From contig NC_010296.1 of assembly GCF_000010625.1 (NCBI RefSeq), positions 2,610,001 to 2,642,000 on the forward strand: a stretch of DNA of 32,000 bases, given 5' to 3'. This DNA comes from Microcystis aeruginosa NIES-843. GTDB lineage: Bacteria > Cyanobacteriota > Cyanobacteriia > Cyanobacteriales > Microcystaceae. The stretch's first letter is position 1; every line of letters starts with the position of its first letter. A model generated the notes under the pieces. It was not told where the DNA came from. It made no database searches and saw nothing but the letters and a program-made list of their open reading frames with translations. Position numbers and translations under genes: made by a program. Below are positions 1-32,000 of this stretch, piece after piece.

Positions 1-1
1 T

Positions 2-640
2 AAAGAAAAGCCAGAGTCAATCCAGGTATGGTTTTGGGACGGGGCTTTCAAGGTGGCGACGCAGGTTCGCCACACAGCCCCTCATGAGTGTGGATTTAGT
101 TTGAGAGTAATAAGAAGGAGAGCTTGGACAAAAAAAGGAAAGCGAAAAAAAGTGAATGGACAAAGAAAAAGAGGAAGGGTGAATGTGATGGGAGCCTTAA
201 GATATAATGACAAAAAACGAGTCTGTTTTATGATCAAAAAAGGAAATTCAGAAACTTTCCATGAACAATTAAAGAAACTTCATGAAGAGATTCGTCAAGA
301 ATGGATAAACTTGGGAAATCTGCCCGAAGATTTTCGAGAAAAAGGACCGAAAATTATCATCATATTAGACAATGCTAGTTATCACAAAAAGAAAGATGTT
401 ATTGAGCAGGTGGAAAAAGAGTTGCCCAATATTAGGCTAGAGTTTTTACCAGCTTATAGTCCAGATTACAACCTAATAGAATTAGTGTGGCATTCCGCTA
501 AAGAGTACATAGCTAATCGAGAATTTGAAAATAAAGAAGAACTGGAAAAAGTAGTCAATCAGCTTTTAAATGAAGGGGGATTGATTATTAAATGGAGTAG
601 AAAACTTAAAAATAAGGGTAATGCTGTCAATGTAACTTAA
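2..640 (+). pseudogene. IS630-family DDE transposase, C-terminal part, with a 45-nt in-frame insertion between the catalytic D and E
   Basis: VWFWD[GAFKVATQVRHTAPH]ECGFSLRV, ILDNASYHKK and LPAYSPDYNLIELVWHSAKEY are IS630/Tc1-mariner hallmarks. The N-terminus lies outside the window. Confidence 0.7.
41..85. repeat. 45-nt hairpin mini-element inserted in frame in the IS630 transposase
   Basis: GGGGCT-ttcaag-GTGGCGA-cgcaggt-TCGCCAC-ac-AGCCCC-tcat. Deleting it restores the canonical WDECGF motif. A related copy lies at 26605-26656. Confidence 0.7.
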
Positions 641-655
641 ATGCGTAAAAGCTTA

Positions 656-1310
656 CCATCATGTCCATCTCCTAAACAAATTAAAGGTTCAGCCAAAACT
701 TGAGAATTAACCAAATCTAATAAAGCCGAGTTATCTTGAAAAAAGGCCGCTACCCCCAGTTGATGAAAACTCACTGCTTTATAATCACGCCAAATCAAGG
801 CTTTTCCCTTGGCAGTTCTTAGTCGTACCTTACCGCCATCTATGCTCATTTCTTCCACTTCGACTTCTGGGTTAGACGGTAATTCTTCAAAAGCATAGCG
901 ATGCACGAGGCGTTGTTGGGTACTGTGAGAAACAGCAATCCCTGTCAATGATTTGATTTTCTGCGCCGATTTCTCGTAGGATTCATCGCCACTTAATAAC
1001 AAACAGTTCTTCTCTAACATTGGACTCATCTGAGTCCGAGGCTTTACTTCTAACTTCTTCGCTTGTTTTTCTGTAATTGGTAATTCCCCCAAAATACTTT
1101 TCACTTTTCTCGTCCGACCGGCGGTTTCTTCTGTGCTTGTTTTGACAAAAAAATACCGATTTCTGGGTTGACATAATGAATCATTAAATCTCTGACTGTC
1201 TCCTCTATCTCTCCCAAGTTATTAAATTTCTTAATTGGGGATTGCTCATAGAGACATTGCCCTAACTCTTGACATAACTCTTTAATTCTTTTTTCATTTT
1301 CTGATAACAT
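656..1310 (-). pseudogene. ISKra4-family transposase, frameshifted and 3'-truncated
   Basis: ORFs 1101-1310 and 637-1104 join into one frame if the A7 run at 1147-1153 (T7 on the coding strand) were one nt longer, giving ...NPEIGIFFVKTSTEETAGRTRKVKSILGELPITEKQ.... SIDGGKVRLR...WRDYK...GDGHDG resembles ISKra4-type transposases. The C-terminus is cut at 655/656. Confidence 0.6.
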
Positions 1311-1453
1311 TGAATTATTCCTCCTATCGAGCCATATTCTGAATTGTAAGCTATAACTATTATAATCTCATTTCTCTTTGTGATCAAGTTGAAGATTTTC
1401 TAGTTGTTGACGGCTATAAGCATTAATACTCATTGCATAAGTGAGATGCTCCC
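656..1453 (-). mobile_element. ISKra4-like IS remnant (5' end intact, 3' part removed by the IS630 insertion)
   Basis: The terminal repeat GTGAGATGCTCCC sits at 1441-1453. The same terminus forms both ends of the MITE at 4407-4588. The transposase reads away from this end. Confidence 0.65.
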
Positions 1454-2497
1454 TCTAACTATGGGGGTATAGAACAAAGATGGTTGCTAGTTGAAAGTCA
1501 AGCTAGACAAGAATCAGACTTGAAAAAATTAGAGAAAAAAATCGAGCAGGAAAAGAATTCTGCCCAAGAAAAAATCCGGCAACTATCCCGAAGAGAATTT
1601 GAGAATAGAGCGGTGGCGTTGGCGATAGCCAAAGGATTATCTGACTCCTTAAAATCTCATCAGTTAACGGAGATTAAAGTCAATCTCATTCCGCCTGAGT
1701 CCCAGGGGTCAAAACTCAAATCAAAAGACGATTTACCCTCTCAAAGCTATCAAGTTCAAGCCGAATTAGAGTTGAATTTGGCAGCGATTGAGAGGCTAAA
1801 GAAACGAGCAGGACGATTCGTTTTAGCAACTAACGATTTGGAGAAAAAACGATTGAGCAGTGAGGATATACTCAAAAAATATAAGGGGCAACAAGCTCCA
1901 GAAAGAGGATTTTCTTTTCTCAAAGACCCCTGCTTTTTTGCTGACAGTGTCTTTCTCAAATCTCCCCATAGAATCGAGGTCATGGCCATGCTCATGGGCT
2001 TGTGCCTGCTGGTTTATACTATTGGTCAAAGACAACTTCGTTTAAGTTTAAAACAGCAGGAGACGGGACTGAAAAATCAGTTGGGTAAGTTAACTGACCG
2101 ACCGACGTTACGCTGGATATTTCAGGGCTTTCAAGGGATTCATCTCGTCCGTATTCAAGACAATCAAAAGATTAGCAACTTAACGGATGAGAGGCGCAAC
2201 ATTTTGAGATTTTTCCCCAAACCTTGCCAGGAATATTATCTCTTATCTTGACCAGATGGATTGACTTCAAGGGGTGACAAAACAAAGCGAGCAACTGGAA
2301 CATCTCCCCCTAGATGTTAAGTCTGATTGCCTAGTCATTCTCAACAAGCACTGTTTATTGAGAATGACCGGGGGAACTCTGAAATTTTCGGCTTAGTTGC
2401 CGGCAGCTTGCCGCCAACTCACTCCTCTAGATAAGTATTTTGACTCACGCCCCTTCCTCTTTTGAGACGTTGTGACACTTAGGGTGCGGAATGTGGG
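1454..2497 (+). mobile_element. IS1634-like (IS4 superfamily) IS remnant, right-hand part
   Basis: The 5'-truncated transposase is followed by the terminal repeat AGGGTGCGGAATGTGGG at 2481-2497. That repeat is identical to the termini of the MITE at 12326-12605. Confidence 0.65.
1457..2251 (+). pseudogene. IS1634/IS4-family transposase, C-terminal fragment
   Basis: The frame is open from 1457 (..GIEQRWLLVESQARQESDLKKLEKKI..RFVLATNDL..ILKKYKGQQAPERGFSFLKDP..) with no N-terminal half. It is cut by the ISKra4-like end at 1453. Confidence 0.65.
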
Positions 2498-3263
2498 ATA
2501 AAAGATATGAAGGAGTTTGCCTGGTTTGTTTATCTTCTCGCAGTTTGATGAACTTTTTCTGCACGGACTGCATAACTGACTCCAGATCTGGAGGCCAAAC
2601 CTCTGTATCTTTTAATGAGTTCAATTCATTTAATAGTTCTCGTGAAAATATACCCGTTTGTTCGTCGCCTTTATTAATCGCATATTCTCCCGGATTAGCC
2701 GCCAGCATGACCATTTGTTGTTGACTTGGCAAATGTTTACCGATAGGGGGAAGATCGTCAGGTGGAGTTATCTTTAATAATTGGGAATTAGCGCAAGCAT
2801 CGAAGATTAGTAACTGCTGAGGTAAATTTTTATATAAATCGGTCTGCATAGCATTAAGCTGGGCAGTTAAATTAAGGTTCTTCAAGTCCTCAATTGTCGC
2901 ATCGGCATAAATCAATCGACGATCGCCTTGAGGGACGATCCAACCGTGTCCCGACCAAAACAAGAAAAACAAGCTTGCTGTTTTTTTTCTCGCTTCCTCG
3001 CGCAGAGCTTTATTGACTATATCTTTGGTCGCTTCTAAGGGTTTACTGTTGATCAGACTGGTAATCTCGTCAACGATTCCAGTATTGCGATCGAGTGGAG
3101 ATGCGAAAACCGAAATATTTTCAGGAGGCACATTGCGATATCGTAACCATTGACAGAACCGATAAACATCATTGACCGGACCGTTCAAATCCGGAATAGC
3201 ATTAGAATCGGCATACCTTTCAATGCCGACCAGAATAGCTTGCGTTGTCGATGGTTCAGCCAT
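2445..3263 (-). CDS. Stand-alone caspase/metacaspase-fold (peptidase C14-like) protein, 3' end replaced by IS terminus
   Basis: AILVGIERY..LNGPVNDV (first strand/helix), FFLFWSGHGW (catalytic His) and LLIFDACANS (catalytic Cys). The last 17 codons plus the stop (2445-2497) are IS1634-like terminal-repeat sequence. Confidence 0.75.
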   Translation of the reverse strand: MAEPSTTQAILVGIERYADSNAIPDLNGPVNDVYRFCQWLRYRNVPPENISVFASPLDRNTGIVDEITSLINSKPLEATKDIVNKALREEARKKTASLFFLFWSGHGWIVPQGDRRLIYADATIEDLKNLNLTAQLNAMQTDLYKNLPQQLLIFDACANSQLLKITPPDDLPPIGKHLPSQQQMVMLAANPGEYAINKGDEQTGIFSRELLNELNSLKDTEVWPPDLESVMQSVQKKFIKLREDKQTRQTPSYLLSHIPHPKCHNVSKEEGA

Positions 3264-4419
3264 TAACTATCTTCTCCATCTTCTGCCAAACGGCATCCCA
3301 AACCTTGTCATTATTCCAATATGCACCGTGAGACTCGGGGAACGGTTGTTTACTGTCGATTTCCACATCTTCTATCTTTCCAGGGAATATTTTCTCATCC
3401 ACATAACTGAGGAAATCGTTGCGATCATAAATATTTAACCAATCGGGGAAAGTATCCGGCAGCTTGGCATTGGGATTATATTCCATCCCCACCAAAGCAT
3501 TCAGTTCATAAAGAATAGGAGATTGAGAACCGATCGTCACCAACAAAGCCACTTGTGGTAATTGTTGTTCTAATAGCAAATCGACGGCAATAATACCACC
3601 CAAACTATGGGCGATTAATACGGTGGGATATTCCAGACGTTCAACGGTTGTGCGAACAAAGTCTCTAAGCTTTTGTCCCCTTGCTTGATACATCAAAATA
3701 TCTCCCAAAGTGCCACTATATTCTTCCGTGAATCCATTTCGCTTTCTTTGGAGATTATTCTGAATAATACGCCTGATCGTACCAGAAATCATCTCTTTTA
3801 TGCCGGACAAAACTCCTTTTTCCGTACCCCCTAATTCCGCCGCTATTTGCTCGACAATTTGATCTCGTAATCCCCCATTAACCGATAAGGCGAATTCGCC
3901 ATAGTTATCCCTTACCAAAATAGCACTCTGGGCTACCAGCGCACGGGCGATCGCTATGCGGTATTCTCCTAATGGTTCCGTGGCGGATTCGATCGCTTTT
4001 TGATAATCGCTTTCGTTGACGATAATGGATTGGGATTGACTAAAAAACTGGCCAATGCCAGCCTGATCGAGCATTTCTTGCAGATTAGAGGATGGATTTA
4101 AGGCTCGAACCCGATTATCCAAATCCTCGCCTAGCTTTTCCCCAAAAACAGCCCCTTTGTCCTCGGAACTTATGGTTAGGATTTGCAGTTCGATGAGTGG
4201 ATCCTGATATAGTAACTCCCATAAACCCAGAACGTAGTCTTCATCAGTTAAATCGGTTTCTGAGGCTTTTTTTTGATCCGACACTGGAATAGATAGTCCC
4301 CCAGCATTTAACGTTGTGCCGAGGGAACCACCCCAGTAACACTTTTGAAAACGCAAATTTTCATTGCGTTCTTTCAATTTTCGGATAATGATACTAAAAG
4401 TTTTGCGGGAGCATCTCAC
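3256..4419 (-). CDS. Alpha/beta-hydrolase (serine esterase/lipase-like) with long helical N-terminal region; 5' end probably disrupted by MITE
   Basis: Nucleophile elbow VLIAHSLGG, with candidate acid NIYDRNDF and His PESHGAYW. Its stop overlaps the downstream caspase-like start by 8 nt. The only start is a GTG (4419) inside the MITE terminal repeat, directly after a TAA. Confidence 0.7.
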   Translation of the reverse strand: MRCSRKTFSIIIRKLKERNENLRFQKCYWGGSLGTTLNAGGLSIPVSDQKKASETDLTDEDYVLGLWELLYQDPLIELQILTISSEDKGAVFGEKLGEDLDNRVRALNPSSNLQEMLDQAGIGQFFSQSQSIIVNESDYQKAIESATEPLGEYRIAIARALVAQSAILVRDNYGEFALSVNGGLRDQIVEQIAAELGGTEKGVLSGIKEMISGTIRRIIQNNLQRKRNGFTEEYSGTLGDILMYQARGQKLRDFVRTTVERLEYPTVLIAHSLGGIIAVDLLLEQQLPQVALLVTIGSQSPILYELNALVGMEYNPNAKLPDTFPDWLNIYDRNDFLSYVDEKIFPGKIEDVEIDSKQPFPESHGAYWNNDKVWDAVWQKMEKIVNG

Positions 4420-4588
4420 TTACGCGATAAGTAATTATACTTAGCCTAAAAGCCACTCTTAATCGTGTCTTGGAACGAAATAGAGGCTTTTAAAGACTGC
4501 GTACATGGAGAATTAAAACAAGAATTACCCTCGAAAAGCCTATTTTTCCACTAAGTATTTATGCTCATTGCAAAGGTGAGATGCTCCC
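4407..4588. mobile_element. 182-bp MITE with ISKra4-like termini
   Basis: Terminal inverted repeats are GGGAGCATCTCAC (4407-4419) and GTGAGATGCTCCC (4576-4588). The right ~40 nt matches the IS end at 1414-1453 (CATTGCA.A.GTGAGATGCTCCC). There is no ORF and no recognisable TSD. Confidence 0.75.
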
Positions 4589-5487
4589 TGTCAAATGCGG
4601 TTAATGCTACCATCAATCCCGACGAAGCAATTGGACAAGTAATTATTACTGACACCCTACAAAGCAGCATTACTAGAACCTTACCCAATAATGTGGAAAA
4701 CCTCAGACTAATTGGCAGTAATAATATTAATGGTACGGGTAACGCTGGTGACAATAAAATCACCGGAAATAGCGGTAACAATATCCTCGCTGGTGCTAAT
4801 GGTAACGATATTTACTGTTTCAATGCTTCAACCCCATTAGGAAGCGATACCATCCAAGAAACTACCACTGGTGGTATCGATACCCTCGACTTTACTGGGA
4901 CAAATACCGCAGTAAGAGTTAACTTGGGGACTACTGCTGTCCAAACCGCCGTCACCAATAATCTAAAATTGACTTTTTCGGCAAATAACACCATCGAAAA
5001 TATTATTAGCGATAGCGGTAATGACCGACTAACCGGGAATAGCCTTAATAATACTCTAACTGGTGGTGGTGGCAACGATCAATTAACCGGTCAAAACGGA
5101 AACGATAGGTTAATTGGTGGTTTTGGTGATGATTTACTTACTGGTGGTAATGGTAGCGATAATTTTATCTTCAATAGTAGTAATTTAGGCATCGATGCCA
5201 TCAGCGATTTCACTTCGGGCAGTGATAAAATAGTATTAAGTAAAGCCATCTTTACTGCCTTACAAAGTATCATTGGCAATGGCTTCAGTCAACCGGCTGA
5301 ATTTGCCAGCGTCGCTGACGATGATTTAGTCGCCACTAGCAGCGCTTTTATCGTTTACAGTAACAGCAGTGGCAGTATTTACTACAATCAAAATGGTAGT
5401 GCTGCTGGTTTAGGAAGTGGCTCTGAATTTGCCAATTTGTTGACTGTTCCTACCCTGATAGCGGCTGATTTCGCACTGATAAATTAA
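4561..5487 (+). pseudogene. RTX / hemolysin-type calcium-binding repeat protein, C-terminal fragment
   Basis: Nonapeptide GGxGxD repeats are present (GNSGNNILAGANGND; GGGGNDQLTGQNGNDRLIGGFGDDLLTGGNGSDNFIF), as is VENLRLIG. The first 28 nt of the ORF are MITE sequence, so the native N-terminus is missing. Confidence 0.65.
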
Positions 5488-5491
5488 CCTT

Positions 5492-5637
5492 ACCACAGAA
5501 ATCGATACCATTCGAGCCTCGGTTAATTTGACTTTAGGAGCCAATGTCGAGAATTTAATGCAGCCACCGACGCAATTATCGAAATCACTGGATTAACAGG
5601 AACTCTCGATATTGCTGATTTTATAGTTGTACCCTGA
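5492..5637 (+). pseudogene. Further RTX-type gene debris in two frames
   Basis: TTEIDTIRASVNLTLGANVENL... then, in another frame, ...ATDAIIEITGLTGTLDIADFIVVP*. This resembles the repeat-flanking and C-terminal segments of the upstream fragment. Confidence 0.4.
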
Positions 5638-5787
5638 ATCATCCCACAGTTTTATATTTTCTTTAGAGATGGACTGTCCTAAAACCTGCTCAGAGCGGCC
5701 AAAAGTCAGAAAATAGAAATAAAGGTGCGATTGGAGAACTTGAGCCGCGATCGCACCCGTCAGCCGCCATTGGAGAAAGATAAAGTT

Positions 5788-7473
5788 ATGGCAGATAACT
5801 ACAGAAGTCGCATTGTTACCCAAGGTACCCAACGCAGTCCTAATCGGGCCATGTTAAGAGCGGTAGGTTTTGGGGATGAGGACTTTAGCAAACCAATCAT
5901 CGGCATCGCTAACGGATTTAGCACCATTACCCCCTGTAACATGGGAATTAATGATTTAGCAATGCGTGCCGAAGCAGCCACGAGATTAGCGGGGGGAATG
6001 CCGCAACTTTTCGGGACTATCACCATTAGTGACGGGATTTCCATGGGAACAGAAGGGATGAAATATTCTCTCGTTTCTAGGGAAGTAATCGCCGATTCCA
6101 TTGAAACCGTCTGTAATGGTCAAAGTCTCGATGGAGTCCTCGCTATCGGGGGTTGTGACAAAAATATGCCGGGGGCAATGATTGCCATGGCCCGGATGAA
6201 TATTCCCGCTATTTTCGTCTATGGTGGCACGATTAAACCGGGGCGCTACAAAGATTGCGATTTAACCGTGGTCAGTTCCTTTGAAGCCGTGGGACAGTAC
6301 AGCGCCGGTAAAATCAGTGAAGAAGACCTCATCGGAATTGAACGCAACGCTTGCCCCGGTGCTGGTTCCTGTGGTGGAATGTTTACTGCTAATACCATGT
6401 CTTCCATTTTTGAAGCCATGGGGATGAGTTTACCCTATTCCTCAACCATGGCCGCCGAAGATGCGGAAAAAGCCGATAGTACCGAAGAATCGGCCAAGGT
6501 TTTGGTCGAGGCGGTTAGAAAACAGATTCTCCCTAGCCAAATTTTGACCCGTAAAGCCTTTGAAAACGCCATTTCGGTAATTATGGCGGTGGGAGGTTCC
6601 ACTAACGCTGTGCTGCACCTTTTAGCCATTTCCCGCACCATCGGGGTAGAATTATCGATCGATGATTTTGAAACCATCCGCCAGCGTGTACCGGTTATCT
6701 GCGATCTTAAACCCTCCGGGCGTTACGTTACCGTGGATCTGCACAAAGCCGGCGGTATTCCCCAAGTGATGAAAATTCTCCTGGTTAATGGTTTACTGCA
6801 CGGGGATGCCCTCACCATTAGCGGTCAGACTATCGCCGAGATTTTAGCCGATATTCCCGACCAACCGCCCTCAGGCCAAGATGTTATCCGTCCTTTTAGC
6901 AATCCTGTCTATAAAGAGGGTCATTTAGCCATTTTAAAAGGAAATCTGGCCACAGAGGGGGCCGTGGCCAAAATTAGCGGCGTGAAAACTCCGGTAATCA
7001 CCGGACCGGCGCGGGTGTTTGAATCGGAAGAAACCTGTTTAGAGGCAATTTTAGCCGGAAAAATTCAAGCCGGGGATGTGGTGGTTGTCCGTTACGAGGG
7101 ACCAGTAGGCGGACCGGGTATGCGGGAAATGTTGGCCCCCACTTCGGCAATTATCGGCGCCGGTTTAGGGGATTCCGTGGGATTAATTACCGATGGTCGT
7201 TTTTCCGGGGGAACCTACGGCATGGTGGTCGGTCACGTCGCTCCAGAAGCGGCGGTGGGTGGTACAATTGCCCTAGTAGAGGAGGGGGATCAAATCACTA
7301 TTGATGCTCGTCAGCGTCTCTTGAGTTTAAATGTATCGGAAGAAGAATTAACCCGTCGTCGTAACCATTGGCAACCGCGCCCCCCACGCTATAAAACGGG
7401 AATTCTCGGCAAATTCGCCAAGTTAGTCTCCTCTAGCAGTCTCGGCGCTTTAACGGATCTGAATCTGTTCTAA
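5788..7473 (+). CDS. ilvD: Dihydroxy-acid dehydratase
   Basis: [28 protein letters not shown]..., CDKNMPG and the full-length IlvD/Edd pattern. The ATG at 5788 is preferred over the upstream in-frame start of the ORF track. Confidence 0.95.
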
Positions 7474-7481
7474 AAGTATAA

Positions 7482-7600
7482 CTAGGGTTTGCTGAAAAAG
7501 CTTTTCCTGGGGGCAGGGTGTGGGGTGTGGGGTGTGGGGTGTAGGGTTTTACCGATTTTCAGGTGGTCAACTACCTAATTTTCAGGGAAAAAGCACCCAC
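7482..7600. repeat. Dispersed intergenic element, copy 1 (CTAGGGTTTGCTGAAA...GGGTGTAGGGTTTTA..ATTTTCAGGGAAAAAG)
   Basis: It starts 9 nt after the ilvD stop. The same head and tail motifs recur at 8682-8755, and a related GCTTGCTGAAAAAG head occurs at 14306. Confidence 0.7.
7516..7547. repeat. Heptamer tandem repeat GGGTGTG x ~4.5
   Basis: gggtgtg gggtgtg gggtgtg gggtgta gggt, read directly. The second copy of the element at 8708-8720 has only one to two units. Confidence 0.9.
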
Positions 7601-7683
7601 TGCCCACCGAACAATCCCACTGATAACTGATAAGACTGACGGCTCTAATTAAGTAGGTGGGTGGAATTAAATATAAGATGAAC

Positions 7684-7748
7684 GTAGGTTGGGTTGAAGC
7701 ATGAAACCCAACCCCCGCATGGGTTACGCTACCGCTAACCCATCCTAC
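7684..7748. repeat. Imperfect palindromic element GTAGGTTGGGTT...AACCCATCCTAC
   Basis: The 12-nt arms at 7684-7695 and 7737-7748 are complementary with 1 mismatch. A related perfect palindrome GTAGGGTTGATTCATGAATCAACCCTAC lies at 13150-13177. Confidence 0.7.
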
Positions 7749-7787
7749 AAATAATTGTGCCTCCCTACTTACTATCGATTAATCACT

Positions 7788-8648
7788 ATGACCTATCTAC
7801 TCACTGTCTATCGAGCGCTCGAATGCCGTCCGGATAGCTATCGGGACTGGTATGACCAAGGCAATATTTTAAAAGAAAGAATGGACTATTTTGGAGCCTT
7901 AATCAGCTACGAAAAAGCCTTAGAATATTATCCAGATGATTATTGGGCATGGTACAAAAGGGGTATGATACTAGAAGACTTGGGAATGTATGAAGAAGCG
8001 GCTCAAAGTTATGCTAACGCCGCACAGGTAAAGGATGATAACTATTGGGCTTGGTACGACCAAGGTTGTGTTTATCTACAGGAATTAAAGGACTACGAAA
8101 AAGCGATCGCTTGTTTTCAACGGGCCCTAAGTCATAGTCCGGGGGACTATTGGGCAGCCTACCGGCAAGGGGAGGCCTATCGATTGCTGAAAAATTACGA
8201 ACGCGCTATCACTTTCTATGATCTGGCCTTGGGGGCGCGACCCCGGGATTATTGGGCCTGGTATCGTCGCGGCGACGCTTTCCGGGATTGGGGCAATCCC
8301 CAAGAGGCTTTATTTAATTATCGTACCGCCCTCGATATCCGACCGCAAGATTACTGGTCCTGGTATCAACAGGGTGTGATCTTACAGGAATTACAGCGTT
8401 TACCAGAAGCGATCGCCTGTTATGAAGAATCGTTAAAAATCGATCAAGATGATCGCTATGCGTGGTATAATGCCGCCTGCTGTTATGCCGCCCTCGGTCA
8501 ACAAGAAAAAGCGATCGACTGTTTACGGGAAGCTCTAGACATAGAACCGGATATATGTGGCGAATTAGTGCGTAATAACTTTGTTTTCGATGGTTTAAGG
8601 CAAAATGAAACCTTTAATGACCTCTTGAGTTGCTATTCCCCCGGCTAA
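7788..8648 (+). CDS. Tetratricopeptide-repeat protein with (D/N)YWAWY signature in each repeat
   Basis: There are seven to eight 34-aa units (PDDYWAWYKRGMIL, DDNYWAWYDQGCVY, PRDYWAWYRRGDAF ...). The ATG at 7788 is preferred over the TTG at 7755. Confidence 0.85.
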   Translation: MTYLLTVYRALECRPDSYRDWYDQGNILKERMDYFGALISYEKALEYYPDDYWAWYKRGMILEDLGMYEEAAQSYANAAQVKDDNYWAWYDQGCVYLQELKDYEKAIACFQRALSHSPGDYWAAYRQGEAYRLLKNYERAITFYDLALGARPRDYWAWYRRGDAFRDWGNPQEALFNYRTALDIRPQDYWSWYQQGVILQELQRLPEAIACYEESLKIDQDDRYAWYNAACCYAALGQQEKAIDCLREALDIEPDICGELVRNNFVFDGLRQNETFNDLLSCYSPG

Positions 8649-8681
8649 AATCTTTTTGACTCGATCGCCTCGATTCAGCAC

Positions 8682-8755
8682 CTAGGGTTTGCTGAAAGGG
8701 TTTGTCGTGGGGTGTAGGGTTTTAGGCATTTTCAGGGAAAAAGTGCCTAAATTTT
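8682..8755. repeat. Dispersed intergenic element, copy 2
   Basis: CTAGGGTTTGCTGAAAGGG...GGGGTGTAGGGTTTTAGGCATTTTCAGGGAAAAAGTGCCTAAA, including an 8-bp stem TTTAGGCA/TGCCTAAA. It starts 34 nt after the TPR stop. Confidence 0.7.
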
Positions 8756-8892
8756 CCCCCTGATCACTCCAATATCTGGCACTTTTTTGATGGCAAAAAA
8801 GCCTAAAGATATTAGCCAACAAGGTTTTTAGATTTATTCAGCCAGTCTGGATTAGCTACAATTGCAATTAGAGAAAAATTATTGAGAATCTT

Positions 8893-9327
8893 ATGCGAGA
8901 ACTAGACAGAGACAAAACCATCGAACAACTGAACGAAATCATGGAATTTGAACTAGCGGGAGTTGTCCGTTACACCCACTATTCCCTGATGGTGACAGGT
9001 CCCCATCGCATCCCCATCGTCCAATTTTTCCAGACTCAGGCCACGGAATCCCTCACCCACGCGCAACAAGTCGGGGAAATTCTCACCGGTTTAGAAGGTC
9101 ATCCTAGCTTAAAAATTGCCCCCATCGAGGAGAGCTATGAACACAATATCAAAGCAATCTTGAGTGAGAGCCTCAATCATGAGAAAAAATCCCTTGATTT
9201 GTACAAAGCACTCCTAGAAACCGTCGAAGATGCCAGTATTTACCTGGAAGAATTCGCTCGCGGTATGATTGGACAAGAAGAATTACACAATCTGGAAATT
9301 CGCAAGATGCTGCGGGATTTTGCTTGA
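8893..9327 (+). CDS. Ferritin-like di-iron protein (bacterioferritin/Dps-type four-helix bundle)
   Basis: The ligand pattern E...ExxH...E...ExxH is seen (EFELAG; ATESLTH; LNHEKK; QEELHNLE), and the 144-aa size fits. Confidence 0.75.
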   Translation: MRELDRDKTIEQLNEIMEFELAGVVRYTHYSLMVTGPHRIPIVQFFQTQATESLTHAQQVGEILTGLEGHPSLKIAPIEESYEHNIKAILSESLNHEKKSLDLYKALLETVEDASIYLEEFARGMIGQEELHNLEIRKMLRDFA

Positions 9328-9361
9328 GCTAGGATCAAAGCTAGAGTTTATCCACTAGCTT

Positions 9362-10282
9362 ATGAATCTTAGTTCCGCTTTACCCACTTTTATTATCACT
9401 CTCCGGGAAGGTTTCGAGGCCGCTTTAGTGGTGGGAATTGTCCTCGCTTGTTTACAAAAATCGGGTCGATCGCAACTTAACTCATGGGTGTATCGTGGTA
9501 TTGGTGCGGGAGTGGTGGCTAGTGTTTTGGTAGGTATTTTGCTAGGGGGAATCCTTTTGCAAGTGGATGCTTCTCCTAGTCCATTCGTACCAATGCTCAA
9601 GGAATTACTGGCCGCCACTTTTGGACTGATTGCCGTCTTGATGTTGAGTTGGATGTTAATTTGGATGACTCAACAGGCCAAATCTTTGAAATCTGAGGTA
9701 GAAAGTGCGGTAAAAGCGGGTTTAAAAGCGAAAAATGGGGCAGGAAAAGCGATTTTTCTGCTCGTTTTTATCGCTGTCTTGCGGGAGGGATTTGAAACTG
9801 TCCTCTTTATCCTGGCCCAATTCCAAAAAGATTGGCAGATACAAACCTTCGGTGCGATAGCAGGGTTAAGTGTCGCAACCTTGTTGGGAACTCTCCTATT
9901 TGCGGGGGGAGTAAAAATTAATATCCGTCTCTTTTTCCAAATTATGGGGACTTTGCTGCTCTTAATCGTTGCGGGATTACTCATCGGTGTTTTGAAACAT
10001 ATCGACGCAGGAATCAGTCTTTTAAGTGAAATTGACCCTTTTTATCGCCATTTCTGTCCTTCTCTCCCCTCCTCCTGTCTTCTCGGTTTTCAAGTTTGGG
10101 ACGGTTCCCAAATTTTGAGCGATCGCACTTTCCCCGGACTCCTCCTCAAATCTCTGTTTGGTTATCGTCAAAACCTCTATATCAGTCAAATTGTTGCCTA
10201 TATCCTCTTTTTACTGCTTATCGGTGGCCTCTATTTCCAAAGCTTACGACAACGTCCTCAAACAGTGACCAGTGACCAGTAA
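9362..10282 (+). CDS. FTR1/EfeU-family high-affinity iron permease
   Basis: Two REGFE motifs (REGFEAALV, REGFETVLF) lie in a polytopic membrane protein. The last ~6 codons and the stop lie in the heptamer array. Confidence 0.85.
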   Translation: MNLSSALPTFIITLREGFEAALVVGIVLACLQKSGRSQLNSWVYRGIGAGVVASVLVGILLGGILLQVDASPSPFVPMLKELLAATFGLIAVLMLSWMLIWMTQQAKSLKSEVESAVKAGLKAKNGAGKAIFLLVFIAVLREGFETVLFILAQFQKDWQIQTFGAIAGLSVATLLGTLLFAGGVKINIRLFFQIMGTLLLLIVAGLLIGVLKHIDAGISLLSEIDPFYRHFCPSLPSSCLLGFQVWDGSQILSDRTFPGLLLKSLFGYRQNLYISQIVAYILFLLLIGGLYFQSLRQRPQTVTSDQ

Positions 10283-10332
10283 ACAGTAATCAGTGACCAG
10301 TAAACAGTAAACAGTAATCAGTAAACAGTGAA
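10263..10332. repeat. Heptamer tandem array CAGTRAN x 10
   Basis: cagtgac cagtgac cagtaaa cagtaat cagtgac cagtaaa cagtaaa cagtaat cagtaaa cagtgaa. Confidence 0.95.
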
Positions 10333-10398
10333 AAGATGGCAAGAAACTGCTATTTAATACTGCTCACTTAACACATACTGCTCACTTAAAACTCAAAT

Positions 10399-10490
10399 CT
10401 GATAACTTACCCACTGATAACTTACCCACTGATAACTGATAACTGATAACTTACCCACTGATAACTGATAACTGATAACTGATAACTGAT
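10399..10490. repeat. Heptamer array CTGATAA (9 units) interspersed with CTTACCCA (3 units)
   Basis: Read directly. The array ends 1 nt before the ATG at 10492. A short copy of the same motif (CCCACTGATAACTGATAA) lies at 7617-7637. Confidence 0.95.
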
Positions 10491-10491
10491 T

Positions 10492-12105
10492 ATGACTACT
10501 TGGCAATGTGACGGTATCCCTAAAGATGGTAAAACTTATCCGCAAGCGATTGCGGGAGGTCATGAACCCTGCGACAATACTACTCCTGATTGTCCTATCT
10601 GTGGCCTACCTAGGGAAGCGATGGATCCCGTAACAACGACGGTTAAAACCACGGTTGTGGTCTCCCCGGGGGGTACAACTAGAGTCGGCCAAAAATCTAG
10701 CTGGTTACTTCCCTTCGCTTTGATAATTACCGCTTTAACCGCAGGTTTAGGGGGTTGGAGTCTATTGCAAATGCTGATTCCCAAACCCGATACTTCCCCA
10801 GTCGTCCTGGAAGAAACCCCAGACAAGCAAACCAAGGCAACTTTTGTGAGTAATACGGCTAAAAATCCCGATTTATTTAGCCAAGGTGAGAAAATACTGC
10901 TTAATTCCACTCCTAACAAAGAAAAAGGCGCAGCGGCCTTTAAAAAGGAAGATTGGGCAAATGCGATCGCATCTTACCAACTAGCAGCCACTCCCCAAGC
11001 AAACGATCCGGAGGGCAAAATCTATTACAATAACGCCAAAGCCAGACAAAAAGGTAATCAAAAGACTATAGCCGTTGTTGTACCCATCGCTAACGACCCC
11101 AACAGCGCCAAGGAAATTCTCCGAGGTGTGGCAAGGTATCAAGAGGAGTTTAATAATTCTAATCCGGGTAATCCTTTGGAAATAGTTATCGCTAATGATG
11201 GCGGTGGGTTACAATCAAAAGCGATCGCTGATGATCTGATTCAATCCGGTCAAGTTTTGGCAGTTATGGGCCACGGAATCGATCCTTTTAGTCAAAAAGC
11301 GATTGAAAGTTACGAAAAAGAAGGATTAGCCATTCTTTCTCCCCTGACTACCAGTGTTAGTCAAACGGGAAATGCAACCCTGAAAACCATTCCCCTTAAG
11401 GATAAATCTCAGGAAGTTTTAGGCAGTTATCTGGAAGCAGTGGCCAAAACTTTGGCTAATTATGCTAGTAAGCAAGAGAATTCTCCCTCAGTGGTTCTTT
11501 TTTATAATTCCGATAGTCCCTATAGTCAAAAATTAAAGGATTCCTTTGCTAAAGCAATAAAGGAACCGGGAGGCAAGATAGTTAAGGCAATAGACACAAC
11601 CAAAGCCAATTTTAACGCTAAAACCGCCATAGATCAGGCAAAACAAGCCGGCGCTAAGGTGGTATTTTTGGCCTTGAGTAAAGACGGCGATCGCATTGAT
11701 CAAGCCGTGGCTATTGCCCAAGAATCGTCTGGAATGCTCTTATTAGGCGGAAATGAACTTTATACACCCGATATCCTTATTCAAGGAGCGGATAGCATCG
11801 ACGGATTAGTTCTAGCAGTACCTTGGAGTTTCCAAGCAACGGATCCTTTTGCCAAAGATGCGCTGAAAAGTTGGCGCGGTCGCGTCAGTTGGCGTACTGC
11901 TACCGCCTACGATAGCATGAAAGTATTAGGAGAAGCGATCGCTAAAAGTTCTGACCGTGCTACTGTAGTCGAAAGTTTAAATCGAGGAATCACCTTGCAG
12001 GGAAGCACCACGGATTTTAACATTTTTAACCAAGTTCCCTTGGTGCGTGCTAATCGCGGCAATGAGGGGCCAAAGGGTTCTCAATATCAGTTCGATCCTA
12101 AGTAA
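10492..12105 (+). CDS. Type I periplasmic binding protein (LivK/Peripla_BP_6-like) with N-terminal Cys4 ribbon and one TM helix
   Basis: N-terminal C-x20-C-x6-C-x2-C, then the TM segment WLLPFALIITALTAGLGGWSLL, then a PBP fold (IAVVVPIANDPNSAKEILRGV...AVMGHG...ILSPLTTS). No permease or ATPase genes are adjacent. Confidence 0.75.
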   Translation: MTTWQCDGIPKDGKTYPQAIAGGHEPCDNTTPDCPICGLPREAMDPVTTTVKTTVVVSPGGTTRVGQKSSWLLPFALIITALTAGLGGWSLLQMLIPKPDTSPVVLEETPDKQTKATFVSNTAKNPDLFSQGEKILLNSTPNKEKGAAAFKKEDWANAIASYQLAATPQANDPEGKIYYNNAKARQKGNQKTIAVVVPIANDPNSAKEILRGVARYQEEFNNSNPGNPLEIVIANDGGGLQSKAIADDLIQSGQVLAVMGHGIDPFSQKAIESYEKEGLAILSPLTTSVSQTGNATLKTIPLKDKSQEVLGSYLEAVAKTLANYASKQENSPSVVLFYNSDSPYSQKLKDSFAKAIKEPGGKIVKAIDTTKANFNAKTAIDQAKQAGAKVVFLALSKDGDRIDQAVAIAQESSGMLLLGGNELYTPDILIQGADSIDGLVLAVPWSFQATDPFAKDALKSWRGRVSWRTATAYDSMKVLGEAIAKSSDRATVVESLNRGITLQGSTTDFNIFNQVPLVRANRGNEGPKGSQYQFDPK

Positions 12106-12193
12106 GCTAAACGGCGCTTAACCTGCATGATCCAACAGCTATAACCCTTTTGGAGTCTATATCGGTGATCCGAAGTAAAAGCCGTTTAGCTTA
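12103..12193. repeat. Long stem-loop: 13-bp perfect inverted repeat TAAGCTAAACGGC / GCCGTTTAGCTTA
   Basis: The arms are at 12103-12115 (including the stop codon) and 12181-12193, with a 65-nt spacer. Confidence 0.7.
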
Positions 12194-12218
12194 GGTAGGC
12201 GTTAAAAATTATCAGATG

Positions 12219-12296
12219 CCCCCCTTATCAAGGGGGGATTAAGGGGGGATCCCCCCGCCTATCGGCACCCCCCTTATCAAGGGGGGGCAGGGGGGA
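12219..12296. repeat. Cluster of C6/G6 homopolymer palindromes
   Basis: CCCCCCTTATCAAGGGGGG occurs twice (12219-12237, 12268-12287), with GGGGGGATCCCCCC at 12243-12256 and a further G6 at 12290-12295. Confidence 0.9.
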
Positions 12297-12325
12297 TCGA
12301 ACCTAAAATCCATTTTTAATTTAAT

Positions 12326-12605
12326 CCCACATTCCGCACCCTAGTCGTTGAAATCAAAAGTTGCTCTAGCCCTTGTATAGTAAGACTTTTAGCGATTACT
12401 AAGAATTATGAAGTGTCACACTCTAGTCAGCGATCGCCAGCTTAATGAGAGTTGATCTCAATAATTTGGTATCAGAGCTATCAGATTTTTAGGGCTAATT
12501 GTGCGTCTGCTGGGCAAACAAATTAGCCTGTAATTCAGAGCCGGCAATCGTTTTGACGATTTAGATAAAATTTTCAATGTGACAGTTGAGGGTGCGGAAT
12601 GTGGG
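12326..12605. mobile_element. 280-bp MITE with IS1634-like termini and 6-bp target-site duplication
   Basis: 17-bp perfect TIRs: CCCACATTCCGCACCCT (12326-12342) and AGGGTGCGGAATGTGGG (12589-12605). It is flanked by TTTAAT at 12320-12325 and 12606-12611. Its end is the same sequence as the IS end at 2481-2497. Confidence 0.85.
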
Positions 12606-12645
12606 TTTAATTATAACCAGCTACTTATCTAAAATAGATAATGTG

Positions 12646-13122
12646 ATGTCGAGGAGTAGAATCAAGTCTAATTTTATGAACAATATCTTACCCATCCTAG
12701 CTTTGTTAATGTCGGTGTCGGGAATTGCCGTGTCTTTGGGACGGGAGGAAGTCCGATGTCATCTCGGTTTAGAATCGGCAGCTTGTCCCCAGGAAGAACA
12801 AAACATCAACGAAGACACCCCCGCAACTACCCCCGCAACTACCCCAGAATCTCCCCGGATAGAAGAAACTCCCGCGGAAACTACCCGCAATAGCGAAGCT
12901 TCCCCCGAAGTTTCCCCGTCTCCTGAAAGCGAAACCCCGGTGGAATTCACTCCCATCCCGGAAAAGAACCCCAGTCCAGAAGTACCCCCCGAAAATCCCC
13001 CCACCCCGGAAACCAAAGCGGTGGAAAAAACTCCAGATGCAGAAAAAAGTCCGGATGTCAATCCATCTAAAGATGGAGAAACTGAAAGTATTCCGTTAGA
13101 AGTTATTCCCCCCGCACAGTAA
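12646..13122 (+). CDS. Membrane-anchored Pro/Glu/Thr-rich low-complexity protein
   Basis: The ATG at 12646 lies downstream of the MITE. A hydrophobic anchor ILPILALLMSVSGIAVSL is followed by a PE/PT-rich tail (TPATTPATTPESP...PEVPPENPPTPE). No recognisable domain. Confidence 0.5.
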   Translation: MSRSRIKSNFMNNILPILALLMSVSGIAVSLGREEVRCHLGLESAACPQEEQNINEDTPATTPATTPESPRIEETPAETTRNSEASPEVSPSPESETPVEFTPIPEKNPSPEVPPENPPTPETKAVEKTPDAEKSPDVNPSKDGETESIPLEVIPPAQ

Positions 13123-13214
13123 AATCGGACAAAATCAATTTCTGGTGGGGTAGGGTTGATTCATGAATCAACCCTACAGATCCCGGACAGTAAAATCGGA
13201 CAAAATCAATTTCT
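13117..13214. repeat. 71-bp-period duplication flanking a perfect 28-bp palindrome
   Basis: CAGTAAAATCGGACAAAATCAATTTCT occurs at 13117-13143 and 13188-13214. GTAGGGTTGATTCATGAATCAACCCTAC lies at 13150-13177. Confidence 0.85.
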
Positions 13215-13308
13215 TGGTTAGGATAGGAACTCATGCAAGAAGTAGTTATACTAAATCTGGTTATTAAAGACTGATTATTCATTCCCCTTTTTGCATGAGT
13301 GCATGAGT

Positions 13309-13341
13309 AGAAAACGGGTTTCTCCGAGAAACCCGTTTTCT
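13309..13341. repeat. 33-nt perfect palindrome AGAAAACGGGTTTCTC-C-GAGAAACCCGTTTTCT
   Basis: Read directly. It has no flanking T-run, so I did not call it a terminator. Confidence 0.85.
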
Positions 13342-13483
13342 GTGCGTTACTCAATTGTATCTAGCTTCTTTCGGCAAACCCTAACTATTGGATTAACGTT
13401 TCTTGCGAAGTCCCATTAATCCGAGTCCTGTAAAGGCCAGTCGATTTTTTTGAGAAAATTGAAGTATATTAAGTTTTATTAAG

Positions 13484-13584
13484 AACAATGAAACTGCAAC
13501 GGTTATCGGTGATTCAAAAGTATTATAATTGTCTTTGTTATCCTAAATCAATAGTTTTTGCTTGTCAATAATTATGAATAGTTA
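13484..13584 (+). repeat. 101-bp direct repeat, copy A (promoter/5' region and first 4 codons of the antitoxin gene)
   Basis: About 93% identical to 14203-14303. It contains a TATAAT at 13524-13529 and ATGAATAGTTA. Confidence 0.9.
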
Positions 13585-13795
13585 TCAAACCTATTTAACC
13601 ATCGATCATTCTCAGAAGATTATCCTCTCTAACTTACCCTTTAAAGCAGGAACAAAGTTAGCCATTAACATTCAAGTAGTTGAGGATGAAAAGACAGAAG
13701 CCGATTTTGAAGCCTTATTAGATAAAACTAAGGGAATCTGGACTAAAGGAGATGGCTTAGAATATCAGCAAAAAATTCGGGAGGAGTGGATATGA
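13574..13795 (+). CDS. Small antitoxin-like protein (VapB position, possible AbrB/SpoVT-like N-terminus)
   Basis: 73 aa, with an ATGA overlap onto the downstream PIN gene. The call rests on position and size; the N-terminal YLTIDHSQKIILSNLPFKAGTKLAI resembles swapped-hairpin antitoxins. Confidence 0.55.
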   Translation: MNSYQTYLTIDHSQKIILSNLPFKAGTKLAINIQVVEDEKTEADFEALLDKTKGIWTKGDGLEYQQKIREEWI

Positions 13796-14204
13796 AACGA
13801 TTAATAGACTCCTGTATTTTAATCGACCATTTTAATGGTATTACCCAAGCTACAGTTTATCTAAAAGCTCACCGAGATGAAAGTTATATTTCTGTCATTA
13901 CTAAAGCCGAAGTTCTCATTGGTTTTAATGATAATAATTCCTTTGAAAAAGCAGGAGAGTTATTAAGCCATTTCCCCTGATAGATTTAGATGTCAACATC
14001 ACTGATTTAGTCATTCAAATCCGTCGTGAACAAATCAAAAAAAAGGCAACCAAACAGCCTAACAAAAAGGTTATTCAATGGAAATTGCCTGATGCCATTC
14101 AAGCAGCGATCGCCCTTTACTATAATCTCAAATTAGTCACTCGTAATACCCAAGATTTTGATCTCAATCAACATCCATTTATTGAGATTCCCTATACCAT
14201 CTAA
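13792..14204 (+). pseudogene. PIN-domain (VapC-like) toxin with a frameshift
   Basis: PIN acidic residues are in the expected order (LIDSCILID; TKAEVL; LPDAIQAAIA; TRNTQDF). The frame breaks at the C4 run 13974-13977, and one extra C would give ...LLSHFPLIDLDVNITD... ending at 14204. Confidence 0.7.
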
Positions 14205-14303
14205 CAATAAAACTGAAACAGTTATCGGTGATTCAAAAGTATTATAATTGTATTTGTTATCCTAAATCAATAGTTTTTGCGTGTCAGTAATTATGAATAG
14301 TTA
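14203..14303 (+). repeat. 101-bp direct repeat, copy B
   Basis: Same sequence as 13484-13584 with ~7 substitutions. Here ATGAATAGTTAG terminates at once and is followed by a 73-bp inverted-repeat element. Confidence 0.9.
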
Positions 14304-14305
14304 GT

Positions 14306-14378
14306 GCTTGCTGAAAAAGTACGGGCGACGATCCCTAAAACCCTTACCTTGCCTACATTTCACATTTATTCAGCAAGC
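14306..14378. mobile_element. 73-bp miniature inverted-repeat element
   Basis: The termini GCTTGCTGAA (14306-14315) and TTCAGCAAGC (14369-14378) are complementary. The head resembles the GGGTTTGCTGAAAAAG family at 7482 and 8682. Confidence 0.55.
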
Positions 14379-14399
14379 CCTATTTACTTTTAGTCAAAA

Positions 14400-15638
14400 T
14401 TAATTAACTTCTAACCCTGGAATGCTTAACTGTTCGGTTTTTGGCTGTGTTTCCCCGATATAATCCCCTTGCAACATATTAATTAAACAGCCACCAAGAT
14501 GATAGGCCATATTAACGGGAACCGCGTTACCAATCTGTCGATATTGAGAGGTTAAATTACCGGTAAATTGCCAATCATCGGGAAAGGACTGCACTCGTGC
14601 ATATTCTCTCACCGTCAAAGGACGAGTTTCTTGGGGATGGCATCTTTCTGTTTGGGTTTGTGCCGGACTACAGGTAATAGTTAAAGCCGGTTCATCCCAA
14701 GATAATCTTTTAGCATATCCTGTCCGTCCGCCGTGATTTTTGAGACTATTTTTCATATATTCTTTTTGAATATCCATCGGCAAATTCCGCCAATTTCCTC
14801 CTGGGGGAACTAAGGACATAATCTCTTTTTTTCTTTCTTTATATTCTACTCCTGGAGAACTTGGACAATTCTCTAGAGCTTTTTTCAGAGAAATAGTATA
14901 GTTTCTATATTGGGGAAAAATGGGTTTAATATTTAGGTCTTGACGGGTGGCGATAATAATTAATCTTTCTCTTTTTTGGGGAACATCGAGAAATTGGGCT
15001 GATAAAACTTGATAAGCAGCATAATAACCGATTTCCTGTAAAGCTTCCAGCATTAATTGCAGAGTTTCTCCTTTTTTATTGCTTAATAATCCTCGAACAT
15101 TTTCGGCTATAGCGATTTTAGGTTGCACTTCCTGTAAACAACGAGCAAATTCAAAAAATAGGCTTCCTCTCAAATCTTCTAATCCTTTTCCTAACCCAGC
15201 ATAACTAAAAGGTTGGCAGGGAAAACCTCCAGCTACAATATCTATTTTGTCTCTAAAATTGGAAAATTTAATCTTTTTTATGTCTTGATTTATAACATTC
15301 CATTGCGGTCGATTAAGTCTTAAAGTATTAACACAATCTTGGTTGATTTCCACCAGTAATTGCGTTTTTAGTCCCGCATTTTCTAAACCTAAAGCCATAC
15401 CACCACAACCAGCAAATAATTCAATAACTGTGTAATTAGTTGGCTCAACAGTTTGTAAGATTTTCAATTCTCCAGGGAATTGGTTATTTTTAAGATTGGT
15501 TAATTGCTCGAGATCAAATAGCCAATCAACTTGATTAATTTTCTGACCTTTGATTAATTTTTTCTTTTGCCATGTTAGTATTTCTGCGGTAGTTACACCG
15601 AGAATATTAGCGGCTTTTTGTAGATTTACCTGAGTCAT
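14400..15638 (-). CDS. DNA (cytosine-5) methyltransferase with N-terminal helix-turn-helix extension
   Basis: Motifs I ELFAGCGG, IV GGFPCQPFS, VI ENVRGL, VIII QKRERLIII and X GNAVPV. The ~60-aa N-terminal extension VNLQKAANILGVTTAEILTWQKKK looks like an HTH. The ATG at 15638 is preferred over the TTG at 15644. Confidence 0.92.
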   Translation of the reverse strand: MTQVNLQKAANILGVTTAEILTWQKKKLIKGQKINQVDWLFDLEQLTNLKNNQFPGELKILQTVEPTNYTVIELFAGCGGMALGLENAGLKTQLLVEINQDCVNTLRLNRPQWNVINQDIKKIKFSNFRDKIDIVAGGFPCQPFSYAGLGKGLEDLRGSLFFEFARCLQEVQPKIAIAENVRGLLSNKKGETLQLMLEALQEIGYYAAYQVLSAQFLDVPQKRERLIIIATRQDLNIKPIFPQYRNYTISLKKALENCPSSPGVEYKERKKEIMSLVPPGGNWRNLPMDIQKEYMKNSLKNHGGRTGYAKRLSWDEPALTITCSPAQTQTERCHPQETRPLTVREYARVQSFPDDWQFTGNLTSQYRQIGNAVPVNMAYHLGGCLINMLQGDYIGETQPKTEQLSIPGLEVN

Positions 15639-15686
15639 AACCAATAATTAGCAACTTATCTACCTCTCTATTATACATCAAAGTAG

Positions 15687-16454
15687 CTAAACTTGATAAA
15701 GTTTTTTTTCGATTTTCCTGACTGTCATCTTTAACTTATTCAGGATAGTTTCATAATCTAAGTCCAACATTGACCAAAAAGCTTGCCCTGCTAATAGCTC
15801 AATATTATTCTCTTTAGCTTTGGTTTTGCTAATTGTCCAAGAATTGCCCATATCTAAAGCAGCGGCAAAAACTGAGTTAGGATGTATTTTTAATTCATTG
15901 ATACTCCGATCACTCTGGCTACCAGTAAGAGTATCTTTTTTAGTTTTTAATTGAGTGTATTTGATTATTCCTTGATTAAAAACTACTAAATCCACACCTT
16001 TGATTTTAAAATTTAGAATTTTTTCTGGTACAAAAACCTGTGAACTAATAGAAGCAATTTCTTCTAAAGTATGACCTAGACTTTCCGAGATAAGATTGAC
16101 ATATTTATTCGATAAGTACAAGTTTTCACATTGAGCAAACTCAAAAATATTTTTAAATCCTTTCTTCTTTTTGAGAGATATATTTTTAAAATCCTGTTTT
16201 TCTTTCAGGATTTTTTCAACTACTTTAGACTGGAACTCATCCAAAGCATCATCGATTTTTTGATCCCTATTGTCTGCAATGTCTGTGTCTGTTTTTCTAT
16301 TTTCTTGAAAATATTCAAAAATGAAATCATCAATTAGACGACAAATTTGATAAGTATCTACCAAGTCATGAGTAACAAAGGTAGGAATTTTGATCGAAGG
16401 TTTCTGTAAATTAATTTCTTCTAATAATTGGGTCAAGTTATGGCGATAGCTCAT
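15687..16454 (-). CDS. Putative type II restriction endonuclease (cognate of the adjacent methyltransferase)
   Basis: 255 aa, same strand, 48 nt upstream of the MTase. It has a possible PD-(D/E)xK-like core KGVDLVVFNQGIIKYTQLKTKK. The overall layout is reminiscent of TdeIII/Sau96I-type enzymes, but I cannot verify that. Confidence 0.55.
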   Translation of the reverse strand: MSYRHNLTQLLEEINLQKPSIKIPTFVTHDLVDTYQICRLIDDFIFEYFQENRKTDTDIADNRDQKIDDALDEFQSKVVEKILKEKQDFKNISLKKKKGFKNIFEFAQCENLYLSNKYVNLISESLGHTLEEIASISSQVFVPEKILNFKIKGVDLVVFNQGIIKYTQLKTKKDTLTGSQSDRSINELKIHPNSVFAAALDMGNSWTISKTKAKENNIELLAGQAFWSMLDLDYETILNKLKMTVRKIEKKLYQV

Positions 16455-16546
16455 TAGATTTAGTTGCTGGGTTGGGATTGTTTACTTTTTGCTTAAAACT
16501 ATTAATTTAATTGCCGCCGGTGGTAATGTCAACAAATAGTATGTAA

Positions 16547-16606
16547 GTTCGGAAGAACCTGAATTTTCAGATATTGGAATTTAACGGGGAGTCTGATCAT
16601 ATACAC
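16547..16606 (+). pseudogene. IS200/IS605 tnpA (Y1/HUH transposase) remnant, left piece
   Basis: VRKNLNFQILEFNGESDHIH reads straight into ALIEYPPKLAIS... at 19635 once the IS1380 and one ACAC copy are removed (HUH motif DHIHAL). The N-terminal ~60 codons are absent. Confidence 0.7.
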
Positions 16607-17080
16607 CCCGCATTTCTCACAAAAAGTACGATCACCAACCCCCGAAGCCTTACAAAATCTGGGTTTTGACTGGGTGATCGCCTTGTAGCAAAAACGACAG
16701 TGTGTTGTTAGGATTCAACTTAAGCTCATCATCAATTAGACCTTGAAAAAAGAACAAATTTAAAATGCGTATTTTTAGGTTAATTAGTTGATAAAGTCTC
16801 AATTTTAAGTAGAGAATGAAGTCAAAAGCTTGCTATAATTTAATCATTAAAACTATTTAAAGTATGTCAAGTTTATGACTCCTAGTTCAGACCAGTCTCG
16901 ACTCAATCAATTAAATTTTGGAAACCTCAATGGAAGACAAGTAATCGCTAATTTTGAGGGAGGAAAAATCACCTCAGATGCAGGAATTATTTTGATGGCA
17001 GAGTTAGACCAAAAGCTAAAAATAACGGCTCGGTTTGCCGAATGTTTTCGAGATTATCGAAATTCATCCTATCTAGATTA

Positions 17081-18114
17081 TAGCAATTCTCTGACTTATG
17101 AGGTACAGTAGCAACAGTGAGTAAACCAATTGCGAATATCTTTTTGAGTAACTTCTAACATAGCCAATTCAATCCCTTCTATTAAGTCTTTGTAAGTTCT
17201 CGCCTTCAGTTTTCTTAACGTCGCTTTCACTTTTGACCAAAAGTTTTCAATAGGAGAGAATTCGGGAGAATAAGGAGGTAAATAGATGAGTCTAGCTTTT
17301 TCTTGTTCGATTATTTCTCTGACCATTTCTCCGAGATGAATCTTGGCGTTATCCATGATCAGACAGTCTCCTTCTTTAATTTTTGGCAGCACTTCCTTTA
17401 GAATAAATCCTTCAAATGTTACCGCATCCACTGCACCGTATATGTTGACTGATGCGACAACTTTTTCTAAGCTTATAGCACTAATTATTGAAATATTTCT
17501 CCCTCTTTTTTGTGGTTTTCTTCCCCGAGCTCTTCGGCCAATTAAGGCTCTAGCATAGAGTCTCAAAAGGGCTAAATTTACCCCCGATTCATCGATGAAA
17601 ATTAGTTTTGATGCCTCAATTTCCCGAACTTCTGACCAGTATTCCACTCTTTTTTGCTGTACCCTGTCACTTTCTTTTTCCGCCGCGTGTAGTGTTTTTT
17701 TTTGAAACTGTAATTGAGTTTTTGCGTAAGCCGCCCCAGGGTGGCTCTACTGACTTTCACCTGTGTCTTTTCATACAGTAAGTCCGATAATTCTTCGAGA
17801 GTTGCATCATTGTTAGCTTCGATGATTTCTATTAAAATTATCAGTTGTTCACTATTTAACTTGGTTGGCGGACTTCCCCCTTGCGGACGAGGACGGATAT
17901 CTCCTGTTTCTTTATGTTGCTTCAATAACTTCTGAATAAAGCTTTTAGCCACGTCAAATCTCTGGGCTAGTCCTCGAATGGAAATTTTTTCTTTCTTCCA
18001 GACATCGATAATTTTTTGGCGAAAATCTACGGAATAGGGTCTCATAGGAAGCTGGTAAGTTCTATTATTTGTCTATTTACTTTCTATTGTACCTCATAGC
18101 TCCAAGAATTGCTA
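17081..18114 (-). mobile_element. IS630-family insertion sequence nested in the IS1380 transposase gene
   Basis: 27-bp imperfect TIRs: TAGCAATTCT...ATGAGGTACA (17081-17107) and TGTACCTCAT...AGAATTGCTA (18088-18114). It is flanked by TA at 17079-17080 and 18115-16. Confidence 0.85.
17096..18045 (-). CDS. IS630-family transposase in two overlapping frames (needs -1 shift at an A9 run)
   Basis: The HTH part is 18045-17602 and the DDE part is 17647-17096 (LIFIDESG, IMDNAKIH, LPPYSPEFSPIENFW). The frames join at the T9 run 17695-17703 (A9 on the coding strand): FKKK|TLHAAEKESDRVQQKRVEYW. Confidence 0.8.
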
Positions 18115-19630
18115 TATTCAGTTCATGAACTACTCGCACAAAGAGTTTATGGGATAGTTTTGGGATATGAGGATGTCAATGATCATGATAAATTACGTCA
18201 TGCTCCAGCTTTAGCAATAGCATTGAAAAAACTAAATTTTATTGACTCAGCCCAAGCAAATTTAGCGGGAAAAAGTACAATTAATCGACTAGAATATTGT
18301 CCGGAAACAGTCATCAATCAAGAGAACAGTCGTTACCATAAAATCGAGCCTAACCCCAAAGAAATTGAAAAAGCTTTTGTGGACATCTTTCTAGAATCCT
18401 ACAAAAAGCCACCGAAACCAATTATTTTAGACATGGATGTCACCGATGACCAAGTGCATGGAAATCAAGAGGGAGCGTTTTTCAATACTTATTATAAAGG
18501 AGTGTGTTATGCTCCTTTGTATATTTTCTGTGAGCATCATTTATTAGTAGCTAAACTCCGGTCTTCTCATGTAGATACTGCTGGGGGAGCATTAGAAGAA
18601 TTGCAGCGAATAATCGGTATAATTCGAGAAAAATGGTCAGATACGCAGATATTAGTACGAGGAGATAGTGCCTATTCCCGTGAAGATATCATGAAATTTT
18701 GCGAAAGTCAAGCAGGAGTTGATTATGTTTTAGCAATGGCAACGAATAGTCAATTAAAATTACGAGCGACCGATGTAATTGAGAAAGCTAAGGCAGATTA
18801 CGAGCAAAGACTTCAGCCAGTTACTGAATTAATGGAGACGTTATTTTCTCCCGATGAAGAGTTAGGAGAATTGGCGAAATTGGTACCAGAATCGACTTGG
18901 TATCGTTCCCTATGTTATCAAACCCAAAAATCCTGGAGCCGTTCAAGAAGAGTGGTGACAAAAGTTTGTCCTGGTAGTGAGGGCGTAAAAATTCGCCACG
19001 TTGTGACTTCTTTACCTGCATCAAAGATTCCCCCATCTAAACTTTACACTGAAAAATATTGCCCCAGAGGGGAGAGGTCAAATCGAATTAAAGAGCAACA
19101 ATTAGACTTATTTGCTGACCGGAATTCGACACAGACATTTGAGAGTAATCAATTAAGACTTTGGTTGTCATCAATGGCTTATGTTTTAATGCAAGCTTTT
19201 CGTCAAAATTGTTTGGCTAAAACTTCTTTTGCCAAAGCGACAGTGGGAACAATTCGCCTTAATTTCCTTAAATTAGGAGCTAGAATTACTGTTAGTGTCA
19301 GAAGAATTTTAATCGCAATTGCCAGTTCTTGTCCCTATCAAGATATTTTAGCGATAGCTTACTCTAGAATTCAAGCGATAGCGGGAACTGGATAAGTTGA
19401 AGAGTTTTCAAAGATCATTAAATAGTCTTAAAAATGGCTGCTTATAAATTCAGCTAACTTTGTCGTGAACATTTTCCCTAATTGACGGAATTTTTCCAGT
19501 AATTCAGGAATTTTTTGATTAGTTTAGTCAGATTATTCCTTGATAACTAAGCGGGTTTCTCTTATTTTTGAAAAACACCAACTTTTAACCTCCAAATTAG
19601 GTTCTTAATTCAGTTTGTGAGAAATGCGGG

Positions 19631-19844
19631 ACACGCATTGATTGAATACCCACCGAAACTAGCTATTTCTGTAATGGTCAATTCTTTAAAAGGAGTCTCT
19701 AGTCGTAGATATGGACAAGCTGGTTATCCTAAGCCGTACGGAAAAGATGCTCTTTGGTCGCCCAGTTATTTTGTCTCTTCTGTAGGAGGTGCGCCACTGG
19801 AAGTTCTTAAGTGCTACATTAAAAATCAGGAAAAGCCGTCCTAA
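19631..19844 (+). pseudogene. IS200/IS605 tnpA remnant, right piece
   Basis: ALIEYPPKLAISVMVNSLKGVSSRR...LWSPSYFVSSVGGAPLEVLKCYIKNQ, with the catalytic Tyr in SPSYF. The apparent start of ORF 19617 is IS1380 terminal-repeat sequence. Confidence 0.8.
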
Positions 19845-19858
19845 AAGGACGGGGTTTT
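19836..19858 (+). other. Hairpin at the tnpA stop (IS200/IS605 end structure or terminator)
   Basis: CCGTCC-taaaa-GGACGG followed by GGTTTT. The stop codon lies in the loop. Confidence 0.5.
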
Positions 19859-19901
19859 AACCCAAATTTTCGATAATCCGCTTGCGCATTTTGTGCCTCT
19901 G

Positions 19902-20989
19902 TAAGTACCTAGGCAAAATTAATTACATACTCGCCTCCAAAATTGTCCAGCACTTTTTTAACGTAAGCGAGGAGGCTCTTTCGGTCTTTATAGGCGCTAA
20001 ATTCAATCCATTCATATTTTAAAAATCTCCATAATATTTCAATTAAATTTAAATGAGGTGAATAAGTGGGCAACCAAAATATTTTCAAGTTTTTCTTTTC
20101 CCATTCCTCAAGTTTCTCCATAAATGCCTCGCTGGTATGAATGGAAGCTTGGTCAATTATTATGACAGTTTTTTTCTGTATATTTTGGCAATATTTATCC
20201 AGAAAATTAATAACTATCTCGCTAGTAACCGTTCCGACCTGTGTCTCATAAAATAATTGATTATCTCGTTTCATTATTCCTAAAATATTTAGTCTTTTAC
20301 CTTCAATTGGTGGTAACTTTATCGTGGTTTTTTCTTCTTGCCAAGCGTCAGGAATACAAGGCTTTGAATCCCCTCCCATTTCATCCAAATATCCTATCTC
20401 AATCTCTCCTCTTTTTTCCTGTTTTTTTAGTTCTTCTAAAATAGGTAGTTTGACCTCAAGCTCCCACTCATCAGGGGTTTTGGCGACCCCTCTTCTCACC
20501 CTTTTCCACCTCATGTTGATTTTTTTTATGAGTCTTTTTATCTTGTCTTTGCTTACGGTTAATTTCCCTTCTTCTACAATTTTTATCTGGATTTTTTTTA
20601 AGCTTTTCGGTTCTTCTTTTACCCAGTCAATAACTTGTTGACCTTGTGCTTCTGTCAATTTAGGTTTTCTCCCTCTTCCTCGACGATTATAAAAACCAAT
20701 TAGTTTTCTATCTTCCCAGGCCGTCAACCAATTATAGATGGTCTTTCTCGTAACTCCAAATATTCCGCTCAATTCTTCTATCGTGGTTCCCTGAAAACTT
20801 AAGAGTATACATTTCGCTCGCTCTCTTACTTGATGATGTTTACTAGCTCGATAAATTCTCTCTAGCATTTTCTGGCTCTCGGGGTTTAGGTCTCTAATCA
20901 ATCTCATTGTATTTTCCTGCTGCTTCGTTTTTTTATGTATTATACTTCTTAATTTTTTATTTGGGTAATTAATTTTGCATGACTACTTA
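19902..20989 (-). mobile_element. IS630-family insertion sequence, apparently intact
   Basis: 25-bp TIRs: TAAGTAcctagGCAAAATTAATTAC (19902-19926) and GTAATTAATTTTGCatgacTACTTA (20965-20989). A single 332-aa ORF lies inside. Confidence 0.8.
19909..20907 (-). CDS. IS630-family transposase (332 aa, single frame)
   Basis: N-terminal HTH (GVTRKTIYNWL) and a DDE region (GYLDEMG, IIDQASIHTS, LPTYSPHLNLIEILW). Confidence 0.9.
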   Translation of the reverse strand: MRLIRDLNPESQKMLERIYRASKHHQVRERAKCILLSFQGTTIEELSGIFGVTRKTIYNWLTAWEDRKLIGFYNRRGRGRKPKLTEAQGQQVIDWVKEEPKSLKKIQIKIVEEGKLTVSKDKIKRLIKKINMRWKRVRRGVAKTPDEWELEVKLPILEELKKQEKRGEIEIGYLDEMGGDSKPCIPDAWQEEKTTIKLPPIEGKRLNILGIMKRDNQLFYETQVGTVTSEIVINFLDKYCQNIQKKTVIIIDQASIHTSEAFMEKLEEWEKKNLKIFWLPTYSPHLNLIEILWRFLKYEWIEFSAYKDRKSLLAYVKKVLDNFGGEYVINFA

Positions 20990-22265
20990 TGATACCTGTG
21001 TTGTACTGCAAAAACTGCTTGTGACATAAAATCAGCACGAGTCAGACAGTTTTCGATAACAGCAGCCCTTGATGCGCCACCCGTGAAAAAATCTTGGGGT
21101 TTTAGGGGTTGTGATGCCCCATTATGACAAACCTGAAAAAGTTCTGCTCTATATCTGGTGTTATACCATTTTTCTAAATTCCTGACAGACATAGAGCTTC
21201 TAAAATCCAAGACCATCCCGTCAAATACCCGATCGTGTCATTGGATAGAGAATTTAAAAGATGGTAAAGTTTACTTCTTAAGTTATCAAGGGAGTTAAAA
21301 TTGCCCCAGGCCAATAGGTTTTTCAAATATAGCCAAACTCTCTCAATTGGATTTACTTCTGGACAATAGGGAGGTTGATAAAATAGGATAATATTATCAG
21401 GTATTTCTAGGTCGGTCGCCGTATGTGCGGGAGCATTATCTAATTGAATAATATGTAATTCCTCAGAAAAAGCTTGAGAAAAAAGCGTTAAATATTGATT
21501 AAAACATTCCCCATCTAAATGAGAAAATTCATAGAAAAAACTGCTACCTGTTCGAGGTTCTATTAAACCATAGAGCCAGAGATATTGAAAATTATACTGA
21601 AAATTACCAAGGGGCTTTATGCCTTTAATTGTTATTTTATCTCTGACAATGGTATGACAGCCGAAGCGACTTTCATCTTGACACCAGAAGCGGACTTTTA
21701 AATATTGACTAACTTTTTCAGATTCCTTTTCTAGTAAAGCTTGTAGCTGTTCAGATAGATTATTTTGGAATATTTTTACTTCTCCTGGTAATTGTTTTAA
21801 ATTTTGAGGTCGAGCCACTTTTAATTTAGCTTGTAATTCATTTCTTACGAGACGGTAAACAGTTATATAACTGGTGGGTATTTCTAAAATAATTGATACC
21901 CAAAAATGAATTTCTTTATAACTTTGAAATCCTTCTGGGTCTTTTAATTCATTCTGAATTAGAGCGGCTTCTTCCACTGAAATCTTTTTGGGTCTTCCCA
22001 GTTTTTCTGGTTCTGACAAGAGATTTTCTATCCCTCCTTCTCGATAACAACTTAACCAGCGATGAATAGTTCTTTCTGAGCGTCCTATTAACACGGCGAG
22101 ATGACGAACCGTTTCTACCTCCTTAATTTTTAGTAGATACAGGGATTGTACTTTAGCAAAGTTTAAAGAGGTTACTTGTTGCTTCAACAAGGATTTTAAG
22201 TCTTCTACTGACTCAGCAACATTAATATTAGGGACTCCACTCATTGCCTTTTTACCACACAAACT
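20990..22265 (-). mobile_element. Second, unrelated IS630-family insertion sequence abutting the previous one (ends approximate)
   Basis: A transposase ORF plus weakly matching termini (..TGTGTTGTA.. near 20997 and TACCACACAAACTATA at 22250-22265). The boundaries are not resolved to the nucleotide. Confidence 0.6.
21174..22244 (-). CDS. IS630-family transposase (356 aa from ATG 22244)
   Basis: HTH (SERTIHRWL) and a DDE region (RFWCQDESRFG, QLDNAPAHTA, QPPYCPEVNPIERVW). The upstream TTG at 22262 lies in the terminal repeat. Confidence 0.88.
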   Translation of the reverse strand: MSGVPNINVAESVEDLKSLLKQQVTSLNFAKVQSLYLLKIKEVETVRHLAVLIGRSERTIHRWLSCYREGGIENLLSEPEKLGRPKKISVEEAALIQNELKDPEGFQSYKEIHFWVSIILEIPTSYITVYRLVRNELQAKLKVARPQNLKQLPGEVKIFQNNLSEQLQALLEKESEKVSQYLKVRFWCQDESRFGCHTIVRDKITIKGIKPLGNFQYNFQYLWLYGLIEPRTGSSFFYEFSHLDGECFNQYLTLFSQAFSEELHIIQLDNAPAHTATDLEIPDNIILFYQPPYCPEVNPIERVWLYLKNLLAWGNFNSLDNLRSKLYHLLNSLSNDTIGYLTGWSWILEALCLSGI

Positions 22266-22271
22266 ATACCT

Positions 22272-22697
22272 TTACCAAGTATGACATACTTTTTGAAAAA
22301 TGGTATTACAATCATTGGCATCTGTGCCTAAAGTATAGTAACAGTGATCGTGGTTATTGCAAGGTTCTCTAAAACTGAAGTCGTAGCCAAGGCTACCAAA
22401 GTTATCATATTCTCCCGGTCTTCCACCCGGAATACTGCAACCATTAGGTCTTTTGGCATAGGGGTAAAAAGGGAGTGATTCACTGCCTTCATCAGAGTCC
22501 TTAAAATCATCCCAGCAAGGGATGCTAATGCCATTTTTGCTACCGCAATCTTGTGCTTTTACTGGTTCTATTAGTAGCAGAAAGCTAGTTGAAATAAAGA
22601 GAAAAGTCACACAATTTGAGATAGACATTAATGCCATCCTGCTAGTTAATTTGCCAAATTCTGATTTCATTACTGAACGGCTTAACGTTGTTTTCAT
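22272..22697 (-). CDS. Secreted phospholipase A2-like protein (prokaryotic/fungal sPLA2-type C..HD.CY motif)
   Basis: Signal-like segment MALMSISNCVTFLFISTSFLLLIEPVKA|QD, then NGCSIPGG...FSFREPCNNHDHCYY with further Cys. Its ATG overlaps the upstream stop (TGATG). An IS630 end lies a few nt after the stop. Confidence 0.6.
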   Translation of the reverse strand: MKTTLSRSVMKSEFGKLTSRMALMSISNCVTFLFISTSFLLLIEPVKAQDCGSKNGISIPCWDDFKDSDEGSESLPFYPYAKRPNGCSIPGGRPGEYDNFGSLGYDFSFREPCNNHDHCYYTLGTDANDCNTIFQKVCHTW

Positions 22698-23317
22698 CAA
22701 GGTACACGCCTACTATACGACAACCTTAAAAGGAAAGTTCCAGCAACTTGATCAGGGTAGGAATAAGCAGATCGCTCGATATTGACTCCTGGTATGTCAG
22801 TTGCACGACGAGTACCCCTGTAAGTTTGCCAGTTTTGACCTCTTACAAGTTCAAAAGCCGAACCATTGGTTTTGATGAGAAACCTATCCTGTGAGTTTTC
22901 CCAGTTTAAATAAACTCCATTCGTACCCGCAGTAAAAAAAACTGGCTCTTCGTTACTTGGTATGGTTCGATAGGGGGGCATAAATCGACTAAATCCTTAT
23001 CTGGCAAGAGATTTAATTGATTAGTTCGCTCTAGATCAAAAACAATTGACAAAAATCGCCAAATATCTTTCTCTATAAGGGTTTCATCCCTTATAACCTC
23101 CGTCCATTGCATAACACAAACCGAAGAGCCAAAAAACTTTCTCTCTATGGGTGCGACCATTGTTCCATTTTGTTGTCAGAGTGCCGTCTTTGAAATCATT
23201 GATTATCTGGCTACAGGCAATCTCTCTTCCAGACGATTGGGTTGCACCCTCAGTTTGCCATAATACTACCAATAAAGTAGCTATGGTGATAGTCATAGAT
23301 AATGATTTTTTGAGCAT
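22697..23317 (-). pseudogene. Secreted protein gene broken into three frames (two frameshifts)
   Basis: A GGGAG SD lies upstream of the ATG at 23317, followed by the signal peptide MLKKSLSMTITIATLLVVLWQTEGA. ORFs 23317-23084, 23160-22906 and 22981-22697 overlap serially. Candidate shift sites are A6 at 23131-23136 and G6 at 22973-22978. No recognisable domain. Confidence 0.5.
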
Positions 23318-23378
23318 ACTTTACTCCCTAGTATAGATAGATAGATTGCTTCCAACTTATTAACAAGATTTTTCAATT

Positions 23379-23963
23379 TCAAGGTGTTGTTTCTGGGGTA
23401 AGGTCGAGGTTGCGATAGACTTGTTCAATCGGAAAACTTAGATTAATGCTTTTGAGTTCTACGGTATCGCCTTCTTGGTAGTTAATAATGAGCCATTCAC
23501 CAGCATCATTTTTGTGATATAAATCCATTTCGATGCTGGTGGAACTCACTAATAAATAATCTTGTAAAACTAGATTTTTGCGGTACATTCTAAATTTGCC
23601 ACCTCTATCATAGGACTCGGTACTAGGTGAAAGAACTTCAACAATGAGACAAGGATAAGTAATGTATTGGGTTGTAGTTTTATCGTGATCGTCGCAGGTT
23701 ACGCTAACATCAGGATAAGTGTAGTTAGTTGTTTCGACAATGTTGACTCTCAGATCTGAGTTACCTACTTCACAGCCAGTGCTTTCAAGGTGGTTGGAAA
23801 ACAGGGTAATAAATCTAACTGAGATGAGACTATGGTTTTTGCTGCCGCCGCTCATAGTGTACACTTGACCATCGATCAGTTCGTGTTTTTCTAGTTGCTT
23901 TTCTTCCCAAGCAAAGTATTCTTCTGGAGTAAGTTGGGGAAAGTTTTCTTTAATGGCAATCAT
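23379..23963 (-). CDS. Uma2-family (DUF820) PD-(D/E)xK endonuclease
   Basis: EEYFAWEEKQLEKHELIDGQVYTMSGGSKNH..., YPDVSVTCD and LIVEVLSPSTESYDRGGKFRMY are the family signature. Confidence 0.85.
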   Translation of the reverse strand: MIAIKENFPQLTPEEYFAWEEKQLEKHELIDGQVYTMSGGSKNHSLISVRFITLFSNHLESTGCEVGNSDLRVNIVETTNYTYPDVSVTCDDHDKTTTQYITYPCLIVEVLSPSTESYDRGGKFRMYRKNLVLQDYLLVSSTSIEMDLYHKNDAGEWLIINYQEGDTVELKSINLSFPIEQVYRNLDLTPETTP

Positions 23964-24420
23964 GAGAAATTACTCCTTTATTAGCTTTGATAATATTTTA
24001 ACAATTTACCAAACATTTTTTTGTTCTCTCGACATCTTGATAGAAAATAAGTACCTGGACAAAAATAAACGAGACTCTACCAAACCTGTTATGCAAAATT
24101 ATTAACAACTCATGCTTGTAAAGCTTGTATAGTAAGGCTTTGAGTTTTTGTTAGATTGATATTTATCAACTTTAGAGCATTGCTGGACAGAGAGGGAGCT
24201 TAGGGAATTTTCTACAGTGTAAGTTCGGAAGAACCAGGATTTTGTGGGAGAAATGTTTATCTTATTTAAAACTAAGAACTTGTTCTGGTGTTGTTGAATT
24301 GAGATATGAATGGTAATTGTGCATCGTATCCACAACGAACGCTTAGGACTAAGTTTGAAAAATTGCCTAGAGGACACTTAATACTTAAAATCAGCAACGC
24401 CATAAAAGCCATAAAATATG

Positions 24421-24443
24421 GGGGCTGAACAAGGTTCAACCCC
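24421..24443 (-). terminator. Hairpin terminator downstream of the VKOR gene
   Basis: GGGGTTGAAC-ctt-GTTCAGCCCC on the minus strand, 11 nt after the stop, followed by CATATTTTATGG. The U-tract is imperfect. Confidence 0.5.
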
Positions 24444-24454
24444 TCAATATTTTT

Positions 24455-25441
24455 CTACTTACGTCCCGGAACTGTATATTTAAAATTCATCGGGCCGGTA
24501 TAACCGGAAATCTCCGCTAATTTCTCTAATCTTTGGGTTCCCGAATATTCTTGACCCCTAATAATCCAAGTGGGAAAACCTTTAATTCCGGCATCGCGAC
24601 AAGCTTGGGGATTACCATTAACCCCTTGGGGATCGCATTCGATATAAACCCCTTCTTTTTTGAGGATTTCTCCCGCTTCCTTACCAAATAACTGTTTTTG
24701 ATCGTAACAGTGGGGACACCAAAAAGCCCCGTATTCCTTCGCACCAATTGCTTTTAAATGTTTAGCCAGGGCGATTTCTGCTTTTCCCGGAACCGTGGTT
24801 ACTTCCCAACCGTAGGGAGGTTTAGCCGCTGTCATTGGCCGGGTAATTTCTTCTTTTCCTCCTGTCACGGTGGGGGAATTTACTCCCGTATAAACCGCTA
24901 AAGTTCCCACCAAAGTAATCATCGCCACCACAACCATCGGCAGTATAATTTGTCCTAAACCTTCCCATTCGCGACCAACAATTGTGAGAATTAATAAGGT
25001 TAAAGCGAACAAAGCCGAAGTGATGCAGTAGGGACACAATTCCTTTAATTCCGTGGCTAGAATATACATTAAATAACCACTAAATACCGCCATCGCCGTC
25101 GCCCCCGCTAACAGCAATAACCAAGTATTATTTTCTAAACTTTTGCGGAGATTTTTCTGAGTTTCCCCATTAATAAATAGAGGGCTGAGGGCAAAAACCG
25201 CCATGGCAATATAGGCCAAAAAACCGAACAAACTCAAGGGCAGCCCGAAAACCGTAGCGTAGGGACTATTAAGAACACCACTACAACCAGCCCCATCAGT
25301 AGCCCCGGCGGTACAGGCCGCAGCCCCTCCCGTCAGTTTGGTAATGGTTAAATAGCCGGTCAGAATCGCCCCCACGATCGAAACGCCCCCAATTAGAGGC
25401 CGGGAGTAGCGATGAATCCAAGGTACAGAACGACGACGCAT
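24455..25441 (-). CDS. Vitamin K epoxide reductase (VKOR) fused to a thioredoxin-like domain
   Basis: VKOR membrane core (CSGVLNSPYATVFGLPLSLFGFLAY; CPYC) and a C-terminal Trx fold with WCPHC. Confidence 0.9.
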   Translation of the reverse strand: MRRRSVPWIHRYSRPLIGGVSIVGAILTGYLTITKLTGGAAACTAGATDGAGCSGVLNSPYATVFGLPLSLFGFLAYIAMAVFALSPLFINGETQKNLRKSLENNTWLLLLAGATAMAVFSGYLMYILATELKELCPYCITSALFALTLLILTIVGREWEGLGQIILPMVVVAMITLVGTLAVYTGVNSPTVTGGKEEITRPMTAAKPPYGWEVTTVPGKAEIALAKHLKAIGAKEYGAFWCPHCYDQKQLFGKEAGEILKKEGVYIECDPQGVNGNPQACRDAGIKGFPTWIIRGQEYSGTQRLEKLAEISGYTGPMNFKYTVPGRK

Positions 25442-25471
25442 AATATTATTTAGATTAAATTACAGCAGAAT

Positions 25472-25492
25472 TCAGGAGTCAGGAGTCAGGAG
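25472..25492. repeat. Heptamer tandem repeat TCAGGAG x 3
   Basis: tcaggag tcaggag tcaggag, read directly, between the VKOR start and the btpA stop. Confidence 0.9.
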
Positions 25493-25618
25493 AGAAATCT
25501 AAATGTACTTTGTTGAAAGGAAAAATTGCCTAACCATATTGTGTTAATTAGGACGTTTTCAATTCCTAAAAACTTAGGATAGCTATCCCCTGAAACTATC
25601 CGCCATTCTAGCAAGGGG

Positions 25619-26470
25619 TTATGTGGACAGAGGCAAAGAAGGGAGAGAATTATTAATTTTTGCCTTTTGATCGTTGATCTGCCGGGCCGTTTCCACAAAT
25701 TGCGACACCCGGATCGGATCCACCGGTTCAGTAATTTTGCCATGACGCTTGAGGGAACTAGCCACGATCACCCCATCGGCAGCCGGCAGCAACCGCCCAA
25801 TATTGTCCAAATCAGCCCCGCTGCCGATAAAAACCGGTGTTCCCTTGGCCGCCGCCACTGCTAGTTCCAAATCCTCAAAACTAGGGGGGCTACCGGTGGA
25901 CCAACCGGAGAGGATCACCCCGTCTGCCAGTCCCCGTTCGATCGTATCTTGCACTGCCGTAGTCAGATTAGGGGTTCCCAAGGGGCGGGCGTGTTTAACC
26001 AAAACATCCGCTAAAATTTTGACCTCAGACCCCAATTCGCGGCGATAACGCAGGAGTTCGTAGGCCTGACCCTCAATAATGCCCTGATCGGTGGCCATAA
26101 CCCCCGTTAGCACATTAACCCGAATAAATTGGGCATTAACACAGGTAGCGATCGCTAAAGCACTATGGGCATCATTGCGGAGAACATTAAGACCAATCGG
26201 TAGGACCACCAGATTTTTAATGCGATCAACAATTAAAGTCATGGCACTAACCACGGCGGGATCCACCTGTTGCTTAGTAAAGGGGGCATCAAAAAAATTC
26301 TCGATAATCAAACCATCAACACCACCGGCAGCCAAAGCCGTCGCCTCCTGTTCAGCCCGCTCGATCACCGTCTTGAGACTGCCACCCCAACGGGGGGAAG
26401 TGGGCAGGGGGGCGAGATGAACCACGCCAATAATCGGGTTTTTTGTCTTGAAAGTTGCAATTAAGTTCAC
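25619..26470 (-). CDS. btpA: BtpA/SgcQ-family protein (photosystem I biogenesis BtpA)
   Basis: NPIIGVVHLAPLPTSPRWGG...GVDGLIIENFFDAPF. The GTG at 26470 gives a homologue-like N-terminus. The ORF track's alternative GTG is at 26512. Confidence 0.88.
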   Translation of the reverse strand: MNLIATFKTKNPIIGVVHLAPLPTSPRWGGSLKTVIERAEQEATALAAGGVDGLIIENFFDAPFTKQQVDPAVVSAMTLIVDRIKNLVVLPIGLNVLRNDAHSALAIATCVNAQFIRVNVLTGVMATDQGIIEGQAYELLRYRRELGSEVKILADVLVKHARPLGTPNLTTAVQDTIERGLADGVILSGWSTGSPPSFEDLELAVAAAKGTPVFIGSGADLDNIGRLLPAADGVIVASSLKRHGKITEPVDPIRVSQFVETARQINDQKAKINNSLPSLPLST

Positions 26471-26576
26471 AGCGTATACTACTCTTAGCGTCCCCAACCA
26501 TGCGCCGCTCACCCATTTTAACAGGGTGAAGGCCTACCCACGGTTCCACGGGGGGGAAATTATTTTAACTTAGTGC

Positions 26577-26664
26577 CAGCATTCGTCCCTCGCGCTTAGT
26601 GCGATGGGACGGGGCTTTTCAAGGGGCGAAGTAATTCGCCCCACAGTTCCCCTCATCAATGCTG
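26577..26664. repeat. 88-nt compound hairpin element containing a second copy of the 45-nt mini-element
   Basis: Closing stem CAGCATT/AATGCTG. Hairpin A is CGTCCCTCGC-gcttagt-GCGAtGGGACG and hairpin B is GGGGCGAA-gtaa-TTCGCCCC. Positions 26605-26656 align with 35-85. Confidence 0.7.
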
Positions 26665-26941
26665 ACTTTGTATATAGACAATTCCAAAAAACTATGTTAT
26701 CATAAACGGGTCTTGACCACTATTCCTTAAGCGATAACCGAGCTTCGGGGGGTCGTGTTGCAAGAAAAAGTGTGGGTCTTAGGAACTAGGACTGCTGCCT
26801 GGGTCGGGAAGGTAAGACTTGCTATCTTTCGAGGTAGAAAGCGCATCCCATTGAAGCAGGAAGCTCTCAAATCCGTTGAGAGTAGTTCACAATGTCTTAA
26901 CATTAAAAGAGAAGTTTAAGATTTGGTTGATACTCGATCGC

Positions 26942-28255
26942 ATGGGCAATAAGCCAACCATCGCCATCTCACACCTAGGCTGTGAGAAAAACCGGATCGA
27001 CTCCGAGCATATGTTAGGACTGCTGGCCAAGGCCGGCTATCCCGTAGATAATGACGAGGAGTTGGCCGATTACGTTATCGTTAATACCTGTAGTTTCATT
27101 CAAGCAGCTAGAGAAGAATCCGTTCGCACCCTCGTGGAACTGGCGGAAGCTAATAAAAAAATTATTATCTCCGGCTGTATGGCCCAACATTTCCAAGATG
27201 AACTCCTGACGGAATTGCCGGAAGCCGTGGCCATTGTCGGCACGGGGGATTATCAGAAAATTGTCGAGATCGTCGAACGGGTAGAGACGGGAGAACGAGT
27301 CAAGGAAGTCAGCGCCGATCCCACTTTTATCGCCGACGAAAATCTGCCCCGTTATCGCACCACCAGCGAGGGAGTCGCCTATCTGCGGGTGGCCGAAGGC
27401 TGCGATTATCGCTGTGCTTTCTGTATTATTCCCCAGCTGCGCGGTGATCAAAGATCCCGTTCGATCGAGTCCATTGTGGCCGAAGCGCGACAATTGGCCA
27501 GCCAAGGGGTGCAAGAATTAATTCTCATTTCGCAAATAACAACCAATTATGGGTTAGACTTATATGGCGAACCCAAATTAGCGGAACTCTTGCGAGCGCT
27601 GGGAGAAGTCGATATACCTTGGATTCGCGTTCACTACGCTTACCCGACCGGGTTAACGCCAAAGGTTATCGAGGCGATCCGAGAGACCCCGAATGTTTTA
27701 CCCTATCTAGACTTGCCGCTACAACATTCCCATCCCGACATCCTGCGGGGGATGAACCGTCCCTGGCAAGGACGAGTCAACGATGGCATTATCGAGCGGA
27801 TCAAGCAAGCTATCCCGAACGCGGTTTTACGAACGACTTTTATCGTCGGTTTCCCCGGAGAAACCGAGGAACATTTCAGCCATCTGCTGGAATTTGTCAA
27901 GCGTCATGAGTTCGATCACGTCGGGGTGTTTACCTTCTCCGCCGAAGAAGGTACAGCCGCTTTTGACCTGCCCGATCCAGTGCCACAGGCAATTATGGAC
28001 GAACGCCGCGAAAGGTTGATGTTAACTCAGCAACCGATCTCGGAACGCAAAAATCAAGCTTATATCGGTCAAACTGTCGATGTTCTCATCGAACAGGAAA
28101 ACCCAGAAACAGGAGAATTAATCGGGCGCTCCGCTCGTTTTTCCCCGGAAGTGGATGGCTTGGTTTATGTGACAGGTGAGGCGATTCTAGGTGCGATCGT
28201 ACAGGTCCGAATCACTGCGGCCGATACCTACGATCTCTACGGCGAAATAGTCTAA
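26942..28255 (+). CDS. rimO: Ribosomal protein S12 methylthiotransferase (radical SAM, MiaB-like, TRAM C-terminus)
   Basis: [22 protein letters not shown]..., NTCSF and the radical-SAM [11 protein letters not shown]. The ATG at 26942 is preferred over the upstream start of the ORF track. Confidence 0.9.
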
Positions 28256-28296
28256 TTTTTCCATTTTTCTTATTTAATTCCCACAAAACAATCCCT

Positions 28297-29736
28297 ATGA
28301 CCACTGGTTTCAACAATTTAGGTTTATCCGATAGCCGTCTTCAACACCTAGAAACGCTTGGATTCACCACCCCCACCGAAATTCAAACCAAAGCCATCCC
28401 TCTCCTTCTAGAAGGGCATGACATGGTAGGAATGTCACAAACGGGAACCGGCAAAACCGCCGCCTATTCCCTGCCTTTACTGGAACGCATGGACACCAAA
28501 AATCCTAACGTTCAAGCTTTAATCCTCACCCCCACCCGGGAATTAGCCCAACAGGTGGCCAGCGCCATCAAAGATTTCTCTGATGATCGTCGTCTCTTTA
28601 TCCTGACAGTCTGTGGTGGTCAATCCATGGAACGTCAGATCCGCAGTCTGGAAAAAGGTGTCCAGATTGTGGTCGGGACTCCCGGCCGGGTAATCGATCT
28701 GCTCGATCGCAAAAAACTCCATCTAGAATCCCTAAACTGGGTAGTCCTCGATGAAGCGGACGAAATGCTCAGTATGGGTTTTATCGATGATGTGAAGAAA
28801 ATTCTGCAAGCATCCCCCTCCACCCGTCAAACCGCCTGTTTCTCGGCAACTATGCCCCGGGAAATCCGCGATTTAATCGCTAATTTCTTGAAATCTCCCA
28901 TTTCTGTGACGGTTTCTCAACCCCAGGCCGCTCCTGCTAAGATTGAGCAGAAAATTTATCTGATCCCTCGCGGTTGGACGAAATTAAAAGTCCTGCAACC
29001 CCTGTTAGAGATCGAACCCCTAGAATCGGCGATTATTTTCGTCCGCACCAAGCAAACCGCGGCCGAATTAACCAGCAAACTGCAAGAAGCGGGGCAAACG
29101 GTGGATGAATACCACGGTAACTTAAGCCAAGTGCAACGGGAACGACTGGTGCAACGTTTCCGCGAGGGCAAAATTAAATTAGTGGTAGCCACGGATATCG
29201 CAGCCCGCGGTCTAGATGTGGAAAATCTCAGCCACGTTATTAACTATGATCTGCCGGATAATGCCGAAACCTATATTCACCGCATTGGCCGCACCGGCCG
29301 CGCCGGTAAAACGGGAACTGCTATATCTTTAGTAGAACCGATCGATCGGCGTTTATTACGTCAGATTGAACAGCGTTTGCGTCAACGTCTGGAATCTAGT
29401 CCCATTCCTAGCCGCACCGAAGTAGAAGCAAAACGCCTGGCCAAGCTGCAAAATCAGCTAAAAGAGGCTTTATCGGGGGAACGTATGGCTTCTTTCTTGC
29501 CTTTAGTGCGGGATTTAAGTGAAGAATACGATCCCCAAGCGATCGCGGCGGCTGCCCTGCAAATGATCTACGATCAAAATTGTCCCCAGTGGATGAAAAC
29601 CGATTGGGAAGTTCCCGCAGCGACGAGCAGTAAACCGGTGATTAATAAAACTCCCCGCAGTGGTGGTAGTAAGTACCCCTCTAAGTCGAATAACCGTCCT
29701 TCCCTGGACAAAAAAATCGTCTTTCAGGAACGTTAA
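28297..29736 (+). CDS. crhR: DEAD-box ATP-dependent RNA helicase (CrhR-like)
   Basis: Q motif FTTPTEIQ, SQTGTGKT, VLDEADEML, SAT and HRIGRTGRAG. It lies 41 nt downstream of rimO, the arrangement known for the Synechocystis rimO-crhR operon. Confidence 0.85.
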   Translation: MTTGFNNLGLSDSRLQHLETLGFTTPTEIQTKAIPLLLEGHDMVGMSQTGTGKTAAYSLPLLERMDTKNPNVQALILTPTRELAQQVASAIKDFSDDRRLFILTVCGGQSMERQIRSLEKGVQIVVGTPGRVIDLLDRKKLHLESLNWVVLDEADEMLSMGFIDDVKKILQASPSTRQTACFSATMPREIRDLIANFLKSPISVTVSQPQAAPAKIEQKIYLIPRGWTKLKVLQPLLEIEPLESAIIFVRTKQTAAELTSKLQEAGQTVDEYHGNLSQVQRERLVQRFREGKIKLVVATDIAARGLDVENLSHVINYDLPDNAETYIHRIGRTGRAGKTGTAISLVEPIDRRLLRQIEQRLRQRLESSPIPSRTEVEAKRLAKLQNQLKEALSGERMASFLPLVRDLSEEYDPQAIAAAALQMIYDQNCPQWMKTDWEVPAATSSKPVINKTPRSGGSKYPSKSNNRPSLDKKIVFQER

Positions 29737-29766
29737 TTTTTAGTTCTTGAATAGATAACTTTAAGA

Positions 29767-29802
29767 GTTGATAGACCGTTTTGGTTCTATCAACTTTTTT
29801 TT
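29767..29802 (+). terminator. Rho-independent terminator of crhR
   Basis: GTTGATAGA-ccgttttggt-TCTATCAAC followed by T8 (29795-29802). Confidence 0.8.
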
Positions 29803-29959
29803 GTCAAGTAATTTCCCAGTACGTCGTCGAAAGCATTCTACATAATTTTATAGCTAAACTTTTGATAATTGATTCTAATCAAGTATTTGGGCTTTGTTTG
29901 ATACTTTTGCTGATAATTACTATATAATTGTCTTAAATGAATAAATTTGAACATTTAAT

Positions 29960-30313
29960 ATGTCGAGTTCGTCAGAACCTTATCGTGGGAGGGTACAAGC
30001 TCAAGGAGACGATATCCAGCAAGAGGGTGGATACAGTTGTTCTTGGGCAAGAAAAAATCCTGTTACTGCTAAAGAAGGATTATCATTTCTTGCTAATATT
30101 AAAGGGCAATGCAGCGAATGTCAACGAGAGGAACGGAAACAAGCGTTTAGAAAAGCTGAACGCTTTGTTACAAATGCTAGTGAGCAAGGTGGTGTCACTC
30201 CAGAGGCACAACCGCACTCATTTCAGGATTCTAAACGTAAAACTAAAAACGCCCGTGTAGATATTGAAATTCGCAGTGGTCTTACCTTTATCCCTTCGCC
30301 CCAAACAGAATGA
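29960..30313 (+). CDS. Hypothetical 117-aa protein (CxxC-containing, basic C-terminal half)
   Basis: Its stop overlaps the next ATG (ATGA at 30310-30313). It is protein-like in composition, contains CSEC, and matches no family I recognise. Confidence 0.5.
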   Translation: MSSSSEPYRGRVQAQGDDIQQEGGYSCSWARKNPVTAKEGLSFLANIKGQCSECQREERKQAFRKAERFVTNASEQGGVTPEAQPHSFQDSKRKTKNARVDIEIRSGLTFIPSPQTE

Positions 30314-31110
30314 CAACGATGCTTAGAAGAGTACAACAATTTTTAGACTCTGGCGATAGTGATAACGCTAGAGAAGAAATTGATAGAGCTTTCGGCAATC
30401 TGAGAAGGGTGGATAGTCATGTTAGAGAGTTTGCAGATCTGTTGGCACTGGGATCGATCAAAGCTTCAGAAATCGGCTTAGGGGTATTGGGACGTAAGCT
30501 TCTACAGAATGACAGCGAGATTAACAATGAGGTTGTTTGGTTATTTATTGCGTCAATTTTATCTCGCAATAGTATTCCCCCTGATAGTCCATCTAGAATC
30601 AGCCTACTTGTTCTTACCGCTTCTGTCAATAGTTGGGAATTACCAATTTTTGCGCTTCTTGCCCCTGCCCTCGACGCTTTTTTTAAAGTTAGTCTTGCGG
30701 ACGGAACCCCTTTAATTGCCGAACAAACTTTTGATTTTTTGGCCACTTGGGGAAGAATTTATGCGAAAGCACCTCATGTCAAAACGCAGCTTCAAGAACT
30801 TCAATCTCTTAGTAATAATCTATTAGAGCAAGTAGATGACTCAGAGTTAAAAGCTGAATGGTCAGAGGGAATTAATATATTTTTTGAAGAAGCCAGGACA
30901 ACCAAATATTCAGATAGTAATGTTTTTTCTGCTGGTGAAGAATTAATTAAAAAAATTTATAATACTCAAAGTTTACAGCGCAATACAGAAGATAAGAATT
31001 TGGCAGAGACAAAAGACAAGTTACTCCGATTAGTCACTTCGTCTCTTGCCACTATTGGAACAGTTCTTGATAGTGATGGAGTCATACTAAATCCGGTTAT
31101 TAAAAACTGA
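30310..31110 (+). CDS. Hypothetical 266-aa, predicted all-helical protein
   Basis: The long ORF is translationally coupled to the 117-aa ORF. No motif recognised. Confidence 0.55.
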   Translation: MTTMLRRVQQFLDSGDSDNAREEIDRAFGNLRRVDSHVREFADLLALGSIKASEIGLGVLGRKLLQNDSEINNEVVWLFIASILSRNSIPPDSPSRISLLVLTASVNSWELPIFALLAPALDAFFKVSLADGTPLIAEQTFDFLATWGRIYAKAPHVKTQLQELQSLSNNLLEQVDDSELKAEWSEGINIFFEEARTTKYSDSNVFSAGEELIKKIYNTQSLQRNTEDKNLAETKDKLLRLVTSSLATIGTVLDSDGVILNPVIKN

Positions 31111-31188
31111 TTATTTATTTCCCCTTTTGTCTCTTGCCTTTTGCCTGTTCTGATATGTAGCGCATACTCAACGGATTTAGTATTAACC

Positions 31189-31845
31189 CTATATACTTTT
31201 GACTTTTTTATACTGTTCCGTCACGGCGGCATTTAATAGATCATCTTTAAAATCTCTGATTAATTTAATTACTAAATTATAAGTATTGATGTATTCTTCA
31301 TAATCGATAGTTAAATACTTGCCATGAGCAATTTTATTTCTTTGGGTGAGAAGTTGTTCATCAATAGCTTTCTGCCGCAGTTGATAATCACTATCATCAA
31401 TTCCTAGAATAGTACAGATATCAGTGAAAACTTCAAAATTGAGATTAGATTTGGTGTTAATAATATTTTCGTAGGGTATAGAAGCTCTATTTTCTAGGTT
31501 ATCAAGTAAATTTTTGATCATCTCTTTTTGTAACTTAAATTTATTGGTTTTTATTAACTCATTTATAGAACTTCTAGAACCAAGGGCAACGAAACAGTAA
31601 TCCAGTTCATGATAATTTAATTTTCTTAAGGAAACAAACTGCAAATAACATTCTGCTGCATATTTAATAAAACCTTCCCAATGGGCATAGAGAGTGGTTA
31701 TTCCGGCTCTAATTAATACATCTTGCTCAGTTCCTTTTTGTGGAGGAATTTTATTTTTTAAAATACTAAGTTCTTTAATTCGCCATGCCATATCTTCATC
31801 TAAGTTTTTCTGGAGAATTTCGATAGTTCTATTATCTTTACTCAT
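31189..31845 (-). CDS. HEPN-domain protein, MAE_28990/MAE_18760-like family (predicted RNase)
   Basis: An Rx4H HEPN motif is seen in LLTQRNKIAHGKYL near the C-terminus of a helical 218-aa protein. The N-terminal pattern WRIKELS...LYAHWEGFIK matches my recollection of that family. Confidence 0.7.
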   Translation of the reverse strand: MSKDNRTIEILQKNLDEDMAWRIKELSILKNKIPPQKGTEQDVLIRAGITTLYAHWEGFIKYAAECYLQFVSLRKLNYHELDYCFVALGSRSSINELIKTNKFKLQKEMIKNLLDNLENRASIPYENIINTKSNLNFEVFTDICTILGIDDSDYQLRQKAIDEQLLTQRNKIAHGKYLTIDYEEYINTYNLVIKLIRDFKDDLLNAAVTEQYKKVKSI

Positions 31846-32000
31846 TACTTTTTAAAATATTTTTTGCCAAATTCAATCATTTTGAGCATTCTAGTTCTAG
31901 CTCTCGATCCCGTACCGATGTTATAAATAAAGTCAGATTCTGACCACATTTCCTGAATTTTTGTTCTTAGCAGTTCAATATCTTGAGTAGAGTAATCATC
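31845..32000 (-). CDS. 3' end of an upstream partner gene (51 codons in window), coupled to the HEPN gene
   Basis: The frame is open from the window edge: ...DDYSTQDIELLRTKIQEMWSESDFIYNIGTGSRARTRMLKMIEFGKKYFKK*. Its TAA shares one nt with the HEPN ATG (TAATG). Confidence 0.6.
   Translation of the reverse strand, partial: DDYSTQDIELLRTKIQEMWSESDFIYNIGTGSRARTRMLKMIEFGKKYFKK

Follow-up and report, generated by a model that had tools for sequence, protein, structure and literature searches.

The 32-kb stretch of the Microcystis aeruginosa NIES-843 chromosome analysed here, which we call the window, holds two overlapping minus-strand ORFs, and the question they raise is whether a hydrolase and a caspase alone make up a small two-gene system or are what is left of a larger one. 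The hydrolase ORF (3256..4419, 387 aa, GTG start) lies upstream of the caspase ORF (2445..3263, 272 aa), and the 8-nt overlap that a preliminary description had read between them (ATGGCTGA, at 3263-3256) is, like both ORFs, confirmed to the base. We conclude that the pair belongs to a kind of system already known and has decayed. The two genes very probably come from a VMAP-MoxR-vWA ternary conflict system, of which they made up the upstream arm and which was broken in the lineage of M. aeruginosa NIES-843. Systems of this type were described by computation by Kaur, Burroughs, Iyer and Aravind (Kaur et al., 2020, eLife 9:e52696; PMC7159879).

The two genes had been taken to form one unit of alpha/beta-hydrolase and caspase, and their relatives bear this out. 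The same -8 overlap is present in L016-L028 and in L062, which are close relatives of the window pair, and among 71 metagenomic loci with a related hydrolase the next gene begins with a caspase domain in 67. More than 15 uninterrupted alleles were found, and in all of them the alignment to the window is confined to 2498-4406. Beyond these two points lies mobile DNA, IS1634-type below and a MITE above, just where the preliminary description had placed it (Table 1).

From 2497 downward the sequence is an IS terminal repeat, CCCACATTCCGCACCCT, with this 17-22-nt repeat also present on either side of a MITE at 12321-12610. An uninterrupted transposase of this type is encoded in the related locus L003 (529 aa; NCBIfam IS1634, NF033559, 377.9 bits against a cut-off of 100; DUF4277 and DDE_Tnp_1 domains). 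The MITE on the other side has ends that resemble the end of the nested IS at 1417-1454, and in L003 it is a clean insertion within the original hydrolase gene, with an 8-bp target duplication, GCAAAACT. The window retains one copy of this duplication; beyond the MITE both the second GCAAAACT copy and hydrolase codons 1 to ~21 are absent, and the hydrolase 5′ end has no match elsewhere in the 32-kb window. What follows the MITE on its far side is an RTX gene in the window and the hydrolase 5′ end in L003, and it differs again in L004.

Table 1. Features of the hydrolase-caspase locus and of the mobile elements that bound it (window positions).
Feature	Position	Strand	Description
IS1634-type element, right-hand part	1455..2497	+	Transposase C-terminal fragment at 1484-2251; interrupted at 1454 by another IS
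Last 17 codons and stop of caspase ORF	2445..2497	-	IS1634-type terminal repeat; replaces ~130-aa linker and EAD2
Caspase (Peptidase_C14) catalytic domain	2498..3263	-	Codons 1-255 with His106 and Cys157; cut at the end of the fold's last strand
8-nt overlap ATGGCTGA	3256..3263	-	Caspase ATG and hydrolase TGA; same overlap in close alleles
Alpha/beta-hydrolase remnant	3256..4406	-	Residues ~21-404 of intact 404-aa alleles; elbow HSLGG (Ser272), Asp335, His364; without strand 1 and HG
Retained copy of 8-bp target-site duplication GCAAAACT	4399..4406	.	From comparison of L003, L005 and the window
GTG start and four codons (MRCS) of hydrolase ORF	4407..4419	-	MITE inner terminal repeat; fortuitous start
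MITE, 182 bp	4407..4588	.	~45-nt imperfect terminal inverted repeats (GGGAGCATCTCAC...)

Elsewhere in Microcystis, and in Nodularia, the genes run on in the order hydrolase, caspase-EAD2, EAD2-VMAP, MoxR and vWA-FGS, with intact operons in L001 (Nodularia), in L008/L009, L011 and L013 (Microcystis) and in L016-L027. Pfam searches of the intact loci identified EAD2 and VMAP-C (PF20028), AAA_5, FGE-sulfatase, bAvd and RVT_1. In the intact VMAP protein an N-terminal EAD2 is combined with a C-terminal VMAP-C domain, and an FGS/C-type-lectin domain forms the end of the vWA protein. The order VMAP-MoxR-vWA, along with the MoxR N-terminal motifs W[QH]PFNG and PPWRxF, holds in L008, L011, L013, L016 and L021. 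Within one operon the EAD2 of the caspase and that of the VMAP protein share 31% identity over 80 aa, and PF19956 matches both. In at least one locus, L011, there is also a diversity-generating retroelement (bAvd, RT, a template repeat and variable repeats) with a second target, and its template repeat differs from the two variable repeats at template A positions.

Across the wider family the partner caspase is fused to, or then followed by, adaptor (EAD2), VMAP or STAND NTPase modules in 67/71 loci; its C-terminal partners by Pfam are EAD2 (17), VMAP-C (14) and NB-ARC (14), and the more distant members of the cassette sit on NB-ARC/TPR proteins. The pair had been assigned to conflict or cell-death systems that an NTPase drives and that occur in colonial and multicellular bacteria, an assignment that stands. 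The STAND or NACHT NTPase expected nearby does occur in the distant NB-ARC/TPR members, whereas the pair's own clade uses a MoxR AAA+ ATPase. As for the choice that the preliminary description left between a pair orphaned by the insertions and a self-contained two-gene module, the intact alleles, which continue into EAD2-VMAP, MoxR and vWA-FGS genes, favor the former, and the partner modules in 67/71 loci speak against the latter.

The downstream gene was correctly recognised as a C14 caspase/metacaspase fold, on which the Pfam score (Peptidase_C14, PF00656, E 2e-15, 57.5 bits, cut-off 21.4), the catalytic dyad and structural matches agree. His106 (SGHG) and Cys157 (DACAN) are invariant among 41 relatives, and a structure search with the caspase model matched MALT1, caspase-9/-7 and metacaspase-9 (E 2.6e-9; 190 matches at E <= 1e-3); the caspase profile gave no match at E <= 0.01 against PDB sequences. 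Of the anti-phage models in the PADLOC library it matched only the generic 'caspase' one, and the hydrolase matched none. The lack of any extension, on the other hand, was misread as the native form. Intact caspase alleles are 378-389 aa long with a C-terminal EAD2 adaptor (PF19956), modelled as a six-helix domain on a disordered linker, and the window copy aligns to them only up to residue 255, having lost ~130 C-terminal residues (linker and EAD2). Judged from these alignments, it is truncation that makes the caspase look bare. Its catalytic domain is complete, so the truncated protein may have a deregulated activity.

The upstream protein had been described as an alpha/beta-hydrolase core with candidate Ser, acid and His residues, and all three prove to be invariant. 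Ser272, Asp335 and His364 (Ser287, Asp350 and His379 in intact numbering) are conserved in 71/71 full-length relatives of 31-99% identity. The HSLGG Ser, NDF Asp and SHG His follow the canonical alpha/beta-hydrolase order, and the AlphaFold (AF2) model of an intact allele sets them after strands 281-286, 341-346 and 364-368. The model shows the alpha/beta-hydrolase sheet with a helical insert of ~200 aa. The ~250 aa before the core, which could not be placed earlier, are thus indeed helical, yet they form an insertion inside the hydrolase fold rather than a separate N-terminal domain. An Arg in a low-confidence part of this insert (R242 in intact numbering, R227 in the window) is invariant in 71/71 sequences.

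No curated model in Pfam or NCBIfam covers the hydrolase family, which is a sizeable one, with 682 representatives among 1.84 billion (E <= 1e-30). Alpha/beta-hydrolase matches in Pfam are sub-threshold only (best Abhydrolase_6, 20.7-21.8 bits against a cut-off of 26.3). Foldseek gave weak matches of the model to lipases, monoacylglycerol lipases and esterases (best E 5e-3, probability about 1.0), and the profile gave marginal matches only against PDB sequences, the best being a putative lipase at E 0.014. Intact hydrolases are ~402-404 aa long and start with M..D.VFVHGTG, a strand and the invariant HG motif, both of which are absent from the window copy. The motif (VF(V/I)HGTG in intact alleles) is found in 69/69 relatives that have a residue in that column, and the window hydrolase is probably inactive.

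No VMAP, MoxR or vWA gene is found in the 32-kb window (tblastn, with a VMAP query from L008), nor are any parts of a diversity-generating retroelement. On the 5.84-Mb NIES-843 chromosome there are 0/83 VMAP homologues, and a contig scan with VMAP found three loci, none of them NIES-843; it is this indirect negative, the 0/83, that suggests the downstream genes have been lost from the strain. Contigs encoding either window protein were, in the contig search, only short metagenomic ones. The retained 1909 bp hold zero frameshifts and zero stops. Their dN/dS against intact alleles, 0.10-0.26, is equal to that of intact alleles against each other, which makes a test of relaxed selection uninformative. 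The absence of visible decay in the retained coding sequence fits a recent disruption, though it is no proof that function was lost.

The literature yielded no experimental work on VMAP systems of any kind, nor on the hydrolase-caspase pair, so each mechanistic step that follows, including the order of signalling and the action of the hydrolase, is what we infer, as distinct from the anatomy, junctions, conserved neighbourhood, folds and residue conservation, which were observed. In the intact system an invader would be sensed by the variable lectin/vWA protein, and the complex would be remodelled by MoxR using ATP. The EAD2 of the VMAP protein would then recruit the caspase through EAD2-EAD2 pairing, as CARD domains do caspase-9, and the clustered caspase would turn active and cleave its targets. 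The hydrolase, adaptor-less and always adjacent, would work together with the caspase, most likely as a lipase- or esterase-type co-effector licensed by it, and the outcome would be death of the infected cell. In the NIES-843 lineage an IS1634-type insertion appears to have taken away the EAD2 of the caspase together with all that lay downstream; insertion of a MITE and a later rearrangement would account for the loss of the hydrolase first strand, the invariant HG and the native promoter. Together these losses would leave the pair uncoupled from any sensor.

Two other readings concern the window copy itself. The truncated pair might still work alone, as a self-contained cell-death or stress module that is perhaps transcribed from the MITE; its caspase would lack an adaptor and be constitutively free, whether or not the hydrolase takes part. 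Both ORFs are open, the caspase domain keeps its full His/Cys dyad, dN/dS is low, and both truncated proteins are encoded twice in NIES-843 (BAG02468/02469 and BAG02686/02687, in opposite gene order), with identical proteins recurring in several metagenomes. We nevertheless consider this reading unlikely, given that the hydrolase lacks strand 1 and the HG found in all 69 relatives with a residue there, and that the caspase partner has or precedes adaptor, VMAP or NTPase modules nearly throughout the related loci. The disrupted alleles are moreover nearly identical to one another and hence young, so that the low dN/dS mostly reflects history before the insertions, and in L096 the caspase is already frameshifted. 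A -35/-10-like site within the MITE (TTAAGA-17-TATAAT, 4462->4434) does face the GTG, but it is the single match in 2.5 kb where shuffles give 6.1, that is, fewer than expected by chance, and was given no weight. The presence of junction-derived proteins at two places in opposite gene order, and a far flank of the MITE that is different in the window, L003 and L004, would also be explained if the block IS - caspase′ - hydrolase′ - MITE were the cargo of a composite mobile unit with the genes as passengers. This is highly improbable: the flanking ends are unrelated (IS1634-type CCCACATTCCGCACCCT and a GGGAGCATCTCAC-type MITE) and cannot serve one transposase, for which reason a composite transposon was rejected, and the MITE of L003 is a simple insertion with target duplication inside the original gene. 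A simpler account of the two copies is homologous recombination between dispersed IS or MITE copies, with a segmental duplication or inversion as its result.

The role of the hydrolase in the intact system is a separate matter. Instead of the co-effector preferred above, it might be a regulator or substrate of the caspase, such as an inhibitor or chaperone that keeps it inactive, or an esterase removing a small-molecule or acyl mark, leaving the caspase as the sole effector or relay. This has a smaller though appreciable chance of being correct. It would suit a hydrolase without an EAD adaptor, in a system whose coupling modules are all on the caspase, as well as the tight and often overlapping linkage of the pair and the invariant Arg of the insert, and Kaur et al. 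(2020; PMC7159879) placed VMAP- and EAD2-linked peptidases in the signalling layer, releasing vWA-fused effectors. The Ser-Asp-His triad and HG, invariant over 31-99% identity, favor real catalysis over a purely structural role, and among solved structures the closest folds belong to lipases, monoacylglycerol lipases and esterases. Taking the co-effector idea further, the pair could be a chassis-independent two-enzyme executioner in which the caspase cleaves the ~200-aa helical insert, where the invariant Arg lies in a flexible segment, and thereby activates a lipase-like killer. We regard this as a rather unlikely proposal; the hydrolase-then-caspase pair does recur with VMAP/MoxR/vWA systems, caspase-VMAP fusions and caspase-NB-ARC-TPR proteins alike, and if true the proposal would amount to a bacterial protease-licensed membrane-damaging effector. 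A still bolder extension of it is that the two NIES-843 copies, which lack the adaptor, might act as a deregulated death module with a part in bloom collapse.

Reading the pair as the remnant of a VMAP system changes how the genes should be annotated. NIES-843 has two copies each of a 272-aa 'caspase family protein' and a 387-aa 'hypothetical protein', and these should be read as insertion-truncated remnants of a VMAP arm and not as a minimal orthocaspase, which matters when surveys tally the orthocaspases of Microcystis as genes for cell death. Real upside lies solely in the biochemical role of the hydrolase family.

Among known systems the closest is the VMAP system itself. The preliminary description implied that no system was known from this pair; the pairing is in fact explicit in Kaur et al. 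(2020; PMC7159879), who stated that wherever a VMAP system has a caspase, an alpha/beta-hydrolase gene lies next to it, and that VMAP-type MoxR proteins carry the N-terminal motifs WxhapG and PsWRxa and lie in a strict order VMAP-MoxR-vWA. In the window the caspase and hydrolase are adjacent and overlapping as this rule has it. The intact alleles lie directly 5′ of the EAD2-VMAP, MoxR and vWA genes in the published order, their MoxR has the published motifs, and their EAD2 joins caspase to VMAP as proposed there for signalling peptidases. The window copy, without EAD2, VMAP, MoxR, vWA and the hydrolase N-terminus, is a remnant rather than a working member. The 67 of 71 loci put numbers on a rule that was given only qualitatively in 2020, and the same cassette is now shown on STAND/NB-ARC chassis too.

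A second likeness is to the putative antigen sensors of multicellular bacteria that are diversified by retroelements (Dore et al., 2024, PNAS; PMC10907252). The VMAP examples given there use trypsin-type peptidases, and a hydrolase has 0 occurrences in the text. The C-terminal FGS/C-type-lectin domain of the L011 vWA protein has a variable repeat, and bAvd, RT, the template repeat and the second target come after it. Orthocaspases such as MaOC1 (PMC7935541) come from the same genus, and both proteins are Peptidase_C14 with a His-Cys dyad, but the caspase described here natively has EAD2 and stands in a VMAP operon behind an alpha/beta-hydrolase. The EACC1-caspase membrane system (Kaur et al., 2020; NF047832) is likewise of two genes, a constant 5′ partner and a 3′ caspase. 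Assignment to that system was rejected: the caspase scores 49.2 bits against the NF047832 cut-off of 140, and its 5′ partner is a ~400-aa soluble alpha/beta-hydrolase, whereas EACC1 is single-TM. In the apoptosome, caspase-9 is recruited by CARD-CARD pairing. An analogy with it has been drawn before (PMC7159879; PMC8195603), and the present system would resemble it in having a helical adaptor on the protease that pairs with the same adaptor on an NTPase-controlled hub, although the NTPase here is a MoxR AAA+ protein with a vWA partner and not a STAND ATPase.

Looking for uninterrupted alleles and their flanks, as the preliminary description had proposed, placed the hydrolase–caspase pair at the head of a five-gene VMAP/MoxR/vWA operon, with the same 8-nt overlap, in Nodularia spumigena CS-586/05 (locus L001), in Microcystis genomes and MAGs (L011, L013) and in many metagenomic contigs. 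The operon encodes the hydrolase (402–404 aa), a caspase fused to the adaptor domain EAD2 (378–389 aa), a protein with N-terminal EAD2 and C-terminal VMAP-C (534–545 aa), an AAA_5/MoxR ATPase (~360 aa) and a protein with a C-terminal FGE-sulfatase (FGS) domain (870–960 aa). The last is probably the vWA component, assigned by position and by homology to the partial fifth ORF of locus L008; Pfam detects a vWA domain (VWA_CoxE) in the L002 protein alone, which is more divergent, and for L011 and L013 it reports FGE-sulfatase only. In the MoxR proteins, W[QH]PFNG and PPWRxF lie N-terminal of Walker A; both motifs are given as unique to MoxR of VMAP systems (Kaur et al., 2020, PMC7159879). Together, gene order, domains and MoxR motifs identify the operon as the VMAP ternary system of Kaur, Burroughs, Iyer and Aravind (2020, PMC7159879). 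According to that study, a caspase in a VMAP system is invariably encoded beside an alpha/beta-hydrolase gene. In L011, genes for bAvd, reverse transcriptase and a second FGS protein come after the operon. Both FGS genes end 3′ in variable repeats that match a 180-nt template repeat (17021–17200) and differ from it at A positions of the template, which is the sequence signature of a diversity-generating retroelement (DGR; 15355–18242 of that contig).

Features of the window around the hydrolase–caspase pair and its mobile elements
Feature	Position	Strand	Remarks
Nested mobile elements	1-2497		features of the next three rows sit inside the IS1634-type element
IS630-type transposase fragment (DDE_3)	53-640		family match
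Two ORFs without family matches	637-1310	minus	ORF calls and family search
Terminal repeat adjoining these two ORFs	1417-1454		87% identical to MITE end at 4552-4589
Caspase ORF	2445..3263	minus	272 aa, ATG start
Octamer ATGGCTGA common to hydrolase stop and caspase start	3263-3256	minus	sequence readout
Hydrolase ORF	3256..4419	minus	387 aa, GTG start
182-bp MITE, 45-nt imperfect inverted ends	4407-4588		repeat analysis
RTX/HemolysinCabind-repeat ORF	4561-5487		ATG within MITE; resembles C-terminal part of a larger protein
~290-bp MITE, 22-nt inverted ends TTAATCCCACATTCCGCACCCT	12321-12610		ends match the IS1634-type end cutting the caspase at 2497 (17-22-nt repeat)
Dcm-type cytosine methyltransferase	14400-15644
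IS1380-family transposase	18109-19395
IS630-family transposase	19909-20907
IS630-family transposase	21174-22262

ORF calls and sequence readout bear out all coordinates first given for the pair, and both genes are indeed clipped by mobile DNA at their outer ends. The uninterrupted alleles aligned at the DNA level (L001, L008, L009, L011, L013, L016–L026) match the window from 2498 (2498–2509 across alleles) to 4406 and nothing beyond, stopping exactly at the IS and MITE ends; the sequence below 2498 opens with CCCACATTCCGCACCCT. An uninterrupted form of this IS element, in locus L003, encodes a 529-aa transposase with DUF4277 and DDE_Tnp_1 that scores 378 bits on the NCBIfam IS1634 equivalog, and the window copy is broken at 1454 by another element. 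In L003 the MITE has inserted cleanly, leaving an 8-bp duplication, GCAAAACT, and its far side carries the 5′ end of the hydrolase gene; in the window, that side shows no duplication and lies inside an unrelated RTX-repeat gene. A further rearrangement at the MITE has therefore taken away hydrolase codons 1 to ~21 together with the native upstream region. A sigma-70-like TTAAGA-17-TATAAT (4462–4434, minus strand) lies within the MITE, 15 nt upstream of the hydrolase GTG; as the sole such site in 2.5 kb, below chance expectation, it is no evidence of expression. The IS1380-family and the two IS630-family transposase genes illustrate how IS-rich the region is.

The 272-aa protein belongs to Pfam Peptidase_C14 (E 2e-15; 57.5 bits, cut-off 21.4) and also matches the generic ‘caspase’ model of PADLOC. 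It had been described as a bare caspase without extension, which is not its native architecture: alignment to its ~78 relatives, mostly 378–389 aa long, stops at residue 255, past which these continue into a linker and then EAD2 (PF19956). The model of caspase-EAD2 (pLDDT 81) shows a complete caspase fold (1–256), a disordered linker (265–281) and a helical C-terminal domain of about six helices (290–380); among 190 structural matches at E <= 1e-3, MALT1 paracaspase is the best (E 2.6e-9), followed by caspase-9, caspase-7 and metacaspase-9. The IS cut lies where the last strand ends, leaving the catalytic domain essentially complete but without its adaptor.

The hydrolase has no match in PADLOC or NCBIfam, and its best Pfam score is Abhydrolase_6 at 20.7 bits, below the cut-off of 26.3, with sub-threshold alpha/beta-hydrolase matches around the HSLGG elbow. 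In the model of an intact allele (P0002; 114 aligned sequences, pLDDT 85), strands at 5–9, 38–42, 281–286, 305–311, 341–346 and 364–368 enclose an all-helical insert from ~74 to 274, so that the ~250 aa of unplaced helices previously set before the core are instead an insertion inside the fold. Foldseek matches are weak (best E 5e-3, probabilities near 1.0) and comprise small lipases, monoacylglycerol lipases and esterases. The catalytic residues proposed earlier are conserved: Ser287, Asp350 and His379 (window Ser272, Asp335, His364) are invariant in 71 full-length relatives, and His10-Gly11 is present in all 69 relatives having residues there. Relatives are mostly ~390–415 aa with the N-terminus M..D.VF(V/I)HGTGVREPAYSKTFSII, and the window protein has MRCSR in place of their first ~20 residues. 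Loss of strand 1 and the HG motif has probably left it misfolded or inactive.

The exact 272-aa and 387-aa sequences, including IS- and MITE-derived residues, are each encoded twice in NIES-843 (hydrolase BAG02468, MAE_26460, and BAG02687, MAE_28650; caspase BAG02469 and BAG02686), at MAE_26460/26470 and MAE_28640/28650 in opposite gene order. Because the junction-derived residues are identical in both copies, the block was duplicated when already truncated. The earlier suggestion that the pair was orphaned by insertions is correct, as intact operons contain VMAP, MoxR and vWA and tblastn detects none of the three in the window; none of 83 VMAP homologues is located on the 5.84-Mb NIES-843 chromosome. 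In environmental Microcystis, IS-cut and intact caspases each occur with both MITE-cut and intact hydrolases, so that all four combinations exist. Locus L005 has an IS-cut caspase beside an intact hydrolase; L097 has a MITE-cut hydrolase and a caspase that extends through the linker to the beginning of EAD2, where the contig stops; in one contig (L096) the caspase is frameshifted. The mixed combinations may stem from allelic recombination, from insertions that occurred more than once or from chimeric assembly. Disrupted alleles hardly differ from one another, and disruption is thus recent; dN/dS between window and intact alleles (0.10–0.26) equals that among intact alleles and is silent on current selection. 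We consider it likely that the window pair is an uncoupled, probably dead remnant.

The hydrolase alignment retrieved 80 loci (31–99% identity) from metagenome contigs; 71 have a downstream ORF, which in 67 starts with a caspase domain according to an HMM of the window family. Pfam shows the caspase extended or followed by EAD2 (17 loci), VMAP-C (14, direct fusions) or NB-ARC and other STAND NTPases with TPR repeats (14), and the next genes include AAA_5/MoxR (22), VMAP-C (13), FGS (12) and EAD2 (10). In Nostoc linckia NIES-25 (L014, 9001–13246) the hydrolase precedes a 482-aa protein with a faint NB-ARC match and then a TPR protein; metagenomic 482-aa proteins in that position open with a caspase domain. 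In this locus and six others (L037, L039, L043, L053, L058, L071) the hydrolase family (~42% identical) precedes caspase-NB-ARC and TPR partners, not VMAP/MoxR/vWA, which makes the cassette common to different NTPase chassis. The intergenic distance varies between small overlaps (−4, −8) and ~+290 nt; the two genes are therefore adjacent as a rule, and only part of the family is translationally coupled. Among 1.84 billion representatives searched in full with HMMER, 682 hydrolase relatives score at E <= 1e-30 and 1630 at E <= 1e-10; the 150 listed are, with few exceptions, stand-alone proteins of ~380–440 aa.

EAD2 is proposed to bring signaling peptidases to VMAP (Kaur et al., 2020, PMC7159879), and DGR-diversified VMAP systems have been described with the vWA/lectin target proposed as sensor (Dore et al., 2024, PMC10907252); we found no experimental work in the literature on any VMAP system or on this hydrolase–caspase pair. 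Following these two studies, we infer a signaling sequence that goes beyond the observed anatomy, neighbourhood, folds and conserved residues: the DGR-varied lectin/vWA protein would sense an invader, MoxR would remodel the complex, and the EAD2 of VMAP would recruit the caspase through EAD2–EAD2 pairing (31% identity over 80 aa between the two EAD2 domains of one operon), upon which the caspase would turn active and the hydrolase would act together with it. Among the mechanistic options we tentatively favour the hydrolase as a caspase-licensed lipase/esterase co-effector, because its triad is invariant and its nearest folds are lipases. The main alternative gives it a regulatory or substrate role. 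Arg242 of P0002 (window Arg227, codon ~3741–3739) is invariant in 71/71 relatives and sits in a low-confidence, probably flexible stretch of the insert (211–250); as pure speculation, it is a candidate cleavage site, after QRKR, for a basic-specific caspase homologue.

The observation itself is confirmed, and the earlier interpretation stands in its main direction and in the orphaning by insertions, and fails on the native caspase architecture and on novelty. What remains of value is the putative biochemistry of the hydrolase–caspase cassette and a corrected reading of the NIES-843 genes. This kind of system was already known from computational work: the intact orthologous operons are VMAP ternary systems (PMC7159879), of which the window copy is a degraded instance.

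Follow-up and report, generated by a model that had tools for sequence, protein, structure and literature searches.

Two overlapping genes downstream of crhR in Microcystis aeruginosa NIES-843, here referred to as A and B, probably form a toxin-immunity module, similar to a type II toxin-antitoxin (TA) system, that acts by abortive infection, and cyanophages that infect this host carry a copy of the immunity domain that would act as counter-defence; we rate this reading as having somewhat better than an even chance. The two genes lie near the right end of the window, by which we mean the whole 32,000 nt stretch of DNA that was analyzed. Gene A is related to a domain found at the C-terminal tips of polymorphic toxins, gene B is a truncated allele of a larger gene widespread among relatives of this locus, and the truncated form is the one that has been passed to a group of myophages.

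ORF calling places gene A at 29960–30313 (117 aa) and gene B at 30310–31110 (266 aa), both on the forward strand with a 4 nt ATGA overlap, in agreement with the preliminary description of this region. Also as described there, an intrinsic terminator for crhR, whose stop codon is at 29736, lies upstream of the pair; direct reading of the sequence places it at 29767–29802 on the forward strand, with a 9 bp stem (GTTGATAGA/TCTATCAAC), a 10 nt loop and a run of T residues (T8), and it forms the left border of the A–B cassette. The hairpin was missed by a consensus terminator scan because of its long loop and low-GC stem, and the promoter and terminator scan gave no more matches than in shuffled sequence. 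The operon leader (29803–29959, + strand, 26% GC) contains a tentative promoter recognized by eye on the same strand (TTGATA at 29898–29903 and TATAAT at 29923–29928); the scan admits spacers of 16–18 nt only, and this pair, with its 19 nt spacer, is absent from the output. To the right, a HEPN_RiboL-PSP gene (31189–31845) is convergent with the pair and separated from it by 78 nt, as was noted previously.

The pair had been characterized as AT-rich, and its compositional contrast with the surroundings was offered as an argument for an accessory cassette, but neither point holds: gene A is 43.5% GC and gene B 38.3%, which is average for the window (41.4%), and a foreign AT-rich island is thereby ruled out. 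The compositional outliers are instead the rimO/crhR block (GC 0.50) and the HEPN gene (0.295), and the sole AT-rich part is the 223 nt intergenic leader before A (0.26). An alternative reading frame at 29937–30260 that had been raised as a possible coding region was rejected; it has no conserved homologues and gives one chance Pfam match (E 0.06), and it is the frame of gene A that is conserved across phyla.

Gene A (29960–30313, + strand) encodes a free-standing toxin-type domain with a ββ-ααα-ββ arrangement, as judged from the ORF, its conservation and a confident AF2 model (pLDDT 93.6). Its homologues occur in many cyanobacteria with 64–74% identity across orders, and a profile of the family matches 666 proteins at E≤1e-3 among 1.84 billion representative proteins; together with more than 120 homologues of B, these do away with the idea that the pair is an orphan one without recognizable relatives. 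Distribution is nonetheless patchy, with exact motif patterns finding 21 loci among 185,579 species representatives, and the A-bearing loci include one deltaproteobacterial MAG and one Chitinophaga MAG. In Microcystis the ORF is intact in 20 of 21 loci and diverged pairs have ω values of 0.1–0.4, indicating purifying selection. Residues invariant throughout the family are R9, G10, R11, Q13, Q15, G16, W29, R59 and G77/G78, and, in the C-terminal half, R99, D101, E103, G107 and F110. Along strands β1 and β3 the invariant Arg, Gln, Asp and Glu residues occupy alternate positions and should thus line one face of the sheet, which suggests an enzymatic or a nucleic acid- or nucleotide-binding surface. 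A CSEC cysteine pair had been pointed out in A; the first cysteine (C51) is conserved and the second is not, and with a single conserved cysteine a zinc or other Cys motif was rejected.

The observation that neither protein carries a familiar motif was borne out: A has no match in Pfam, NCBIfam or PADLOC (PADLOC-DB 2.0), and B has none in Pfam or NCBIfam and no significant one in PADLOC-DB 2.0. A search of the A model against PDB gave no significant fold neighbour, sequence-profile searches against PDB chains gave no match, and the profile resemblance of the A helices to bS20, a ribosomal protein, is very weak and not significant (E 0.18). Gene A thus represents an unannotated domain family whose fold is predicted with confidence and has no solved relative. 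More generally, Pfam, NCBIfam, PADLOC and PHROGs provide no functional name for A, for the N-terminal domain of B (B-N) or for the small immunity families described below.

Profile searches show that the A domain is the extreme C-terminal tip of RHS-repeat proteins, of extracellular contractile injection system (eCIS) cargo and of other giant proteins. Counting near-complete domains only, it lies within 15 aa of the C-terminus in 133 of 140 representatives, and among proteins of at least 200 aa it is at the extreme C-terminus in 36 of 40. The domain is carried, among others, by proteins with RHS repeats (2815, 1766, 1761 and 742 aa long; E-values for RHS_repeat from 1e-56 to 1e-178), which the A profile matches with E down to 5e-21, and by eCIS_core/DUF4157 proteins. 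In one locus of our set (L028) the domain comes immediately after the RHS core-end motif DPxGL. Of 80 metagenomic loci, 18 show this arrangement as well, and 70 have a candidate partner ORF (at least 50 aa, same strand, starting from −60 to +300 nt relative to the end of the A gene) in the position of a cognate immunity gene. The downstream ORFs at the 80 loci group into few families (45, 11 and 7 members); the commonest, with 45 loci at RHS-type tips, has no relationship to B. The position at the extreme C-terminus of RHS, eCIS and giant proteins identifies A as a polymorphic-toxin cargo domain, and by this homology A itself is probably a toxic effector.

There are departures from polymorphic toxins proper. 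Gene B is in the position of their immunity genes, overlapping A, but it belongs to another, much larger family than the commonest immunity protein of the RHS loci, and the A domain, which is absent from Pfam and NCBIfam, has no fold neighbour in PDB. The window A protein lacks a repeat shell and any N-terminal trafficking, secretion or encapsulation region, and A stands alone in all of the cyanobacterial loci. It is therefore a relative of the cargo domain and not a polymorphic toxin protein, and without delivery parts it cannot be a delivered inter-bacterial toxin.

Gene B in the window (30310–31110, + strand) is a truncated allele, as alignment to full-length homologues shows, and its 266 aa product is not a complete member of the family. 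Codons 1–258 (30310–31083) match the N-terminal domain, entirely helical, of a DUF7226 protein of ~555 aa, and the last eight codons and the stop are supplied by an inserted host repeat. This is a copy of a ~105 nt dispersed Microcystis repeat (31084–31185, no strand assigned), delimited by the break points relative to a full-length allele (L011), and it substitutes for ~990 nt encoding B residues ~259–558 together with the 3′ UTR. Other copies are present at L040 6895–6998, L037 8576–8679 and L012 15267–15180, and at 13248–13293 in the window. Full-length B (~555 aa), the widespread ancestral form, is made up of an N-domain of helices alone, an α/β domain in the middle and DUF7226 at the C-terminus; in the AF2 model of a full-length homologue residues 1–253 form helices only (pLDDT about 90), consistent with the earlier impression that the 266 aa protein is all-helical. 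NCBI names the full-length Microcystis protein ‘DUF7226 domain-containing protein’, and one such allele (P0102) exceeds the PF23871 gathering threshold (33.8 bits vs 27), whereas window B, from which the entire domain is deleted, does not reach it.

Full-length B has no significant PADLOC-DB 2.0 match, and fold searches against PDB and BFVD gave nothing significant, with only weak matches to ARM/HEAT-like folds in PDB. Among HTH-type Pfam families, similarity of B or DUF7226 is limited to an insignificant match to wHTH-PRTase_assc (E 0.2), and no paper in the library searched mentions DUF7226. The N-domain is the sole part of B that is kept in the truncated Microcystis alleles, in the 404–416 aa forms of the Nostocales and in the phages described below. 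In two related loci (L114 and L159) DUF7226 is encoded as a separate ORF upstream of A, indicating that the parts of B are modular. In other phyla, long B-like proteins show homology along their whole length (hhalign probability 99.1%, E 1.6e-18), and their N-terminal residues ~45–190 align with free-standing ~200 aa proteins whose genes immediately follow those of A-tipped giant proteins. When the cyanobacterial N-domain is compared directly with these immunity-type proteins, profile against profile, the match is weak (E 0.002, 14% probability), so that the link between them is a transitive one through the long proteins.

The two genes are closely associated. The ATGA-overlapped arrangement is kept across Microcystis, Nostocales, Spirulina, Coleofasciculus and one deltaproteobacterial MAG, with co-transcription predicted, and B is directly downstream of A in 20 of 21 species-representative loci. 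We found no locus with an intact A that lacks the B N-domain. The converse does occur, in one Microcystis MAG with a stop at codon 6 of A (L014), in a locus with a 42 aa remnant of A (L030) and in 41 viral contigs; the MAG is the only case among the truncated-B Microcystis alleles in which A is not intact. In a further locus (L025) a single deletion has removed the greater part of B together with the 3′ end of A. A translationally coupled two-gene operon in which the toxin always has its partner and the partner is sometimes an orphan resembles type II TA and abortive-infection modules, as do the patchy, accessory distribution and the presence of HicAB, Uma2 and HEPN/GmrSD_N genes among the neighbours in Microcystis and Nostocales. 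B would then bind A directly and neutralize it. The pair differs from type II TA systems in that the putative toxin gene comes first, that in the putative antitoxin (~555 aa) DUF7226 takes the place of a known DNA-binding domain, and that the two genes match no known TA or defence model. Antitoxins are typically far smaller than B (~555 aa).

A segment of the window from 5 nt before the B start codon to 15 nt beyond its stop (30305–31125, + strand) is shared with the Fukuivirus myophages Ma-LMM01 (gp104) and MaMV-DH01 at 98.1–98.7% DNA identity, and the N-domain itself is 98.7% identical in DNA to Ma-LMM01 gp104. MaMV-DC and the CH/DL isolates have shorter parts of the same segment. In several isolates the gene is shortened to about 225 aa, which could also mean decay. 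In Ma-LMM01, gp104 is a lone gene on the opposite strand within a block of tail genes. The phage copy continues past the truncation junction into 42 nt of the dispersed host repeat that marks the truncated allele, and transfer was thus from host to phage. Transfer in the other direction was rejected, as the shared 42 nt are a dispersed host repeat and full-length B is ancestral, and the cassette is therefore not phage-derived as had been proposed. In IMG/VR there are 42 contigs with B and one with A. An unrelated siphophage-like lineage, with a tail protein (phrog_4271, E 2e-93), RecT and a tape-measure/lysin protein, also carries B-N, including variants of 208 and 226 aa. The boundaries of B-N in this group (q588–1265, q390–1235 and q620–1343, vs q610–1385) are different, and a separate capture accounts for them; B-N has been transferred from host to phage on at least two separate occasions.

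Codons 4–206 are free of indels and stops in all 36 full B-N copies, with ω of 0.36–0.77. These values are fairly high (0.4–0.8), and the closest host–phage pair has ω >1 from only 10 substitutions. During infection gp104 is transcribed (log2 FPKM of 6.5 after 3 h and of 7.3 after 6 h; Table S3 of PMC5780444), at a level below that of its neighbours and with part of the signal perhaps due to host cross-mapping; a literature search on gp104 found nothing. Phage-borne orphan antitoxins have precedents in the DarG-like proteins that T4-like phages use against DarTG1 (PMC11825919) and in a vibriophage antitoxin mimic (PMC11481870). Phage B-N is similarly a homologue of a putative host antitoxin, maintained under selection as an intact, stand-alone ORF without the toxin, and by this analogy it may serve as counter-defence against A. 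It differs from these precedents in being near-identical to the host gene (98–99% DNA identity), very recent and limited to one domain, and in having been captured at least twice, once demonstrably from a truncated host allele.

The region downstream of crhR is variable among Microcystis strains, as a comparison suggested in the preliminary description confirms. The cassette is syntenic there in most strains but is a presence/absence polymorphism; in one (L033) it is missing, crhR is followed directly by the HEPN gene, and the same crhR hairpin (inverted) lies within about 25 nt of the HEPN gene 3′ end. Earlier assignment of the pair to an accessory cassette of TA, defence or phage origin is supported as to its accessory nature, its coupling, its TA/defence type and a phage connection, but not as to derivation from a phage. 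A proposed four-gene locus with the HEPN genes is not supported. All four presence/absence combinations of A–B and HEPN/GmrSD_N occur in Microcystis, and none of the 16 non-Microcystis loci has a HEPN or DUF262 gene within 8 kb of A–B; with neither conserved linkage nor co-variation between A–B and the HEPN (RiboL-PSP)/GmrSD_N genes, we reject a functional coupling on both population and cross-genus evidence. In Nostocales the pair adjoins alaS and other housekeeping genes with no obvious defence island.

A simple model is that A is a small effector domain standing on its own, which in other bacteria is a toxic C-terminal cargo, and that B, coupled to it through the ATGA overlap, would neutralize it, with the all-helical, α-solenoid-like N-domain binding and masking A. 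In the ancestral ~555 aa protein the α/β middle domain and DUF7226 may contribute a regulatory or sensing function, and deletion of the C-terminal half by the host repeat would have left the window allele as a minimal pair of toxin and immunity domain. Infection would lower or inactivate B, free A and stop the cell, and the toxin-less B N-domain of the phages (Ma-LMM01 gp104 and its equivalents) would keep A neutralized. The defence role is our interpretation of these features; neither A, B nor full-length B significantly matches a PADLOC-DB 2.0 model of known anti-phage defence. In its fullest form, A–B(DUF7226) would be a previously undescribed anti-phage abortive-infection system with a new toxin fold taken over from polymorphic toxins, and a live determinant of host range between Microcystis and its cyanophages, whose immunity domain has been stolen as counter-defence by Ma-LMM01-type myophages and by an unrelated siphophage group, with the window allele as the source for the Ma-LMM01 lineage; this is possible, with a chance that falls somewhat short of even.

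The evidence for a toxin and its immunity protein applies equally to a selfish, addiction-type TA or toxin-immunity module that has no role in phage defence. Such a module would persist through the death of cells that lose B, or through protection by B from A-type toxins that neighbouring cells deliver. The phage copies would then be hitch-hiking ‘morons’, at most mildly useful, gained by illegitimate recombination. Lack of a PADLOC model match, the housekeeping surroundings of the Nostocales pair and the relatively high ω of B-N are all consistent with this, and polymorphic toxin loci often have orphan immunity genes nearby. However, two unrelated phage lineages have taken the same domain with differing boundaries, its ORF remains intact in dozens of their contigs, their copies have ω values down to 0.36 and are never accompanied by A, and the HEPN/GmrSD_N, HicAB and Uma2 neighbours are typical of defence and TA islets; we thus regard a purely selfish module as unlikely.

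A different role for B is also conceivable, in which the helical N-domain or DUF7226 detects a phage cue and B then releases or activates A, the phage N-domain is a dominant-negative decoy, sequestering the trigger or preventing activation, and the truncated host allele is a crippled or constitutively ‘off’ system. B is large with three domains, DUF7226 is a separate gene in related loci, α-solenoids, to which the weak ARM/HEAT matches point, are generic protein-recognition scaffolds, and it is only the N-domain that phages keep. We nevertheless consider a sensor quite unlikely: A is always accompanied by B-N, and in many strains an intact A is maintained with B-N as the only part of B, which fits better with simple neutralization, and the ~200 aa relatives of the N-domain hold the classic immunity position downstream of A-tipped giants. 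Strong conservation and purifying selection of A, synteny of the cassette with crhR in most Microcystis and the very weak resemblance to bS20 could instead reflect an ordinary, non-toxic cellular function, for example of a small nucleic acid- or ribosome-binding protein and its helical partner, with the likeness to RHS tips arising because a binding domain was reused, and with the phage copies being auxiliary genes that modulate host physiology. Such a function is improbable given the patchy occurrence of the pair (including its absence from L033), the recurrence of the A domain at the RHS/eCIS cargo position, each time with a small cognate ORF after it, and the insignificance of the bS20 match.

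Microcystis blooms are partly under phage control, and Ma-LMM01 is the model phage of this host; to our knowledge, functions have been assigned to hardly any of its genes. The toxin-immunity interpretation offers a concrete candidate role for gp104, as a stolen immunity domain against a specific host toxin, and identifies A–B as the host locus on which it would act. This locus is polymorphic among strains, being absent (as in L033), full-length (as in L035) or truncated (as in the window), which could help explain strain-specific susceptibility to phages. An unannotated toxin-type domain family is defined together with its immunity partners, and DUF7226 is placed in a functional setting for the first time, either as part of the immunity protein of these toxins or as a gene next to it. 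The near-identical copies of the antidote in phages suggest an ongoing arms race between Microcystis and its viruses.

Two open reading frames lie between crhR, whose stop is at 29736, and a convergent HEPN_RiboL-PSP gene on the reverse strand (31189–31845; Pfam E 2e-42). Gene A (29960–30313, forward strand) encodes 117 aa and gene B (30310–31110, forward strand) 266 aa, and they are joined by an ATGA overlap exactly as in the preliminary description. A hairpin and T-run after crhR (29767–29802) can be read from the sequence, but was not picked up by a simple terminator scan because of its 10-nt loop. The two genes had also been called AT-rich and set apart on composition. However, A (43.5% GC) and B (38.3%) lie near the 41.4% of the whole window; AT-richness is confined to the 223-nt leader (26% GC), and the genes that deviate are the HEPN gene (29.5%) and rimO/crhR (about 50%). 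Neither protein matched Pfam, NCBIfam or PADLOC. Every host and phage copy also has a 109-aa antisense ORF inside B (30417–30746, reverse strand), which most likely results from conservation of the sense frame.

Although A and B had been regarded as orphans, both have homologues in other genomes. Those of A (64–74% identity) are in Spirulina, Nostoc/Anabaena, Dolichospermum, Coleofasciculus and Floridaenema, and the alignment has 30 invariant columns, among them R9, G10, Q13, Q15, G16, D18, W29, R59, R99, D101 and E103; of a CSEC pair remarked on earlier, only the first Cys of the motif is conserved. The predicted fold (ββ-ααα-ββ, pLDDT 93.6) has no neighbour in the PDB (best E 4.6). The invariant R/Q/D/E residues occupy alternate positions on β1 and β3, which should place them on one face of the sheet. 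A profile search of 1.84 billion representative proteins yielded 666 hits, with a family signature of hRGRxQxQG…W…R…GG…RVD(I/V)E(I/V)xxGxAF. In 133 of 140 representatives whose domain is near-complete, it lies no more than 15 residues from the C-terminus, and it is at the extreme C-terminus in 36 of the 40 representatives of at least 200 aa. RHS-repeat proteins (2815, 1766, 1761 and 742 aa; RHS_repeat E 1e-56 to 1e-178) make up the large carriers together with smaller RHS fragments and eCIS_core (DUF4157) proteins. In a Chitinophaga locus (L028) the RHS core-end motif (…DPNGWADVFGL…) is followed directly by the A domain; scanning 80 metagenomic loci with an RHS-type profile showed fusions in 42, and DPxGL is immediately 5′ of the A domain in 18 of the 80. 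Polymorphic toxins carry their toxic cargo at this C-terminal position of RHS and eCIS proteins, and because a homologous domain occupies it, A is a free-standing relative of these cargo domains; its homology to toxin tips is almost certain.

The order of A and a downstream gene overlapping it by 4 nt is kept in the genomes with A homologues, and a B homologue is directly 3′ of A in 20 of 21 species-representative loci carrying A. In other cyanobacteria the downstream product is ~553–560 aa long, with window B corresponding to its first ~258 residues (51–54% identity). Full-length B (558–560 aa) is common in Microcystis, one allele (P0102, named ‘DUF7226 domain-containing protein’ at NCBI) being on 121 contigs, and it passes the Pfam DUF7226 threshold (33.8 bits; threshold 27). 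Window B is a truncated allele and, having lost DUF7226, falls outside that family. Compared with Microcystis sp. LSC13-02 (L011), which has full-length B, the window is colinear to 31083 and again from 31185, with about 990 nt (B residues ~259–560) swapped for about 100 nt. This filler (31084–31185) is one copy of a ~105-nt repeat that is dispersed in Microcystis and caused the truncation; other copies are in the compared contigs L040 (6895–6998), L037 (8576–8679) and L012 (15267–15180), with a partial copy at 13248–13293 in the window. The repeat is possibly MITE-like. Modelled with AlphaFold2 (pLDDT 84.2), full-length B has three domains: an all-helical N-domain (residues 1–253, pLDDT about 90), an α/β middle domain (258–377) and a helical C-domain (419–553) that is DUF7226. 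A Foldseek search with this model gave nothing significant, and the weak top matches are ARM/HEAT α-solenoids.

The partners of A-type domains elsewhere fall into several families. A candidate partner (same strand, 50 aa or more, with its start between 60 nt upstream and 300 nt downstream of the A-gene end) is present in 70 of the 80 metagenomic loci; there is a family of 45 members (63–216 aa, mostly 94–216 aa), one of 11 (~200-aa and 644–679-aa proteins), one of seven (about 70 aa), and seven singletons. No Pfam match was found for the scanned representatives of the 45- and 11-member families. The Chitinophaga partner joins the largest family by common motifs (…YNTTFSNGT.FMD.NPIF…). The ~200-aa proteins of the 11-member family, including those 3′ of A-tipped giant proteins in L095 and L160, align to residues ~45–190 of the 644–679-aa proteins (L119, L132 and L147), whose C-termini match the DUF7226 region of B (E 1e-21 to 1e-24). 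Profile-profile comparison of these long partners with full-length cyanobacterial B is colinear over 494 columns (probability 99.1%, E 1.6e-18), and the N-domains alone match weakly (E 0.002, probability 14%). DUF7226 is also a separate ORF just 5′ of A in L114 and L159, and the parts are therefore modular: an A toxin domain, a helical immunity-type domain and DUF7226. By these sequence comparisons, B appears to be a fusion of the latter two.

The pattern of losses is asymmetric. In 20 of 21 Microcystis loci, among them every truncated-B allele except one, A is an intact 117-aa frame free of indels, with ω of 0.1–0.4 for diverged pairs. In the MAG Microcystis aeruginosa W13-11 (L014, 8001–8354) A has a nonsense codon at position 6 and truncated B is intact; either A is a genuine toxin pseudogene there or the MAG consensus is wrong. 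Among the loci compared, an intact A is always accompanied by the B N-domain, and the N-domain occurs without an intact A in W13-11, in L030 (a 42-aa A remnant and a 411-aa B) and in phages; in L025 one deletion took the end of A and most of B. That the N-domain occurs alone and an intact A does not is what would be predicted for a toxin and its neutraliser. The N-domain is the sole part of B kept in the truncated Microcystis alleles and the 404–416-aa Nostocales forms, which points to it as the putative neutralising part, and we consider it fairly probable that A is neutralised by it.

The HEPN_RiboL-PSP gene is in an operon with a 370-aa GmrSD_N/DUF262 gene that starts past the window end (9231–10999 in contig L010), and this pair is polymorphic in Microcystis, being either intact or a 42-aa HEPN remnant beside a DUF4332 gene (L037, L041, L042). 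The suggestion that A-B and this pair form a four-gene locus is not borne out. Among Microcystis contigs encoding identical CrhR or full-length B, they vary independently: A is accompanied by full-length B and an intact pair in L035 and L036, by truncated B and an intact pair in the window, L032 and L040, by full-length B and the 42-aa remnant in L041 and L042, and by truncated B and a remnant in L037, and the pair is intact in L033, where A and B are absent. None of 16 non-Microcystis loci has a HEPN or DUF262 gene near A-B, the neighbours being genes such as alaS, HicAB and Uma2. About 25 nt at most separate the crhR hairpin of L033 from the HEPN gene's 3′ end, and the whole of about 29803–31180 is therefore an indel. 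The hairpin loop there (~5970–6005) is the reverse complement of that in the window, so the whole palindromic hairpin is inverted, and it serves as a terminator common to the convergent crhR and HEPN genes. The central idea of the preliminary description, an accessory cassette of TA/defence type linked to phages, was right.

B alone matches PHROG 38246 (E 2.6e-177), and its DNA is 98.1–98.7% identical to a gene of the Fukuivirus Microcystis myophages (Ma-LMM01 gp104, MaMV-DC, MaMV-DH01 and the CH/DL isolates) over window 30305–31125, from 5 nt before the ATG to 15 nt beyond the stop; these phages lack A. The gene sits there as a lone insert on the opposite strand, in a block with annotated virion structural protein and tail protein genes. 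The phage copies keep 42 nt past the truncation junction, including the new C-terminal tail (VILNxVIKN, then stop), and since these belong to the host dispersed repeat, the Fukuivirus gene derives from a host allele of the window type in which B was already truncated; truncation of B and the host-to-phage direction are together very likely. In IMG/VR, 42 viral contigs have the N-domain and one has A, the latter a 5-kb fragment that is probably host DNA because it carries crhR-like sequence. Many of the N-domain contigs are not Fukuivirus, and the neighbours there encode a tail protein (phrog_4271, E 2e-93), a minor tail protein, a tape-measure/lysin protein and RecT; other DNA in common with known phages is limited to a few small patches (~860 nt at 80% identity and a transposase-adjacent stretch). 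Host homology spans q588–1265, q390–1235 (including the 3′ part of A) and q620–1343 in these contigs, and q610–1385 plus the repeat in Fukuivirus. Each lineage thus holds host sequence missing from the other, and there were at least two captures. Codons 4–206 of B have no indels or stops in 36 of 36 full copies (host and both phage groups), and ω over these codons (mean dN/mean dS) is 0.57 for host, 0.77 for myophage and 0.36 for siphophage copies.

Transcription of gp104 (NC_008562 96683–97483) during infection is at log2 FPKM 3.6, 3.8, 6.5 and 7.3 at 0, 1, 3 and 6 h (PMC5780444 Table S3), and it is among the few Ma-LMM01 genes with a 0-h RNA-seq signal and has its own expression subclass, B3 (PMC5780444). 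The 0-h signal may in part be cross-mapping of host transcripts, as the host may carry a 98–99% identical gene. We note that one 90.5-kb contig (IMGVR_UViG_3300042486_001390; L051, L075) has B sequence at both ends, one copy being full length (558 aa) with host-like sequence downstream including the HEPN remnant; the contig could be an assembly chimera of phage and host, or could have a terminal repeat within B. In some siphophage-like contigs (L052 6004–6963; L059, with a B variant of about 350 aa) the N-domain continues in frame into a C-terminal tail resembling HEAT/PBS-lyase repeats (…AESLAKIGTETAIPGLLKALSDAEDSVRFSATDAIGKIGS…).

The best-supported reading is that A-B is a toxin-immunity (type II TA-like) module, resembling a polymorphic-toxin/immunity pair domesticated as an intracellular TA module. 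A would be a free-standing polymorphic-toxin cargo domain acting as a toxin, B its neutraliser, with DUF7226 adding regulation or sensing to the neutralising helical N-domain, and the window would retain the minimal pair alone, A and the B N-domain. Unlike a polymorphic toxin protein, A has no delivery region, and A-B matches none of the known TA/defence families. An ordinary non-toxic function for A-B is a less likely alternative.

The module may act on phages in an abortive-infection fashion, with the phage copy keeping A neutralised. This is the simplest account of how two phage lineages came to capture and keep the N-domain without the toxin. There is a parallel in orphan antitoxins by which phages counter DarTG (PMC11825919, PMC11481870). 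The same copies could be hitch-hiking from a selfish TA module, or be decoys if B is a sensor. We favor the abortive-infection account among these, and hold the defence and counter-defence roles tentatively, at somewhat below an even chance. A would represent an unannotated toxin-type fold together with its immunity families, and DUF7226 gains a first functional context. A model Microcystis phage holds a near-identical, doubly captured putative immunity domain, which provides a directly testable host-range hypothesis.
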